Source: an uncultured delta proteobacterium (GTDB taxonomy: Bacteria; Desulfobacterota; Binatia; UBA9968). Taken from it: a stretch of 64,000 nt of DNA. Shown piece after piece: positions 1-64,000 of this stretch. The number at the start of each line of letters is the position of its first letter. The stretch's first letter is position 1. The notes below the pieces were generated by a model. The model searched no databases, was not told the origin of the DNA, and was given only the letters and a program-made list of their open reading frames with translations. Both the position numbers and the translations under genes were made by a program. The stretch spans positions 32,001 through 96,000 of the forward strand of contig CAVWLW010000052.1 in the NCBI GenBank assembly GCA_963755715.1. Reading direction: 5' to 3'.

Positions 1-107
1 CCCCAGTTCTCGCACATCTTGGCGTGGATGAAATACTGATTTATCCCGGTGAGTTCTTTGCGGAGAACCTGATTGAGAACGCTGACGACCTGTTCATTTC
101 CCTTCAT
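1..107 (-). CDS. bfr: Bacterioferritin, N-terminal part (runs off window edge)
   Basis: Manual translation MKGNEQVVSVLNQVLRKELTGINQYFIHAKMCENWG matches the Bfr N-terminus (MKG...EL..INQY..HA.M..NWG); AAGGAG RBS at 115-120. Confidence 0.9.
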   Translation of the reverse strand, partial: MKGNEQVVSVLNQVLRKELTGINQYFIHAKMCENW

Positions 108-155
108 GCCGTTGCTCCTTTCGACATTGAGAGATTAGACGGAATTTAACAAATT

Positions 156-558
156 TCAGCGACCCGCACCACCCACGGTCACGGTTAACAGGGTCGCGTT
201 GTTTTGTTTGCCAACGGCCACCAACATTGTTTTGCCGTCTTTGCTGTACGCCAAGAGAGTGCTGCCACTGCGCAGGCTCATATTCGGCTGCCAGCCGCGC
301 GCGGGCATTTCCTTTTTATAGAACTCGACGATTTTCTCGGCGTCCATGTCGCCGTGAAACGACGCTTGGCCGGCGCCGACGCCGAAAAAGTTCATCTCAA
401 CCGGTTTGTCCGAGCCCCGAGCTCATCGCTTTCGGGACCGGAATCGCCACACCAGAAATGGTCTCTTCATAGGAGCCGCCGCAGCTCGATGTAGAAACGA
501 TCAGCAGCACGGCTACGGCAGCTACACGCGAAACTGAATGACAGGCAGGTTGTTGCAT
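156..558 (-). CDS. Putative lipoprotein, split by a frameshift near 410
   Basis: Hydrophobic signal ending in lipobox-like STSSC in ORF 397..606, continuing into ORF 156..395 (VEFYKKEMPARGW). Confidence 0.6.
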
Positions 559-609
559 AAGCCTCCTGAAGCCCTGATGGCCGTTGCCCTGCGAGCGACG
601 GCGCACGTT

Positions 610-1785
610 CTAGGTACTCGAGTCCGGCGGTATAGGCAATCCCAAAAAATACCAAAAAACCAGCAACGCGACGCCCACGAATTCGGGCATAGACGGCGCA
701 ATGTGGATCAGCGCGCCGCCGAGCATGCCGCCTAGGGATGAGCCGATGAATCCGAAAAAATTATAGATGCCGCTCGCAGTGCCGCGCCCCGCGGTCGGTA
801 TTCGTTGACTGAGAAACGCCGGCAGTATCGGTTGGTACAAACTGTAGCCAAAGAAAAATGCCGCGCCGCCAAGATACAGAAACAGATCGTATTGAGCGCC
901 GAACAAATAAACAGCGTACCCGAGAGTGGCGGTCAGCCAGCCGATCAAAATCGGTTTGCGAAAACGTTTCTGTTTCTCGGCACGCCGCATGTAGGGAAAA
1001 ACCAACAATGCGCTGGGTAAAAAAATAATCAAATAAACTCTCCAGAGATCCGCCCGTCCGACGCCGATAGCGGTCCAGCTCAGCGGATAGGTGAAAAAAA
1101 ACAGATTGAGCGCGAAGGAAAGCACGAACGCGGCGATGTAGATCGGCCTGAGACCGCTGTGCATCAGCATCGGCGCGAGTGCCATCGGCGCTTCGGCTTG
1201 TTCGGCCCGCCGTTCCACCGGAAACGAAGTCGCCGTGAGAACCATGGAGAAAAAGGCGAGGGCCGCGAGGACGTAAAACAATCCGGCCAAACCGATCTGC
1301 GCCGCCAGAAAAGGCCCGGCGAGAAGACCGATCATGAACGAGGTGCCGATAGCGATACCGGTGATCGTGTACGCCTGGGTGCGGACGTTCGGCCGGGTCA
1401 AATCGGCCAATGCGGCGAAAGCCACCGAGCCGACGGCTCCGGTGCCTTGCAACGCGCGCGCGAGGATCAGGCCGTGAATATCTTTGGCGAGCGCGCAACC
1501 GACGCTACCGATGGCGAAAAGCGCGAGCCCGGCGATCAGCACGGGTTTGCGTCCCCAGCGGTCGCTCGCCCATCCGAGCGGTATTTGAAAGATGCACTGG
1601 GTGAGCGCGTAAATCCCGAAAGCCACGCCGGCGAGCGCGGCCGATGCGCCCGGGTACTGCACCGCATAAGCGCTGAAGATCGGCAACATGAGAAAGATGC
1701 CTAAGAGTCGCAGCGCGGAAATCAAACTCACGGTGATGATCGGCCCGATTTCTTCTCGAGTAAAAGAGTGAGACGATTCAGTCAA
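610..1785 (-). CDS. MFS transporter (YajR-like)
   Basis: About 12 TM segments; motif A GWASDRWGRKPV; SALRLLGIFLMLP resembles YajR. Confidence 0.9.
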   Translation of the reverse strand: MTESSHSFTREEIGPIITVSLISALRLLGIFLMLPIFSAYAVQYPGASAALAGVAFGIYALTQCIFQIPLGWASDRWGRKPVLIAGLALFAIGSVGCALAKDIHGLILARALQGTGAVGSVAFAALADLTRPNVRTQAYTITGIAIGTSFMIGLLAGPFLAAQIGLAGLFYVLAALAFFSMVLTATSFPVERRAEQAEAPMALAPMLMHSGLRPIYIAAFVLSFALNLFFFTYPLSWTAIGVGRADLWRVYLIIFLPSALLVFPYMRRAEKQKRFRKPILIGWLTATLGYAVYLFGAQYDLFLYLGGAAFFFGYSLYQPILPAFLSQRIPTAGRGTASGIYNFFGFIGSSLGGMLGGALIHIAPSMPEFVGVALLVFWYFLGLPIPPDSST

Positions 1786-1904
1786 GATAAGGTGTGTGCT
1801 CCGTTGCCGTTGAAAATCTTCGGTTCAATCTACACGCTTTGGGGCAAATGGAAAGGGCTTGGCGCGGACCTTTTTCCATCGCGCGTCGCAGCGTCAAGCC
1901 GTTT

Positions 1905-2795
1905 TTACGATGGCGTTGGCCGGGCGGCGGGTGCATTGGCGGGGCGGGTCGAAGCGGGCAGGTCGACGCCGGTCGCGTCGAACGCTTTTTTGAGGCGGCG
2001 GCGAAACTCGCGGCCCACCGAATGTTGCTTCGCCGGTAAGGTCTTGAAGCGCGCCTTAATGACGATGGCGCTGTCGGTAAAAGCGTCGACGCCGAAGATT
2101 TCGATGGGCTCCAACATCACCCGGCCGTATTCGGCATCTTGTTTCAGCTCGTCGGCGACCCGGCGCATGATGTCGATAACTCGGTCGGGATCTTCGCGGT
2201 AGGAGATGGCAATATCGATGACGTAACCCGACCAGTCCAGGGTGGCGTTGGCGAGCGTGTTGATCGCGCCGTTGGGAAAAACATAAACCACGCCGGTTTG
2301 ATCACGCAATGCGATGGTCCGAAAAGTGACCGCCTCCACCAGCCCGGCCGTGCCGTTGATAATCGCCGAATCACCGACGCGAATCTGATTTTCCAATATC
2401 AGAAAAAAGCCGCTCACCAAGTCGCGCACTAAATGCTGCGCGCCAAACCCGACGGCGAGGCCGACGACGCCGGCGCCGGCGAGGATCGGACCGATGTTGA
2501 TGCCGAGCTGGCTGAACGAGGTGAGCACGACGATAAACCATAAAAAGCCGCAACTGATGGTCCAAAGCACGCCGAACAAAGTCTTGACGCGCTTTGCTGC
2601 GGCGCCCGGAACTATTTCGGTTGTCTCGGTGGCGCGGATCACAAATGCTTCCAGCCGATAGAATGCCGCGCGCATCAATTTCATAATGACGTAGGCGACC
2701 GCGACGATCAGCGCGATCCTGATCGTGCTCTGCGCGGCGTTGAGCGCCATGGACAAGAGTCTATCAACGAATGATTCCCAGGCGTGAACGGGCAT
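1905..2795 (-). CDS. mscS: Small-conductance mechanosensitive channel (MscS/YbiO family)
   Basis: LAGAGVVGLAVGFGAQHLVRDLVSGFFLILENQIRVGD signature; start placed at MPVHAW behind AAGGAGG. Confidence 0.9.
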   Translation of the reverse strand: MPVHAWESFVDRLLSMALNAAQSTIRIALIVAVAYVIMKLMRAAFYRLEAFVIRATETTEIVPGAAAKRVKTLFGVLWTISCGFLWFIVVLTSFSQLGINIGPILAGAGVVGLAVGFGAQHLVRDLVSGFFLILENQIRVGDSAIINGTAGLVEAVTFRTIALRDQTGVVYVFPNGAINTLANATLDWSGYVIDIAISYREDPDRVIDIMRRVADELKQDAEYGRVMLEPIEIFGVDAFTDSAIVIKARFKTLPAKQHSVGREFRRRLKKAFDATGVDLPASTRPANAPAARPTPS

Positions 2796-2918
2796 AGTCG
2801 ATTCCTCCTTGAAGCCCGCCGCGAAAATTTGCGCGGCCTTTGGTGTTCTTGTCGCAAATCTTGACCGAAGAAGCCAGCGCGGTGAAAGGTGCGGGGCATT
2901 TAGGGTTTGAGAAATTTC

Positions 2919-2946
2919 TTGACATGTCATCGGGCTAGGATAGATT
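2919..2946 (+). promoter_or_regulatory. Putative sigma70 promoter for the SBP gene
   Basis: TTGACA-N16-TAGATT upstream of a GGAGGA RBS; overlaps the palindrome TGACATGTCA. Confidence 0.45.
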
Positions 2947-2973
2947 TCGGCAACGAATAGAACGGGAGGATTT

Positions 2974-3981
2974 ATGCGTAAGTCGGCAGCGATCGCGTGT
3001 TCGTTAATTTGGCTTACAGGCTTTATAGCGCATCAAGCGTCGGCCGGTTCGGCGCCGGACAAGATCAAATTTCCTTACTCGCCGATGTCCTGGAACAGTT
3101 TGCCCTGGTGGGTGGCGAAGGACGCGGGACATTTTGACAAGAACAGCCTCGACGTCGATCTCTTCTATGAAGGAGCATCATCGGCAATCGTCCAGGCGAT
3201 GCTCGCCGGTGAAGCCAACTTTGCCGGTTTGGCCGGACCATCGGTGGTGACCAACGTGCTCGCCGGCGGCGACGTGATTCAAATTGCCGCGATAGTAAAG
3301 ACGTTCACCATTCCGATGTATTCTCAACCGTCGATCAAAGAAGTCGCCCAGCTTAAGGGACAAAAAGTTGCCGTGAGCCGCTTTGGCTCGATCTCGCACA
3401 TTGCGGCACAGAATATCTTTCAGAAAGCCGGTATCACCGGCGTCACTGTTGTCCAATCGGGAGGTACTCCGGAATCGGCCGCGATGTTGATGTCGGGCAA
3501 CGTGGTGGCGGCGATGGTGCCGCCGCCGCAAAGTTTGATGCTCAAAGAAAAGGGTTTTCGCGAGCTGGTCAGCGTTAAGCAATTTCGCGAGTGGAATATT
3601 CCGGTAGTCGAAAACGGCGTCGCCGCGCGCCGATCGTTCATCGACAAAAATCCCAACGTGGCAAAGCGCTTTATCCGCGCCGCATTCGAAGGGATTCAAA
3701 CGATCTACACGAACAAAGAACTGGCGATCAAATCTCTGGCGAAATACACCAAGGTCAACGACGAGAAAATTCTCGACGAGAGTTACCGGTTCTCAGTCGA
3801 AGCGCTCAGTAAAGAAGGCATGATGCCGCAGGAGGCATTTGCGGCGTTAGTGGAACAATTGGTGAGCCAGAAGTCGATCGATGAAGCCGCATCGAAGAAA
3901 TTGCCACTGACCGCGTATTTCGACAATCGGTTTGTGATCGAGCTCGAGAAAGAAGGCTTCTTCAAGAAATTGTGGCAGTAG
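2974..3981 (+). CDS. ABC substrate-binding protein, NMT1/THI5/SsuA-like
   Basis: Signal peptide; PWWVAKDAGHFDKNSLDV; LKGQKVAVSRFGS. Confidence 0.9.
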   Translation: MRKSAAIACSLIWLTGFIAHQASAGSAPDKIKFPYSPMSWNSLPWWVAKDAGHFDKNSLDVDLFYEGASSAIVQAMLAGEANFAGLAGPSVVTNVLAGGDVIQIAAIVKTFTIPMYSQPSIKEVAQLKGQKVAVSRFGSISHIAAQNIFQKAGITGVTVVQSGGTPESAAMLMSGNVVAAMVPPPQSLMLKEKGFRELVSVKQFREWNIPVVENGVAARRSFIDKNPNVAKRFIRAAFEGIQTIYTNKELAIKSLAKYTKVNDEKILDESYRFSVEALSKEGMMPQEAFAALVEQLVSQKSIDEAASKKLPLTAYFDNRFVIELEKEGFFKKLWQ

Positions 3982-4150
3982 AAGGCAAGCGTTAGGTTTC
4001 ACTTTCGGGTTGCAGGTTCGGGGCTTAGAGTTTGTAATCTGCATTTGAGATGTGAGATGCGGAAGGCCAGGCCTTCGGCCTTGGCAACCCGCGATTTTAT
4101 CGCGTAGAATCCCCCGCTAACAATCTGACACGGTTTATATCGATTTTTGC

Positions 4151-4561
4151 GTGATCACTGAAGCCGACACCTGTAGAAAATACGTCCTGCCGAAACTGTA
4201 CGCTGCCGGTTGGAATGACGATCAAATCAGCGAACAAAAAAGTTTCACCGACGGCCGCATTCTTGTCGTTGGCACTAAAGCTCGGCGGCGCCCGGCCAAA
4301 CGCGCCGACTATCTTCTCCGCTACGCCAGGGACTTTATGTTGGCGGTGGTCGAAGCCAAGGCGGCATATAAGCTGCCGGGTGATGGTCTACAGCAAGCCA
4401 AAGATTACGCGGCAATGCTCGGACTTAAATTCGCCTATTCGACCAACGGCCATGGCATCGTCGAGTTCGACTTTACGACCGGCAAAGAGCATCTCGTCGA
4501 TGTTTTTCCAAAACCTGCAGAACTGTGGCAGCGCTCCGAGCAAGAAGTCCTAAAGCAATAA
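4151..4561 (+). pseudogene. hsdR: Type I restriction enzyme R subunit, N-terminal nuclease domain only (EcoEI-like HsdR_N)
   Basis: EADTC..YVLPKL..AGW, RADYLL, VVEAK, QQAKDYA, YSTNG motifs; ends at 136 aa with no helicase domain and no hsdM/hsdS nearby. Confidence 0.8.
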
Positions 4562-4783
4562 ATCCGATCCGGCTCTGGTGTGGTTACCTGCTAGGAATTC
4601 CGCGAGATCGAGCATAACAATCTGATCAATCTTTAGATCTTATTGATGAGAGGGCACGCACAATAGCGCTTTTATCTTCGCCCAGCCATGTATCATTGGT
4701 GACCAACCGCGAGAAAGTTGGGGTCAGAGAACAATAATTACCATCTGGAAGACAACCCTTACTCCGAACGTCTTTGCGACCGT

Positions 4784-5857
4784 TTACAGCAAGCGGCCGC
4801 CGGGCATGTGGGGGAAGGCGCTCATTTCATGGGTGGGACCCATGGGTTGAACTTTGCACAAATAGTTGGGGGTCAGTTGATCGAGGCGGGTGACGCCGAG
4901 CAATCCCATGGTGGTCACGATTTCGTCTTTCAATATTTCGAGAACCCGTATTAAACCCGCTTGACCGGCGGCGGCGAGTCCCCAGCCTTGAAGTTTGCCG
5001 ATGGCGACGGCACGCGCTCCCAGCGCGATGGCCTTGAGCACGTCGCTGCCGCGGACGATGCCGCCATCGAGCACGATCTCGGCGCGGCCGCGCACCGCAT
5101 CGACGATTTCCGGCAGCATATCGATAGTGGCGCGCCCATGATCGAGCTGGCGTCCGCCATGGTTGGAGACGTAGATCGCGCCGACGCCATGTTCCACGGC
5201 CAAGGCGGCGTCCTCGGCTGTCGCCACACCCTTTAGAATAAAGGGCAGTCCGGCCATCTGCTTAATGGCGTCTAATGTTTCCCAAGTCAGGCCCGCGCGA
5301 TACTCATAGCCGGTGCCGCGGCGACTCGGAGGCAGCCAGCGGTCCATCATCTGCCGCTCCCGATGACCGTAGTGCGCCGTGTCGACGGTCAGGCATAGCG
5401 CCGAGTATCCGGCCCGCTTGACACGAGTCAAAAGATTCTCGACCCATTTTAAATCTCCCTGGACGTAGAGTTGAAATATTTTCGGATTGCGGCTGGCCGC
5501 GGCGATTTCTTCGAGACTGGGTTGGGTCACGGAGCTGACGAAGTTGACGGTACCGAACTCTTCCGCGGCTCTGGCGACCGCGACTCCGCCCTCGGGCGTG
5601 ATGGACTGTAACGAGCCGATGGGCGCCAGCATGACGGGAATTGAGAGTTTGTGTCCGAGAAAAGTTGTCGAAGCATCGATCTTGGATACGTCAATGAGCA
5701 CGCGCGGACGAAAAGCGAGACTGTCGAGGCCGAAGCGATTGCGGCACATGGTGGTTTCGGACTCGGCGCCGCCGGTCAGGTAATGCCAGACGTTTTGCGT
5801 CAGATTGCGCCGCGCCGCCATAATGATTTCTTGGTTGGTAACAAAGTCCAAGGCCAT
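4784..5857 (-). CDS. FMN-dependent alpha-hydroxy acid oxidase/dehydrogenase
   Basis: SNHGGRQLD, LTVD, ILKG and DGGIVRGSDVLKAIALGA motifs. Confidence 0.95.
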   Translation of the reverse strand: MALDFVTNQEIIMAARRNLTQNVWHYLTGGAESETTMCRNRFGLDSLAFRPRVLIDVSKIDASTTFLGHKLSIPVMLAPIGSLQSITPEGGVAVARAAEEFGTVNFVSSVTQPSLEEIAAASRNPKIFQLYVQGDLKWVENLLTRVKRAGYSALCLTVDTAHYGHRERQMMDRWLPPSRRGTGYEYRAGLTWETLDAIKQMAGLPFILKGVATAEDAALAVEHGVGAIYVSNHGGRQLDHGRATIDMLPEIVDAVRGRAEIVLDGGIVRGSDVLKAIALGARAVAIGKLQGWGLAAAGQAGLIRVLEILKDEIVTTMGLLGVTRLDQLTPNYLCKVQPMGPTHEMSAFPHMPGGRLL

Positions 5858-5910
5858 AGTTTCATCCCTCAGAATAGGTCTTTGCGCCTTTGCGCGATAT
5901 ATTCGAGAGG

Positions 5911-6693
5911 CTAGGAGAAGAACGAATCACGGATTTTCTGAAGCCATGGATCATCGGCGATCAGGCGTGAGAAGTTTGCCTGAACCAGCGATTCGACGTG
6001 GTCCGGTGTTGATTGTCTCAGCTCGGCGAGCGCGTTGACGACATCTTTGATCGCCGTCGGCATGCCGACCTCGTCATTTTTCTTCAACCATTTGAGTGCG
6101 CCGGGGTTGTCGGTTTCGGTCAGCAGCAGATGATCCGGCACCGCTTTGGCGATTTCTTTGATGTAATCCGAGTAGAGCACTTCGACGCCGATCGTGAAGT
6201 AGCAGCCGAAATCGATCATCGCGCGCAACATGTCCATCGGCCCCGAGTACCAATGGATGATGGCGCGGCGCACGTCGTACTTTTCCAATAGATCGAGAAT
6301 TTCTTTTTCGCCGGCTTTGGTGTGCAGGTTGACGAACTTGTTCTGTTCGGCGGCGGCGGCGATGAAATATTCCAGGACTTTTCTTTGCGCCGGATAAGTC
6401 GAAGTATCTTTGACCCAGTGAAAGTCGAGACCGATCTCGCCGATGGCCGGGCTCGTTTCGATGTGACGGCCGATCTCAGGCAGTCGATTCGCATATTCGG
6501 CGGCGCGGCGGGGATGAATGCCGAAAGTCGGCAAAACCAGATTCGAGCGTTCGCCGATTTTTTGCAGCTCCAGATACGACGGCACGTCCATCGCCGTCGC
6601 GACGGTAAAGATGCGTTCGTTCTTCGATTTCTTTCAGGGCGTCGTCGAGCGATCGCCGTATTTATCCAAGTGGACGTGAGCATCGATAAGCAT
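5911..6693 (-). CDS. tatD: TatD family hydrolase/DNase (compensating indels near 6630-6650)
   Basis: MLIDAHVHLD at 6693, in frame with FGIHP, IGEIGLDF, IIHWYSG, LLTETD; the intervening TGA is best explained by paired indels. Confidence 0.85.
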
Positions 6694-6795
6694 GTTTAGA
6701 ACCTCAGCCTCCGCCTCTCGTAATGGGAGAGGGGAAATATTCGGTCTTGCTCGTCGTTGACACTGACATCTTTCTTGCGGGCGGTTCAAGAACGC

Positions 6796-7986
6796 TCATA
6801 CGATGAATCCTCCGATCTGCGGCGGTGTATCAGCCTTTGCATGGTAATAACAGAGTCCGAGAAAACTGACGACCGCGGTGGTGAGGTACATGAGCTTAAA
6901 GCTTTGATCCGTGAGATCGAGCAGCACGCCGAGGGATAGCGAGCCGATACCGATGCCAAGATCGTAGAAGCACTGGTACTGGGCCATCGATTGGCCGCGG
7001 CGCTGCGGCGTGGTTTGATCGACAGTGAGTGTCATCAGCGCCGGCTGCGCCGCGCCGACGCCGAAACCGCCCGTCACGGCGGCGGCCCAGAGCCACGGGG
7101 TCGATGTCGCGAACGCGAGCAGCAAGAAGCTGCTCATGTGCAGGACCAATCCGGGAATGATAACCGCACGCCGGCTGATGCGATCCGATAGCGGTCCGGC
7201 AATCGGCCGGCTCAACAGTAGACAAAACGCATAAAGGCCGAACCAAAGACCAGGATTGCTAAGGCCTACGTGAATCGCGTGTATCGGCAAAAACGTCAGT
7301 GTGCCGCCTTGGCCGAAGGAAAGAAATGCGGCGGCAATCGCCGGCATCAAAGTTTCGCGTACCACGAGCGCTTCGGTCCAATGACCGATTTTGCCAGTGG
7401 AAAGCGCGTTCTTCGGTTCGGGCACGATTTGCGAAAGAAGTAGCGCGACAACGAGCAGCGCGCCGGCGCCCCAAAAAACTCCCGGGTAGCCATAGACACT
7501 ATAAATCGCAAAGCCAGCCACCGGCCCGAGCGAACCGGCGAGGCTGCTTGCCATGCCGGCGTAGCCGATCAGCTCGCCGCGCCGGTGGCGCGGCGCGATA
7601 TCCGCCGCCAGCGTAGAGATCGCCGTGCTGCAGCCGGACCAACCGATGCCGTGTAGAACCCGGCATGGGATCATGAGCAGGATGGACGGCGCCCAGAGAT
7701 AGCCGAAGTTGGCGGCGGTGAAGCAGGCGATGCCGTAGAACAAAAAAGGTTTGCGTCCCCAGCGATCGATGTACAGGCCCACGGGCACACGCATTACCGT
7801 GGATGTGATGGTAAATACGCCGATCACAGCGCCGACGACAGTTGAAGAAGCGCCGAAGCTCACGAGATAGAGAGGCAGCAGCGGGCGGGTCAAATGATGG
7901 GCGAAAAAGAAACTGAACCGATTGATCCAAGTCAGGAGAAAGTCTCTAACCCATTTATCGGATGGAGCCGATGCCTGCTCTGCCAC
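6796..7986 (-). CDS. MFS transporter
   Basis: GLYIDRWGRKP and GPLSDRISRR motifs; about 12 TM segments. Confidence 0.9.
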   Translation of the reverse strand: MAEQASAPSDKWVRDFLLTWINRFSFFFAHHLTRPLLPLYLVSFGASSTVVGAVIGVFTITSTVMRVPVGLYIDRWGRKPFLFYGIACFTAANFGYLWAPSILLMIPCRVLHGIGWSGCSTAISTLAADIAPRHRRGELIGYAGMASSLAGSLGPVAGFAIYSVYGYPGVFWGAGALLVVALLLSQIVPEPKNALSTGKIGHWTEALVVRETLMPAIAAAFLSFGQGGTLTFLPIHAIHVGLSNPGLWFGLYAFCLLLSRPIAGPLSDRISRRAVIIPGLVLHMSSFLLLAFATSTPWLWAAAVTGGFGVGAAQPALMTLTVDQTTPQRRGQSMAQYQCFYDLGIGIGSLSLGVLLDLTDQSFKLMYLTTAVVSFLGLCYYHAKADTPPQIGGFIV

Positions 7987-8191
7987 TTGTTGTGCCGCGA
8001 ACTCGATGTGTTGGAGGGTTCATCTTTGCGGCAGGGAGGGTGCAAAGTCAAAGCCTCTAACGAAAGGGTGGCTCTTCCTGCGCGCCGCTTCATCGGGAAC
8101 GTAAATTCAAGTTGAAAAATTAACTCGTTCTTGACAGAGTTGGCCGGTCTTGCCAAGGCTCATCCATGTCTCGCGGTTAGAAAGGAACAGT

Positions 8192-9943
8192 ATGTCTGAG
8201 AAATTCACGAAAACCATTCCGGTTTCGAGCGGCGCCGAAGCTTTTCTGGCGCAGATGAAGGAGCTTGGTTCGGTGCGCTACATGTTTGCCAATACCGGCA
8301 CCGATCACGGCCCGCTGATCGAGGCGATGGCGCGGACCGCGAAAGAAGATCCTCGTGATATTCAGCCAATTGTCGTGCCGCACGAGCAGGCGGCAGTTTC
8401 GATGGCGCATGGTTATTACAACGTGACGCAAAAACCGCAAATGGTTTTGGTGCATACTCTGCCCGGCACGGCTAACGCGCTCGGCGGCATCATCAATGCG
8501 GCATCGTGCAACGTGCCGCTGTTCCTGGTTGCCGGCAGAACGCCGATCACTGAGGGCGAGCTGCGCGGCGGCAAGAGCCAAAACATTCACTGGCGCCAGG
8601 AGTCGCGCGATCAGGGCAACATCGTGCGCGAGTTCGTCAAGTGGGACTATGAAGTGCGGACCAATCAAAATCTCGCCGCGGTGGTGTCGCGCGCCTACAA
8701 GATCAGCATGAGCGAGCCACGCGGGCCGGTTTACATGACCTTGCCGCGGGAGTGGCTGGCCGAAGCGATCGAGTCGACTCAGTTGTTGTCGCCCGACTCG
8801 TTGGCGCCCGCGAGTAAGACGCAAGCGGATCAGGCGTCGCTGGAGAAAGCGGCGGAATGGCTGATCGCCTCCGAGAGTCCGTTGATCGTCACCAAATATC
8901 TCGGCCGCAATCCCGAAGCGGTGCAGTACTTAATAGAGCTCGCCGAGTTGCTCGCGATTCCGGTGGTGCAGCAGCTGAGCTACGTGAATTTCCCGACGGA
9001 TCATCCGCTCAATCTCGGTACGCAAACGACCAAATACGTGCGTAAGTCCGATCTGCTGTTTTTCATCGACACCGACGTGCCATGGGAGCCGCCCAACCGC
9101 AACGTTCTGCGCGACGGGGTCAAGATCATTCACCTCGAACGCGATCCGATGTTCACGGGAATTCCCGGCTGGGGTTTCCCTGCCGATCTGCCGGTGACGG
9201 GATGCTCGGAAGTGTCGTTGCCGGTTCTTATCGGAATCATCAGAACGAAGCTGGCGGCGGGCGCGGTGGTCGAAAGTAAAATCGAAGAGCGGCGGAAAAA
9301 GACCGAAGCGGAGCACAAGGAAATGATCCGCGAGATGGACGCGAACGTAGCTGCGGTGAAAAGCCAAAAGCCGATCAATCCGATCTGGTTATCACACTGC
9401 ATCGGCGAAGCGATGGACGACAAGACAATCATCGCCAACGAGACGGTTACTTCGAAGCTTGCCGACGTTATTCACTTGAACCGCCCGGGTTCGATGTTCA
9501 ACACGCCGCTCGCAGGTCATCTCGGCTGGGGACTGGGCGCGGCCATCGGCATGAAGCTCGGCGCGCCGGATGCGACGGTGATCGCCGCCGAAGGCGACGG
9601 CTCCTATATGTTTTGCGCGCCGACGGCCTGTCACTTCACGGCGCAGAAATATCAGATCCCGTTTTTGACCGTCATCTACAACAATCAGGTGTGGAACGCG
9701 AGTTTCAATGCTGCCCGCGGCTTATATCCGGAAGGCGTCGCGGCGCGCACGCGCAACTTTCCTGGCACAGACTTGAGCCCATCGCCGAATTTCGAGCTCA
9801 CGGCTCAAGCTTGCGGCGCTTACGCTGCGCGGGTCGAGGAGCCCGGCGAGTTGCCGGATGCGATTGCCAAGGCACTCAAAGTCGTCAAGGAAGAGGGACG
9901 GCAGGCGCTGCTGAATGTGGTTTGTCGGAATCCGCTGGCGTAG
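8192..9943 (+). CDS. Thiamine-diphosphate-dependent enzyme (acetolactate synthase/benzoylformate decarboxylase superfamily)
   Basis: Catalytic PHE Glu; GDGS...YNN ThDP motif; start at MSEK after an AGGA RBS. Confidence 0.92.
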   Translation: MSEKFTKTIPVSSGAEAFLAQMKELGSVRYMFANTGTDHGPLIEAMARTAKEDPRDIQPIVVPHEQAAVSMAHGYYNVTQKPQMVLVHTLPGTANALGGIINAASCNVPLFLVAGRTPITEGELRGGKSQNIHWRQESRDQGNIVREFVKWDYEVRTNQNLAAVVSRAYKISMSEPRGPVYMTLPREWLAEAIESTQLLSPDSLAPASKTQADQASLEKAAEWLIASESPLIVTKYLGRNPEAVQYLIELAELLAIPVVQQLSYVNFPTDHPLNLGTQTTKYVRKSDLLFFIDTDVPWEPPNRNVLRDGVKIIHLERDPMFTGIPGWGFPADLPVTGCSEVSLPVLIGIIRTKLAAGAVVESKIEERRKKTEAEHKEMIREMDANVAAVKSQKPINPIWLSHCIGEAMDDKTIIANETVTSKLADVIHLNRPGSMFNTPLAGHLGWGLGAAIGMKLGAPDATVIAAEGDGSYMFCAPTACHFTAQKYQIPFLTVIYNNQVWNASFNAARGLYPEGVAARTRNFPGTDLSPSPNFELTAQACGAYAARVEEPGELPDAIAKALKVVKEEGRQALLNVVCRNPLA

Positions 9944-9951
9944 GCGGGAAT

Positions 9952-9987
9952 TGGAGTGATGGAGTGGTGGAGTAATGGAGCGATGGG
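9952..9987. repeat. Octamer tandem repeat (TGGAGTRR-like)
   Basis: tggagtga tggagtgg tggagtaa tggagcga; same family at 61617-61706 and 14959-14971. Confidence 0.8.
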
Positions 9988-10056
9988 TGGGAGTGGGACT
10001 CCGGACTTTGACCGCAGAGAATGCAAAGCTATGGATTGATGTTTTCCGAGCTTGTG

Positions 10057-11055
10057 ATGCGCCGACTAAACGTAATCGTAATCGCGCTCGTTGCCGTGTT
10101 CGCTCCGAGCCGCAGTCATGGCGCGGACAAGCTCATCGGTCTTCACTCCGCGCCTGCGGTTTCGCAATCGCTGCCTTGGATCGCTCGCGAGGCCGGCGCT
10201 TTTAAAAAACACAATCTTGACTTCGATCTGGTCTATGTTCAGGCGGCGGCAGCCGCAGCCGCTGCTTTGATCGGCGGCGACGCGGAAATCGGCCTCACCG
10301 GCGGCATCGCCATCGTGCGCGCCTACCTTCAGGGGATTCAGGATTTTGTTTTCATCGGCGCCAACAAAAACATTCTCACGCACAGCATCGTCGCGCGCCC
10401 GGAGATCAAGCGGCCGCAGGACCTCAAGGGAAAACGGCTCGGCGTGTTTCGGTTCGGCAGCAACAATCATTACTTTGCGCTGCAGACGCTGCCGCGCTAC
10501 GGACTCGATCCCAACCGCGACGTCATTCTCCGGCAGACCACCGGAGGCGTGGGCGACGTGGCCGCATTAGTGAATGGCTCGCTGGACGCTTCGGTCATGT
10601 TGACCTACGGCGAGAGCGCGGTCGCGCAGGGATTTCACTATCTGATTTACGGCCCCGACGCTCGCGTGCCTTACGCCGCCGCGGTCTTCGTCACGCGCCA
10701 AGCGGTCCTAAAGCGCCGCCCGCAAGTCATTGCCCAGTTCATGCGCGCCATGGCGGAAGCGGCAAAAATATTCCACACCGATCGCGCATTCACTTACAAG
10801 GTGCTGGCGAAGTATTTGCGCATCGATGACCCGAAAATCGTCGATGCGGTGTACAGGTACGAAGTCAAAGCGCTGGAGCCGCGATTGGAACTAAAAGCCG
10901 AGGCGATTCAGGCAATTCTCGACGAAGTATCGGCTAGCGATCCGCGCGCCAAAAACGTCAGCGCGCAGCAGCTGATCGATCGTCATTATTTGGATGAGAT
11001 GGACAAGAGTGGTTTCTATGAGAGTTTGTGGGGAAAAGTGAAGGATAAAGGATGA
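10057..11055 (+). CDS. ABC substrate-binding protein, NMT1/SsuA-like
   Basis: Signal peptide; PWIAREAGAFKKHNLD; DLKGKRLGVFRFGS. Confidence 0.9.
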   Translation: MRRLNVIVIALVAVFAPSRSHGADKLIGLHSAPAVSQSLPWIAREAGAFKKHNLDFDLVYVQAAAAAAAALIGGDAEIGLTGGIAIVRAYLQGIQDFVFIGANKNILTHSIVARPEIKRPQDLKGKRLGVFRFGSNNHYFALQTLPRYGLDPNRDVILRQTTGGVGDVAALVNGSLDASVMLTYGESAVAQGFHYLIYGPDARVPYAAAVFVTRQAVLKRRPQVIAQFMRAMAEAAKIFHTDRAFTYKVLAKYLRIDDPKIVDAVYRYEVKALEPRLELKAEAIQAILDEVSASDPRAKNVSAQQLIDRHYLDEMDKSGFYESLWGKVKDKG

Positions 11056-11122
11056 AGGCGGAAGGATGAATTTCATTTCTCGGATTGATCTTTATCCTTC
11101 ATCCTTTCGCCCCTATCCTTTT
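11042..11122. repeat. Heptamer repeats in inverted arrangement (AGGATRA / TYATCCT)
   Basis: aggataa aggatga aggcgga aggatga ... ttatcct tcatcct; can fold into a long hairpin. Confidence 0.75.
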
Positions 11123-11139
11123 CGAAAGGAGATCTAGAG

Positions 11140-12926
11140 ATGGCCGAAACTATTTCTCATGACGCCCGTTGGAGCGAATATCCCGGAGACGATTGGTCGG
11201 ATGCGCTGGTGCAGTCGATGAAGCTTGGCGGCATCGATCATTTATTTTTTGTCTCCGGTTCGGAGATCGCTTTTTGGCAGGAGAGCATCGCGAAAGCGAA
11301 TGAGAGAGGCTGGCCGGCGCCGAAATTGATTACGGTGACCCACGAAGCTGTGGCGCTCAACGCCGCGCTCGGCACCGCGATGGTGCGCAATCAACCCGCC
11401 GCCACCGCAGTTCACGTTGACGTCGGCACGCTCAATTACGGCGGCGCGATTCATACCGCCTGGCGCGGCAACTATCCGGTTCTGATCACCGCGGGCACCG
11501 GGCCGCGCGCTTATCCCGGCTCGATGATCGGCGCGCGCAATAGCCCGGTCCAGTGGGTGCAGGAGCCGCGCGATCAGGGCGGCATCGTCCGGCAATATAC
11601 CAAAGTCGATCATCGCCTGGAGCACCAGGACAATCCCGGCATGATGATCAGCCGGCTCTTGCAGATCGCGATGAGCGAACCCAAGGGTCCGGCCTATCTC
11701 ACCGTCCCGCGTGAAACCGCGATGCTGAAGCTGCCCGGCAAAACTTATTTTCCGACTCGCGACGAGCTCGGCATCGCGCGGCCGGCCTGGCCCGATCCGA
11801 GCGACGCACGGCGCGCCGCCCAGTGGCTCATCGAAGCGCGCAATCCCGGCATTTACTCAGCGACCGCGGGACGCAATCCTGAAGCAGTGGCGGAAGTCGT
11901 CCGGCTTGCTGAATTGTTCGCGCATTACCGGTGCTCGACATGGACCGTTTGAATCGGCTGAATTTTCCCACCACGCATGCGCTCTACGGCACCGGGCCAG
12001 AGCCCAAAGACGCCGATGCTTTGCTCATGCTGGAACCGCTGGTGCCGTACATTACGCCGGCCGCGGCGCCGAAGGCGGGCAGCAAGACCATCTGGGTCGA
12101 TAGCGATCCAGTGTTGACCAATTACAAGACAATGGAGTTTCAGGCCGATCTCTGGTTGCCGGTGACTGTGGCTGCCGCAGCGCGGGCAATCTATGACGCC
12201 GCCACGGCGCTTTTGTCGAAGAGCGACATGAGCCGCATCGCCGAGCGGCGCGAGCGCTTGGAAGCGCGCAAGCGCGAGCTCGCAGCGGAGAGCGAACGAT
12301 TAGGCCAAGAGTCCGGGCGACGCCGGCCTATGCATCCGCGCTGGGTCGGCTATCAATTAGGAAAGATTCTCGAGCCCGAAGCGATCGTGCTCGACGATGC
12401 GATCAGCAATTCCGACTACGTTTGCGCTCATCACAATCGGTCGCAGGCCGGAACTTATTTTGCCAGCGGCGGCTCATCGGGCGGTTGGGGCGCGGGCGCG
12501 GCGTTGGGCGCTAAATTGGCCGCGCCGGACCGCGACGTGGTTCTTGCCACCGGCGACGGTTATTTCATGTTCGGCACGCCGCTGCCGGCGCTCTGGTCGG
12601 CCGAGCACTACAAGGCCCCGTTCTTGACCGTGGTCTTCGTCAACCGTTCCTACACGACCGGCACCAACGGATTGAAACGTACCTATCCCAGCGGCGTCGC
12701 CGTGCGCACCGAAAACTACGAAGGCGGAGTTTTCGATCCGCCGCCTGATTTTGCCAAGCTCGCAGAAGCCGGCAATTGCTATGGGCAAACCGTGCGCGAG
12801 CCCGAAGAAGTCGGTCCCGCGCTCAAGCGCGGGCTGGAGCAGGTGCGCAAAGGCACGCCGGCGGTGGTTGCAGCATACTTGCCGACGCTGGTGGAGGAGA
12901 TGAGTTTTGCGCAGCGAAAGTTATGA
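11140..12926 (+). CDS. Second ThDP-dependent enzyme (frameshift near 11925)
   Basis: THE Glu motif in ORF 11140..11952; TGDGYFMF...VN in ORF 11931..12926; paralogous to 8192..9943. Confidence 0.88.
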
Positions 12927-12937
12927 AACTCTTCCGG

Positions 12938-12977
12938 GTTCAAAAAGTTCAAGACGTTCAAGTCGTTCAAACCGTTA
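12938..12977. repeat. 9-bp tandem repeat GTTCAANNN
   Basis: gttcaaaaa gttcaagac gttcaagtc gttcaaacc. Confidence 0.75.
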
Positions 12978-13013
12978 ATCGAAAGTAAAAGGATTGAGAA
13001 GAAAGAATTACCT

Positions 13014-13724
13014 ATGCAGACAAATCATGAGCAAATTAGCGTAGACAATAGCAGGATGAATCTGTTCGTCGCTCGGCCGGAGGGTGACAAGCCCGTGCCG
13101 GCAGTCGTCGTGATCCAGCACCAATACGGCGTCGATCAGTTCATGGAGGAGATGACTGCGCGCACGGCGGCGGAGGGATATTTCGCGGTGACGCCGGATC
13201 TCTATCATCGTGACGGGCCGGATTGCAAAGACGATGGGCCGACGCGGCGTGGAAGAGCGCGCGATGTGAACATCATCAAAGATGTCGGCGCGACAGTGAA
13301 TTATCTCAAGGCGAGCAAATTCGTCGACGCCGGCCGTATCGGCATTCTTGGATTTTGCATGGGCGGGCGGGTCGCGTACTTGATGGCCGCCGCCAGCAAA
13401 GATTTCAAAGCCGCGATCACCTGGTACGGTGGCAGTTGCTTTCGCCAGTGGGGCGACGGGCCGACACCCTTCGAGCGCACGGCTCAAATCAACTGCCCGA
13501 TCCAAGGCCATTTCGGCGCAACCGATCAGAATCCAACATTAGAGGACATGGCGAAGCTCGACGCCGAGTTGACCAAGCATGGCAAAGCTCACGAATTTTA
13601 CGTTTACAAGGACACCGGACACTCGTTTATGGACCCGCACCATCCGGAAAAATATGTCGCGGAATCCGATCGCCTGTCGTGGCACCGGGGGATGGAGTTT
13701 TTGAAGAAACATTTGGCGGCGTGA
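13014..13724 (+). CDS. Dienelactone hydrolase family protein
   Basis: Nucleophile GFCMGG; PDLYHR; GHSF His. Confidence 0.93.
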   Translation: MQTNHEQISVDNSRMNLFVARPEGDKPVPAVVVIQHQYGVDQFMEEMTARTAAEGYFAVTPDLYHRDGPDCKDDGPTRRGRARDVNIIKDVGATVNYLKASKFVDAGRIGILGFCMGGRVAYLMAAASKDFKAAITWYGGSCFRQWGDGPTPFERTAQINCPIQGHFGATDQNPTLEDMAKLDAELTKHGKAHEFYVYKDTGHSFMDPHHPEKYVAESDRLSWHRGMEFLKKHLAA

Positions 13725-13735
13725 ACCGGATTTAT

Positions 13736-13925
13736 CTCGCGCAAAGACGCAAAGTTCGCAAAGTTCGGAGATTGAGGGTGAAAATCATTTATAAGAGTTT
13801 TTGTCCTTTCCCCATAACCTTGGCCCTTGCGCCTTGGCGGGAGAATTCCGATCCGAATTTTGATATAGTAATACGAAGTTCGGAAATGAAATCTTTACTT
13901 CGTGATCTTCGTGTCCTTCGTGGTG
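13736..13925. repeat. Intergenic 9-bp-type repeats (CGCAAAG.. / CTTCGTG..)
   Basis: cgcaaagacgcaaagttcgcaaagttc ... cttgcgccttggcg ... cttcgtgatcttcgtgtccttcgtggtg. Confidence 0.65.
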
Positions 13926-13961
13926 CAACAAAATGAGGCATTAAAAAGAGGAGCTTCAACG

Positions 13962-14951
13962 ATGGCAGCTAAACCGAAAATTACCTTCAGCACCAACCCC
14001 AACCCGCGCAACCGCGCGCTGATCGACGGACTTATTCCAATCGACGGCTACGATCTCGAATATGTCGGTGACAAATATTCCGCCGGGGAGATCCATTACC
14101 GTTTCGTGCAGGGTGAGTTCGATGTCGCTGAGATGTCGACGGCGACGCTGATGCGCGCCAAGGAAAAGGGCAAGCGCTTTTTGGCTTTGCCAGTATTCTT
14201 CCAGCGCGGGCCCCGCCAAAGAAATATTTTTTACTGTGAAGGTAAGCTGAAACATCCGAGCGAGCTCAAAGGCAAACAGATCGGCGCCTTTCGCTATGGC
14301 GCGACCGCGGTCTCTTGGGCGCGAGGTTATCTGCTGGATGAACATGGTATCAAGACAACCGACGTGAGTTGGTTCGTATCCGGCAAAGAAGTCTTCATTG
14401 GCAATGAACTGCCGGTAAAAGTGGAGCGGCTCGATCCGCCGCCGCCGTTTGGACAAGAAAAGCCACATCTCGCCCGGCTTGTCGGCGAGGGAAAACTCGG
14501 CGTGGCGCTGGTCGCGGGTGATTCGGGATATCCGGCACTATTTGGCGGCGGCGTGCTGCCGGGTGTCATGGGCGAAGTCCCGGGCGTAAAGCCGCTCTTT
14601 GCAGATACAGACGAGATTATCCGCTATGTGAAACGGACGCAGATTTATCCGATCATTCACATTATGACGATCAAAGAAGAGACGGTGGAGAAGTACCCTG
14701 ATCTGGCGACGAAACTGATCGAAGCGTTTCGCGAAGCGAACCGGCTCGCGCCGAAATATTTTAAGAACGGCGATGCCGCCGGCTACGCCAAAGAGCGAGA
14801 GGTTCTGGGCTACGATCCCTATGCCTGTGTGCTAACCGACGCCGACAAAAAGAGTATCCAGGCCTTGAACCGCTATCAAATCGAACAGGGCTTGGTAAAA
14901 AAAGAGCTGCCGTTGGAGAGTTTATTCGTGAAAGAAGCGTTTAGAATGTGA
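13962..14951 (+). CDS. 4,5-dihydroxyphthalate decarboxylase-like (Pht5/OphC-like, SBP fold)
   Basis: FDVAEMS, ALPVF, TAVSWARGYL.DEHG and IYPIIH motifs; no signal peptide. Confidence 0.8.
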   Translation: MAAKPKITFSTNPNPRNRALIDGLIPIDGYDLEYVGDKYSAGEIHYRFVQGEFDVAEMSTATLMRAKEKGKRFLALPVFFQRGPRQRNIFYCEGKLKHPSELKGKQIGAFRYGATAVSWARGYLLDEHGIKTTDVSWFVSGKEVFIGNELPVKVERLDPPPPFGQEKPHLARLVGEGKLGVALVAGDSGYPALFGGGVLPGVMGEVPGVKPLFADTDEIIRYVKRTQIYPIIHIMTIKEETVEKYPDLATKLIEAFREANRLAPKYFKNGDAAGYAKEREVLGYDPYACVLTDADKKSIQALNRYQIEQGLVKKELPLESLFVKEAFRM

Positions 14952-15023
14952 GGATTGGTTGGAGTAATGGGTTTGGCCCATAGTGCTGCCGATCATAACT
15001 TCGGCTAGGTTTCTCTCTAAGAC

Positions 15024-16878
15024 TCAGTCCGCCAGCGCGCGGATCTCGGCGTCGGCCCGGCGCAGACGCGCGGAAAGTTCCCGGCCGATATTGAAAATCA
15101 ATTTGCTTTCGATATTCGGATGATGCTTTGCCAACTCTTGCAGTTTGTCGATCGGCAGGACATAGCAGAGTGCCGGTTCATCGGCGATAGCGTCAGCGGA
15201 GCGCTTGCCGCCGTCTAAAAGCGCCAATTCACCGAATGCTACCCCGGGACTGATCGTGCTCAGTCGCTGACGCCGCGCCCGGTCCCTCAAGCTGAGGCAG
15301 ATGCTGACTCGTCCCGAGGCCAACAAATAGAGAGAATCGGCGCTATCGCCCTCGCGAATAATGATTTCACCGGCGTGATAGCGCTTCTCCAACAAAATCG
15401 TTTCAATCAATGCGATTTCGCTGGGGTCAAAGCCCTGCAGAATATCCATCGCTGGGAGCGATATTTGTCGACCGCCGCGTAGCCATTCCGGCTGTTCCTG
15501 CTGGAGCAACTGGTCTTCGCACCATTCAAGAGCGCCATCGATATCGGCGAAGCGCTCGTGGTTTATCGTCTCCCCCGAATTACCAAAATGCTCCGGGCAA
15601 TGGGTTAACAGGAGGATTTTTTGCTGCTGGTTTAGCATGGCGGCGGTTTGCGACAAGAGCGCCGCCGAACATTCGTCGGCTTGCAGCACACGCTTGAGAT
15701 CCAGAATCAGATACGAAAACGTTGCCATTTCTTCTGTGATCCGTCTCAATACTCGCTCCATTGTGCCGAAGAACAAGGGTTCCTTGAAGTTCAAAAACAC
15801 AGATCGTTGCGCCGCGCCGGTTTAGAATCTCATCCTCGCTGCTGCTACGTCGCCGCTTCGAGCGCATCGCGTTTCCCCGATAGCTGCAGCGCACAACAAC
15901 GCCAGCGGCGGATCGGCTTTTTAACATATGCAGCTTAAAGCGCTCGGATAACTCTTCGCACACCCGGATGCCGCGCCAGCTATTTCCTTGATCATCTAAA
16001 GGCGCGGAAAACGTGCCGACGCCGAATTGGCCCGGAAGCACGGCCAGGATGCCTCCGCCCACGCCGCTTTTAGCGGGCAGACCGATGCGGTAACTCCATT
16101 CCCCGGCATAATCGTACATGCCGCAACTGTGCATGATGCTGAGGACGTTCTGGACGTAGCGCTCGTCGAGAGCGCATTGGCCGGTCAGCGGGTTGATGCC
16201 ATTATTGGCCAGGGTTGCAGCCATGACCGCGAGGTCGCGGGCGCTAACCAGGATCGAACATTGCTCGAAATAGAGATCGAGGTGCTCGTTGACCGGCTCT
16301 TCGATCATGCCGAAATTGAGCTCCAGATAACCGATCGCGCGGTTGCGGTGACCGGTCGCTCGCTCGGAAATGTAGACGCCATGATCGATCTCGAGAGAGC
16401 GGCCGGCTAGATCGGAAAACTTGCCGAGCAGCCGGGCCAGGCGCTGATCGTGGCCCTTGCCCTTGATCAGAGCCGTCGTGGCGATGGCGCCGGCGTTGAC
16501 CATCGGATTAAACGGCCGGTTATGGCGCTCGTCGAGAACGATCGAATTGAACGCTTCGCCGCTCGGTTCGACGCCCACTTTGCTGAGGACATGGTCGACG
16601 CCATGATCTTCAAGCGCAAAGCCGTAAACAAACGGTTTCGAGATCGACTGCATCGTAAATAGATGGTTCGCGTCCCCGATCTCGTAAACCTGGCCGTCGG
16701 CGGTCACCAGCGCGACACCGAAGAGGCTCGGATCAGCCTTAGCCAACTCCGGGATATAGGTTGCGACGTTGCCGCTGAAATCGTCTCGATATTTTGCGTG
16801 AATTTCTTTAAGCGACGCGTGGATCGGCGAGAGATCGATATTTCGGCATCCCAGGTCGGGTGTTTTTCGCGGTTGCAT
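15024..16878 (-). CDS. glsA: Glutaminase A fused to STAS-like and cNMP-binding domains (frameshift near 15790)
   Basis: TYIPELA, QSISKPF, NPMVNAGAI, SCGMYD, PAKSGVGGG; C-terminal LILDLKRV and FGELALLDGGKRSA; start uncertain. Confidence 0.9.
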
Positions 16879-17218
16879 TTGTTCGCGGTCGATCACTGCG
16901 GAGGGTCGCCGACCGACTAAAAAGGCGCAGTCGCAAACCGTCGGCCAAAGCTCCGCCCGATAAAGCACTCCGCATGCCAGCGATATGCGTCGTTCGTCTC
17001 GACTTTAGAAACGACAAATTGCTCGTGATTGCTAAGGACGGCGGGCGTGAATACGGATGCGGCTCTTTCTATTGTATAATACTTAAGCAGCACTGGCGTC
17101 GATTTGGGCAGACGACCTAGCACCAATCCTCGACGGGAAAATGCGACTCGCGGAAGCCTGGGAGCCTTTGGTTCGGCTGCCGTCGCAATCGCGTGCGGTG
17201 GCTAGACGAAGAGAATAG

Positions 17219-17575
17219 CTAGCGCGGTGAACGGATTTCCAATTCCAGGCCGTTTGGATCTTTGACGAAAATGGTGGTGAGCTTGCCCGTGTCGTCGCGA
17301 TTCTCGCGCAGGATCTCTGCGCCTTTCTGCTTAAATTCGCTGGCGACCTGATCGATCTCGTCGGTGACGTAGCCATAGTGATGGACGCCGACTGCGCCAG
17401 CCGATTCCATTAATTGGATCGACGGGGAGCCGGCGATTCTCACAAAACAGAAGCCGTAGCCGGCGCTGCCCTTGCGGATCGGTGTAGCATGGCCGCCAAA
17501 GAATTTTTCGTAGTATTTGATCGATTCCGCGATGTCTTTTGTGTAAATGGCGACATGCTCGAGTTGGTAATTCAT
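17219..17575 (-). CDS. VOC/glyoxalase family protein
   Basis: LEHVAI, HHYGY and FVKDPNGLELE motifs. Confidence 0.9.
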   Translation of the reverse strand: MNYQLEHVAIYTKDIAESIKYYEKFFGGHATPIRKGSAGYGFCFVRIAGSPSIQLMESAGAVGVHHYGYVTDEIDQVASEFKQKGAEILRENRDDTGKLTTIFVKDPNGLELEIRSPR

Positions 17576-17617
17576 CGACAACCTCCGTTCATTCGGTCTA
17601 ATTGAAATTCGTCAACC

Positions 17618-18703
17618 CTAGCTCAGATTGATGACGGCTTTCACCACCGAGTAGCTTGCCATCGCTGCCATCGCCTCGTTGATCTGATCCAAGGTATAGC
17701 TTTTGCTGATCATTTCCTCGAACGGGAAAGTTTTCCGACGGGTGGCAAGAAAGTCGATGGCTTGGAGCCAATGGCGCGGCTCGGCGGAGCGCACCGTGAT
17801 GAAGAGCATTTCCTGCGGGATCTTTTCTACCGCGATGTTCGCTTTGCCGCCGGCGCCGATATTTAGATAGCGACCGCCGCCGCGCAGCAGGGTGAGCCCT
17901 TCGGGCACCGCCATATTGTTGGCGACTTGAATCACGATATCGGCGCCGCGTCCGTCGGTGTGATCGCGCACCCACTGGCGCCGCTGCTTTTCCTCGGTGA
18001 CTTCCTCGAGATTTAGCACCGCATCGGCGCCCATCCGTTTCGTGACTTCCAATCGGTTGGCGGGCGCGCCAATCACGAGAACTTTCTTGGCGCCGTGATC
18101 GCGCGCGACGGCGGTGGCGAAGTTGCCGAGCGGGCCACTGCCTTGTATGACTACCGTCTCGTGACTCTTGATCGCGCCCAAGCGGTCGAAGCCATGCATC
18201 ACCGTACGGTACGCGCACGCCGAAGCCGCCGCCGAAGCAGAGGTGACGTCGTCGGGAACCTTGATAATGAGACATTCCTTGGGCACGTACATGTACTCCG
18301 CGCAACTGCCGAGGAGATAAGGGTGCTCGTCGCTGCGATTATGCCCCCAGGACGCGCGTCCGGGACAAATGCATGGCTGTAAAGCCACGGCGCAGTAGTA
18401 GCAAGAGCCGCAGGCGACGTAACTCCAGACGATGCGGTCGCCGCGCTTGACTGCACTACCAAGAATATCGGTGCGCTCTCCGGCGATATCTTCGACAAAT
18501 CCGCAGGGCTCATGGCCGGTCACGATCGGTAAGGAGTCACCGTCACTCAGCGGCCCATGCCAGCGGTGCACGTCGGTGCCGCATAGCGTCGAGGCCGTGA
18601 TTTTTACCAGTAGAGAACCCGGATCGAGTTTGGGAATCGGCACTTGCTGGATGGTCAGCGGTTTGTTGTGTTCGGTGATGACGGCGGCGCGACACGTATC
18701 CAT
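17618..18703 (-). CDS. Zinc-binding medium-chain alcohol dehydrogenase
   Basis: LCGTD, GHE, CGSCYYC..C, GSGPLG. Confidence 0.93.
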   Translation of the reverse strand: MDTCRAAVITEHNKPLTIQQVPIPKLDPGSLLVKITASTLCGTDVHRWHGPLSDGDSLPIVTGHEPCGFVEDIAGERTDILGSAVKRGDRIVWSYVACGSCYYCAVALQPCICPGRASWGHNRSDEHPYLLGSCAEYMYVPKECLIIKVPDDVTSASAAASACAYRTVMHGFDRLGAIKSHETVVIQGSGPLGNFATAVARDHGAKKVLVIGAPANRLEVTKRMGADAVLNLEEVTEEKQRRQWVRDHTDGRGADIVIQVANNMAVPEGLTLLRGGGRYLNIGAGGKANIAVEKIPQEMLFITVRSAEPRHWLQAIDFLATRRKTFPFEEMISKSYTLDQINEAMAAMASYSVVKAVINLS

Positions 18704-18784
18704 ATTTGTTCCTCTTGGTGGCTTTCGATTTTCGACGGCTCGAACAGTTTGAACGGATTGTATAGTCTGAACTATCAGCTTTTG

Positions 18785-19870
18785 TCAGAGCGGCAATTTG
18801 TAAAACGTCTCCGCGTTGCGCCACAGCATCGCTGCCTTGTCATCGTCGGTGATCTCGTTGCTTTCCATTAGCTCGCCGAGATCATGCTTACAGCTTTCGT
18901 TGGTTACCTCGTGGGGAAAATCGGACGAATAGAGGAACGGCTTGTTGCCGACGGTCTTGATGGCGAACGGCAAGGTCAATTCTTCGGTCTCGATGCCAAG
19001 ATAAACGCGACCCTCTTTAATCAGATGCTTAATTTGCTTTGTCGGATCCTGTTCTTCGCGCACGCCGAACTCACCTTCAGGGATGTACTGGAAGTGTGTC
19101 TCGTGCGATGCATGCAGTCGTTCGAGCAGAAGCAACAGCCAAGCGATGCCGCCCTCGAGGAAGGCGATGCGCACGCGAGGGAAGCGCTCGAAGATGCCAT
19201 TGTAGAGAATATCGGCACAGTTGATCGTCAAACCCCACGGATGTCCGAGGGCGTGCACCGGCACGTACATGTTCATATGGTCCATGCCGAAGCGGTCGTG
19301 CGCCCCGCCATGCACGGCGAGGCAGCACCCGAGCTTGTTGGCCTCTTCGTAAACCGGCCAAAATTGTTTTGCGCCCAAAGGCTGAGCGAGCCCATTAGAC
19401 GGCATCATCGCTCCGAGCATTCCCAGTTCGGTGACCGCGCGGCGCAGCTCCTTGGCGGCTTCTTCAGGGTCCTGCATCGGAATAATCGCCATGCCTTTGA
19501 AGCGTGAATTGAATTTTATATAAGTGTCGGTCATCCAATCGTTGTAGGCCTTGCAGATCGCCACCGCGTAATCGCGGCTCACGATCTTGCCATAGGAGAG
19601 CGCGAGAGTCGGATACATGACGGTCCAGTCGATGCCGACGTCGTCGAGAAACTCGAGCCAGCCTTTCGGTCCTACCGGAGGGCGTTGGTCCCGTTGCGGC
19701 GGTGTCTCGACGGCTCGCCCCGCATGAAGATGATCCAAGGGCGGAAAGCAAATTCCCTTGCGCCCCGCGATCTCTCGGTAAGCACCTTCCATATGAGCGA
19801 TGATTGCCGCGTTGTCCTCCATGATATGGCCGTCGCCGTCAATAATTCGCGTCCCAAGCGTGGCTGACAT
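18785..19870 (-). CDS. Amidohydrolase_2 family protein
   Basis: IDGDGH, YNDW, AVHGG, FLEGG, YSSDFPH. Confidence 0.9.
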   Translation of the reverse strand: MSATLGTRIIDGDGHIMEDNAAIIAHMEGAYREIAGRKGICFPPLDHLHAGRAVETPPQRDQRPPVGPKGWLEFLDDVGIDWTVMYPTLALSYGKIVSRDYAVAICKAYNDWMTDTYIKFNSRFKGMAIIPMQDPEEAAKELRRAVTELGMLGAMMPSNGLAQPLGAKQFWPVYEEANKLGCCLAVHGGAHDRFGMDHMNMYVPVHALGHPWGLTINCADILYNGIFERFPRVRIAFLEGGIAWLLLLLERLHASHETHFQYIPEGEFGVREEQDPTKQIKHLIKEGRVYLGIETEELTLPFAIKTVGNKPFLYSSDFPHEVTNESCKHDLGELMESNEITDDDKAAMLWRNAETFYKLPL

Positions 19871-20154
19871 TTCTAAACCTCCTAGTCGATTGAGAATCTG
19901 CCTTTTTTTGTGCCTTATTATGAATGTCCCGAAAGACGTGCCTTCTTTATAATCTGACTTGTGTTTGCGGATCAAGCAGGGTACCTGTCTCCGGCATCGG
20001 GGCTGGACCGCCGCCTGTTTAAATGGGCTCCTGTCTATTTTTGTCGCTGCCTAGAATTGGCTTGTTTTTTCAGTCTAATATGAATAGGGTACAGCTAAAA
20101 TTTTTATAAGGCATAGAATTACAAACAGAAACTCATCAAGTCGCGGAGGGGGAA

Positions 20155-20442
20155 ATGGCGGAAGAAACAGCGGAGCAAAAAGTAGCTCGCCTCGAGGCAG
20201 AAAATCGCGCCCTCAAAGAACAGGTGGAGCAGCGCCGAACCGGACAACTGCGCTTGAAAATCAGCGAAAAAGGCGGACTCTCCGTCTACGGGCTAGGCAG
20301 GTTTCCTGTTACTCTATACAAAGAGCAGTGGATCCGGCTGCTCGAGCAGACTGAAGAAATCAAAGAATTTCTTAAAGAAAATGATCAACAACTAAAAGTC
20401 AAACAATCGGCGCCAGTGCGGTCGATCGAAAATGAGCGCTGA
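20155..20442 (+). CDS. Small conserved hypothetical protein (coiled coil plus KISEKGGLSVYGLGRFPVTLY motif)
   Basis: GGAGG RBS; N-terminal heptads; motif recognised from a widespread uncharacterised family. Confidence 0.8.
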   Translation: MAEETAEQKVARLEAENRALKEQVEQRRTGQLRLKISEKGGLSVYGLGRFPVTLYKEQWIRLLEQTEEIKEFLKENDQQLKVKQSAPVRSIENER

Positions 20443-20574
20443 AATCGCGCCGCATTGATTTCCGCCGCTGAGATGTTGCTATTTTGCTCAGCGCTATCCG
20501 GCGCTCGCTGATGACTATTTGCTGTATAACTCTTGACTGATGGAGTGCGCGACCCGACTGGGTTTGACAGTCGG

Positions 20575-21504
20575 TTACTTTCGATCCGGGGCGTAAAAAG
20601 TCTCCAAAAGCCTGCGTCGCATTGCTTCTTCGCCTCCTGGCAAAGCGTCGAACTTCGAAGTTTGGTCGGTGTTTTGAAGAATCTTCCCGCCTTCGCTGTT
20701 TTCATGCATCGATTGTAAAATCCGGCTGAGTCGTTCAGACGCCGCTGCCGGCAAGTCCTTGCGCACAGACACCAAGTGGCGTGGTAGCAAGTCGGTTTGG
20801 CCGAGGATGGTGAGGCTCGTTTTCTTTTGGTCGTCGAGCCTGGCGAAATCGTCATCACTGATCGCGCCGGCCGCCACCTGCTTCGCAAAAATCAAATCGA
20901 AGAGCTTCTCGCTATCGTCGGCAAAGATATAGCCCACCTCGGTTGCTGGAACTTGCGCGTTCATCGACGCCATCTGCTTGAGCTTGAAGCCGTTTCTCTG
21001 GAGGAAAAACTTCGGCAGAAAATAGCCCGACGTCGACTCCGGATCTTTGAAGGCGATGATTTTACCGCGCAGGCTGTCGAGACGGGTGATGCCGCTGTCT
21101 TTGCGGGTAGCGATCAAACTTCGATACTCGGCCATGCCGCTCTTCCAGCGCCGCAGCAATAACCGGCCGGCGCCGTGAACCTGATTGACGATGTAGGTCG
21201 GGTAGGGACTCTCCAGAAAAAAATCGACCTTGCTCTGTTCGAGCAGCTTGGCCAGCTCGGTCACCGTTGCGGCGACGACGACTTTGCCTTCGGCATCCGC
21301 AGCCGAGTGGTATTGACGCGATAGGTAGAAAACAAAATCGCGAAAATGTTCTTCGATCTCGCGCTGATGGGTGGTCGCCACGAGCCCCAGGGCGAGGCTC
21401 TTTGAAGTGGAAGGAGGGGCCGTTTGACCGGCGCCATTCGAGCACAGCGCTGCACCCAAGAAAAACGCCGGCAACATCGAATAAATCAATAAAAGACGTT
21501 TCAT
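20575..21504 (-). CDS. Phosphate/phosphite/phosphonate ABC substrate-binding protein (PhnD-like)
   Basis: LRGKIIAFKDPESTSGYFLP motif; signal peptide from MKRLL. Confidence 0.88.
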   Translation of the reverse strand: MKRLLLIYSMLPAFFLGAALCSNGAGQTAPPSTSKSLALGLVATTHQREIEEHFRDFVFYLSRQYHSAADAEGKVVVAATVTELAKLLEQSKVDFFLESPYPTYIVNQVHGAGRLLLRRWKSGMAEYRSLIATRKDSGITRLDSLRGKIIAFKDPESTSGYFLPKFFLQRNGFKLKQMASMNAQVPATEVGYIFADDSEKLFDLIFAKQVAAGAISDDDFARLDDQKKTSLTILGQTDLLPRHLVSVRKDLPAAASERLSRILQSMHENSEGGKILQNTDQTSKFDALPGGEEAMRRRLLETFYAPDRK

Positions 21505-21849
21505 GATCTCTCCAAGGGGTCTGTGATGTGGCTTTGTTCCTATCCAACTGCGGCCGGCTTGGCAAGGGAGAAGAAACGGAAAGCGCCATCGCCATTGGGT
21601 GAAGAGGCGGAGGATGCTATTTTGCTCGAACTGGGACAGAACCGATCGGCAGTGGAGCGCGCTATCGCGGCTTGGACACCCCGGTTTCACGGCAATTGTG
21701 CGGGCACAGTGCCGCTCCTTGGCCAATTCTTCAAATTGGTCGTCATTTAACGTAAAATTTTTCATCATGAATTTCTTTGGCAAATGACGCGTGGAAAGGT
21801 AAAATGCGTGAGTCTCGGTCGGCCCGGTCCGATCCAACTATAATTCGCT

Positions 21850-24800
21850 ATGCGGACTCGTGATAAAGTCGTTGTTGTTCTCATCGTGGCCAGCCTCATT
21901 CTAGGCGGCCTGATCTTTGTTGCCTTTCAAGACAATGAAGTCGAGGCAAATTATTCGCGCTGGCTGTTTACCACCAATCTCCAGCACCTTTTTTCTTCCC
22001 CGGCAAAATTCCTATCCGATGAGTTGCCGTCCGGCACGGTATTCTACGGCGGTTTGACGCTCTTCGCCGTGGTGATGACCGTGGTTTTCTTGAAGATGAC
22101 GCGCGACGGCGAAATCCAAGCGCTGCGAAGACGGTTGATCGACTTGCGGTCGGAAAAGCATCAGACCGAGAGCTTGCTGCAAGAGGAGGTTTGGAAAGGC
22201 AAGCACGAGCGGCAGTCGAAGGATTCGGCGATGCGCGATCTCGAGACGAGCATCGACAAGATCGAAACACTGCTCGGCGAGCTCAACGAAAAGGAACAGG
22301 AGCTAAAAGCGCGCGACGTGCAACTGGTGTCGCTGAAGACAAGCGCCCTCGGGGATTCCGATTCCACGCCGGCGAGACCTTCATCGGAACGCCTGCTGCG
22401 GGAAGAGATCAACAAAAAGAATGAGATTCTGCAGACGAAGGACTCAGCGATTCGAGAACTCGAACAGCGGTTAAGCGCGAAGACCCGGCTGTGGGAGAGT
22501 CAGCTACGGGAAAAAGACGGACTATTAAACGGCCGCAACAGCGAGCTGGAAAGCCTACGGGTAGAAATCTCCGATCTCAATGGACAGCTCAACGATTTAA
22601 CGAGCGCAAAAAAACGCGCCGAAGATCTACTGCAGGAGGAATTGCGCAAGAAGAAGGAAGTTCTCGAAGCCAACGATGTGGCGGTTCGGTCGGAAGAGAA
22701 GCGCTTAACCGAAAGAATTAGAGCACTGGAAAACCATGTGGGCGAGAAGGATAAACTGCTGAGAACTCGCGACACGGAGCTCAGCGGTTTTCGCCGCCAG
22801 TTGGACGAGTTCGAATCGGCCAAAGAGCAAATGCAAAGCCGGCTCCAAGAGGAGCTTGGAAAATCCGAGCAAGACCGGCGCGCGAAAGACCAGGTCATCA
22901 AGGATCTGGAGCAGCGCCTGAGCGCGAACCTGCAGGCTCTAAAGAACGAGGTTGGCGAGAAGGATCTGCTATTGCAGACGCGCGCCGCCGAACTAAAATC
23001 GCTCCAGTCTGAAGTCAAATCGATTTCACTACGCTTGAGCGAAATGGCAGCCGCCAAAGTGCGCGCCGAGGAAAATCTGCAAGAGGAGCTTAAGAAGGAG
23101 AGGCAGCAGCACGAGAACGCCCGAATCGCCTATCAAGAGCTCGAAGAGCGCACGGGCAAAGAAATCAAGCTGCTGGCCGCCCAACGTGCCGAACAGGAAG
23201 AATCTTTCACACGCCGCGCCGGCGAAATCCAAAAGCTCAAGCAGGAAGTCGATGCGGTGGCGCTGCGATTGCGCGAATCGAGCGTCGCCAAGGAACAGAC
23301 CGAGAAGGCGCTGCGCGACCAGCTCAACAAAGAGAAAGCTCAACGCGAGTCGAAAGAGGCCGCCGGCCGTGAATTGGAACAGCGTTACGGCATAGAGATC
23401 CAGGCGCTCAAAAGCCAGCTCGGCGAAAAGGAAGAGTCGCTCAGAAGCCGCGGCGACGAAATCAAATCGCTTAAAACACAGGTCGCCTCGCTTGCCGAGC
23501 AATTGACAAAAGTGGGCTCGGCGAAAGAGCGGGCGGCGAGCCTGCTTCAGCAAAAGCTCAAGGCGGAAAAGCAAGGACTCCAAGCAAACGATTCCGCGGT
23601 ACGGGAGCTCGAAGCCAGTTTTACGGCCAAGATCGACGCGCTCGAGCAACAACTGGCGGCCAAGCAGGATCTTGTCGGCAATCGCGATACCGAAGTAGCG
23701 GCGCTCAAGTCCGAGCTCGCATCGCTGAATCAAAAGATGGCGAACCTCGCGGCGGCGCATAAACAAGCGGAGAATTTGTTCGAAGATGCCGTCAGAGAGA
23801 GAACCGAGCTCTTACAATCGAAGGACGCGGCCGTTGAAAAGCTTGAAGCCGATCTGAGCGGCCGGATTCGCGAAATGGAAAGCCGGCTTCGTGAAAATGA
23901 CGACCTGCTTAATCGTCGCGAATCGGAGCTGAGCGAGCTCAAAAATCAGCTCGCCGAGGTGGCGACGGCGAAGGAGCAAACGGCGCGCTCCCTCGGTGAA
24001 AATCTCAGGGAGAAAAACGCGCTGCTCGACGAGAAAGACGCCGCTATCCATGCTCTCGAGGAGCGTTTCGGCACGCGCATCCACACGCTTGAGAGCGAGC
24101 TCGGCGAGAAGCAGAATCTTCTCGAGGCGCGGGAGCAGGAACTTAGAGGGCTCCTGGCCAAAGCCAACGCGCTGTCCGGCGACCTGGCCGAGCTTGGGAC
24201 CTCAAAAGACCAGGCGCTACGTTCGCTCCAAGAAGACTTGAAGCACAGAACGGACATGCTCGACGCCAAAGAGTCCGCCATGTCAGACTCTGGAGGAGCG
24301 CTTGAACGCCAAAGCGCGTTCTCTGGAAGGTCAATTGAGCCAAAAGCAAGAGCTGCTCGCGGCCCGCGATACGGAGCTCGACGCGCTAATGATGAAGGTC
24401 AGCGAGCTTACCCAAAGGCTCAGCGAAATGGGTGCCGAGCAGGATCGTTCGGATCGCCTCCTTCAAGAAGAGTTGCGCGAAAAGACCGCGCTCTTGCAGT
24501 CTCGAGAGTCATCCATCGATGAGTTAGAAGATCAATTGAAAGGCCGAGTGGAATCTCTCGAGCGTCAGGTCGTGGAGAAGCATAGACTCTTGGAAGCTAG
24601 CGGCGTCGAGATCGGCGAGCTGCGCGCGCAATTCTACGCCATCACCGAGCGCCTCAATGAAGCTGAAGCTGCGAAGGTGGCTTTGGAAGGTCTACTCGAA
24701 GAGGAACGCGGCAAAAATAACAAAACGCTCATGGTTATGGAAACGGCGGAAAGCCACGGCGAGGTCAATGGCGAAGCGCATGGCCTGGAAACCTTGTTGA

Positions 24801-24976
24801 GCGAAAGAGAACAACTGCTCCAGGCGCGCGACAAATTAATTCAAAACTTAATGACCGAGCTGAGGGAAAAGAAAACCCAACTGGCCAGACAGGAGATCGA
24901 GGTCTGGCAGAAAATCGAACGGCGCGAAGCCTGGAAACACCGGCTCTCCAAAATCGGCATTCGAATCAAGGACTGA
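21850..24976 (+). CDS. Membrane-anchored long coiled-coil repeat protein, about 1040 aa (frameshift near 24283)
   Basis: Two N-terminal hydrophobic segments, then E/K/L/R-rich heptads in ten 78/71-aa repeats; continues in ORF 24302..24976. Confidence 0.85.
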
Positions 24977-25079
24977 ATACTTCGCCGCGCTTTCGCGATC
25001 GCGACGAATGCCACATCGCCTACTCACCCTAGCATCGCCGCTCGCCGCGCACTGAAAGTTTTCCGCAGCAAGCCGTCGC

Positions 25080-26087
25080 TTATTTCTTCCTGCCATAAAG
25101 CCCGTCGATGTAGCCGCTCTTGTCGAACTCTTCGACGAAACGGGCATCGATGAAGTCTTGCGGTTTTGCGGTTTTTGCCTTCGGGTTGGTGAGCGCGAGC
25201 TGGTCGATGATCGTCTTTAGCCCTTCCGCCGTCGGATATTGCTTCATCGGCAGCTTGTTCTCATCAATCGAGCTTTCGTAGGTTTTCCGTAACAACTCCG
25301 GATCTTCTAAACGCAGGTATTTCGCCGCGATCTTGAGTCCCGTGGCGCGGTCGGTTTTCAAGCGGTGCACCGCCTCGATGTACGATTTAACGAAATTTCG
25401 CACCACGTCCGGATGCTCGCGCAAATATTTTCGCGTCGTCACCCCGCCTTGATGCTGGTAGGCGAGGCCTAGAGCGGCGACATCGGCCAAGAGATGAAAG
25501 CCTCTTTTTTGTGCGACGAAGGTCGCCGGCGGAACCAGAGTGCTACCCGAAACGCGCCGCGCTTCCATGGCGGCCAAGCGTTCCGGCGTGCTGCCGGTTT
25601 GCACGATCGTGACATCCTTCCCGGGACTGAGCCCGAGCCGCGCGAGCGCGTAGCGCGCGACAAAGTCCGCCGCGCCGCCGAAACGGGCGACCGCGATCGT
25701 GCCGCCCTTTAATTGCTCCGGGGTTTTGATTTCAGGCTGTGTCATCAGCCAATAATCCAAACTGACGATGCCGCCGACCACGTAGACTGGGTCGGCTCCT
25801 GCTAGCCCGGCGCTGACGATGCCAGGCCCTGAGGCTTGAATCAGCGGCGTATCGCCTGAAACCATCGCGGTGACGGACAGCGTTCCGCCCGTGAAATATA
25901 TCAGCTGCGCATCGAGATTATTCTTTGCGAAGATACCGGTATCCTTGGCGACCCAGATCACCAGTTGATCGGCGCTGATGCCGCTGTAGCCAATGGCTAC
26001 TTTGGTTGCTTGCGCCGACGCAGGTGCATTCCAGCAAACGGATAAAAGCGCGACTAGAGCAGCCGGGATATTCAATTTTTTAATCAT
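25080..26087 (-). CDS. ABC substrate-binding protein, NMT1/SsuA-like
   Basis: Signal peptide; WVAKDTGIFAKNNLD; LKGGTIAVARFGG. Confidence 0.9.
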   Translation of the reverse strand: MIKKLNIPAALVALLSVCWNAPASAQATKVAIGYSGISADQLVIWVAKDTGIFAKNNLDAQLIYFTGGTLSVTAMVSGDTPLIQASGPGIVSAGLAGADPVYVVGGIVSLDYWLMTQPEIKTPEQLKGGTIAVARFGGAADFVARYALARLGLSPGKDVTIVQTGSTPERLAAMEARRVSGSTLVPPATFVAQKRGFHLLADVAALGLAYQHQGGVTTRKYLREHPDVVRNFVKSYIEAVHRLKTDRATGLKIAAKYLRLEDPELLRKTYESSIDENKLPMKQYPTAEGLKTIIDQLALTNPKAKTAKPQDFIDARFVEEFDKSGYIDGLYGRKK

Positions 26088-26222
26088 CGACAATCCTCTC
26101 GCTGACTCGATCGACCTGAATTCGCGGCTTTTGCATGCGTGCCCATTGCCGGGCCTTGCTTGGCCTGCGCAGGCGACCGGAAAAGAAGACAATGGGATTA
26201 TGAATATCGGAGCGAGCTTCGG

Positions 26223-26837
26223 TTATTTTTGTAAGTAGCTCGCAGGCATAGGCACGCGGAGAATATTGATGCCCTCACTGTCTTCGATGTAGCGGATGAA
26301 GCGATATTTATTTTCCAGCTCGTCGTAGCGCAGCGGCGGCGCTTCGGCGCGGCCGGCTTCGATGCGCGCCCAGATAAAATGCGGTCCGTCGTGGCCTAGG
26401 GCATGATTCACGGCCTGTTTCAGTTCGTCGACGGTGGCCGCGGCGCTGGAACTTTGGATGCCGGCGTTGCGCGCCACACCGGCGAAATCGATCTTGCCCG
26501 CGGTTGCAACCGTCGGTTCGCCGCCGGAAGATTCGTATTGCTGGTTGTCCCAGCAAATGTGAATGAGATTTTTCGGCTGATGCAGGCCGATGGTCGCGAG
26601 CGAGCCGAGATTCATCCACAGAGCGCCATCGCCGTCGAAGACGAAAACTTTGCGCTGGGGAAGCGCGATGGCAAGGCCGAGACCGATGGAGGAGCACAGG
26701 CCGAGGGTTTTGACTTGAATATTGCCGTCGCTCGGCCGCAGCGCATTCCACTCGGCGGTAGCGCCGCCCGCGGTGGTGACGAACAATTCTTTATCGATCA
26801 GCGGCGCAATCGCTTGCAAGCATTCAAAGCGTTTCAT
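26223..26837 (-). CDS. comE: Sulfopyruvate/phosphonopyruvate decarboxylase beta subunit-like (ThDP C-domain)
   Basis: MKRFECLQAI start; DGDGALWMNLGSL...DNQQYESSGG. Confidence 0.72.
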   Translation of the reverse strand: MKRFECLQAIAPLIDKELFVTTAGGATAEWNALRPSDGNIQVKTLGLCSSIGLGLAIALPQRKVFVFDGDGALWMNLGSLATIGLHQPKNLIHICWDNQQYESSGGEPTVATAGKIDFAGVARNAGIQSSSAAATVDELKQAVNHALGHDGPHFIWARIEAGRAEAPPLRYDELENKYRFIRYIEDSEGINILRVPMPASYLQK

Positions 26838-26845
26838 GATGAACC

Positions 26846-27340
26846 TTATAAGACCGCGCGGGTGAGGAGCAAAGCGACCGGTCGTTTGGAGCTGTTCGCC
26901 AGCACGACGGCGCCGCCGATGTCTTGCTTCACTTTCGCCGGATCGCGCAGCACGACGTATTTGATGCCCAATCCTTGCAGCACCGGCTCGGTGACGAGGC
27001 CGACCATGTGAAAGGCGTTGTCGCCGATATCGCCGGCATAATAAATCAGGAGCAGGATCGGCACGCCGAACTGAAGCGCCGTCGTCGTGAGACCGTTGCA
27101 ACTGTTCAGCAAGCCGCCGTTTTGCATCAACATGGCCGTTTTTTTGCCGCCCAGATGCGCGCCGGCGCAGACGCCGATCCCTTCTTCTTCGCGGCCGACG
27201 GGGACATGAGCGATGTCTTTATCTTCGTAAAGCAGATTGATGAGCTGCATCATATTGATATCGGGAACGCTCGATACGAGGTCGATGCCGGCTTCTTTCA
27301 ATCCTGCGAGAATCTGCTGCGCTCCCGCGACGGTTCCCAT
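26846..27340 (-). CDS. comD: Sulfopyruvate decarboxylase alpha subunit-like
   Basis: SVPD, REEEGIGVCAGAHLGG, LMQNGGL.N motifs; adjacent to the beta subunit. Confidence 0.75.
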   Translation of the reverse strand: MGTVAGAQQILAGLKEAGIDLVSSVPDINMMQLINLLYEDKDIAHVPVGREEEGIGVCAGAHLGGKKTAMLMQNGGLLNSCNGLTTTALQFGVPILLLIYYAGDIGDNAFHMVGLVTEPVLQGLGIKYVVLRDPAKVKQDIGGAVVLANSSKRPVALLLTRAVL

Positions 27341-27553
27341 ATCGCCAATCCCTCGAAAGTCCGCAGGCGCGCGTTACACGCGCCCGCGTCGGTTTGCTTT
27401 AATGCTTCCTCCTTCTAGGAATTATCTTCGGTTGTGTCAAGCAAGATGAAGGTTGGTTTGACACTCTGTAGCGGATTCTGTTAGCAGAGATAGCGATTCA
27501 ACCATCGGAGGTGCGGCCTGTGAAATTTTTGCATGTGGCTCGGGAGTCGCTCT

Positions 27554-28514
27554 ATGAACGCGCCGTTACGCTGCTTTTCTCTGGCGTAGCATCTTCGCCG
27601 CTGCGGCGATTTCCGAGGCGGCAGAGTATCCGACCAAGACCATGCAGATCATCAATCCTTTTCCGCCGGGAGCCGTGACCGACATCGTCGCGCGCATCGT
27701 CGCGCCGAAGATGACCGCGCTTCTCGGTCAGCAGGTGATTATCGTCAACAAAGCCGGTGGTGGCGGCGCCGTCGGTATTCAGGCCGCCAAGGACGCTGCG
27801 CCGGACGGTTACACGATTCTCGTCACGCCGCCGCCGATACTGCTGATTCCGCTCGTCAATAAGAATTCCGGTTTCGCGATGAAGGATTTCACGCCGCTGA
27901 ATCTCGCGACCAGCAGCCCGAACACCACCGTAGTGAAAGCGGATGCGCCGTGGAAGACGCTCGAAGAATTCATCGCCGAGGCGGCGAAAAACCCCGGGGC
28001 GCTGACTTACGGTTCGGCCGGGCCCGGCACCACGCCGCATTTTATCGGCGAGCTGGTGAAGCTCAAAACCAAGATCGATCTCACCCATGTTCCCCTTGGC
28101 TCGGAATCGGCGGCGGCCACCGCCGTGCTCGGCGGTCATGTAAATATCGCATTTTTGACCTTGGGTACGACCCGAAGCCACATCGAAGCCGGCACCATGC
28201 GGGCGTTGGCGGTGGCTTCCAATCGACGACTTAAAGACTTTCCCAATATACCGACGACGGTAGAAAAAGGTTTCCCCGAGCTCAACTTGAAAATCTGGGT
28301 GGGTTTTTTCGCGCCGGCAAAAACGCCGGCGGCGATCGTCAAACGGCTGGCTGCGGCGCTCAGCGAAAGCCTGAAAGATACGGAAGTCGCCGCCCATATC
28401 GAAAAGGCGCAAGCGCTGATCGAAAATCTCGGCCCCCAGGAAGCGGCGAAGTTTTACACCGAGGAAGAACGCAAGTGGTCCGAGGTAACGCGCGTTGCTA
28501 AGATCGGCAACTGA
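27554..28514 (+). CDS. tctC: Tripartite tricarboxylate transporter binding protein (Bug/TctC); probable indel in the signal peptide
   Basis: YPTKTMQII.PFPPGAVTD..AR, NKAGGGG, PDGYT, YGSAGPGT.PH. Confidence 0.9.
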
Positions 28515-28546
28515 GCGTGCTTTGAATTCATCTTTGTCTTAAATCG

Positions 28547-29002
28547 ATGAAACGGTCCGATGCCGCAGTGTCCGTGATCCTAATCGGATTGGCTGGATTT
28601 ATCCTCCTGGAAAGCCGCCATCTTTCGTTCGGCACCATGCGCGTGCCGCAAACCGCATTCTTTCCGAAGATTCTAGCGGTATTGTTGCTGATTTTTTCCG
28701 GCATCGCGTTGCTCCAGGCACTCCTTGGACCCCAATCCGCAAGCCGCTCTGAACCGCTCGCCGCCGAAGGTTGGACAAGAATCGGCGCGACTTTGGCAAC
28801 GATGGTGGGTTTTGCTTTTGTACTCGAGCGCGCCGGGTTTTTTCTAACGACCTTTCTTTTGATGATCTTGCTGCTGCGTGCGATAGAGGCTCAGAGGTGG
28901 TCCAAAGTCATCGGCATCGCTGTGGCGACGGCGCTGATCTCCTACGCCATTTTTGGCTGGCTTCTCGGTATTCCTCTCCCCACCGGCATCTTGGGAATCT
29001 GA
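28547..29002 (+). CDS. tctB: TTT small permease TctB
   Basis: Four TM segments; FFP motif; F.WLLGIPLP.G; lies between tctC and tctA. Confidence 0.88.
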   Translation: MKRSDAAVSVILIGLAGFILLESRHLSFGTMRVPQTAFFPKILAVLLLIFSGIALLQALLGPQSASRSEPLAAEGWTRIGATLATMVGFAFVLERAGFFLTTFLLMILLLRAIEAQRWSKVIGIAVATALISYAIFGWLLGIPLPTGILGI

Positions 29003-29003
29003 G

Positions 29004-30554
29004 GTGGATCTCTTCACCAATGTCGCGCTCGGCTTCTCGGTCGCACTCACGCCGACAAATTTGCTTTTTTGTTTTCTCGGCTCCCTGGTCGGCACGCTGG
29101 TCGGCGTATTGCCGGGCTTGGGTCCAGTCGGCGCGATCGCGTTTTTGCTGTCATTGACGTTCAAAATGGAGCCGGCGACCGCGATCATCATGCTCGCCGG
29201 CATTTACTACGGCGCCATGTACGGCGGCTCGACGACGTCGATTCTAGTCAATATCCCGGGCGAGACGGCGTCGGTAGTTACTTGTCTCGACGGTTACCGT
29301 ATGGCGCGCCAAGGCCGCGCGGGCGCGGCGTTGGGCATCTCCGCTTTCGGCTCGTTTATCGCTGGAACTTTCGGCGTGATCGGGCTCATGTTTCTCGCGC
29401 CGATGCTTGGACGAGCGGCGCTCCGCTTCGGGCCGCCGGAATATTTTGCGCTGACGCTCACCGGTTTGACTCTGGTCGCCTATCTTACGCAGGGATCGAT
29501 GCTCAAGGCGTTGATCATGACTACGCTGGGGCTGCTCGCTGGCAGCGTCGGCATGGATCCGATTTCGGGCGAAGAGCGCTTTACCTTTGGCAGTCTGACC
29601 TTGCGCGATGGTTTGGGTCTTGTGCCCGTGGCTATGGGGCTTTTCGGTATCGCCGAGGTGCTGGAGAACTTGGGCGCCACGGGCACGCAATCGATTTACC
29701 AAACAAAGATCAAAGGATTGCTGCCCAACGCGAAAGATTGGCGCGACAGCGGCTGGCCGATCGCGCGCGGCTCCGTCATCGGCTTTCTCTTGGGCATTTT
29801 GCCCGGCCCTGGTCCGGTAATCGCGTCGTTTGTTTCTTATGCGATGGAAAAGCGCATGTCGCGCTATCCGGAAAAATTCGGCACCGGTGTAATCGAAGGG
29901 GTCGCCGGACCCGAAGCGGCCAACAATTCCGCCACGGCCGGATCGTTTATTCCTTTGCTCTCGCTCGGCATCCCGACCAGCGCGATCATGGCGCTCTTCA
30001 TGGGCGCCCTGATGATTCACGGCATCCAGCCCGGCCCGCTCTTTATCAGCAAGTATCCGGAACTGTTCTGGGGCTTCATCGCCAGCATGTACATCGGCAA
30101 CGCGATGCTGCTGGTGTTGAATTTGCCCCTGATCGGTATTTGGGTGCGCCTGCTCAAGACGCCGTACACGATTTTATTTCCGTTGATTTTGCTGTTCTGC
30201 CTGATCGGCGTCTACACGCTTAATTCCAACACAACGGAAATCCTCATCATGCTCATCTTCGGCATCGCCGGCTTTTTCTTGAGGCGCCTTGGCTTCGAAG
30301 GGGCGCCGTTTATCCTCGCGATGGTGCTCGGCCCGGTGATGGAAACGTCGCTGCGCCAATCGCTGCTCATCTCGCGCGGCAATTTCGCGATCTTTTACAC
30401 TCGGCCGATTTGCGCCGTCCTGCTGGCGCTGACAATCCTGTTTTTGATCGTTCCCGCTGTTTCGCGGCAAAAAAAACTCATGATGTGCGCACGCATGCGC
30501 GCATGGGTTTTGTTCGATCGATCATGCCTACAGAGCCGGGTTGATGCGCTGTGA
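29004..30554 (+). CDS. tctA: TTT large permease TctA
   Basis: [39 protein letters not shown]. Confidence 0.95.
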
Positions 30555-30594
30555 AAAGGTAGTAAGCTAAACAGCGAGTCGAGCAAGTCCAGCG

Positions 30595-31096
30595 ATGCAA
30601 ATGTCGTTACATCTTGGCAAGCACTACCGTGTTTGGCTGCTCCTGTTCCTGGCCGTCACCTGTCTTGGCGCGGCCGCCGAAAAATCCGAAAAATCCGTCT
30701 ATTCGCAAATTTCGAACAAGGAACTCAAACAGCGAACCCTCCGGCTGGTTAAAAACATTCGGGATATGGTCGAGTCGTACAATCAAAAAGATCGAGAGCT
30801 CATGGCCGATTACGACAAGAAGAATCGGCCCGAATATCGCTCTCGACGAGCGTAAAGCCATGCGAGAGCAGTGGATGCGGCAGTCCGATTCGGTTCACGA
30901 TGCGACGATGCGCCGCTATAAAGAAACCTACTGGGCCGACGCCATCCTTCTGCTCGATGAGCTCTACCGCCGTGTGCCCCAGCGCATGCGTCAGAAAGAT
31001 ATCCTGCCGATTTATCAGCATCCCACCAACGTTCTCGGCGTGGAAACCATCGCCAATCACCTGGAGCTAATGGCGAAAGCATTGCCGGACGCGTAA
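30595..31096 (+). CDS. Hypothetical secreted protein (frameshift near 30838)
   Basis: Signal peptide in ORF 30595..30855; helical continuation in ORF ending 31096. Confidence 0.6.
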
Positions 31097-31117
31097 CTTC
31101 CGAACTTAATCTAATTT

Positions 31118-32128
31118 CTACTTGGCATACAGTCGGTTCATCTCGTCGAAGAAGCCGGAGCTTTCCAATTCGTTGATGTAGCGCGCTTCGATGAATCCTT
31201 CCGGATTGACGCCGGCGACTTCAGGACTCGAGCGGGACAACAAGTAAAGCATCGATTTGGCCACCCGCGCCGTCGGCGTGGGTTTGGTCATCAGTCTTTC
31301 TCTGTAAAGATTATAGATCGTGTTCAGAACTTCAGCGTCTTGAGTCGCGACATATTTTTTTAATGTGGCCAAGGCGAACTCAGGTTTGGCGCGAAACAAG
31401 TACAGTCCTTCGATCCAGGCTTTGAGGAACTTAAGGGTGATGTCCGGATTCTTACTCACATAAGAGCGGCGCGCGAGGATCCCGGAACCGGAAATTTCCA
31501 GCGGTAGCTTGGAGTAGTCGATGAGCGTGCGAAAGCCCAGTTTGTTTGCCGTTAGCGTCTGGATGCCGGCGATGATCGCGCCGTGGATGCGACCGGTTTG
31601 CAGACCGCTCAGGCGCGCGCCCAGATCGCCGACAGGGACGATGGTCACGTCTTTCTCGGCGATGCCATTCAGGCGCAGGCCTTCGCGTAGCAGGATGTCG
31701 GTCAGTGAGCCCGCTGTGCTCATGCCCAACACTTTGCCGCGCAACTGCTCGGCGCTCGTAATATTTTTTTGCACGACCAGCGAGTGCTCGAGCTGATTCA
31801 TCGGCGAGGCGATCAGCGCGGTGTCGGCGCCGCGCTGGTAGGCTTCCAACGCGGGCATGCCGGAGTGATTGACGAATTGCACGCTGCCGCCGATCAGGGA
31901 CATGATGCTGCGCGGCCCGCCGGAGATGTAGACGAGATTTAGATCCAAGCCGTACTTTTCGTAGAGGCGCGCTTCTTTGGCTACCCAGGTTTGTGCCATC
32001 GAGCCCGAGATGGCGCCGTAGCTGGCGTTGACTTTTTCCAGCGACGCGGCGGCGAGCGGCGAAATCTGTGCGAGGCTCACAAGCAAAAGAAAAGCACCGA
32101 TCAGGCTTCGCGTGATTTGTCTTGTCAT
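31118..32128 (-). CDS. ABC substrate-binding protein, NMT1/SsuA-like
   Basis: WVAKEARLYEKYGLD; LRGKVLGMSTAGS. Confidence 0.9.
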   Translation of the reverse strand: MTRQITRSLIGAFLLLVSLAQISPLAAASLEKVNASYGAISGSMAQTWVAKEARLYEKYGLDLNLVYISGGPRSIMSLIGGSVQFVNHSGMPALEAYQRGADTALIASPMNQLEHSLVVQKNITSAEQLRGKVLGMSTAGSLTDILLREGLRLNGIAEKDVTIVPVGDLGARLSGLQTGRIHGAIIAGIQTLTANKLGFRTLIDYSKLPLEISGSGILARRSYVSKNPDITLKFLKAWIEGLYLFRAKPEFALATLKKYVATQDAEVLNTIYNLYRERLMTKPTPTARVAKSMLYLLSRSSPEVAGVNPEGFIEARYINELESSGFFDEMNRLYAK

Positions 32129-32168
32129 AGAATTTGGCCTTTCCTGTCTGGCGCCGCAGCAAGGTTCA

Positions 32169-33401
32169 TTAACTAAAAAAATGCGGATTCTTAAACCGGT
32201 GCACTCTTGGAAAAGTCGCGGCGACGACGGCCAATACAAGCAACGTCGCCAAGCCGCCGGTCAAGGCGGACATTTGCGCGCCGAGCCAAGCGGCGACGAC
32301 GCCGGATTCAAACTGACCGAGCTGAGGACCGCTGCTGGTGAAAATGCTGTTGATCGACGACATGCGGCCGCGCAACTCGTCGGGCGTGCTCAGCTGGTTG
32401 ATCGTCGATCGAAGAATCGAGCTGATCGTGTCGCCGGCGCCGGTAAGCGCCAGCATGAGAAACGAAAACCAGAAGACCTGGGAGCCGGCGAACAGCATCG
32501 TGGCGACTCCGTAAATGGCGATACCGAGAAAAATCCAGCGGCCGCTGTGTCTTACGGGGCCGAACAGCGCCATGGCGCCGGCAGCCAGCAATGAACCGAC
32601 GGCGCGCGAGGCGTATAAAAGTCCGAGTCCTTTGGGCCCGACGAACAAAATGTCGCGCGCGTAGATCGGGAATAAGCCGCGCACGTTGCCAAAAAACGTC
32701 GCGCTGAAGTCCAAGATCATGAGTGGAAAAATCACGCCATGGGACCAGACGAATTGCAATCCTTCGCGGAGCGAATCGACGGAAATCGTCTTCCATCCTC
32801 CGCCTTCCGGTATCTTGGTCCGCAACAACCTGAGCGCGGCAAGCATCGCCAACCACGAGCAGGCGTCGACGGCGTAGCACGCGGCGGGTCCCCACAGAGC
32901 CAAGACCACGCCAGCCAAGGACGGACCGGCGATGATCGGAACGTAACGTTGCGTGCCTTGCAGCGCCAGGGCTTGGGCCAATTGCGCGCGCGGCACCAAG
33001 CTCGGGATCATCGATTGGCGCGACGGCTGCTCGAGCGAAGTGAAAAACGCCAAGAACACCGTTGCGACGTAGAGCATATGCGGCGAGGCCTTACCGGCAA
33101 AAGTCAACAGAGCCAGAAGAGTCGAAACGCAGAACAAGCCCAACTGGGTGCACATCATCAGCTTGCGCCGATTCATCGCGTCGGCGAGCAGACCGCCGAC
33201 GAGCAACAGCGCGATTTGCGGCAGCGCGCGCGCGACGCCGAGCAGACCGATCTGCAGCGCCGAGTTGGTCAATTCATAGATTTGCCAGGCCATCGCCACC
33301 GTAGTGAACTGCGTGCCGATGCTGGACAGAAACGAGCCGGTCCAGAACACACAAAAGTCGCGATGACGCAGCAGCGAAAGCCGGCTCTTGTCGTCATTCA
33401 T
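32169..33401 (-). CDS. MFS transporter (EntS/DHA3-like)
   Basis: LRHRDF..FW, GGLLADAMNRRK, TPDELRGR. Confidence 0.9.
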   Translation of the reverse strand: MNDDKSRLSLLRHRDFCVFWTGSFLSSIGTQFTTVAMAWQIYELTNSALQIGLLGVARALPQIALLLVGGLLADAMNRRKLMMCTQLGLFCVSTLLALLTFAGKASPHMLYVATVFLAFFTSLEQPSRQSMIPSLVPRAQLAQALALQGTQRYVPIIAGPSLAGVVLALWGPAACYAVDACSWLAMLAALRLLRTKIPEGGGWKTISVDSLREGLQFVWSHGVIFPLMILDFSATFFGNVRGLFPIYARDILFVGPKGLGLLYASRAVGSLLAAGAMALFGPVRHSGRWIFLGIAIYGVATMLFAGSQVFWFSFLMLALTGAGDTISSILRSTINQLSTPDELRGRMSSINSIFTSSGPQLGQFESGVVAAWLGAQMSALTGGLATLLVLAVVAATFPRVHRFKNPHFFS

Positions 33402-33699
33402 AGTTCGATAAATTGACGCGGTGACAGGCGATGGATCGAGCATATCTCAGAACCAGTCGCGGCTTTGCGATTCGGCCCTTCAATCCTACGCTGAACACGC
33501 GTTGCCGTGTTCTTATATCAAAGGTGGCTCAACGACAAACCGAGACACAGCCGGGCAGAACGATCATCGAAAAAATTTACCGCGCGAGTTTCTCTTGACG
33601 ATTTATGTTGATTGGACCTATGCTCCGGCCAACTAATCCGCGTCTGCTTGCGATTCTCTCATGGGTGATTTGAGCTCAATCCAGAAAGGAAGAATGCAA

Positions 33700-34839
33700 A
33701 TGGCAAACAAAATTGTGTCGGCTGATGGGCATATGGACTTATTCTATCTTCCTGCCGATACGTTTACCTCGCGTGTATCTGCTCGGATGCGAGATCGAGT
33801 GCCTCGGGTGATCGATAACGAGGGCAAGCCGACCTGGGTAGGAGATGGCGCGAAGATGGGCGCGCACGCCGCCTGGATGGGACGGGGACAAATGACGACT
33901 CACCGCGGTCGGCGCATGGCCGAAGCAGGCTGGCAACCGAGTCATCCGCCCGATCCCAAACTGAGACTCGCGGATCTCGATATGGACGGCGTCGAAGCCG
34001 AAGTGATCTACGGCATTCGCTTCATCGAAGACAGCATCAAAGACCCCGAGGTGATTGCCGCCACCTACCAGGCCTATAACGATTTCATTGCGGAGTTTTG
34101 TTCTTACAATCCAAAACGCTTCATCGGTATCGCCAATATCCCGGCGTCCTCGGCTGAGTCGGCGAGCGCAGAGCTGCGCCGGGTCGGCAAGCAAGGCTTG
34201 GGCTTGCGCGGCGCGATGATCGATTGGTTCAACGGCCCTGAGCCGATTTGGCACACCATGTGGGAGCCCATGTGGACAGCGGCGGAGGAAAACGACGTGG
34301 CCTTGTCGTTCCATATCGGTGTCGGCCACGGCACGACGACCTGCGGGCCGATCAGCGTCGAACAGAAACTCAAGGGAGATTTGCCGCGAGTTTCTCAAGC
34401 GACGCATCAGGCGGTTGTCGCCATGCAGGCCGACGAGTGCCTCGTGGCGATACTTTTGTGCGGCGCCTTGGAGCGGCATCCTGGGCTCAAAGTGGTAATG
34501 GCGGAGAGCCACATCGGCTGGATTCCCTACGTCCTCGAACGCCTCGAGATGAAATACAAAGAAGGCATGTATGACGATTTGATCAGCACGAAACCGAGCG
34601 AGCTATTCAAGCGCCAAATGTGGGCGACGTTTCAAGACGACAGAGTCGGCGCGCTCTTGGCAAAAGACTACGGCGCCGAGAGCTTCTGTTGGGCGTCCGA
34701 TTATCCCCATGCCGACGGTATTTTCCCCGACTCGCAGAGTTTCATCCGCGATACCATGGGTCATCTGGATGACGATCTGCGCCGGAAGCTTACGTTCGCC
34801 AACGCGGTCAGGCTCTACGGCATGGATTGGCTGCTCTAA
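33700..34839 (+). CDS. Amidohydrolase_2 family protein
   Basis: SADGH, AYNDF, FHIG, AESHIGW, WASDYPH. Confidence 0.9.
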   Translation: MANKIVSADGHMDLFYLPADTFTSRVSARMRDRVPRVIDNEGKPTWVGDGAKMGAHAAWMGRGQMTTHRGRRMAEAGWQPSHPPDPKLRLADLDMDGVEAEVIYGIRFIEDSIKDPEVIAATYQAYNDFIAEFCSYNPKRFIGIANIPASSAESASAELRRVGKQGLGLRGAMIDWFNGPEPIWHTMWEPMWTAAEENDVALSFHIGVGHGTTTCGPISVEQKLKGDLPRVSQATHQAVVAMQADECLVAILLCGALERHPGLKVVMAESHIGWIPYVLERLEMKYKEGMYDDLISTKPSELFKRQMWATFQDDRVGALLAKDYGAESFCWASDYPHADGIFPDSQSFIRDTMGHLDDDLRRKLTFANAVRLYGMDWLL

Positions 34840-34869
34840 GAGGGCATTGACACGAAGCGAGCAGGCGCG

Positions 34870-35904
34870 GTGTCGCTTTCATTTAAGAAGATATCGCTCT
34901 GGGTATTCGTGGCATTGGTCGCGCTGCTTTGCGAGACGCGCGCACGCGGCGCCTCGGACGAATTGGTGAAAACGGCGACCAAAGAAGCCAGCCTGATGAT
35001 CTATGGGACGACTCAAATCGACCATATGCACGCGTTGATGAAACACTTCAACGAAAAATACCCCGCGATCACAGCCAACTATCACCGTCAGGGCACCACC
35101 GCCGTGTACGAAAGAATTCTTCGAGAGCAGCGCGCCGGATTGTTCAGCGCGGACGTTTACGGCGGAATCGGCGGGCTCCAAGCCTGGCTTCTCGCTCAAA
35201 AAGGCGCGCTGACGCCGTACTCGTCGCCGGAACGAGCTACGATCAGCAACAACCTCAAGGACAAAGACGGCTACTGGACCGCCGCCTACACGGTGAGTTT
35301 CGTGAGCGCGTTTCACGCCCGGCAGGTGGCGCGGGCGGAAGCGCCGCGCGCCTACGAGGACTTTCTCTTGCCCAAATGGAAAGGGAAGATGTGGTTGAAC
35401 GAAGATGATATCGAGTGGTACGCGACCATGTTCGAGATCATGGGCAAGGAAAAAGGATCTCAGTTCATGCGCCGGCTGGCGCAGCAGGATCTGCGCTACG
35501 GCAGAGACCCGAGCTTGGCCATCGAACTCTTGTGCGCCGGCGAATTTCCGCTGATGATCGGCATTCACTTCCATCACACCGAAAGGCTCAAGCAAAAGGG
35601 TTGTCCGCTCGACTGGGTGGTCACCGAGCCGGGATATAATCGTCCTCCGATCGCGATCGCGCTAGCGAAGAATGCGCCCCATCCCGGCGCCGGCAAGTTG
35701 TTCATCGATTTCATTCTGTCACGGGACGGCCAGAAGGCTGTTCAAAACGTGGCGCTGCGTTATCCGGTCCGCTCGGATGTCGAGCTGAGCGGTGAGCTTC
35801 TCAAGCTCAAAGGAATTCGCTTTTGGGATGCCAACTGGGATGCGGTCTTTCGCAACATCGACAGCTATCAGAAATCATTTCGTCAAACATTCGGTATCAG
35901 CTGA
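34870..35904 (+). CDS. Extracellular solute-binding protein (Fe3+/thiamine-type ABC SBP)
   Basis: DFLLPKWKGK; APHPGAGKLFIDFILS. Confidence 0.88.
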   Translation: MSLSFKKISLWVFVALVALLCETRARGASDELVKTATKEASLMIYGTTQIDHMHALMKHFNEKYPAITANYHRQGTTAVYERILREQRAGLFSADVYGGIGGLQAWLLAQKGALTPYSSPERATISNNLKDKDGYWTAAYTVSFVSAFHARQVARAEAPRAYEDFLLPKWKGKMWLNEDDIEWYATMFEIMGKEKGSQFMRRLAQQDLRYGRDPSLAIELLCAGEFPLMIGIHFHHTERLKQKGCPLDWVVTEPGYNRPPIAIALAKNAPHPGAGKLFIDFILSRDGQKAVQNVALRYPVRSDVELSGELLKLKGIRFWDANWDAVFRNIDSYQKSFRQTFGIS

Positions 35905-35915
35905 GGGGAATAAGA

Positions 35916-36953
35916 ATGTATATCGACTGCGACTCACATTATTTTCCAGTTAAATTTTTAGAAGGAGTCAGCGCGAAATATCCGCACTCGCCGCGCGTGG
36001 TCAAAAACGGCGACGATGTAAGATCGGTTTTGCCGGACGGCACGCTGATCAAAAACCAGGCGCCCAAAGGGCGCTGGCATTTGGATACACGCGATCAGCA
36101 TGTCGACTGGGAAGGATTCGACGTCCACGTGCTGATCCCGGAGAACCGCGAGCTGCTTTACACCTGGGACCGCGAACTGGGTTGCGAGCTTGCCCGCGCG
36201 TACAACGACGCCGTCGCCCAGGACTTAAAAGAATGCGCCCATCCGGAGAAGTACATCGGCGTCGCCTGGGTTTATCTTCCAGACGTCGAGGAGTCGTGCC
36301 GCGAGATCGATAGAGCGGTTAAAACCCTTGGTCTCAGGGCCGTGAAGTTCATGGGTGGGTTCGAGAACGCCAATCTCGGCGCGGAGAAACTCTGGCCGCT
36401 CTACGATAAGATCTGCCAGCTCGATATTCCGGTATTGGTGCACGACACCGCTTCGGACCGCGACGGCCATCCCAATCCGGCGTTGGTCGGCATCGAACAG
36501 TTATTTTTAGAAGCCGATAACAACGCGCTGGCCTTCCTGTTGGCTTTTCCGTTTCGCTACATGGTGGATATCGGCAGTCTGATCTTGCGCGGCGCCTTGA
36601 AAGAATTTCCCAAACTGCGGATCTGCTTCGTCGAGGGATCGGGGGCGTTCGTGCCCTGGCTGATGGAGCGGCTCGATATGGACGTCAAAGCCAAGGCCAG
36701 ACTGGGCAAACTTCCGAGTGAGTTCTTCAATCAGATCTGGGTGTCAGCTTTCGCGGCGGAAACTTCGCTTAAATACGTTTGCGATTTCTGGCCCGATCAC
36801 AACCTCACCGTCGGCAGCGACTATCCGCATGGCGATCCATCCGCGACTTGGAACGTCGGCACCGTGAAGATGATAAAAGAGCTAAAGGGGATGTCGGACG
36901 CCGACAAGGAGAAGATTCTCGGCGGCAACGCCATGCGGCTATTCGGCATGTAG
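35916..36953 (+). CDS. Amidohydrolase_2 family protein (ACMSD-like)
   Basis: IDCDSH, AYND, VLVH, GSDYPH, ILGGNA. Confidence 0.9.
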   Translation: MYIDCDSHYFPVKFLEGVSAKYPHSPRVVKNGDDVRSVLPDGTLIKNQAPKGRWHLDTRDQHVDWEGFDVHVLIPENRELLYTWDRELGCELARAYNDAVAQDLKECAHPEKYIGVAWVYLPDVEESCREIDRAVKTLGLRAVKFMGGFENANLGAEKLWPLYDKICQLDIPVLVHDTASDRDGHPNPALVGIEQLFLEADNNALAFLLAFPFRYMVDIGSLILRGALKEFPKLRICFVEGSGAFVPWLMERLDMDVKAKARLGKLPSEFFNQIWVSAFAAETSLKYVCDFWPDHNLTVGSDYPHGDPSATWNVGTVKMIKELKGMSDADKEKILGGNAMRLFGM

Positions 36954-37017
36954 CTCCATTCGGTGATGAAGTCTCAATGAGGAGGATCTTGGGCGGAAGC
37001 AACTTGACGGAGGAATA

Positions 37018-38049
37018 ATGGCGCCTTCGATAGGTAATTTATTTGCGATCTTTTTGACGCTCGCTTTACTCCCATTCGAGGTCGGGTTTGAAATAGCCGC
37101 CGCTCTCGCCGGGCCGAAAATTGCCATCTCCTTCGCCGGCATCAACCCGCGGCAGACGCCGCTTTGGATCGCGCAGGAACAGGGATTCTTCTCAAAGCAT
37201 GGTGTGGATGCCGATGTCGTATTCATTCGCACGGGTCCCATTCAAGTCGCCGCGGTCAGCTCGGGCGCGACTCAACTTGCTTATGCAGGGCCGGCATCGA
37301 TTCTCGGCGCGGCGAGCAGCGGCACTGATTTGAGGATGATCGCGTCGTTCACGAATCGTTTAACCTATACCATGATCGCCAGGCCCGAACTCAAAAAAGC
37401 GGAAGACCTCCGCGGTAAGCGTTTCGGCGTCCAAGCGATCGGTGGGTCGGTGTGGATGGGCGCGGTCTTGGGACTGGAATATCTCGGACTCGATCAACGG
37501 CGCGACAACATCAATATTCTAAATATCGGCGATCAAACTGTGTTGGCCCAGGCGATGGAGTCCGGCACGATCGATGTAACCGTGCTTGACGGTGTCTTCA
37601 GCCGCCGGCTCAAACAAAAAGGCTTTTCGGTCATCGCCGAGCTTTCGGAAACCAAGATCCCCTACGTCAGCAACGTGATCGTCGGCACGCGCGCGTTATT
37701 CCAGCAACAACCGGAGCTGGCCGAAAATATCCTAAAGGCATTGCTAGAGAGTTTGGCGTTTATCCTCGCGCCGCCGAACAAGGCCGCCGTCGTGAACACG
37801 ATCATGAAGCGGCTAAAAATTACCGACAGTTCGGTAGCGGAGCAGGGATATCGAGACCTGGTGCAAATCAGCGATCCAAAGCCTTATGTGTCTCTCGACG
37901 GGCTACGCAACATCCAACGTCTGATCAAAATACAAAACCCGATCGTCGGCAACGTCAAAGTCGAAGATTTGATCGATAACCGGCCATTGAAAAAATTGGA
38001 GGATAGTGGCTTCATCCAAAAGACTTTTAGCGCCTACGGAATGAAGTAG
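37018..38049 (+). CDS. ABC substrate-binding protein, NMT1/SsuA-like
   Basis: PLWIAQEQGFFSKHGVD; LRGKRFGVQAIGG. Confidence 0.9.
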   Translation: MAPSIGNLFAIFLTLALLPFEVGFEIAAALAGPKIAISFAGINPRQTPLWIAQEQGFFSKHGVDADVVFIRTGPIQVAAVSSGATQLAYAGPASILGAASSGTDLRMIASFTNRLTYTMIARPELKKAEDLRGKRFGVQAIGGSVWMGAVLGLEYLGLDQRRDNINILNIGDQTVLAQAMESGTIDVTVLDGVFSRRLKQKGFSVIAELSETKIPYVSNVIVGTRALFQQQPELAENILKALLESLAFILAPPNKAAVVNTIMKRLKITDSSVAEQGYRDLVQISDPKPYVSLDGLRNIQRLIKIQNPIVGNVKVEDLIDNRPLKKLEDSGFIQKTFSAYGMK

Positions 38050-38142
38050 CTGCTGTTGATAGTGAAGGATTCGAGTCTAAATATTGTGCATGGTCGCGCT
38101 TAGTTAGTATTTCTCGATACCGGAGAAAAGGATCCCAATCAT

Positions 38143-38412
38143 TTGCCTAAATACAATCCTCGACTGCAGAAGACAATTTTTGACGTGATCGATAACCAAA
38201 TTAAAGGGAACGATCCTCCGGAAACGCGCGAGACGTTTAATCGGCTTGTGCGCGAAGGGCACTCGAAGACCGAGACGAGAAAGTTAATCGGGTGTGCTAT
38301 CGCCGTGGAGCTCTATGATATCATGAAACACCAGAAGCCTTTTGACCGAGAACGGTTCGTCGGCAATCTCACAAGACTACCCGAACTTCCGTTCGATGAT
38401 GAGGAGGAGTGA
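38143..38412 (+). CDS. Small helical hypothetical protein
   Basis: AGGA RBS and TTG start; V.NQ..NDPPET..T..RL pattern of a conserved unknown family. Confidence 0.7.
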   Translation: MPKYNPRLQKTIFDVIDNQIKGNDPPETRETFNRLVREGHSKTETRKLIGCAIAVELYDIMKHQKPFDRERFVGNLTRLPELPFDDEEE

Positions 38413-38427
38413 GAAGCGACGAGTTAG

Positions 38428-38565
38428 CTACTTGCCCATGAGCTTATTCATGCGGGCGACGAGATCCTTCGATTGCGCCACGAATTCTTTTGCCAAGTCT
38501 TCGGGTTCTTGGCGCGTCGTTGGATTGATCTCAAAGGCGGTCTTAAATACGCCGAACGGTTTCAA
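38428..38565 (-). pseudogene. Possible C-terminal remnant of a Bug/TctC-like binding protein
   Basis: Translation FEINPTTRQEPEDLAKEFVAQSKDLVARMNKLMGK*, in frame right after the LVIVD gene stop; family assignment is pattern recognition only. Confidence 0.35.
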
Positions 38566-38571
38566 CCGCGA

Positions 38572-39708
38572 TCACACTTCGCTTTCGAGAATCTCCAATC
38601 CGTCCAGACGATCGATCAAATAAAGCAAACCATTGTCGGCGCGGAAGATATCGTTGCTCTTGACGGTCTTTTGTCCGCGGCCGGGAGCCGGCACATAGCT
38701 ACCGATCTCGGTCGGGATATAGGGATTGCTGATGTCTATGACGCGCAGGCCGCCGCTGAACCAGGTGACGAACATTTTGTTGTCGTAGACTTGTTCGGCG
38801 GGTTGGTGCGCGCCGTATTGATGGCCCGGTTCGATGCTGTGAGCTTCCGCTGTGTTGAATGTCGAGATCGGCACCGGACGGGTTTCTTCCGTGATATCGA
38901 CCATCCACATAAATGCATACGGCATCGGCGCGCGCTTGCCCGCTTCTTCGTCGGTTACGACCATGACATCGCGGTTCATGAGCTTCCACGGGATCGGCAA
39001 GGTCGTGTGGATAGGCGAGGGGTAGGGGGGCGACCAGTTGAGGCCGCTGATGAATTTCGGACGGCTCATGTCGACGATATCCAGGATCACGAAACCGCCG
39101 TGCCAGTAGCTCGTGTAGAGCCGGTCGCCGCGCCGGATTGGGTGGTGGCACTGATGCGCGGTGCCTTCCCACGACGGTGTCTCGCCGCCGCCGATCCACT
39201 GACCGGGCATCCACCATCTTCCGACTTCTTCCGGATGCGTGGGATCCTTGAGATCCAGGATCATCGGGATGCGCCCGACGTATCCTTCCATGTGCACCGA
39301 GATATAGGCGTAGCGGCCATCGAAGGTAAAACGGTGAACGCCCCCGTTGGTTTCGAAGAACGCGATCTCTTTGGGCCTTTCCCGGTTGGAAATGTCGTAG
39401 ACTTTGAGTCCGGTAGGCTGCTTCTCTTTGCTCCGGTATCTTTCCAGATTCACGAGCATAATGTCGCCGCTGACGCGCACCTTGTGTGAATGCACGCCCT
39501 GGGGAATTTCAATCTCCGCGATAACTTTCGGGTGCTTCGGGTCTTTCACGTCAAGAATCGACGTGCCATGCGGCGGATCCATGTGACCGACGAATGCATA
39601 GCCGTTCTCGACGACGACTTGCCCGCCCCCCGCTACGTCGGTTCGGCCGATCAGTTTTACATTTTTCCGAATACCGAACTGAGGAGCGTTTCCGTTCCCT
39701 TCACTCAT
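38572..39708 (-). CDS. LVIVD-repeat beta-propeller protein
   Basis: Repeated ILDVKDP, VYDISNR, ILDLKDP, ILDIVDM, VIDISNP units with multiple His. Confidence 0.88.
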   Translation of the reverse strand: MSEGNGNAPQFGIRKNVKLIGRTDVAGGGQVVVENGYAFVGHMDPPHGTSILDVKDPKHPKVIAEIEIPQGVHSHKVRVSGDIMLVNLERYRSKEKQPTGLKVYDISNRERPKEIAFFETNGGVHRFTFDGRYAYISVHMEGYVGRIPMILDLKDPTHPEEVGRWWMPGQWIGGGETPSWEGTAHQCHHPIRRGDRLYTSYWHGGFVILDIVDMSRPKFISGLNWSPPYPSPIHTTLPIPWKLMNRDVMVVTDEEAGKRAPMPYAFMWMVDITEETRPVPISTFNTAEAHSIEPGHQYGAHQPAEQVYDNKMFVTWFSGGLRVIDISNPYIPTEIGSYVPAPGRGQKTVKSNDIFRADNGLLYLIDRLDGLEILESEV

Positions 39709-39823
39709 GATTTTGTCTCCTGTTCTGCTGGATAGGCCCTTCTATCAATCTGAAGGCAAAGCGGTCAACCTAGGTAGCAAGTCAGCAAGAGCTCGTTATT
39801 TGCCATTAGGTTGTGGTTTGTTT

Positions 39824-39854
39824 GGAAAGATCTCTCACTTTGTTCGAGATGACA
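39824..39854. repeat. REP-like element (GAAAGATCTCTC...TCGAGATGACA)
   Basis: Near-identical to the right arm of 58556-58638. Confidence 0.7.
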
Positions 39855-40002
39855 AATCTCTTAATTTGGGAGCAAGGAATCTTTTTCGATGGGTGAGCCT
39901 CATGGCGGGTTCAAAACCACTACCGAAAACCGCCGTGGCTTTACCGAAAAAAATAATTGTTATAGGCTGCGAGCGATTGAAAACTATTGAGAGCAAAGTG
40001 CC

Positions 40003-41682
40003 ATGGCAAAAAAGAAATTAGCGGTCGCCCAGGACGAATCGGCAATCCCAGCGCGCGGCTATCCCGATCTGCACGATCACTTGAGGCAGCTTGAACGCGA
40101 AGGTTTGTTGATCCGCGTCAAGGAGCCGGTGGATAAAGACCAGGAAATGCATCCGTTAGTGCGCTGGCAGTTCCGCGGCGGCATCAAAGAGAAAGACCGC
40201 AAGGCGTTTTTGTTCGAGCAGCCGGTGGACGCGAAAGGCAAGCAGTACGACATTCCCGTCGCGATCGGTATTCTGGCGGCGAACCGGCGCATCTACGGCA
40301 TCGGTCTCGGCACCGATCCGACAAAAGTAAATCAGCTCTGGGCCCAGGCGAAAACGAATCCGGTTCAGCCGGTGGAGATTCCATCCGAGGCCGCGCCCGT
40401 GCACGAAATCGTCACCCTCGGTGAAGAATTAAAAAAAGCCGGCCAAGGCTTGGATAGTATTCCGGTGCCGATTTCCACGCCGGGTTGGGACAACGCGCCC
40501 TATATCAGCGCAGCGCACTATATTACCAAAGATCCCGATAGCGGCATTCACAATATTGGGACTTACCGCGCCATGATCAAGGCGCGCGATCGGGTCGGCT
40601 GCAATCCATCGCTCGAATTGGGGCAAGGCATCTACGTCCATTGGGAAAAGTACCGCGCGCGCAAGGAGAAGATGCCCGCTGCGCTCTGCATCGGGGGGGT
40701 GCCCGCGATTTCTTATGTCGCAGCCCAGAAGCTTGCCTACGATGTCGACGAGTTCGCCGTCGCCGGCGGGCTGGTGAAAGCGCCGATTCGAATTGTCCAG
40801 GCGAAGACAGTGCCGTTAATGGTTCCCGCCGACGCGGAGATCATCATCGAAGGTTTTGTTTCGACGGAATACCTCGAACCCGAAGCGCCCTTCGGCGAAT
40901 CCCACGGCCACGTCAATCCGAAGGAATACAACCCCTACATGGAAGTCACCGCGATCACGCGGCGCAAAAAAGCGATTCTCTGCTCGATCATCAGCCAGGT
41001 GACGCCGTCGGAGTCGAGCGTGATCAAGAAAATGGCCTACGAGCCGCTTTATCTCGACCATTTGAAAAATACTCTCGGTATCAACTGCGTTACCCGCGTG
41101 ATGTTGCACGAGCCGCTGACGGCGACGCAAAAGCTGACCGTGATTCAAATGCGCCAGCCCAGCCAAGCCGAAGTTTGGCGTGCCTTGATGGCGGCGGTTA
41201 CCTTCCGTCCGGCGATGTCGAAGATCGTCATCGCCGTCGATGAAGATATCGATCCGGAAAATCTCGACGCGGTGTTCTGGGCGCTCGGCTATCGCTCGCA
41301 ACCGCACCGCGACGTGCAAATCATCCGCGGCACCGATATCGGCCACGCGCCGCGCCATGACGCGCGCGGTGGCGCGGACGATTCCTGCCTGCTCTGGGAT
41401 GCGACATTGAAAGAGACCTTTCCGCCGATTTCTTTACCCAAGCAAGAATACATGGAGCGCGCGCGCAAGCTTTGGGAAAGGCTCGAGCTGCCGAAGCTCG
41501 AGCCCGAGTCGCCCTGGTTCGGCTACTCGCTCGGCGATTGGAATTCGGAGCTCGACGAAGAAGCCAAGCTCGCCGTCGCCGGCGATTTCTGGCAGACCGG
41601 CGAAAAGATCGCTCGCGAGCGGAAATCGACCGACGAAGTCGCCGTGAATACGTCGTACTACGGTCAGCAAAAAAAGAAATAA
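40003..41682 (+). CDS. UbiD family (prFMN-dependent) decarboxylase
   Basis: NIGTYR, VPADAEIIIEG, EAPFGE, IAVDEDID. Confidence 0.92.
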   Translation: MAKKKLAVAQDESAIPARGYPDLHDHLRQLEREGLLIRVKEPVDKDQEMHPLVRWQFRGGIKEKDRKAFLFEQPVDAKGKQYDIPVAIGILAANRRIYGIGLGTDPTKVNQLWAQAKTNPVQPVEIPSEAAPVHEIVTLGEELKKAGQGLDSIPVPISTPGWDNAPYISAAHYITKDPDSGIHNIGTYRAMIKARDRVGCNPSLELGQGIYVHWEKYRARKEKMPAALCIGGVPAISYVAAQKLAYDVDEFAVAGGLVKAPIRIVQAKTVPLMVPADAEIIIEGFVSTEYLEPEAPFGESHGHVNPKEYNPYMEVTAITRRKKAILCSIISQVTPSESSVIKKMAYEPLYLDHLKNTLGINCVTRVMLHEPLTATQKLTVIQMRQPSQAEVWRALMAAVTFRPAMSKIVIAVDEDIDPENLDAVFWALGYRSQPHRDVQIIRGTDIGHAPRHDARGGADDSCLLWDATLKETFPPISLPKQEYMERARKLWERLELPKLEPESPWFGYSLGDWNSELDEEAKLAVAGDFWQTGEKIARERKSTDEVAVNTSYYGQQKKK

Positions 41683-41787
41683 AGTTTTGACCGCGCGCTT
41701 CGCGTCTGCATCAATCCCTCTTAGAAAGAAAGGAAAGAGGCGCTCTTGTCGAAGAGAATCTCTGCAAATCACCACGAGTTGTTTTAC

Positions 41788-41887
41788 TTCCCCCTTTTGA
41801 AAAAGGGGGATCGAGGGGGATTTGCTGACGTACAAAGTAGCGAGCGACTCGGAAAATCTCCCCTAGCCCCTCTTTGCTAAAGAGGGG
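41788..41887. repeat. Inverted pair of palindromic REP-like elements
   Basis: tcccccttttgaaaaagggggatcgagggggattt ... aaatctcccctagcccctctttgctaaagagggg. Confidence 0.8.
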
Positions 41888-41946
41888 TGTTCGGACATCA
41901 TGCGCTTGAAACATTGACAAACTTTATGATTCTCGAGGAGCGTTAG

Positions 41947-42870
41947 ATGGATTACAAAGCACTCAAATGGTCGGTGCACGATAACCCGAACAACCCTGGC
42001 GAGCCTTGCATCGGCGTCATCACGCTGAGTCGCCCCGAGAAACTCAACGCCGTCGATCCGCTCATGCGCCTTGAGCTCGATGCTTTGTGTAACGAGATCG
42101 CGCGCAACTCCATCATCAAGGTCGTGATCTTGACCGGAGAAGGGCGCGGCTTCTGCGCTGGCGGCGATCTTAAGTCCGAAGGCGACGTGCTCGGCGCCTT
42201 CGAAGGCTCCATGGGTATCACCGGCCCGTACAAGGAGATGGCGGAGTATTTTTTTAACGATCTGCGTCACCGAGTTTTGCAAAGCGCCATGCGCAAGCTC
42301 GAAGATTTGCCGCAAGTGACCATCGCCGCCATCAACGGCGCCGCGGTCGGCGTCGGCCTGGAGATGGCGACGCTCTGCGATATGCGCATCGCTTCGGACC
42401 GCGCGCGCTTCGGTGAAGTGGCCGTGCCAGCCGGCTTCGTGCCCGAAAGCGGCGGCGCGCGCAATTTGCCCAAGCTGATCGGCGTCGGCCGGGCGATGCG
42501 TCTGATTCTGACCGGCGAGATCATCGACGCCAAAGAAGCGCTGCGTATCGGTCTTGTCGAAGAAGTGGTGCCGGCTGCCAAACTTCTCGCTACGGCGTTC
42601 GCTCTTGCCGGGCGCATCGCGGCAAATCCGTATTTATCCGTGCGCCAAGCCAAGCGGTTGGTCAAAATGTATTGGAACTGGAACCGCACCGATGAAGGTT
42701 ATCAGCAGGAGCTCGACGCCGTGCTCGAAATTACCCGAACTAAAGACTGCCAAGAGGGCATGCGCGCCTTCGTGGAGAAGCGTCCGCCACGCTATACTGA
42801 TCCTTACGCTGCCGACTGGCCGTTTCCGAAAAAGAGCCCGGCAAAAAAACGAAAAAATAGCCAACGATGA
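41947..42870 (+). CDS. Enoyl-CoA hydratase/isomerase (PaaG-like residue pattern)
   Basis: RPEKLNA, FCAGGD, AAINGAAVGVGLE, VPESGG. Confidence 0.92.
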   Translation: MDYKALKWSVHDNPNNPGEPCIGVITLSRPEKLNAVDPLMRLELDALCNEIARNSIIKVVILTGEGRGFCAGGDLKSEGDVLGAFEGSMGITGPYKEMAEYFFNDLRHRVLQSAMRKLEDLPQVTIAAINGAAVGVGLEMATLCDMRIASDRARFGEVAVPAGFVPESGGARNLPKLIGVGRAMRLILTGEIIDAKEALRIGLVEEVVPAAKLLATAFALAGRIAANPYLSVRQAKRLVKMYWNWNRTDEGYQQELDAVLEITRTKDCQEGMRAFVEKRPPRYTDPYAADWPFPKKSPAKKRKNSQR

Positions 42871-44445
42871 CGGTTTCGCCAAGTCCCTGGCACGACTATC
42901 GAGTCGTGCCGGAGAAACTAAACCTAGCGCACGATGTGCTCGAGGCGTCGATGACGCGCGGTTGCGGTTCGCTGCCGGCGCTCATCGGCGACTTCGGAAT
43001 CGTCACGTACGAAGCATTGCAGCAAGCGCGTCAACACCGTGGCCGCCGGTTTACTCGATCTGAATTTAAAACGCGGCGATCTCGTTCTCCTCAAGATGAG
43101 TAACTCGCCGGAGTTCGCTGCCGCGTTTCTCGCTGCGGTGAAGCTCGGCATCATTCCCGTTCTGGTCAACTCTCTGCTCACCGCAGTCGAGTTGACCGCG
43201 GTACTCGAACAAACCAGACCGGAGGTGATCTTCACCGAAACATCGCGCAGCGGCGCCGTGCGCGAACTTAGCGGCAGCGGTTTGTTCAAGCACGTCGTTT
43301 GTGCAGGCGAAGCGGCGGGCAGCGAAATACCATTCGATTCGTTGGCTGCGAATTCGGCCACAGCCGTCGCCACGGCCGATACGCGGAGCGATGAGCCTGC
43401 TTTCATCGTCTACACCTCGGGCACCACCGGCAAACCGAAAGGCATCGTCCATGCCCATCGATGGATCGTCGCGCTCGGAGACTTGAACCGTTTCCGCTTG
43501 CCGCCGCAAGAGGACGACGTGGTCATGGCGACAGGCGAATGGAGTTTCATCAGCGCGCTCGGGCACAATTTGCTTTTCCCGCTGCGCAACGGCGTCGCCG
43601 GCGCCATCCTTCCCGGCCGCGCCACAGCGGAAAATGTTTTGGCTGCAATCGAGAAATACAAAGTCAGCGTCCTGCATTGCGTCGCCACCGTTTACCGTCG
43701 GTTGCTTGCCATGCCCGAATTCGAAAAGCAGCACAATTTGAAGAGCCTGCGCTGCTCTCACTCCACGGGCGAAGCTCTGCGCGAAGCAACTTATCAGGAA
43801 TGGAAACGACGCGTCGGTTCCGAGTTGTACGAACACTACGGAGTATCAGAGTATCAGCTCGTCATCGGTAACGGTGTGAGAGATCCGGTGAAACCGGGCT
43901 CCGTCGGCAAACTGCTCCCGGGAGTCGGCGTTGCGATTCTAGATGACGACTTAAAACCCGTCGCTACCGGTGAGCTCGGCCAGTTCGCGATCTCGACTTC
44001 GGATCCGGGACTGTTTCTCGGTTACTACAAAGATCGTGAACGAACCGAAGCGGTGATTCGAGAGGGCTGGTATCTTACCGGCGACCTCGCCTATCAGGAT
44101 AACGAAGGCTATTTTTTCATTGCCGGCCGGCGCGACGACTGCTTCAAAAGCCGCGGCATATTCATCTCGCCGACGGAAATCGAAAATGCCCTGCAAAAAC
44201 ATCCCGCGATCATCGAAGCCGCCGTCGTTCCCGTCGCCGACGCTGACATCGGCAATAAGATTCACGCCATCGTCGTCTTAGCCGACGGCTCCGCACCGTC
44301 AGCTGAGTTCGGCCAATCCATTCGCGAAAGCCTGCGTTTTCAAATCGCGCCTTACAAAATTCCTCACCAGATCGAGTTCAGCGAAAGTCTGCCGAAAAGC
44401 GCGATCGGAAAGATCCTTCGCGCCAGTCTAGGCAAGCCGACATAG
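42867..44445 (+). CDS. Acyl-CoA synthetase, benzoate-CoA ligase-like (frameshift near 43025)
   Basis: YTSGTTGKPKG, YGVSE, TGD, GRRDD, LPKSAIGKILR; ATGA overlap with the crotonase gene. Confidence 0.92.
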
Positions 44446-44545
44446 CGAACCGGTTTTGTTTTTTATTCATCGATTTTTAACATACGCGGGTATAGAATAA
44501 CGCCTACCTCACGAGCTTAATTTTGCTGAACACGGAGGTACCGAA

Positions 44546-45561
44546 ATGAGCGACAGGAAAATCCGAGTCGGCATTATGGGCCTAGGGCAGATTGGCCGGC
44601 AGCTTTACCACCTCGCACTGGAAAAAGACGACATCGAAATCGTCGCCGTTGCCGACATCGGCAAACCGGAAATCATCGAGTATCTGCTCCAAAGTGACGG
44701 CATGGAGGAGCCGTCGTGCAAGCTTCAAGACAATTACCTGACTAGTAAAAAATTCCGCACGCGAATGTTCCAGCTGGCGCGGCCTGAGGAGGTTCCGTGG
44801 GATATTATGAACGTCGACTGTGTTGTCGATGCAACCGGGCGATATCGTCGTCGGCGCGATATGGAAGCGCATCTGCGCGCCGGCGCGAAGCGGGTCATTT
44901 TGGCGTCGCTTCCGTCAGAACCGATCGACCGGATCGTCATACCGGGCATCAATGAAGGCCACGCCACCGGCGCCGACAAAATGATTTCCGCCGGTTCGGC
45001 GACGACCAATGCGTTTGCGCTCTTGTTGCAATTTCTGGATCAGAGTTTGGGCGTCGACTATGCGTCGCTGACGACTGTGCATGCCTATTCGAGCGATCAG
45101 TCGCTGCAGGACTACGCCCACGAGGATTTTCGCCGCAGCCGCTCCGCGGCGGAAAATATCATTCCCAACAACAATGAGTCGGCGCGGTGGGTAGAAATGG
45201 TTCTACCGAAGTTTTCGGGAAAGTTGAGCGGTTACGCGCTCAACGTGCCAGTCCAGCGCGGATCGTTGCTGGACGTGAATTGCGTAATGCACGACGGCAC
45301 CGTGACGGTCGATCAAGTCAACGACGTCATGCGCGCCGCTGCTGCTCAGCAGCCGGACTTGATCGGTAGTCACCGATGATCCGATTGTTTCATCCGATGT
45401 CATCGGTTGCCGGCAATCCTTGCTCTTCGATTCGGCGCGCGACCATCAAAGCAGGAAAGAAAATCGTCAAAGTGCTGGCCTGGTACGAGAGCCTGGGGCA
45501 TGCATGCCGCGTGCTCGACGTGGTCCGGCAATACAGCAAGCTTGACGGAGGTGTAGCATGA
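44546..45561 (+). CDS. GAPDH-like protein lacking the catalytic Cys (indels near 45368 and 45435)
   Basis: GLGQIGR, DATG, GAKRV, SAGSATTN, VHAY, RRSRSAAENIIP, IVSSDVIG, WYESLGH. Confidence 0.88.
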
Positions 45562-46559
45562 GAGTTGCCATTAACGGATTTGGCCGAATCGGTCGCTCCG
45601 TGTTTCGTATTCTGGACAAGCGGACCGACGCCGAGCTGGTGGCGATCAACGACGTCTTCGACCACGATGCGCTGCGGTACTTGCTCAATTATGACACCGT
45701 CATGGGACGATTCTCGGGCACCTTGCGGCTCGAAGGCGATGAGTTGGTCACGTCGCACGGTCGAACCCGCATGCTGCGCGAAAAGGATCCGCTTAAATTG
45801 CCGTGGCGCGAGCTCGGCATCGACGCCGTCATAGAATCGACGGGGATATTCACCAGCAGGGAACAGCTTAGCAAACATTTGGAGGCCGGCGCCAAGCGCG
45901 TCGTGCTGACCGTGCCGGCGAAGGATGCGATCGATTATACCGTCGTGATCGGCGTTAACGATGACGGGCTCAAGCCGGAGCACCGGATGATTTCCAACGC
46001 GAGCTGCACCACCAATTGTTTGGCGCCTATGGCAAAGGTGCTCCATGATTCATTCGGTATCGTCGAAGGGGTCATCAATACGGTGCACGCTTATACGAAC
46101 GACCAGCGTCTGGCCGACGTGCCGCACTCGGACTGGCGGCGCAGCCGCGCCGCGGCAGAGAATATCATTCCAACCTCCACGGGCGCCGCGAAAGCGGTCG
46201 GCGAGGTGTTGCCGCAGCTGAAAGGCCGGCTGGACGGTATCGCCGCACGTGTGCCGGTGCCCGACGGTTCGGTGGTCGATTTGTTTGTCGAGCTGGAGAA
46301 AAGCGTCAATCCGGATGACGTTCATACCGCGATAAAATCTGCGGCGGCGTCGGAACGGATGAAAGGTATTTTGCAACTCATGGAAACGCCCGTGGTGTCG
46401 TCGGACGTGATCGGCAATTCCCACTCTTCTATTTTCGATCCGGCATTTACCAGCGTTACCGGCGGCAAATATCTAAAGTGCCTCAGTTGGTACGACAACG
46501 AGTGGGGATATTCGAATCGCGTCTGCGATTTGCTCGGTTTGCTCGCGCGGTGGGGATAG
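45558..46559 (+). CDS. gap: Type I glyceraldehyde-3-phosphate dehydrogenase
   Basis: GFGRIGR, SNASCTTNC, VHAYT, PTSTGAAK, RVP, WYDNEWGY. Confidence 0.97.
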   Translation: MRVAINGFGRIGRSVFRILDKRTDAELVAINDVFDHDALRYLLNYDTVMGRFSGTLRLEGDELVTSHGRTRMLREKDPLKLPWRELGIDAVIESTGIFTSREQLSKHLEAGAKRVVLTVPAKDAIDYTVVIGVNDDGLKPEHRMISNASCTTNCLAPMAKVLHDSFGIVEGVINTVHAYTNDQRLADVPHSDWRRSRAAAENIIPTSTGAAKAVGEVLPQLKGRLDGIAARVPVPDGSVVDLFVELEKSVNPDDVHTAIKSAAASERMKGILQLMETPVVSSDVIGNSHSSIFDPAFTSVTGGKYLKCLSWYDNEWGYSNRVCDLLGLLARWG

Positions 46560-46687
46560 GCCGTCTCAGCGACGGCTACACACCGGCTGCATCGAGTCGG
46601 CTTCGGCTTCGTGCTCAGTTTCGATCGCGCCAACGAAGCGATCCAAGCGCGTCGAAGGCTTGATGCAGGAGCGAGACACGCATACTC

Positions 46688-47290
46688 ATGGCTTCCTGGG
46701 TCATCGCATTCATCTCCTCGACTGGCTACTTTGGTATTTTGCTACTTATGTTGGTTGAGAACGTCTTTCCACCCATTCCATCTGAATTGATCATGCCACT
46801 CGCCGGCTTCATGGTCGCTCAAAATAAACTCACATTCCTCGGTACCACCCTGGCAGGCATGGCCGGTTCTGTCATAGGCGCGTTACCGTTTTACTATGGC
46901 GGCAAAAAACTCGGTGAGGAGCGCGTGAAGCGCTTTGCTGACCAGTATGGCCGTTGGCTGACTGTATCCAGACAAGACGTTGACCGTGCGTCGCGGTGGT
47001 TCCACAAGCATGGGGGCGCCGCTGTGTTGCTGTGCCGCCTTATCCCCGGCGTGCGTTCCCTCATTTCGGTTCCCGCCGGAATCGCCGGAATGAACTTCGT
47101 GAAGTTTCTCTTCTATACGTCCTTAGGAACTGCTCTTTGGGCTGGGTTGCTGACCTATCTCGGGTATATGCTTGGAAGTAACTTCTCGAAGGTCGGCAAA
47201 TACCTCGATCCTGTGTCGTGGATCGTATTCGGCGTAATCGGCGCCTTATATCTCGTGCGAGTTCTGATGCATAAGCGAGCGCAGGCTTGA
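46688..47290 (+). CDS. dedA: DedA family membrane protein
   Basis: ENVFPPIPSELIMPLAGF; RLIPGVRSLISVPAG. Confidence 0.95.
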   Translation: MASWVIAFISSTGYFGILLLMLVENVFPPIPSELIMPLAGFMVAQNKLTFLGTTLAGMAGSVIGALPFYYGGKKLGEERVKRFADQYGRWLTVSRQDVDRASRWFHKHGGAAVLLCRLIPGVRSLISVPAGIAGMNFVKFLFYTSLGTALWAGLLTYLGYMLGSNFSKVGKYLDPVSWIVFGVIGALYLVRVLMHKRAQA

Positions 47291-47310
47291 TCTCGAGGAG
47301 GGATGTGAAA

Positions 47311-48193
47311 ATGGCAGATGTACCAGGCGCTCAGATCCCAGTCACGCTGCGACCGGGACGTCCAACCGATATCAGCGCGTGCGGCAGAATTTGCTACGAG
47401 GCGTTTGAAGCCATTGCCCGCCAACATAACTTTGCTCCCGACTTTCCGTCCGTGGACGTCGCGACCGGTCTGATCACGATGCTGTTGTCACATCCGCGGT
47501 TCTTCAGCGTTGTTGCTGAAGCGAGCGGCGAGGTTGTGGGCAGCAACTTTCTCGACGAGCGCTCTGCGATCGCTGGCGTTGGCCCGATCACCGTGAATCC
47601 CAGGGTGCAGAATTTGAGGATCGGTCGCCGCCTGATGCAGGCCGTTCTCGACCGAGCCACAGAGCGAAAATTTCCAGGTGTCCGACTTTTGCAGTCCGCA
47701 TACCACAGCCGATCTCTCGCGCTCTATGCGACGATGGGTTTTTTACCTCGAGAATCCATCGCCTGCATGCAAGGCCCCGCGATCGGGGTTTTGCCGTCCG
47801 GCTATCAAGTGCGGCGGGCCGATTGAGGCGGACCTTGAAGTCTGCAATCGTGTCTGCACGTTCGTTCACGGTCATGACCGCGCTGGGGAGACGCTCGACG
47901 CGATCAAGCTGGGGACGGCGACCGTCGTGGAGCACGAGGAACGCGTGACCGGCTACGCGACGGATTTGGGCTTCCTTGCGCACGCCGTCGGCGAGACCAA
48001 CCGGGACCTGATGGCGCTGATCGGCGCTGCGTCCGCTTTCGCCGGCCCAGGCATTCTTGTGCCTCTCCGCAATGGGGCGCTATTTCAATGGTGCCTGGGC
48101 CACGGCTTACGCGTGGTACAAGTCATGACCTTGATGACGACCGGACTTTACAACGAACCGGCGGGAGCCTACTTGCCGTCCGTGCTGTATTGA
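47311..48193 (+). CDS. GNAT family N-acetyltransferase, two-domain (frameshift near 47822)
   Basis: GPITVNPRVQNLRIGRRLM motif A; LALYATMGF; C-terminus YLPSVLY in the next frame. Confidence 0.88.
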
Positions 48194-48262
48194 CTGGCCT
48201 TCGACCACATTACAGGGCGGTCGACGGAATAGCTCTCAAGCACACGGTGAATGCTTGGGCTG

Positions 48263-48640
48263 CGGCGCGAATCCAAATTGACGCTGTACTGAAACGTATG
48301 CCGGGGAAATGTCCACAGTGTGGATCGAGGACTTATTTGGCCAGAACGACAATACAGACCGACCTGCTTGAAATCCAAAATATCCCATGCACGGTATGCC
48401 AGGAGTGCGGAGACGAGCAGATCGGACAACTGGTTCAGAAGAAAATCGATAAGATTCTCGACCGCGCAGCCAAAGGAAAGCTCAAAACGTACGTGGTGGT
48501 GATGTAATTGTGGAACTCGCATCTAGGTGTGGCGACACACTGGCAATTGACGTTGCCGAATCCATCCGCGCAAGCCTTGAAGTTGCCCCTAATAAAATTG
48601 CTCCAACATCGAGTTCACGAAAGTCTGCCGAAAAGCGCGA
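48263..48640 (+). repeat. Direct repeat copy A (Zn-finger gene plus decayed ligase 3' end)
   Basis: Aligns by eye with 51461-51846; ends in CGAAAGTCTGCCGAAAAGCGCGA, identical to 44382-44404. Confidence 0.92.
48298..48507 (+). CDS. YgiT/MqsA-type zinc finger protein
   Basis: CPQC...NIPCTVCQECG; 69 aa. Confidence 0.85.
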   Translation: MPGKCPQCGSRTYLARTTIQTDLLEIQNIPCTVCQECGDEQIGQLVQKKIDKILDRAAKGKLKTYVVVM

Positions 48641-49170
48641 CTGCTATTATCAGTTCGCAGCTCGACTTTTTCAAGCTCCCTGATTAATCTACGCAAGCTG
48701 CCCGATGCTACTGTTGGCCATCACTGAAACTCTCTAAAGAGATATTTAAAACAGCGGAGACGCAGGAACCGTACAAGGGCGTTGTAGAGTGTTTCTGTTT
48801 CTCTTCAGTCATCCTATTTTCGCCTGATCGCACTGGAATCTCATCCACGTCATTTGTTGACGCTAAAGCGCCATTATGGCCTTGAACTATTTGACTACCC
48901 GTGTGCCGGTTTTATCGTTTTGATTTCGTCTTTATCCTCAAAGTAATCGCCGCCTTCTTTTGTCAGATACTAAGAGACCAATTTTGTATCGTCCTCCGAG
49001 TCCTTCAAACATAATCGGACGGTCCATTGGCAGCAGTGTCAACTCGAACGCTGGTTTCGTCATTACTTTGTCACGGCCCAGAACTCGCAACACAGGTTGC
49101 CACTATGCAGGATACGTCAAATGTCAGCAGTCAGACGGCAAAGGGTTGCAAAGTAGAAGGAGTTCGACAG

Positions 49171-49674
49171 ATGTCTTTGGATTCATCCTCATCCCTTCTC
49201 AGTCTGAACGCTCTAATTAGTTTAACTCGTTCTTCGGGCCAGGCTCTTGTCGAATTCACGTTCACATTCTTAATTTTGCTGATTGTTGCCTGGATACCGG
49301 CAGATTTTGGGCTTGCGTTCTATAGCGGACAGCTTGCTCAGAACGCCGCGCGCGAAGGAGCCAGAATTGCGGCTGCGGATTTTACACTCGTCAGCGGAAC
49401 AACTAGCTGTGTCATGCCTTCTTGTACGGCAAACATATTTAAGGAAACCGCAGGTAGGCTTTCGTCGGCGCTCCTTCCAGCCGCTACGATCACGCTGCAA
49501 TTGGATCCCGATACCATTACAAACTGCAACCGGATGGTCACGGTCACGGTATCTGGAACTTACAACTTCTTTTTCTACCAGCTCCTACGTTGGACGGGGG
49601 TCACAACAAACCTAAACAATACGCCAATAACTCGTCAAACACGCATGAGGTGGGAGGCCCAAGCGGGATGCTAA
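49171..49674 (+). CDS. tadE: TadE-like pseudopilin
   Basis: GQALVEF prepilin motif; AAREGAR; AAGGAG RBS. Confidence 0.9.
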   Translation: MSLDSSSSLLSLNALISLTRSSGQALVEFTFTFLILLIVAWIPADFGLAFYSGQLAQNAAREGARIAAADFTLVSGTTSCVMPSCTANIFKETAGRLSSALLPAATITLQLDPDTITNCNRMVTVTVSGTYNFFFYQLLRWTGVTTNLNNTPITRQTRMRWEAQAGC

Positions 49675-49717
49675 CGCGTGAATTCGAAGTGGATCGCGAA
49701 AATAGGAGGACAAGCCC

Positions 49718-50236
49718 ATGAACGCTATAAGCAAAAATAGAACGATGCAAAATAATCAAAGAGGTCAGAGTATCGTAGAGATTTCACTCATTACTCCGCT
49801 TCTGCTTATCGCGTTGTATATACCCGCCGATTTCGGTGTTTCGTTTTTTATGGGTAACCTCCTTCAGACTGCGGCTCGGGAGGGAGCTCGAATCGGCAGC
49901 GGACTGCAAAAGAGCGGAAGTGTGCCCAACCTATTCTTCAGCTCGGCTGAAGCGGATACGGTGAAAACAGAAGTCATCAACCGATTGCCAGCCTATCTGA
50001 CAAACAAGACTGTCACAGTAACCTTCTACACAGGAACTGCTTGCATGGAATTCGTCGAGGTGACGGCCCAGGGTCAATACAATTTTTTCATGTATAAGTT
50101 AATACGATTGTTTGGCGGTAACGCTCCAAACTCTATCAGTATCTCTCGGACAACACAGATGCACTTCAAATATCAGCCCTACATGAACAATGACTACTGT
50201 ACGACTGCGACCACTTACGGACCCTATTCTGCTTAG
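49718..50236 (+). CDS. tadE: TadE/TadF-like pseudopilin
   Basis: RGQSIVEI; AAREGAR; AGGAGG RBS. Confidence 0.9.
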   Translation: MNAISKNRTMQNNQRGQSIVEISLITPLLLIALYIPADFGVSFFMGNLLQTAAREGARIGSGLQKSGSVPNLFFSSAEADTVKTEVINRLPAYLTNKTVTVTFYTGTACMEFVEVTAQGQYNFFMYKLIRLFGGNAPNSISISRTTQMHFKYQPYMNNDYCTTATTYGPYSA

Positions 50237-50252
50237 GTCAATGGAGGCTTAT

Positions 50253-51280
50253 ATGCAGCCGCTAAAAAATGAACAAGGTTATGCGCTCGTCTTCATGACT
50301 CTGATGATCGTTTTGCTCTTGATCATGGTCGGCATGGGGTTAGACACCGGGCATCTGGCATATGTTCGATCTCAGGGACAGCCGGCCGTGGATGCGGCCG
50401 CTCTGGCTGCCGCTTCTGCAATCCCAAGTGGAAACTGGTCGACGGTTACAGACCGAGCGGCAAAGTTTAATCCCGGCGGGACCAATCCCGGCACCGGAAA
50501 CAATTATCTAGACAGTCCGCAAGAATCAAATTAGTCAAAAGAACGTGACCCTCGTGAAATATGACAACGCGACCGGCGGATTTACCACGTCAGGAGTCAA
50601 TATCAACAATGCGAACGGAGCGCGTGTCGCATTAGAAAATACCAATCCCTACGGCGGCAGCGCTGCGCAAGCTATGAAATCGCCGCTGTTTTTAACGCCT
50701 TTACTCAATTTGTTTGGGCAATCCGCAAAAACCACGGCCGACGTAAATGTCAGCGCTGTTGCAGTGAACCAAGCTCTTCCCGGACTGCCGATCGTAGTCG
50801 TGCAAGGTCTCTGCGGCCAACCCGGGGATGTGGAGCTAGATTTTCAGTCGGGGGGCAAAAGCACCGGCGGCTGGGAAACTTACCAAATAGACAACGCCAG
50901 CAGCAGTGAGGTTCGCGACCTGTTCGACAAGCTGCCTTACTGCGCGGGCCAACCGGCAATCGATGTTGGCTATTGTGGAAATGTCGCAAACGGCGTCAAT
51001 GCAACGGTATTTAATGGCAACCTCAAACCTATGTTCAAGGCCGACCCGTCGCGTTGCTATCTGATTCCGGTGATACCGAATGGGGGCAATTTAAACCAGT
51101 GCCAAAACATCGTAGATTGGGCCAAATTTTGCCCCGCTAAAGGGAATCAACACCGCCGACGCCTTCCCGAGCCAAGGTGTGCTCAAGGGAACCGTCACTT
51201 GCGGCCAGAATGTTTTCGACTCAAGAGACAGTCTATGTTACGTTCAGCGCCTGGTTCGCGATAAAATATCCGGGATGTAG
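50253..51280 (+). CDS. tadG: TadG-like pilus assembly/tip protein (indels near 50520 and 51143)
   Basis: EQGYALV, hydrophobic helix, D.G, AVDAAALAAA; Cys-rich C-domain; reconstructed end QRLVRDKISGM*. Confidence 0.82.
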
Positions 51281-51460
51281 TGATACATTAGGCCGAGAGG
51301 ACATGATGGACGCTCCGGTCGTATTTCTGTCTCACCGGGAGATAATTTGCGCTCCAGACCGATCGTTAAGAGTCCGCTTGCGTTAGCTTTGCGATTGAAT
51401 TGAATTCTCCATCAGTAATGTCCTGCGTAAATGCAGAAGCGAGCACTTTTGCGCGATCGA

Positions 51461-51870
51461 CGGCGACGAATTTAAATTGAGGTTGCACTGAAGCCTATGC
51501 CAGGAAAATGCCCGCAGTGCGGATCAAGGACTTATTTGGCCCGAACGACAATAAAGAGCGAACTCATCGAAATCCAAAATATTCCCTGCACAGCATGCCA
51601 GGAATGCGGAGAAGAACAGATCGGACAACTGGTTCAGAAGAAAATCGATAAGATTCTCGACCGCGCAGCTAAAGGAAAACTCAAAACATGTATGGTGGTG
51701 CTGTAATCGTGAAACTTGCATCTAGGTGTGGCTACACACTGGCAGTTGAAGTTACTCAATCCATCCGCGAAAGCCTTGCTCCCAAATCGCCTTAATAAAA
51801 TTGCTCAGAACACCGAGTTCACTAAAAGTCTGCCGAAAAGCGCGATTGAAAAGATTCTGCCCGGAGAGCT
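51461..51870 (+). repeat. Direct repeat copy B (Zn-finger gene plus decayed ligase 3' end)
   Basis: Aligns with copy A; tail translates to QSIRESL and EFTKSLPKSAIEKIL, like the ligase C-terminus. Confidence 0.92.
51497..51706 (+). CDS. YgiT/MqsA-type zinc finger protein (paralog of 48298..48507)
   Basis: CPQC...CQECG; highly similar to copy A. Confidence 0.85.
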   Translation: MPGKCPQCGSRTYLARTTIKSELIEIQNIPCTACQECGEEQIGQLVQKKIDKILDRAAKGKLKTCMVVL

Positions 51871-52249
51871 AGCGAGACTAGAGTTAGCATCAAAGCGTTC
51901 TGCTGCACTAATATCGTCAGGATGAACTCATTTCATTTCTGATCTACGCTTTCAACTGAAGCGTCTTTCAGTTCACTCATCGGATCGTATTTTCCTTGAC
52001 TCGCCTCTTTCTTTTGCCCTATTTTACAGGCATATGATTTTCACGACATGACTGCCATCCGGTTTCATCTTCGGCTCGCGTTCCAAAAACGTGAGCCGGA
52101 TTCTTCAATTGTGACAAGTTTTTAGATGAGACGATTTTGATGATGAGGAGCCAAGAGCGGTCGACCGCTGATGGCTGACAGGGTATTACGTGTTGTTCAG
52201 AAATTGAACGTGCGAATACAAACGAGATCAAGACAAGAGGATATTTCCT

Positions 52250-53389
52250 ATGAGCGAATTTGACGTCTTAATGGAATCAATGGAGCGGACCGCTTACAAC
52301 AAGTGGATGCGAACCGAAGGGATCCCAGTTGTAAATGGTTATGGAATAGAGGACGTCCGAGATTTGGAACTTGCGAGCTGGGAGCGTATCGGTGGAAAGG
52401 GAGCCTTTATCAACCTTTACGGAATGGGAGGGGCAACGGGAATGTATGTAGCCCAAATTCCCCCGGGCGGTGCCCTGAAGTTAGAAAAGCATCTCTATGA
52501 AGAAGTCATCTGCATTTTGGATGGGAGAGGGACAACGGAAGTGTGGCAGGAGAATGGAGAAAAACAGGTCTTTGAATGGGGTCCGTGGAGTGTTTTTGCT
52601 CCGCCGATGAACAGCTGGCATCGTTTAGTGAATGGACGCAGAGAACCCGTTACCTTTTTAGCAGTCACAAATGCTCCTGTGGTTATCGATACATTTCGGG
52701 ATGCGAATTTCATCTTCAATTGTAATCACCTATTTCGAGACCGATTTGCAGGGGAAGAAGGGTACTTCAAGGAAAGTAACAAGCGCTACAAGAATAAGCG
52801 AGGTACTCAAACGCTCTGGGAGACCAACCTCATAGCCGATATCGTTGGCGCAGAGCTTGATATAAAGAAGGTGAAAGGACCCGGCTGGAAAGTCACCCAA
52901 TTCGAGATGAGCGGGAATTCTCTGATCGGGCATATGGCTGAGTGGCCTTCCGGAGTCTACAACAAGGCTCACTATCATGGGCCGGGCGCCACGATTCTAA
53001 TCTTACGGTCGCAAGGCTATACCTTAATATGGCCAAAAGAAGCTGGTGAGCGGCCTTTCGAGAGCGGACGAGGCCACGAAGTGATTCAACTCAACTGGCG
53101 AGTGGGCTCGCTGGTTTGTCCTCCGGGCGGTTGGTTCCATCAGCACTTTTGTACGGGTCCGGACCCGGCGCGTCTAATTGCGATTCGCTACGGGAGCAGG
53201 CTTCATCCCATCGGCACCGAGGTTACGGCGCAGCGGCAGGAGGACGGAGCCCACATATCAACAAAGGAAGGAGGGACAGTGATTGAGTTCGAGGACGAAG
53301 ACCCGCAGATCGGTCGTCGCTTCGAGGCAGAATTGAAGAAAACGGGAGCCCACTGTCAAATGCCACACCTCGGCGCCGTGGTAAACTAA
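52250..53389 (+). CDS. Bicupin protein (gentisate dioxygenase-like fold)
   Basis: KHLYEE...PPMNSWH and KAHYHGPGA...PGGWFHQH cupin motifs. Confidence 0.85.
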   Translation: MSEFDVLMESMERTAYNKWMRTEGIPVVNGYGIEDVRDLELASWERIGGKGAFINLYGMGGATGMYVAQIPPGGALKLEKHLYEEVICILDGRGTTEVWQENGEKQVFEWGPWSVFAPPMNSWHRLVNGRREPVTFLAVTNAPVVIDTFRDANFIFNCNHLFRDRFAGEEGYFKESNKRYKNKRGTQTLWETNLIADIVGAELDIKKVKGPGWKVTQFEMSGNSLIGHMAEWPSGVYNKAHYHGPGATILILRSQGYTLIWPKEAGERPFESGRGHEVIQLNWRVGSLVCPPGGWFHQHFCTGPDPARLIAIRYGSRLHPIGTEVTAQRQEDGAHISTKEGGTVIEFEDEDPQIGRRFEAELKKTGAHCQMPHLGAVVN

Positions 53390-53480
53390 GCAGCTCGCCT
53401 TTGCTTCGAAAATTCTAAAATCGACAAAACGACAGACGTCGGGTGCACGTGGTGGAAAAGAATTAAAATCGGAGCCCCCA

Positions 53481-54545
53481 ATGAATGCGAAGATTCGAAC
53501 ATTTTTCCTACTCATCGGATCTTACTGTGTGACTTTCGCCGGAGTCGCGCACGGTGATGTGGCGGAAATTCTCGCCAAGATCAACTCCAGACCATCGCCA
53601 GAACGGGAAAGATTGCTTACAGAAAATGCGCGGAAAGAAGGGGCACTGACGTTCTACGGAGCCACGAACACCCGAGACCTGCAGGAGATTGTCGGAGCAT
53701 TTAACAAGCACTATCCATTTATCAAGGTTTCCTTTTCGAGTCTTGGCGGGCCTGGAGTTCTAAATAAGGTTCTCACGGAGCAGCGCGCCGGCATCAATCG
53801 CGCTGATGTAATCGCCACGACCGGAACGTATTTGGTGGATCTCATCGACAAAGGAACTTTGGCCAAGTACAAAAGTCCAATGGTTCCGTTCTTGCGGAAA
53901 GGCTTCGTCGACGCGGAGGGGTTCTGGCCGGGTGTCGACACCCGCGGTTACGCTGTGATCTACAACACGAAGAGGGTCAATGCCAACGAGGCGCCTAAAC
54001 GCTACGAAGATCTACTGCTGCCTCGCTGGAAACGGAACATGATCATGGATGTAGAGGCGCACAACCTATTTGCGGGTTTAGTTGATCTGTGGGGTCAGGG
54101 CAAGGCGGTAGATTTTTTTAAAAAATTGTCCGTAGAGCAGGAGGTTTTGTTTTCCCGCCAGTCCCACGCCTTTATGACTCAGCTAGTCGCAACTGGGGAA
54201 CACGATCTCATTGTGGACGGGTATATCCATAACGCGGTCGCCATGAAGGAAAAGGGCGCGCCCATTGAATTCGTCGCCTTTAATCCCACGATCCTTATGC
54301 CCGCCAACATTATCGGGATCATGTCGAGCGCCACAAATCCTCATGCGGCCGCCTTGTTCGTGGATTACAATTTGTCGAAAGAAGCGAGCGAGATTATGGT
54401 CAAGAATCAGGGTAGGTGGACGCCTCGCAAAGATGTGCCATGGACCGTCGAACCGCGAGTGGAGTTGCACGTGGTTTCGGCTTTGGAATGGGGAAGAAAA
54501 TTGAAGCCACTCGTTGACCTGTTTAGGAAAACGGTTGGGCAGTAG
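53481..54545 (+). CDS. Extracellular solute-binding protein (Fe3+/thiamine-type)
   Basis: YEDLLLPRWK; NPHAAALFVDY; paralog of 34870..35904. Confidence 0.88.
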   Translation: MNAKIRTFFLLIGSYCVTFAGVAHGDVAEILAKINSRPSPERERLLTENARKEGALTFYGATNTRDLQEIVGAFNKHYPFIKVSFSSLGGPGVLNKVLTEQRAGINRADVIATTGTYLVDLIDKGTLAKYKSPMVPFLRKGFVDAEGFWPGVDTRGYAVIYNTKRVNANEAPKRYEDLLLPRWKRNMIMDVEAHNLFAGLVDLWGQGKAVDFFKKLSVEQEVLFSRQSHAFMTQLVATGEHDLIVDGYIHNAVAMKEKGAPIEFVAFNPTILMPANIIGIMSSATNPHAAALFVDYNLSKEASEIMVKNQGRWTPRKDVPWTVEPRVELHVVSALEWGRKLKPLVDLFRKTVGQ

Positions 54546-54770
54546 AGCATGCTCTCGGCCACGAATTGAAAGTGTCGTGGGATCAACCCTTGCAAAATTA
54601 TAGCTTCAAGACCTTTGTCAATCTTCCAGAATTGCATCACGTATCGGCGATACCAAACCGCCACACAATTCCGCCACATCTCCCAGCCATTTAGAGAAAC
54701 GAGTTACGCTAAGGTCGGCAATTATCACTTAAGAGGCCTGCTTTCTTCGATCCCGCATCACAAGTATGCT

Positions 54771-54786
54771 TGGTCAGCAAATTGCT
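54771..54786 (+). promoter_or_regulatory. Putative sigma54 (-24/-12) promoter
   Basis: TGGTCAGCAAATTGCT gives GG-N10-GC spacing, upstream of a Spy/CpxP-like gene. Confidence 0.5.
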
Positions 54787-54918
54787 CATGCAATAGGATT
54801 GCGTGTGCATGTCATTGGACGTCGATCAAGTAAACCCTTTTCAAGGGGCGTCGTCCAACAAGCGACTAGGCACGACTTGATTGATTTGACTGTAAACTAA
54901 ATCATACTAGGAGGTTTT

Positions 54919-55398
54919 ATGGTGTTAAAGACGAAGCATTTCGGGATCATAGCCCTCATTATAATATTCGGCGTCGGTTTGTCGGCCCTGTCGAGCTTTG
55001 CGCAGATGCGCCATGGTCGTGGAGGCGCCGGCGGTCCAAATCTGTTTTTCTTGATGCGTGCAGCCAATCTCACGCCGGATCAAAAGACCCAGGTACATAC
55101 GTTGATGCAAAACAGTCGGCAAAATTCTCAGCAGATTGTCAGCCAGCTCATGCCGCTCCGGCAGCAGCTCAACAGTGCGCTTTATTCCACCGGCACGGCC
55201 AACCCTAGCTTGATCAGCCAGGTCAACGGATTAGAAAGCCAGCTGCAACAGGAGAGGTATAGTGTTTTTCAGCAGGTGTGGTCATTGTTGAATTCGACAC
55301 AACAGAATCAAGTCACAACCCTATATTCGCAGATGGCGGCTAACAGGGCGCAACGTCTAAACGCTTGGAAATCATTACATCAGCAGCAAAGTCAATAA
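54919..55398 (+). CDS. Spy/CpxP/ZraP-like periplasmic protein
   Basis: Signal peptide; Gly-rich linker; NLTPDQK and LLNSTQQ (LTxxQ-like) motifs; AGGAGG RBS. Confidence 0.8.
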   Translation: MVLKTKHFGIIALIIIFGVGLSALSSFAQMRHGRGGAGGPNLFFLMRAANLTPDQKTQVHTLMQNSRQNSQQIVSQLMPLRQQLNSALYSTGTANPSLISQVNGLESQLQQERYSVFQQVWSLLNSTQQNQVTTLYSQMAANRAQRLNAWKSLHQQQSQ

Positions 55399-55423
55399 CG
55401 CCTGGGTAAGTCTTGGCAAATTG

Positions 55424-55458
55424 GCCCGGTGGGCTGCGCCACCGGGCTCCAGTTTTTG
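55424..55458 (+). terminator. Intrinsic terminator-like hairpin
   Basis: GCCCGGTGG-gctgcg-CCACCGGGC followed by a T tract, between convergent genes. Confidence 0.65.
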
Positions 55459-55497
55459 CGAACTGTCGCTGCGGCCGGTCAGTTGAACACTATTTCG

Positions 55498-57038
55498 TTA
55501 GCGTTGCGTCGTTCGGTTCATGCGTTCCAGCTTTCCTCGATCGATCTTGCCAAGCCCCGTGCACGGCAGAGCTGAGAGAAATTCCACACCCTTAGGCGCT
55601 TTGTAGGCTGCCAATGATTCTTTGCAGAATTGAATCAACGCAGCGGCATTGCACTCGGCGCCATGATGCAGAACCACGAAAGCTTGCATTGCTTCACCCC
55701 ACTCCTGACTTTTGAAACCGACAACCGCCGCATCCGCCACAGCCGGATGTCTGCGCAATGTGTCTTCAATCTCTTCGGGGAAAACGCTGATGCCGCCGCT
55801 TTTGATCATGTTCTTTTTGCGGCCGGAAATATGCAGGTAGCCTTCACTATCTAGAAAGCCGATGTCGCCGGTGTGGCACCAGCCGCCGTGGAGGAATTCC
55901 TCGGTCGCTTGCGGGTTTTGGTAGTAGCCTTGGATCGCGAGCGGAGTGCGGACGCAGACTTCGCCTTCGCTTCCGATCGGAACGTCGCGGCCGTCGTCAT
56001 CGGCGATACGCACGAGCACGCACCAGATGGGTTTGCCGACGGTGTCGCCGTGAGTGTCCCAATCGTCTCCGCCGATTGTTGTGATCTGGCCGCAGTCGGT
56101 GGAGGCGTAGGCTTCGGAAGAGTGGGCGACAGAGCTGTTTACGCGTTTCGCGCGCGAGCTTCTTTCGAAAGATGGCCGCCGGTAATGCCGAGATAGCGGA
56201 GGGAAGATTTTTGATAGTCATCCAAACGCTCGTGGCGCAGTAGGCGCTCGCATAGGGTTGGCACCAGCATCGTGTAGGTGATCTTTTCGCGCTCGATTGT
56301 TTCTAAAAACAGTGTCGCGTCGAATTTTTCTTGAATGAAGATCGTCCCGCCGAGATATAGGATGCTCATGACCGAGCCGCGCCCGGCGTTGAAGTGTACC
56401 GGCAGCGCCATCAGCGCGCGTTCGTCCGGATTCATGCCTTTGGTCAGCCCGTAATTCATGCAGCGCAGCGAATAGGTTTCGTGGTCGATGCTGCAGGCCT
56501 TGGGAAATCCGGTGGTGCCGGAGGTGATCATGAGGAGGAAGGGATCGCGGCCTTGGACTTCGACTCCAGGATCACCTGGGTCGCTTTGAATAATTACGGA
56601 TTCAAAAAGAGACGCTTCGACAGGCTCAGCGTGAGCGGACGAAGATGAATTGATAACGAGGAGGTTGTTTCGCTGCACATGCTCGCGCGCAAGCTTGGTC
56701 AAAGCATCGGTCTCTTTGCGCGTTTCCAGAAAGAAGGCTTTTGGCGCGAAGAAGCCGAGCATCGCTTCGCACTCTTGCGCGCTCCAGTTGAAATCGAAGG
56801 GAACAGCGACGGCGCCGATTTTGGCGAGCGCGAAGAGGGCTTCGAAATGCTCGGCGCGGCTGCCGCAGGAGAGGCCGACCAAGTCGCCTTTGCGGATATC
56901 TTGAGCGAGCAGGTAATTCGCCAGCCGATTCGTGCGTTCGTGGAATTCGCGATAGGTCAACGTTCTGTGCGCGTCGACGATGGCGTGTTTGTCGGGAAAG
57001 TGCTGCGCGTTGCGCGGGAGTGATTCGCCGATGTTCAT
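55498..57038 (-). CDS. Class I adenylate-forming acyl-CoA synthetase (frameshift near 56140)
   Basis: TSGTTGFPK, YASTD, HTGDIG, GRKKNMIKSGG, GLGKIDR. Confidence 0.9.
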
Positions 57039-57076
57039 GGTTCGACCTTGCTAATTATTATTTCGTTAATGTTTGG

Positions 57077-57134
57077 GTAGGGGCAGGCCCCCGTGCCTGC
57101 CCTCCGGAGGGCAACCACAGGGGGTTGCCCCTAC
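57077..57134. repeat. GTAG-type REP doublet
   Basis: GTAGGGGCAGGCCCCCGTGCCTGCCC ... GGGCAACCACAGGGGGTTGCCCCTAC. Confidence 0.85.
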
Positions 57135-57166
57135 ATAATTGTTCGTACGATGAAGACGGCGACGAT

Positions 57167-58171
57167 TTATTTTTTCCAGACCGCATCGATAAAGCCGGTT
57201 TTTTCCAACTCCTGAATGAAGCTCGAGTCGACTACCGCGTTTGGGTCGAAGGTTTTGGCGCGCGGGTCGCGCGCCTCCAAGGTTTTGAGCATGAACTCGA
57301 TGCCCTTCATATTGACGTAGGGAACCCGATCCTGGAAGCGCGTGACGACGTCGTAAGTCGGGTTGAGCACGTTGGGGTCGCGATTCTGGGCGAAGTCGGC
57401 GGTGACTTTCAAAACAAATTCGCGATTGTCTTTATAGTAGCGCAGCCCTTCGACAAAGGTCTTCATTACCCGCATCACGGTGTCGCGATGGGATTTTATG
57501 TATGTCTTGGTGCTGGCGAAGCAGCTGCCCGGGTTGTAGAGACCGAGCTTGCTCATGTCGATGAGCTCGTGGAGGCCAAGCCTTTCGGCGGCGATATCTT
57601 GTGGCGGGATAAACGTGGAGGCGGATATTACGCCTTTGCTCAAGGCGGCCAGACGTGTCGGAGCCCCGCCTACCGCTACCATCGCGAAGTCGCGGTCGGG
57701 AATCAGCCCGCGGTCTCGGAGTATGAAACGGACGACGCTGTCTTCCTGGGAGCCGATCGTGGTAACGCCGATTTTCTTGCCTTTGAGATCGGCGACGGTC
57801 TTCACATCGGGTGTCGAGAAGACGCGCCAATAAAGCGTGTTGATGCCGCAAGCAAGATAAACCGTGTCAGCGCCGCCGACGGCGGAGGCAACCAGCGCTG
57901 CGCCGCCGAGGAAGCTCAGCGGCACCTGGCCGGAGACCATCGCGGTAGTCAAGATCGGGCTGCCTTGTATGTACACGAGATCGACGTCCAGACCATTCTT
58001 TTTGAACAATCCGCCTTTGCGCATGACTTCGATAATGCCGAGCGATGCGACTGGGGCGGGGTAGCCGATGACGAGTTTTTCGAGTTTCTGGGCGTCGGCG
58101 GACCAGACAGAGTGTGGTTCTAAGAAAGAAAGACACAAAACACTTATGACGAGCAATACTCGATGGTTCAA
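57167..58171 (-). CDS. ABC substrate-binding protein, NMT1/SsuA-like
   Basis: GLFKKNGLDVDLVYI; LKGKKIGVTTIGS. Confidence 0.9.
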   Translation of the reverse strand: MNHRVLLVISVLCLSFLEPHSVWSADAQKLEKLVIGYPAPVASLGIIEVMRKGGLFKKNGLDVDLVYIQGSPILTTAMVSGQVPLSFLGGAALVASAVGGADTVYLACGINTLYWRVFSTPDVKTVADLKGKKIGVTTIGSQEDSVVRFILRDRGLIPDRDFAMVAVGGAPTRLAALSKGVISASTFIPPQDIAAERLGLHELIDMSKLGLYNPGSCFASTKTYIKSHRDTVMRVMKTFVEGLRYYKDNREFVLKVTADFAQNRDPNVLNPTYDVVTRFQDRVPYVNMKGIEFMLKTLEARDPRAKTFDPNAVVDSSFIQELEKTGFIDAVWKK

Positions 58172-58422
58172 TTGACCGTTCCTTTCTTTAACTTTTGGGC
58201 CCTTTTGGTGTGGTCGAAGTGCTCGTGAGTATCTATGAGATCTTCGACTTTAGAGCAGCGGGTGAACTTCAGCGCTTCTTCGACTTGGTCGATGCGGCGG
58301 ATGTCGGCATCGACAAGATCCGCTGCGCCGCTGGTATCTTTGACGATGGTAAAATTTGTCGCACCCTTGGGTCCGACGATCACGTAAGCGGACTTGCCGG
58401 CTTGGTGGATCGTGTATTCCAT
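58168..58422 (-). pseudogene. Truncated metallo-beta-lactamase-fold fragment
   Basis: Ends just after the THEHFDH (HxHxDH) motif; about 84 aa. Confidence 0.6.
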
Positions 58423-58555
58423 GGCTTGGGGGATATCGGATAGAACGCTTGGTTGCAAGTTAGTTGCGGTAATGTTCCTGTTCATCGTCGAGATGAAACT
58501 TGTCGTAACGTGTCACTCTTATGCTGACCATCGGACGTGAATAATACCTCACGTC

Positions 58556-58638
58556 TCATTTCAAACGGAGTGAGAAATCTTTCTTGTCTGACGGGCGGCG
58601 GAATCGGAAAGATCTCTCGCTGCGCGCTCGAGATGACA
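58556..58638. repeat. REP-like inverted pair (TCAT...GAGAAATCT / AGATCTCTC...ATGACA)
   Basis: Imperfect inverted repeat; right arm also occurs at 39824. Confidence 0.7.
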
Positions 58639-58797
58639 ACACTAGACTGAGTGTCACGGCGGAGTAACGACATAATCTCGACGCGGGACGGAGAGTTGGG
58701 GCGACGCACAGCAGCTACTCTATTAGCTCGTGTTGACCTCTCGTCACATCCGATGTTATTCGCCTAAGGAGCATTCGAGCAAAGAAAGGACAAGTTC

Positions 58798-59575
58798 ATG
58801 ATCAAGGAAGGCAAGTTTACACTCTTGGAGAAACGCGGCGCGGTGGCGAAAATTACCATCAACCGGCCGGAAAAAAGAAACGCGTTGAGCCGGGATGCGA
58901 TTCGCGAAATTCTTTCGCTTTTCGAAGAACTGCGGAACGACGATTCGATAGCGGTAGTTTTGACCACCGGTGCCGGCGACGTGGCCTATTGCGCCGGCCG
59001 CGATCTCTCTGAATTTCCCACGGAGGGCGGCAAGAACCGCGGCACAGACCGCCGCGCCGAGCCGCGCGCTTATCATGTTGCCGAGGTCATTCGGACTTTT
59101 CCTAAAGTCACGATCGCCGTAGTGAATGGTTTCTGTCTTGGGCGGCGGCATTACGCTGTTGCTGCCGCATGACCTGGCGATTGCATCGGATAAAGCGCAA
59201 TTCGGTTTGCCTGAAATCAAGCGGGGCTTCTTGCCTTATCCGATCATCGCGACCATGTTCAAAACTCTCATTCCGACGAAACTCGCATTCGAGTTGATTC
59301 TCACCGGCGAAAATTGGGACGCGCAGAAATCCATGGCCGCTGGTTTGATCAATCGCGTGGTGCCGCACGCCGAGCTGCAGGACGCAGCGTGGAAATGGGG
59401 CGAGGAGATCGGCAAGTTCGACAAAGTGACTTTGAAATTTTGCAAAATGGCGGCGCATTCGTCGATGGAAGCGGCGAGCGTGCCGATGGCGGCGGAGATC
59501 GCTTGGTTGATGCAGGAGGAGCATACGTTGGTGAACCCGCGCGCGTACGCCGGGACGAAGGAGTTTCATAAGTAG
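58798..59575 (+). CDS. Enoyl-CoA hydratase/lyase family protein (frameshift near 59140)
   Basis: NRPEKRNAL, YCAGRD, VNGFCLGGG, FGLPEI. Confidence 0.9.
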
Positions 59576-59621
59576 GTGACAAACAGAGCGAAGCAAAATC
59601 GTCGGGCGCGAGGTCCTGCGT

Positions 59622-60629
59622 ATGAAAATATTTCGAATGTTCGGGAAATCGGTTTTGACAGTGTCGTGCCTGACTCTGGCGGCGGGCGTGTTGGCGACGT
59701 CGGCGTCGGCGAAAACGACCCTGCGCGTCGCTTACAGCTCGATTTCCGGCTCGGCTGTTGTGCCCTGGATTGCTGTCGATAAGGGGTTTTTTGCCAAATA
59801 CGATCTCGATGTCGAGCTAATTTACGTCGCCGGCTCGCAAGCGATGCAGTCGTTACTTAGCGGTACCACGCCGATCGGTCTTCAGGGCATCGAGCCGGTG
59901 TTTCGCGTCAACGCCCACGGCAGCGACACGGTCATGATCCTGGGTCTGGTGACCAAGCCGCCTTTCTCGATTATCGTGCGTCCGGAGATCAAGGACTATC
60001 GTGAGCTCAAAGGTAAAGCGATGGGTATCACCCGCTACGGCTCGTCGACCGACATGCTTTTAAGACTCACTCTGGAAAAATGGGGTTTCAAGCCGGAAAG
60101 CGACGTGCCCATCTTGCAAATGGGCGGCGTGCCGCCGATCTTGGCCGGCATGCAGTCGAAGCGGATCTTCGGCGGTCCGCTTTCGCTGCCGACCTTGGCA
60201 CGCGCCAAACAAGAAGGATACCGGGAGCTGGCGGACGTCGCCGACTTGGTTCCCGACTACCAAGTTGCCGGAATCGTGACGCGGCGCTCATTCATTAAAC
60301 AGAATGGCGACGCGGTGCGCGGCTTCCTCAAAGCAATAATAGAAGCGACGGCAACCTTTAAAAACGATCCGGCAACTGCGCGGAAGGTCATGAGAGAGCG
60401 GCTCAAGATCGACGATCCTTCGGTGATCGAAGAGACCCAAAAAAATTACCCGCGCTATATGCCGATGGTTCCGTATCCGAGCCGCGCCGGGATCGCCGTC
60501 ATCAAATCTTTCCTGGATAAAACCGATGCCGCGGTGCGGCCGCTGTCCATCGACGATCAAATCGACAATCAGATCGTCCGTGAGCTCGAACAGAGCGGGT
60601 TTATCAATGGCGCATATCGTTCCAAATGA
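59622..60629 (+). CDS. ABC substrate-binding protein, NMT1/SsuA-like
   Basis: PWIAVDKGFFAKYDLD; LKGKAMGITRYGS. Confidence 0.9.
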   Translation: MKIFRMFGKSVLTVSCLTLAAGVLATSASAKTTLRVAYSSISGSAVVPWIAVDKGFFAKYDLDVELIYVAGSQAMQSLLSGTTPIGLQGIEPVFRVNAHGSDTVMILGLVTKPPFSIIVRPEIKDYRELKGKAMGITRYGSSTDMLLRLTLEKWGFKPESDVPILQMGGVPPILAGMQSKRIFGGPLSLPTLARAKQEGYRELADVADLVPDYQVAGIVTRRSFIKQNGDAVRGFLKAIIEATATFKNDPATARKVMRERLKIDDPSVIEETQKNYPRYMPMVPYPSRAGIAVIKSFLDKTDAAVRPLSIDDQIDNQIVRELEQSGFINGAYRSK

Positions 60630-60646
60630 GGGGAAGGCGAAGATTC

Positions 60647-61612
60647 ATGCGTTTATATTTTCTCGGTGCGCTGATTTTTCTGTTGTCACTGACGGCGATC
60701 GGCGGCGCTCAAGAACGCCGCAAGATTCGCATCTCGAATGCGACCTTGAGTTATTCGGCGTTACCTCTGGTGGCGGCGCGCGAGTGGAAACTATTTCAAG
60801 AGCAAGGCTTGGATGTGGAGATCATTCTTATGCGCTCGGCTGCCGCCGCGGCGGCGCTGGTTTCCGGCGATCTCGACTATCAATCCGGCATCGGACCGGC
60901 GAGCATCAGCGCGACGTTGAGCGGCGTGGAGTCGCGCGCACTCTGGTCATCCACCAGTCACATCACTTATTGGTTGATGGCGAAACCGCAGTACAAATCG
61001 GTTCAGGAATTGAAGCAGAAGAAAATTGGCGTCTCCGGTCTGGGCGGGACGAGTCATGTGGCGATGGTGGTGGCTCTGGAAAAAAGCGGTCTGTCCGCGA
61101 AGGACTATGTGGCGGTTTCGGTGCCCGGCGGGAATCTCGTGCAATCGCTCGACTCCGGGTTCGTCGACGCGGCAACGCTCAATCCGCCCACCATGTTCTT
61201 TGCCCAGCGGCGCGGCTTCGTTCGCTTGCTCGACATCGGCTCGATGGTCGAGATGGCGTCGGGCGGTCTGACGGCGATGAATCGCACGATCAAAACTCGG
61301 CCCGATGAAGTCAAGCGTATTATCCGGGCTCTGCAACTTGGCAAGCGCGCCATGCTCAAGTCGCGAGAAAGGACTCTCGATCTGATCACCAGCGTGCTCA
61401 AGATGGACAAGCAGACCGCGGCGGACACTTACAGCATCGTGCAAACTACTTTTAATGACACCGGCATTCCCACGCGGGAGGGCATCGGCAATATTATCCG
61501 AGCGATCAAAGCCGACGGTCGTTTCACTGATCGCAATATCGCTTTCGAAGAAGTCGCAGAACCGCGGTTCGCTATCGAAGTCGCCAAGGAACTGGGTTAC
61601 AAGGTGCCGTAA
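60647..61612 (+). CDS. ABC substrate-binding protein, NMT1/SsuA-like
   Basis: LFQEQGLDVEII; LKQKKIGVSGLGG. Confidence 0.9.
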   Translation: MRLYFLGALIFLLSLTAIGGAQERRKIRISNATLSYSALPLVAAREWKLFQEQGLDVEIILMRSAAAAAALVSGDLDYQSGIGPASISATLSGVESRALWSSTSHITYWLMAKPQYKSVQELKQKKIGVSGLGGTSHVAMVVALEKSGLSAKDYVAVSVPGGNLVQSLDSGFVDAATLNPPTMFFAQRRGFVRLLDIGSMVEMASGGLTAMNRTIKTRPDEVKRIIRALQLGKRAMLKSRERTLDLITSVLKMDKQTAADTYSIVQTTFNDTGIPTREGIGNIIRAIKADGRFTDRNIAFEEVAEPRFAIEVAKELGYKVP

Positions 61613-61616
61613 CGAG

Positions 61617-61706
61617 AATGGGGTGATGGAGTAATGGAGTAACGGAGTGATGGGTATTCGGATCGAGCAACACTCCAATACTCCATCACTCCATTACTCC
61701 AATTGG
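61617..61706. repeat. Inverted octamer repeat arrays between convergent genes
   Basis: (tggagtaa)n ... (tactccaa/tcactcca)n; forms a long hairpin. Confidence 0.85.
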
Positions 61707-61722
61707 GAGTTGGGTGGATGGG

Positions 61723-62671
61723 CTAATTCCCCACCGGCGCAAACAGTTCGCTGAGCGGTGCGCGATAAGGAATGTAACCCTGCTCGTGCGCATACTCGAC
61801 GAATTTTTCCAGCACCACTTGATTCTCCGGCGTCAGACCGTGGCCCCACGGATTCTTGCCGAAAGACTTCTTCCTCTTCTTCTAAAATCAGCACGGCGCT
61901 GGGAAATGCGGAACGCTTGGCGTAGTCGTAGGATTTTCGACAGAGTTCCTCAGCCTGATTGAACGCTTCTAACAGACTCGAAACCAGCCAGGGATTTTCA
62001 TCGAAAAGCGATTGGCGCACGACCAAAGTGTGGGTGATCGGAAAGATTTTGGTCTTGCGAAAGTAGTCGTTGACCGTGCTGCGCGGGTCCTTGAACAGGC
62101 GCTCAATGCGCGGATCTTTGGCCCGGAACGACGGCACGATATTGGGCGGAATCAACGCGTCGATCTCGCCGCGGAGCAACAGCGCTTCGGTAGGCTCGTC
62201 GACAACGGTAATTTTGATGCCTTTGGGCGGCTGGTAGCCGGCGCGCTCAGGATCCGAGGTGTACCATTCGCATTCCTCGGGCCGCACGCCGTAATGCTCC
62301 TGGAGAATGCCCCTGGCCCAGAGGCCGACAGTCAGGCGGTACTCATCCATGCCGATTTTCTTCCCTTTGAGATCTTCGGGCTTTTCAATTCCCGATGCGG
62401 GCGAACAGAAAATGTACGGATGAATTTGCATGCGCAACGGAAAAATAGGCAAGGCGATGACCGGTTCTTTGCGGCAGCGCGCCATCATATACCAGGAGAG
62501 CGACATCTCGGCGATGTCGAATTCCTCATACACCGGCCGCATGCAGGCTTCGCCGGTCTCCGCGCGACGCGGTTGCAGCTTGATTCTTGCCGCAGTCACT
62601 TCGCCGTTCAGCAGCGGTCGCGTGCGGTGATAGTCGGCGAGCATGAGGGTCAGTTCGAGATCGGGTGCCAT
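61723..62671 (-). CDS. 4,5-dihydroxyphthalate decarboxylase-like protein (frameshift near 61860)
   Basis: DYHRTRPL, FDIAEMSLS, TVGLWARGIL, IFPITH; reconstructed end YAHEQG...ELFAPVGN*. Confidence 0.82.
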
Positions 62672-62691
62672 GATGTCTCCTTCGTAACGTT

Positions 62692-63669
62692 TCAGCGATT
62701 CTGACCGAGAGCCTTTGACAACAAAGATCGCGCGAAGAATTTCTCAGCGCCGCCGAGTTTTTTCGCCTCCGCTTCGATGTGCGCGGCGACGAAAAGGGCT
62801 TCAATATCTTCCTTGGTGATGCCGATCGAATAAACCGTCGAAAATTGATTGACTACTTTGCGTATAGTCGCGGGGTCGCCGAACTTGTTGCTTTTAATGA
62901 TGTTGGCGGCGACCTTTTCTCTATCGGTTCGAAGAAAATCGAGCCCCCGCTTCATGCCTCTCAGCAGCGCGGTTACGCCGTCGGGGTCGGTTTCCGCTTT
63001 GCGCTTGCTCGACAATATCACAACGAAAGGAAACCCGGAAACCACGTTGCCGATATCGAAGAGCACAGGGAAGCCTTTTTGTTCTAGCTCGATGCGTTCC
63101 ATGAACGAAAATGGCGATGCATGGATCCTGCCGCCTTCTAGAGCTTGGGCACGCGCCGGGCTGTTGCCGACGCCGTACAGTATCTTGTAATCGCGATCGC
63201 GCACGAGTCCCTTTTTTGCGAGTCCTTCGACTGCGGCGTATTCGGCGATGCCGCCGGCGCCGGTGACGCCGACGATCTTGCCCTTTAAGTCGCTCACCTG
63301 CGTGATGCCCTTGGCGCCCATCAGCGTATAATCCATGTAGGGCTGCATGCCGCTGACGATCGTCAGCGGCGCGCCCTGTGCGATCGCTCGCACGGCCGGC
63401 ACGCCGGCGACGATCGTATAGTCGACGTCCCCGCCGACGAGGGCGGCGATGGCCGTCGGCCCGCCGCGAATAAAGATGGTTTTGACTTCGAGGCCCTCGG
63501 CCGCGAAGAAGCCGAAATCGACGCCGACGATCAACGGCAGCGTGCTGTTCAGAGTCGGCGTCTGATAGGCGAAGGTGACGGGCTTGGCCGATGCGAATGG
63601 TGCACCGATCAAGCTAATAAGGGACGCTACAAGTAATAGGATGCGCGAATTGTGTGTCAGAGATTTCAT
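62692..63669 (-). CDS. ABC substrate-binding protein, NMT1/SsuA-like
   Basis: GFFAAEGLEV; LKGKIVGVTGAGG. Confidence 0.9.
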   Translation of the reverse strand: MKSLTHNSRILLLVASLISLIGAPFASAKPVTFAYQTPTLNSTLPLIVGVDFGFFAAEGLEVKTIFIRGGPTAIAALVGGDVDYTIVAGVPAVRAIAQGAPLTIVSGMQPYMDYTLMGAKGITQVSDLKGKIVGVTGAGGIAEYAAVEGLAKKGLVRDRDYKILYGVGNSPARAQALEGGRIHASPFSFMERIELEQKGFPVLFDIGNVVSGFPFVVILSSKRKAETDPDGVTALLRGMKRGLDFLRTDREKVAANIIKSNKFGDPATIRKVVNQFSTVYSIGITKEDIEALFVAAHIEAEAKKLGGAEKFFARSLLSKALGQNR

Positions 63670-63683
63670 TCAGCTCATTTCTT

Positions 63684-64000
63684 CTATAGATCGAGTGTGC
63701 TTTTTGCGAACAGCTCCTCGATTTTCGGTTTCTTGGTGATCAGGCCTTGCTCGTGGGAAAAATCGATCAAGGTTTCGAGCATCTTGCGATTACCTTTAAC
63801 GCCGTACGGATAGGGATCGTTGCCGAACATTTCTTGGGTCATCGTGAGATATTCTTTGCCGAAAAACAGTCCTGAAGGAATGCTGTCCGCCAGCTTGGCG
63901 TTGAAATACGCTTTGGCTTTGACAAAGCCGGTGTAAAGGTTGAACGCGACCCAAGGATATTTTTTGTAAATATCGCCGCGAACTGTGTAGGTGTGATTGA
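63684..64000 (-). CDS. C-terminal part of another Pht5-like protein (partial)
   Basis: Manual translation YPWVAFNLY...FGNDPYPYGVKGNRKMLETLIDFSHEQGL...EELFAKSTLDL*. Confidence 0.8.
   Translation of the reverse strand, partial: NHTYTVRGDIYKKYPWVAFNLYTGFVKAKAYFNAKLADSIPSGLFFGKEYLTMTQEMFGNDPYPYGVKGNRKMLETLIDFSHEQGLITKKPKIEELFAKSTLDL

Follow-up and report, generated by a model that had tools for sequence, protein, structure and literature searches.

Few enzymes have been studied as much as glyceraldehyde-3-phosphate dehydrogenase (GAPDH), which is treated as a homotetramer in bacteria. In the type I enzyme (EC 1.2.1.12; TIGR01534; PDB 1hdg and 1gd1), Cys149 is the nucleophile, Arg231 binds the substrate phosphate, and Thr208-Gly209 lie in the Pi site. 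GAPDH also has known non-enzymatic roles. Several paralogous arrangements have been described, i.e., the A2B2 GAPDH of chloroplasts, in which both subunits, GapA and GapB, are catalytic and regulation comes from a C-terminal extension of GapB; and the erythrose-4-phosphate dehydrogenase Epd/GapB, which keeps the catalytic Cys. Outside this family, the AdoMetDC of trypanosomatids is activated by a dead paralog, called a prozyme. For the deoxyhypusine synthase (DHS) of the same organisms, a 3000-fold rise in activity is reported when the enzyme forms a heterotetramer with its dead paralog (PMC3663545). A full-text literature search, with subscription journals outside its scope, found nothing on a Cys-less GAPDH partner, nor do passages of PMC12041015 mention one.

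Here, we describe a bacterial gene pair in which a GAPDH paralog, hereafter A, directly precedes an intact type I gap gene, hereafter B. The window, i.e., the whole 64,000-nucleotide stretch of DNA that was analysed, carries A at 44546-45561 and B at 45558-46559.

The Gene Pair and Its Surroundings

Both A and B contain the Pfam domains Gp_dh_N and Gp_dh_C. Indeed, the type I GAPDH domain architecture is already present in the 277-aa frame of A (PF00044, 2e-18; PF02800, 1.1e-28). The A motifs listed in the initial annotation of this locus are all present, across three frames: GLGQIGR, SAGSATTN, HAY, PNNNESAR and LNVP, with DFRRSRSAAENIIPNNNESAR, in the reading frame opened by the ATG at 44546, IVSSDVIG in the second frame and WYESLGH in the third. 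It had also presented A as one continuous gene while mentioning two 3' indels; as assembled, the reading frame ends at a TGA (45377-45379) after 277 aa, and two +1 shifts are required for A to reach the ATGA overlap. The GGAGG within the 3' end of A and the ATGA overlap at 45558 were read where that annotation had placed them (Table 1).

Table 1. Features of the A/B locus, in window coordinates
Feature	Position	Strand	Remark
Shine-Dalgarno of A, GGAGG	44534..44538	+	7 nt before the A ATG; direct sequence reading
A gene, first frame (codons 1-274 plus one base): GLGQIGR, SAGSATTN, HAY, S-loop, PNNNESAR, LNVP	44546..45368	+	
First extra base in A (either position); +1 shift, puts TGA 45377-45379 in frame	45369..45370	+	DNA alignment, five congeners; metagenome contigs
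A gene, second frame, TDDPIVSSDVIGCRQSLLFDS	45371..45435	+	
Second extra base in A, within a GCGCGC run; second +1 shift	45436..45437	+	DNA alignment, five congeners; metagenome contigs
A gene, third frame, ATIKAGKKIVKVLAWYESLGHACRVLDVVRQYSKLDGGVA then stop	45438..45561	+	
Shine-Dalgarno of gap B, GGAGG	45547..45551	+	within the 3' end of A; 6 nt before the B ATG (45558-45560)
ATGA, 4-nt overlap of the A stop (TGA 45559-45561) and the B start; translational coupling	45558..45561	+	
gap B, type I phosphorylating GAPDH, 333 aa; catalytic, Ps, Pi and NAD residues all kept	45558..46559	+	

B is the sole catalytically complete GAPDH found in the source assembly. As the initial annotation had noted, neither pgk nor tpi is adjacent; the one copy of pgk found lies on a different contig. 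The further proposal that the pair may not be glycolytic holds in part. Most relatives carry a third gap, which stands beside pfk in two of the four loci viewed; on the other hand, the pair of other phyla adjoins eda, pfk or ppc, and B is catalytically complete. A scan of 44300-46800 for promoters and terminators gave no plus-strand matches, and its counts did not exceed those of shuffled sequence. The upstream AMP-ligase gene was considered as a member of the module and rejected: it is not syntenic in L027, L028, L030 and G018, and therefore falls outside the A/B module. Four contigs of the RNA run X15, 95-99% identical to the window, cover stretches of A (44808-45085) and B (46299-46445); these matches are insufficient for an expression claim, DNA carry-over being possible.

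An Asn231 Clade Found with a Downstream gap

A lacks residues that are essential for catalysis. In the window, Cys149 is replaced by Ala and Arg231 by Asn, and the Pi-site and nicotinamide motifs are altered. Across 63 A/B pairs, Cys150, Arg231, Thr208, Gly209 and Asn314 of B are each kept in 63/63; the nucleophile position of A holds Ala (47), Ser (12) or Pro (4) and in no case Cys, the position of Arg231 is Asn in 63/63, and the positions matching Thr208, Gly209 and Asn314 of B are variable. In the same pairs A retains His177, Ser149, Asp32 and GxGxxG, and the position of the catalytic His176 is His in all 63 sequences. What sets A apart from the type I GAPDH equivalog is its residues at Cys149, Arg231 and Thr208-Gly209 together with its TIGR01534 score: an intact A ortholog (L005) reaches 258.3 bits, under the cut-off of 367.2, which is exceeded by B (419.9) and by the third gap of relatives (453.2). 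None of the NCBIfam models fits the A clade, and the closest PDB chains to A are all ordinary GAPDHs. The entry 7zq3, 'GAPDH A, chloroplastic', is among the structure matches.

A is part of a widespread, as yet unnamed clade in which Asn231 is invariant and the nucleophile position has no fixed residue. We identified 118 upstream-type genes, from genomes and metagenomes that span several phyla; the carriers include cultured Halieaceae (Congregibacter brevis, Pseudohaliea rubra DSM 19751 and Halioglobus japonicus) and, going by the titles of the records, Bacteroidota, Marinimicrobia, Latescibacterota, Lentisphaeria and 'Deltaproteobacteria'. Downstream of these genes stand a complete gap (103), a gap truncated at the edge of the contig (8), the contig end itself (6) or a gap 82 nt away (one, L154), counts that overstate the number of independent observations, since related sequences are not independent. 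Hence, the order A then canonical gap has no clear exception among the 118. By source, what comes next to the 79 classified Asn231 genes of the genome scan is a complete canonical gap in 73 cases, a gap fragment at a contig end in four and the contig end in two; the corresponding figures for the 39 metagenomic genes are 30, four and four, the last gene having its gap 82 nt downstream. The Cys-less homologs that the initial annotation had called for are numerous and do precede gap; the wider clade, however, is defined by the change of Arg231 to Asn rather than by Cys loss, because, among the 39 members from metagenomes, 11 retain Cys (and His). Some of these may therefore be active enzymes.

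The pair is also inherited together. In the genus, A is found in 20 of 24 genomes and B in those same 20, while the other four, two of which are 98-99% complete, have neither, and the distance matrices of A and B are correlated (r=0.90; none of 999 permutations as high). The 4-nt ATGA overlap occurs in 17/17 congener pairs, all of them with (G/A)GAGG at the equivalent site. In other taxa, 48 of 57 parsed pairs overlap by 4 nt (34) or 1 nt (14), and purine runs resembling a Shine-Dalgarno precede B in most of the 57. Genes of consecutive enzymes that do not assemble into a complex are, however, often adjacent and coupled as well. The S-loop of the canonical gap follows the pairing as well: genes with RRSR are paired in 86 cases and single in none, those with RRAR paired in one and single in 23. 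No conserved third gene was found around the pair, the best neighbour cluster covering 13 of 80 loci; genes for acetyl-CoA synthetase-like proteins, PEP carboxylase (ppc), KDPG aldolase (eda) or PFK (pfk) are present in subsets of the loci. A recent tandem duplication of B as the origin of A was considered and rejected: the FastTree phylogeny groups A with other Asn231 proteins in a single upstream clade apart from the B clade, with weak support (77).

A as a Candidate Non-Catalytic Subunit

The predicted B+A dimer gave an ipSAE of 0.71 (median of three runs) versus 0.00 for the best of three controls, a level reached by 58/80 solved complexes and 2/110 mismatched pairs. At least 99% of the contacts are common to the runs, and the partner pLDDT is at least 90. 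The model, computed for the hetero pair B+A, reproduces the canonical P-axis dimer of GAPDH; its success against the controls, which agrees with the initial annotation, may therefore only reflect likeness to solved homotetramers. Conservation brings a second line of evidence. The predicted interface of 43 residues takes in 15 of the 37 invariant positions of A (odds ratio 6.6, p=4.5e-6), and the equivalent count for B is 16/108 (odds ratio 1.3, p=0.49). In terms of the modelled dimer, the conservation of A thus appears concentrated on the interface rather than distributed over the pocket.

With moderate confidence, we propose that A takes part in a heteromeric GAPDH as its non-catalytic subunit, most likely co-assembled with B, probably as A2B2. 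In such a scheme, the A clade would have abandoned covalent catalysis, the nucleophile being no longer fixed, Arg231 always replaced by Asn and the Pi loop free to vary, and would have retained the fold with its dinucleotide-binding motif and S-loop, as well as the dimer interface. The stop/start overlap and the internal Shine-Dalgarno would ensure that A is produced in step with the downstream GAPDH. The two proteins would then assemble, probably as A2B2, and glyceraldehyde 3-phosphate would be turned over at the B sites only. The interface and S-loop contacts of A could reach the cofactor site of B and tune its activity, its cooperativity or its cofactor use. We infer the physical association of A and B, its stoichiometry and its effect on B as parts of this heteromeric arrangement. 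Opinion is evenly balanced, in our view, on the more specific and far-reaching proposal that many bacteria possess a heterotetrameric GAPDH with two permanently non-catalytic subunits, the S-loop of which (Pro188 to Ala/Val) would reshape the cofactor pocket and the cooperativity of the active subunit. If true, this would be a genetically fixed form of the half-of-the-sites behaviour of GAPDH.

An Independent Function for A

Another possibility is that A is a neofunctionalised protein acting on its own in the pathway of B, as a non-covalent enzyme or a binder of a ligand or NAD(H), and forming its own homo-oligomer; the coupling would then only fix the expression ratio. We consider this rather unlikely. 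It draws on the residues that remain fixed across phyla in the old active site of A (Asn233, Asp144, His179 and Ser151, each 63/63; Ser183, 62; Asn208, 60), a pocket that could still bind a ligand or be catalytic. The retention of the dinucleotide motif and Asp37, the Cys and His of the 11 metagenomic members, and the presence, in subsets of A/B loci, of eda, pfk or ppc as a neighbour go in the same direction. Against these points, Ala, Ser, Pro, Asn, Ile, Val and Cys all occur at the nucleophile position, where the tree of 114 upstream-type genes needs at least 17 changes (at least four of them between Cys and non-Cys), and there is free variation in the Pi loop and in the nicotinamide-contacting motif; one conserved chemistry in A is hard to reconcile with this variability. 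Moreover, the conserved residues cluster on the predicted dimer interface instead of filling the pocket, and A was never found without B.

Frameshifts, Selection and the Question of Decay

The two frameshifts raise the question of decay: the upstream gene could be a pseudogene left by tandem duplication of gap, dead throughout the family or at least in the source genome, where it would be truncated to 277 aa and uncoupled from B. As a family, this is excluded. At 16 congener loci, where 120 pairs gave 111 usable ones for A and 109 for B, the median dN/dS is 0.098 (range 0.036-0.151) and 0.064, respectively. Because the value for A is 0.10 against 0.064 for B, A is not decaying; the family is maintained by purifying selection. 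Furthermore, A is intact, with 337-339 aa, at 18 of 20 congener loci and is conserved across phyla. The dN/dS check suggested by the initial annotation gives a value that is not near 1, and its view of catalytic loss without decay is thereby upheld; the subunit interpretation that it attached to this view is supported at the level of prediction.

For the window copy alone, the frameshifts affect A and leave B intact, as they do in G019, where A also has two frameshifts as assembled. In addition, rpoB, rpoC, dnaE and uvrA are unbroken in the source assembly, so indels are not everywhere in it. Nevertheless, frameshifts occur elsewhere in the same assembly, namely two in carB and one each in a dnaE-like gene and the neighbouring AMP-ligase gene. 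We therefore rejected a uniform assembly error rate: with rpoB, rpoC, dnaE and uvrA intact and carB and the dnaE-like gene broken, the errors seem clustered. The extra bases at 45369/70 and 45436/37 are absent from all 18 full-length orthologs examined, five of them aligned as DNA. In addition, neither occurs in any contig that covers its site in runs X1, X3 and X4, three soil metagenomes from three studies, so that the indel check called for by the initial annotation, made here on near-identical DNA, speaks against the two bases. A near-identical intact protein of 337 aa matches A at 271/274 positions (99%). Lastly, A is 97% identical to the intact L003 ortholog and shows, outside the two insertions, no stops and no excess of replacements. 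The two frameshifts are most likely assembly errors, all the more because the same assembly frameshifts carB, and decay of the upstream copy is improbable.

It is very unlikely that A is instead a moonlighting or regulatory GAPDH-fold protein (e.g., nucleic-acid-binding or redox-sensing) with a target other than B: the known non-enzymatic roles of GAPDH and a dinucleotide-binding fold kept without catalysis fit such a role, but no other conserved partner gene was found, and the lineages examined all show strict coupling to gap, which indicates B as the partner.

Comparison with Known Systems

The conserved A/B pair points to a two-subunit form, hitherto undescribed, of this textbook enzyme of glycolysis. 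If A is indeed a subunit, an obligate dead partner found across phyla would constitute a new quaternary and regulatory form of GAPDH, and the heteromer would allow half-of-sites reactivity and the control of cofactor between subunits to be studied in a natural system. A-type genes are now annotated as 'glyceraldehyde-3-phosphate dehydrogenase' and inflate gap copy counts in metabolic reconstructions, an annotation that the finding would correct.

The closest relative of A is the type I GAPDH, with which it shares both Pfam domains, a full-length alignment at about 38% identity, GxGxxG, Asp32, His176, Ser148 and the S-loop arginines, the predicted dimer using the canonical interface. It differs by the absence of Cys149, Arg231 and Thr208-Gly209, by an altered WYDNEWGY and by never occurring alone. 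Epd/GapB is likewise a second bacterial GAPDH paralog, with changed substrate use; A, however, lacks the catalytic Cys and scores 186-195 bits with the Epd models (TIGR01532 and NF010058), against cut-offs of 530-539. Chloroplast GapA/GapB resembles the proposed A2B2 enzyme as a heterotetramer of two paralogs, one of which is regulatory, whereas A has neither a C-terminal extension nor a nucleophile. Finally, the trypanosomatid prozymes of DHS and AdoMetDC offer the same picture of a paralog without catalytic residues that is selectively kept with an active enzyme. These are eukaryotic, encoded by unlinked genes and form complexes that were shown experimentally, while the A/B pair, known here from its genes and a predicted dimer, is bacterial, translationally coupled and distributed over several phyla.

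A Cys-less GAPDH paralog coupled to an intact gap gene

The plus strand of the window carries two adjacent GAPDH-family genes in head-to-tail order, an upstream paralog without the catalytic cysteine (hereafter A, 44546-45561) and an intact gap (hereafter B). The initial annotation had described A as a Cys-less GAPDH paralog coupled to B, and we confirmed this observation. All four substituted motifs that it reported for A are present in the window sequence (SAGSATTN for SNASCTTNC, PNNNESAR for PTSTGAAK, LNVP for ARVP, and WYESLGH for WYDNEWGY), as are all those reported as retained (GLGQIGR, HAY, the S-loop, and IVSSDVIG). As assembled, A is made of more than one open reading frame: the first stops at a TGA (45377-45379) after 277 aa, IVSSDVIG falls in a second, and a third holds WYESLGH together with the ATGA at which A overlaps B.

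Coordinates of the features discussed (in the window unless a locus or contig is named)
Feature	Position	Strand	Remarks
A (GAPDH paralog), start ATG	44546	+	GGAGG precedes the ATG
B (type I GAPDH, 333 aa, complete)	45558-46559	+	419.9 bits on TIGR01534 (cut-off 367.2)
AMP-dependent ligase, upstream of A	42867-44445		Frameshift at ~43025, by alignment with the 527-aa ortholog in locus L107
carB, same assembly, outside the window	G000:C20:19597-22764		Frameshifted twice within ~500 nt, read in three pieces
dnaE-like gene (second), same assembly, outside the window	G000:C50:177635-180233		Frameshifted once, read in two pieces
A ortholog in a congener	L021 (G019:C18) 1362-2371		Read in three frames, two frameshifts; B intact
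Third gap directly beside the phosphofructokinase gene, relatives	L024 4760-7146; L025 3709-6109

The two frameshifts in A

Aligned at the DNA level with five congeners (other genomes of the genus), A shows single-base insertions at 45369/70 and 45436/37. Both extra bases, which the initial annotation had singled out for checking, are absent from near-identical contigs of three DNA sequencing runs from three studies: every covering Logan contig (one in X1, one at each site in X3, two in X4; 95-99% identity) has one base fewer per site. The public collection also holds an intact protein of 337 aa, P0013, identical to the first frame of A at 271 of 274 positions. The ligase gene upstream of A is broken as well, residues 3-55 of its L107 ortholog aligning in one window frame and residues 55-527 in another. 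Elsewhere in the assembly, carB and the dnaE-like gene are broken and rpoB, rpoC, dnaE, and uvrA unbroken, which suggests clustered indel errors. On these grounds, the two insertions in A are probably clustered assembly errors, the alternative being a very recent lesion in the window's strain. We tentatively ascribe the frameshifts of the L021 ortholog to the same cause.

Conservation and selection within the genus

A is a conserved gene and not a decaying one. It is present in 20 of the 24 other genomes of the genus (70-97% identity), and B in the same 20; the four genomes without A also lack B, two of them being 98-99% complete, and A is absent from all 16 genomes of the order's two other families. 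Intact copies of 337-339 aa occur at 18 loci and, at all 17 loci with both genes, the TGA of A overlaps the ATG of B as ATGA, preceded by (G/A)GAGG. The median pairwise dN/dS (NG86, 16 loci) is 0.098 for A (range 0.036-0.151, 111 of 120 pairs usable), as for a selected gene rather than decay, and 0.064 for B (109 of 120 pairs usable). This set omits L001 and L021 (frameshifted), L004 (short B), and L013 (no B), and includes L006, from a genome flagged as unpublished (G005), on which no result hinges.

A wider family paired with gap

When 1.84 billion representative proteins were searched with a profile, the closest clusters to A were GAPDH-like, with xLNVP replacing xxRVP and Ala, Ser, Asn, Val, Gly, or Pro at the nucleophile position. 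The matches also include Cys-bearing GAPDH-like domains in two very long multidomain proteins, P0124 (2089 aa) and P0148 (1455 aa). A FastTree phylogeny separates 18 A-like representatives from the 111 canonical sequences, though weakly supported (77), and places B within a canonical clade with the proteins P0136 and P0140.

Scanning 185,579 species genomes by sequence pattern gave at least 600 matches; 597 of these passed confirmation, and the best 80 were used. The record titles of these best 80 name 'Deltaproteobacteria' and Syntrophobacteraceae MAGs, the window's closest kin among the matches listed, along with many Halieaceae and other Pseudomonadales or Cellvibrionales, and also Bacteroidales, Marinimicrobia, Latescibacterota, and Lentisphaeria. 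Cultured carriers among them are Halioglobus japonicus, Mangrovimicrobium sediminis, Parahaliea aestuarii, Pseudohaliea rubra DSM 19751, and Congregibacter brevis.

Among these best 80 of 597 loci, 79 upstream-type genes are classifiable (L083 is a fragment), and a complete canonical gap comes next on the same strand in 73; in four others the contig breaks off within the gap gene, leaving a fragment, and two end at most 600 nt from a contig end. A metagenome scan seeded with more distant members added 39 Asn231-type genes (A-like paralogs with Asn for Arg231), followed by a complete canonical gap in 30 cases and by a gap fragment in four; four lie at contig ends, and the truncated L154 has a gap 82 nt downstream. 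Where starts could be placed (57 pairs), the two genes overlap by 4 nt in 34 and by 1 nt in 14, the other nine junctions ranging from a 10-nt overlap to a 14-nt gap. The distance matrices of A and B are correlated (r = 0.90; 0 of 999 permutations as high), and the pair is therefore inherited as a unit, A evolving about 1.5 times as fast as B.

No third conserved neighbour was found in the best 80 of 597 loci, the commonest one occurring in 13. Within this set, the pair directly follows KDPG aldolase at about ten mostly Halieaceae/Pseudomonadales loci (e.g., L046, 3215-3988), follows PEP carboxylase at 11 (including L061, Pseudomonadales, 935-3781), and precedes PFK at four (including L097, Marinimicrobia, 6034-7227).

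Residues lost, fixed, and retained

Residues were compared in 63 A/B pairs, in B numbering, and we take their functional roles to be those of the Bacillus stearothermophilus GAPDH literature. In A, Cys150 is replaced by Ala (47), Ser (12), or Pro (4), Arg231 by Asn in all 63 pairs, and Thr206 by Asn in 60. Newly fixed are Ser for Asn181 (62/63), Ser for Ala198, and Asp for His142 (both 63/63); Thr208, Gly209, Asn314, Glu315, Tyr318, and Arg10 are variable. A retains Gly7, Gly9, Gly12 (60/63), Asp32 (62/63), Ser149 and His177 (both 63/63), the S-loop residues Arg194, Arg195, and Arg197, and Asn202, Ile204, and Pro205.

Since 11 of the 39 metagenomic genes keep the cysteine, the clade is defined by the Arg231 to Asn change and by pairing, with repeated loss of Cys. 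These 11 (L110, L112, L113, L115, L117, L118, L119, L122, L130, L133, and L140) combine Cys149 and His176 with Asn231, have a canonical gap downstream, and may stand midway between an active partner and a dead one. In a tree of 258 sequences, the 114 upstream-type rows require at least 17 changes of the nucleophile residue and at least four between Cys and non-Cys.

Association of A with B

Modelling of B with A gave ipSAE values of 0.78, 0.70, and 0.71, and all three controls scored 0.00; at least 99% of contacts recur across the runs, with a partner pLDDT of 90-91. Of 80 solved complexes, 58 attain the pass mark, as do 2 of 110 mismatched pairs; the pass obtained here may stem from likeness to solved homotetramers because the model reproduces the canonical P-axis GAPDH dimer. 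The model shows that A would still fit this interface, and does not imply a preference for B. Independently of ipSAE, 15 of the 37 invariant positions of A fall within the 43 modelled interface residues (odds ratio 6.6, p = 4.5e-6); those of B are not enriched there (16 of 108, odds ratio 1.3, p = 0.49).

The S-loop of the canonical gap also varies with pairing: RRSR is found in 86 paired and no single genes (plus two after a gap-family fragment too short to classify and three at contig ends), RRAR in one paired and 23 single, and RRGR in 17 paired and two single, counts which, the rows being mutually related, describe a pattern and are not a statistical test. An RRSR or RRGR S-loop (loci L026-L187) may thus be a sequence marker of the paired form.

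Every computational check proposed in the initial annotation, including dN/dS and the position of Cys-less homologs before gap, supports its view of A as a putative selected, non-catalytic partner rather than a decaying gene. We slightly favour the reading that A and B form a heteromeric GAPDH; its main rival, that A is an independent neofunctionalised protein, seems rather unlikely.

Metabolic place and possible expression

No catalytically complete GAPDH besides B was found in the window's assembly (93.6% complete), and no third, ordinary gap; the one pgk found there is on another contig. Most congeners have such a third type I gap, adjoining pfk in two genomes (G014 and G015) and not beside it in the two loci of G018. 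In other groups, five carriers with complete or near-complete genomes have 3 to 5 GAPDH homologs each. The pair is therefore one isozyme among several, with glyceraldehyde 3-phosphate probably still its substrate. Contigs of a soil metatranscriptome (X15) match 44808-45085 in A and 46299-46445 in B at 95-99% identity, which hints weakly at transcription in a related population.

Comparison with known systems

No NCBIfam model fits A, its nearest PDB chains are ordinary GAPDHs (~38% identity), and A-type proteins are publicly named 'glyceraldehyde-3-phosphate dehydrogenase', 'type I GAPDH', or 'GAPDH NAD-binding domain-containing protein'. A Cys-less GAPDH partner appears nowhere in the full-text literature and review passages covered by our search, subscription journals and supplementary files lying outside it. 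The nearest concept is the activation of trypanosomatid deoxyhypusine synthase by a dead paralog (PMC3663545).
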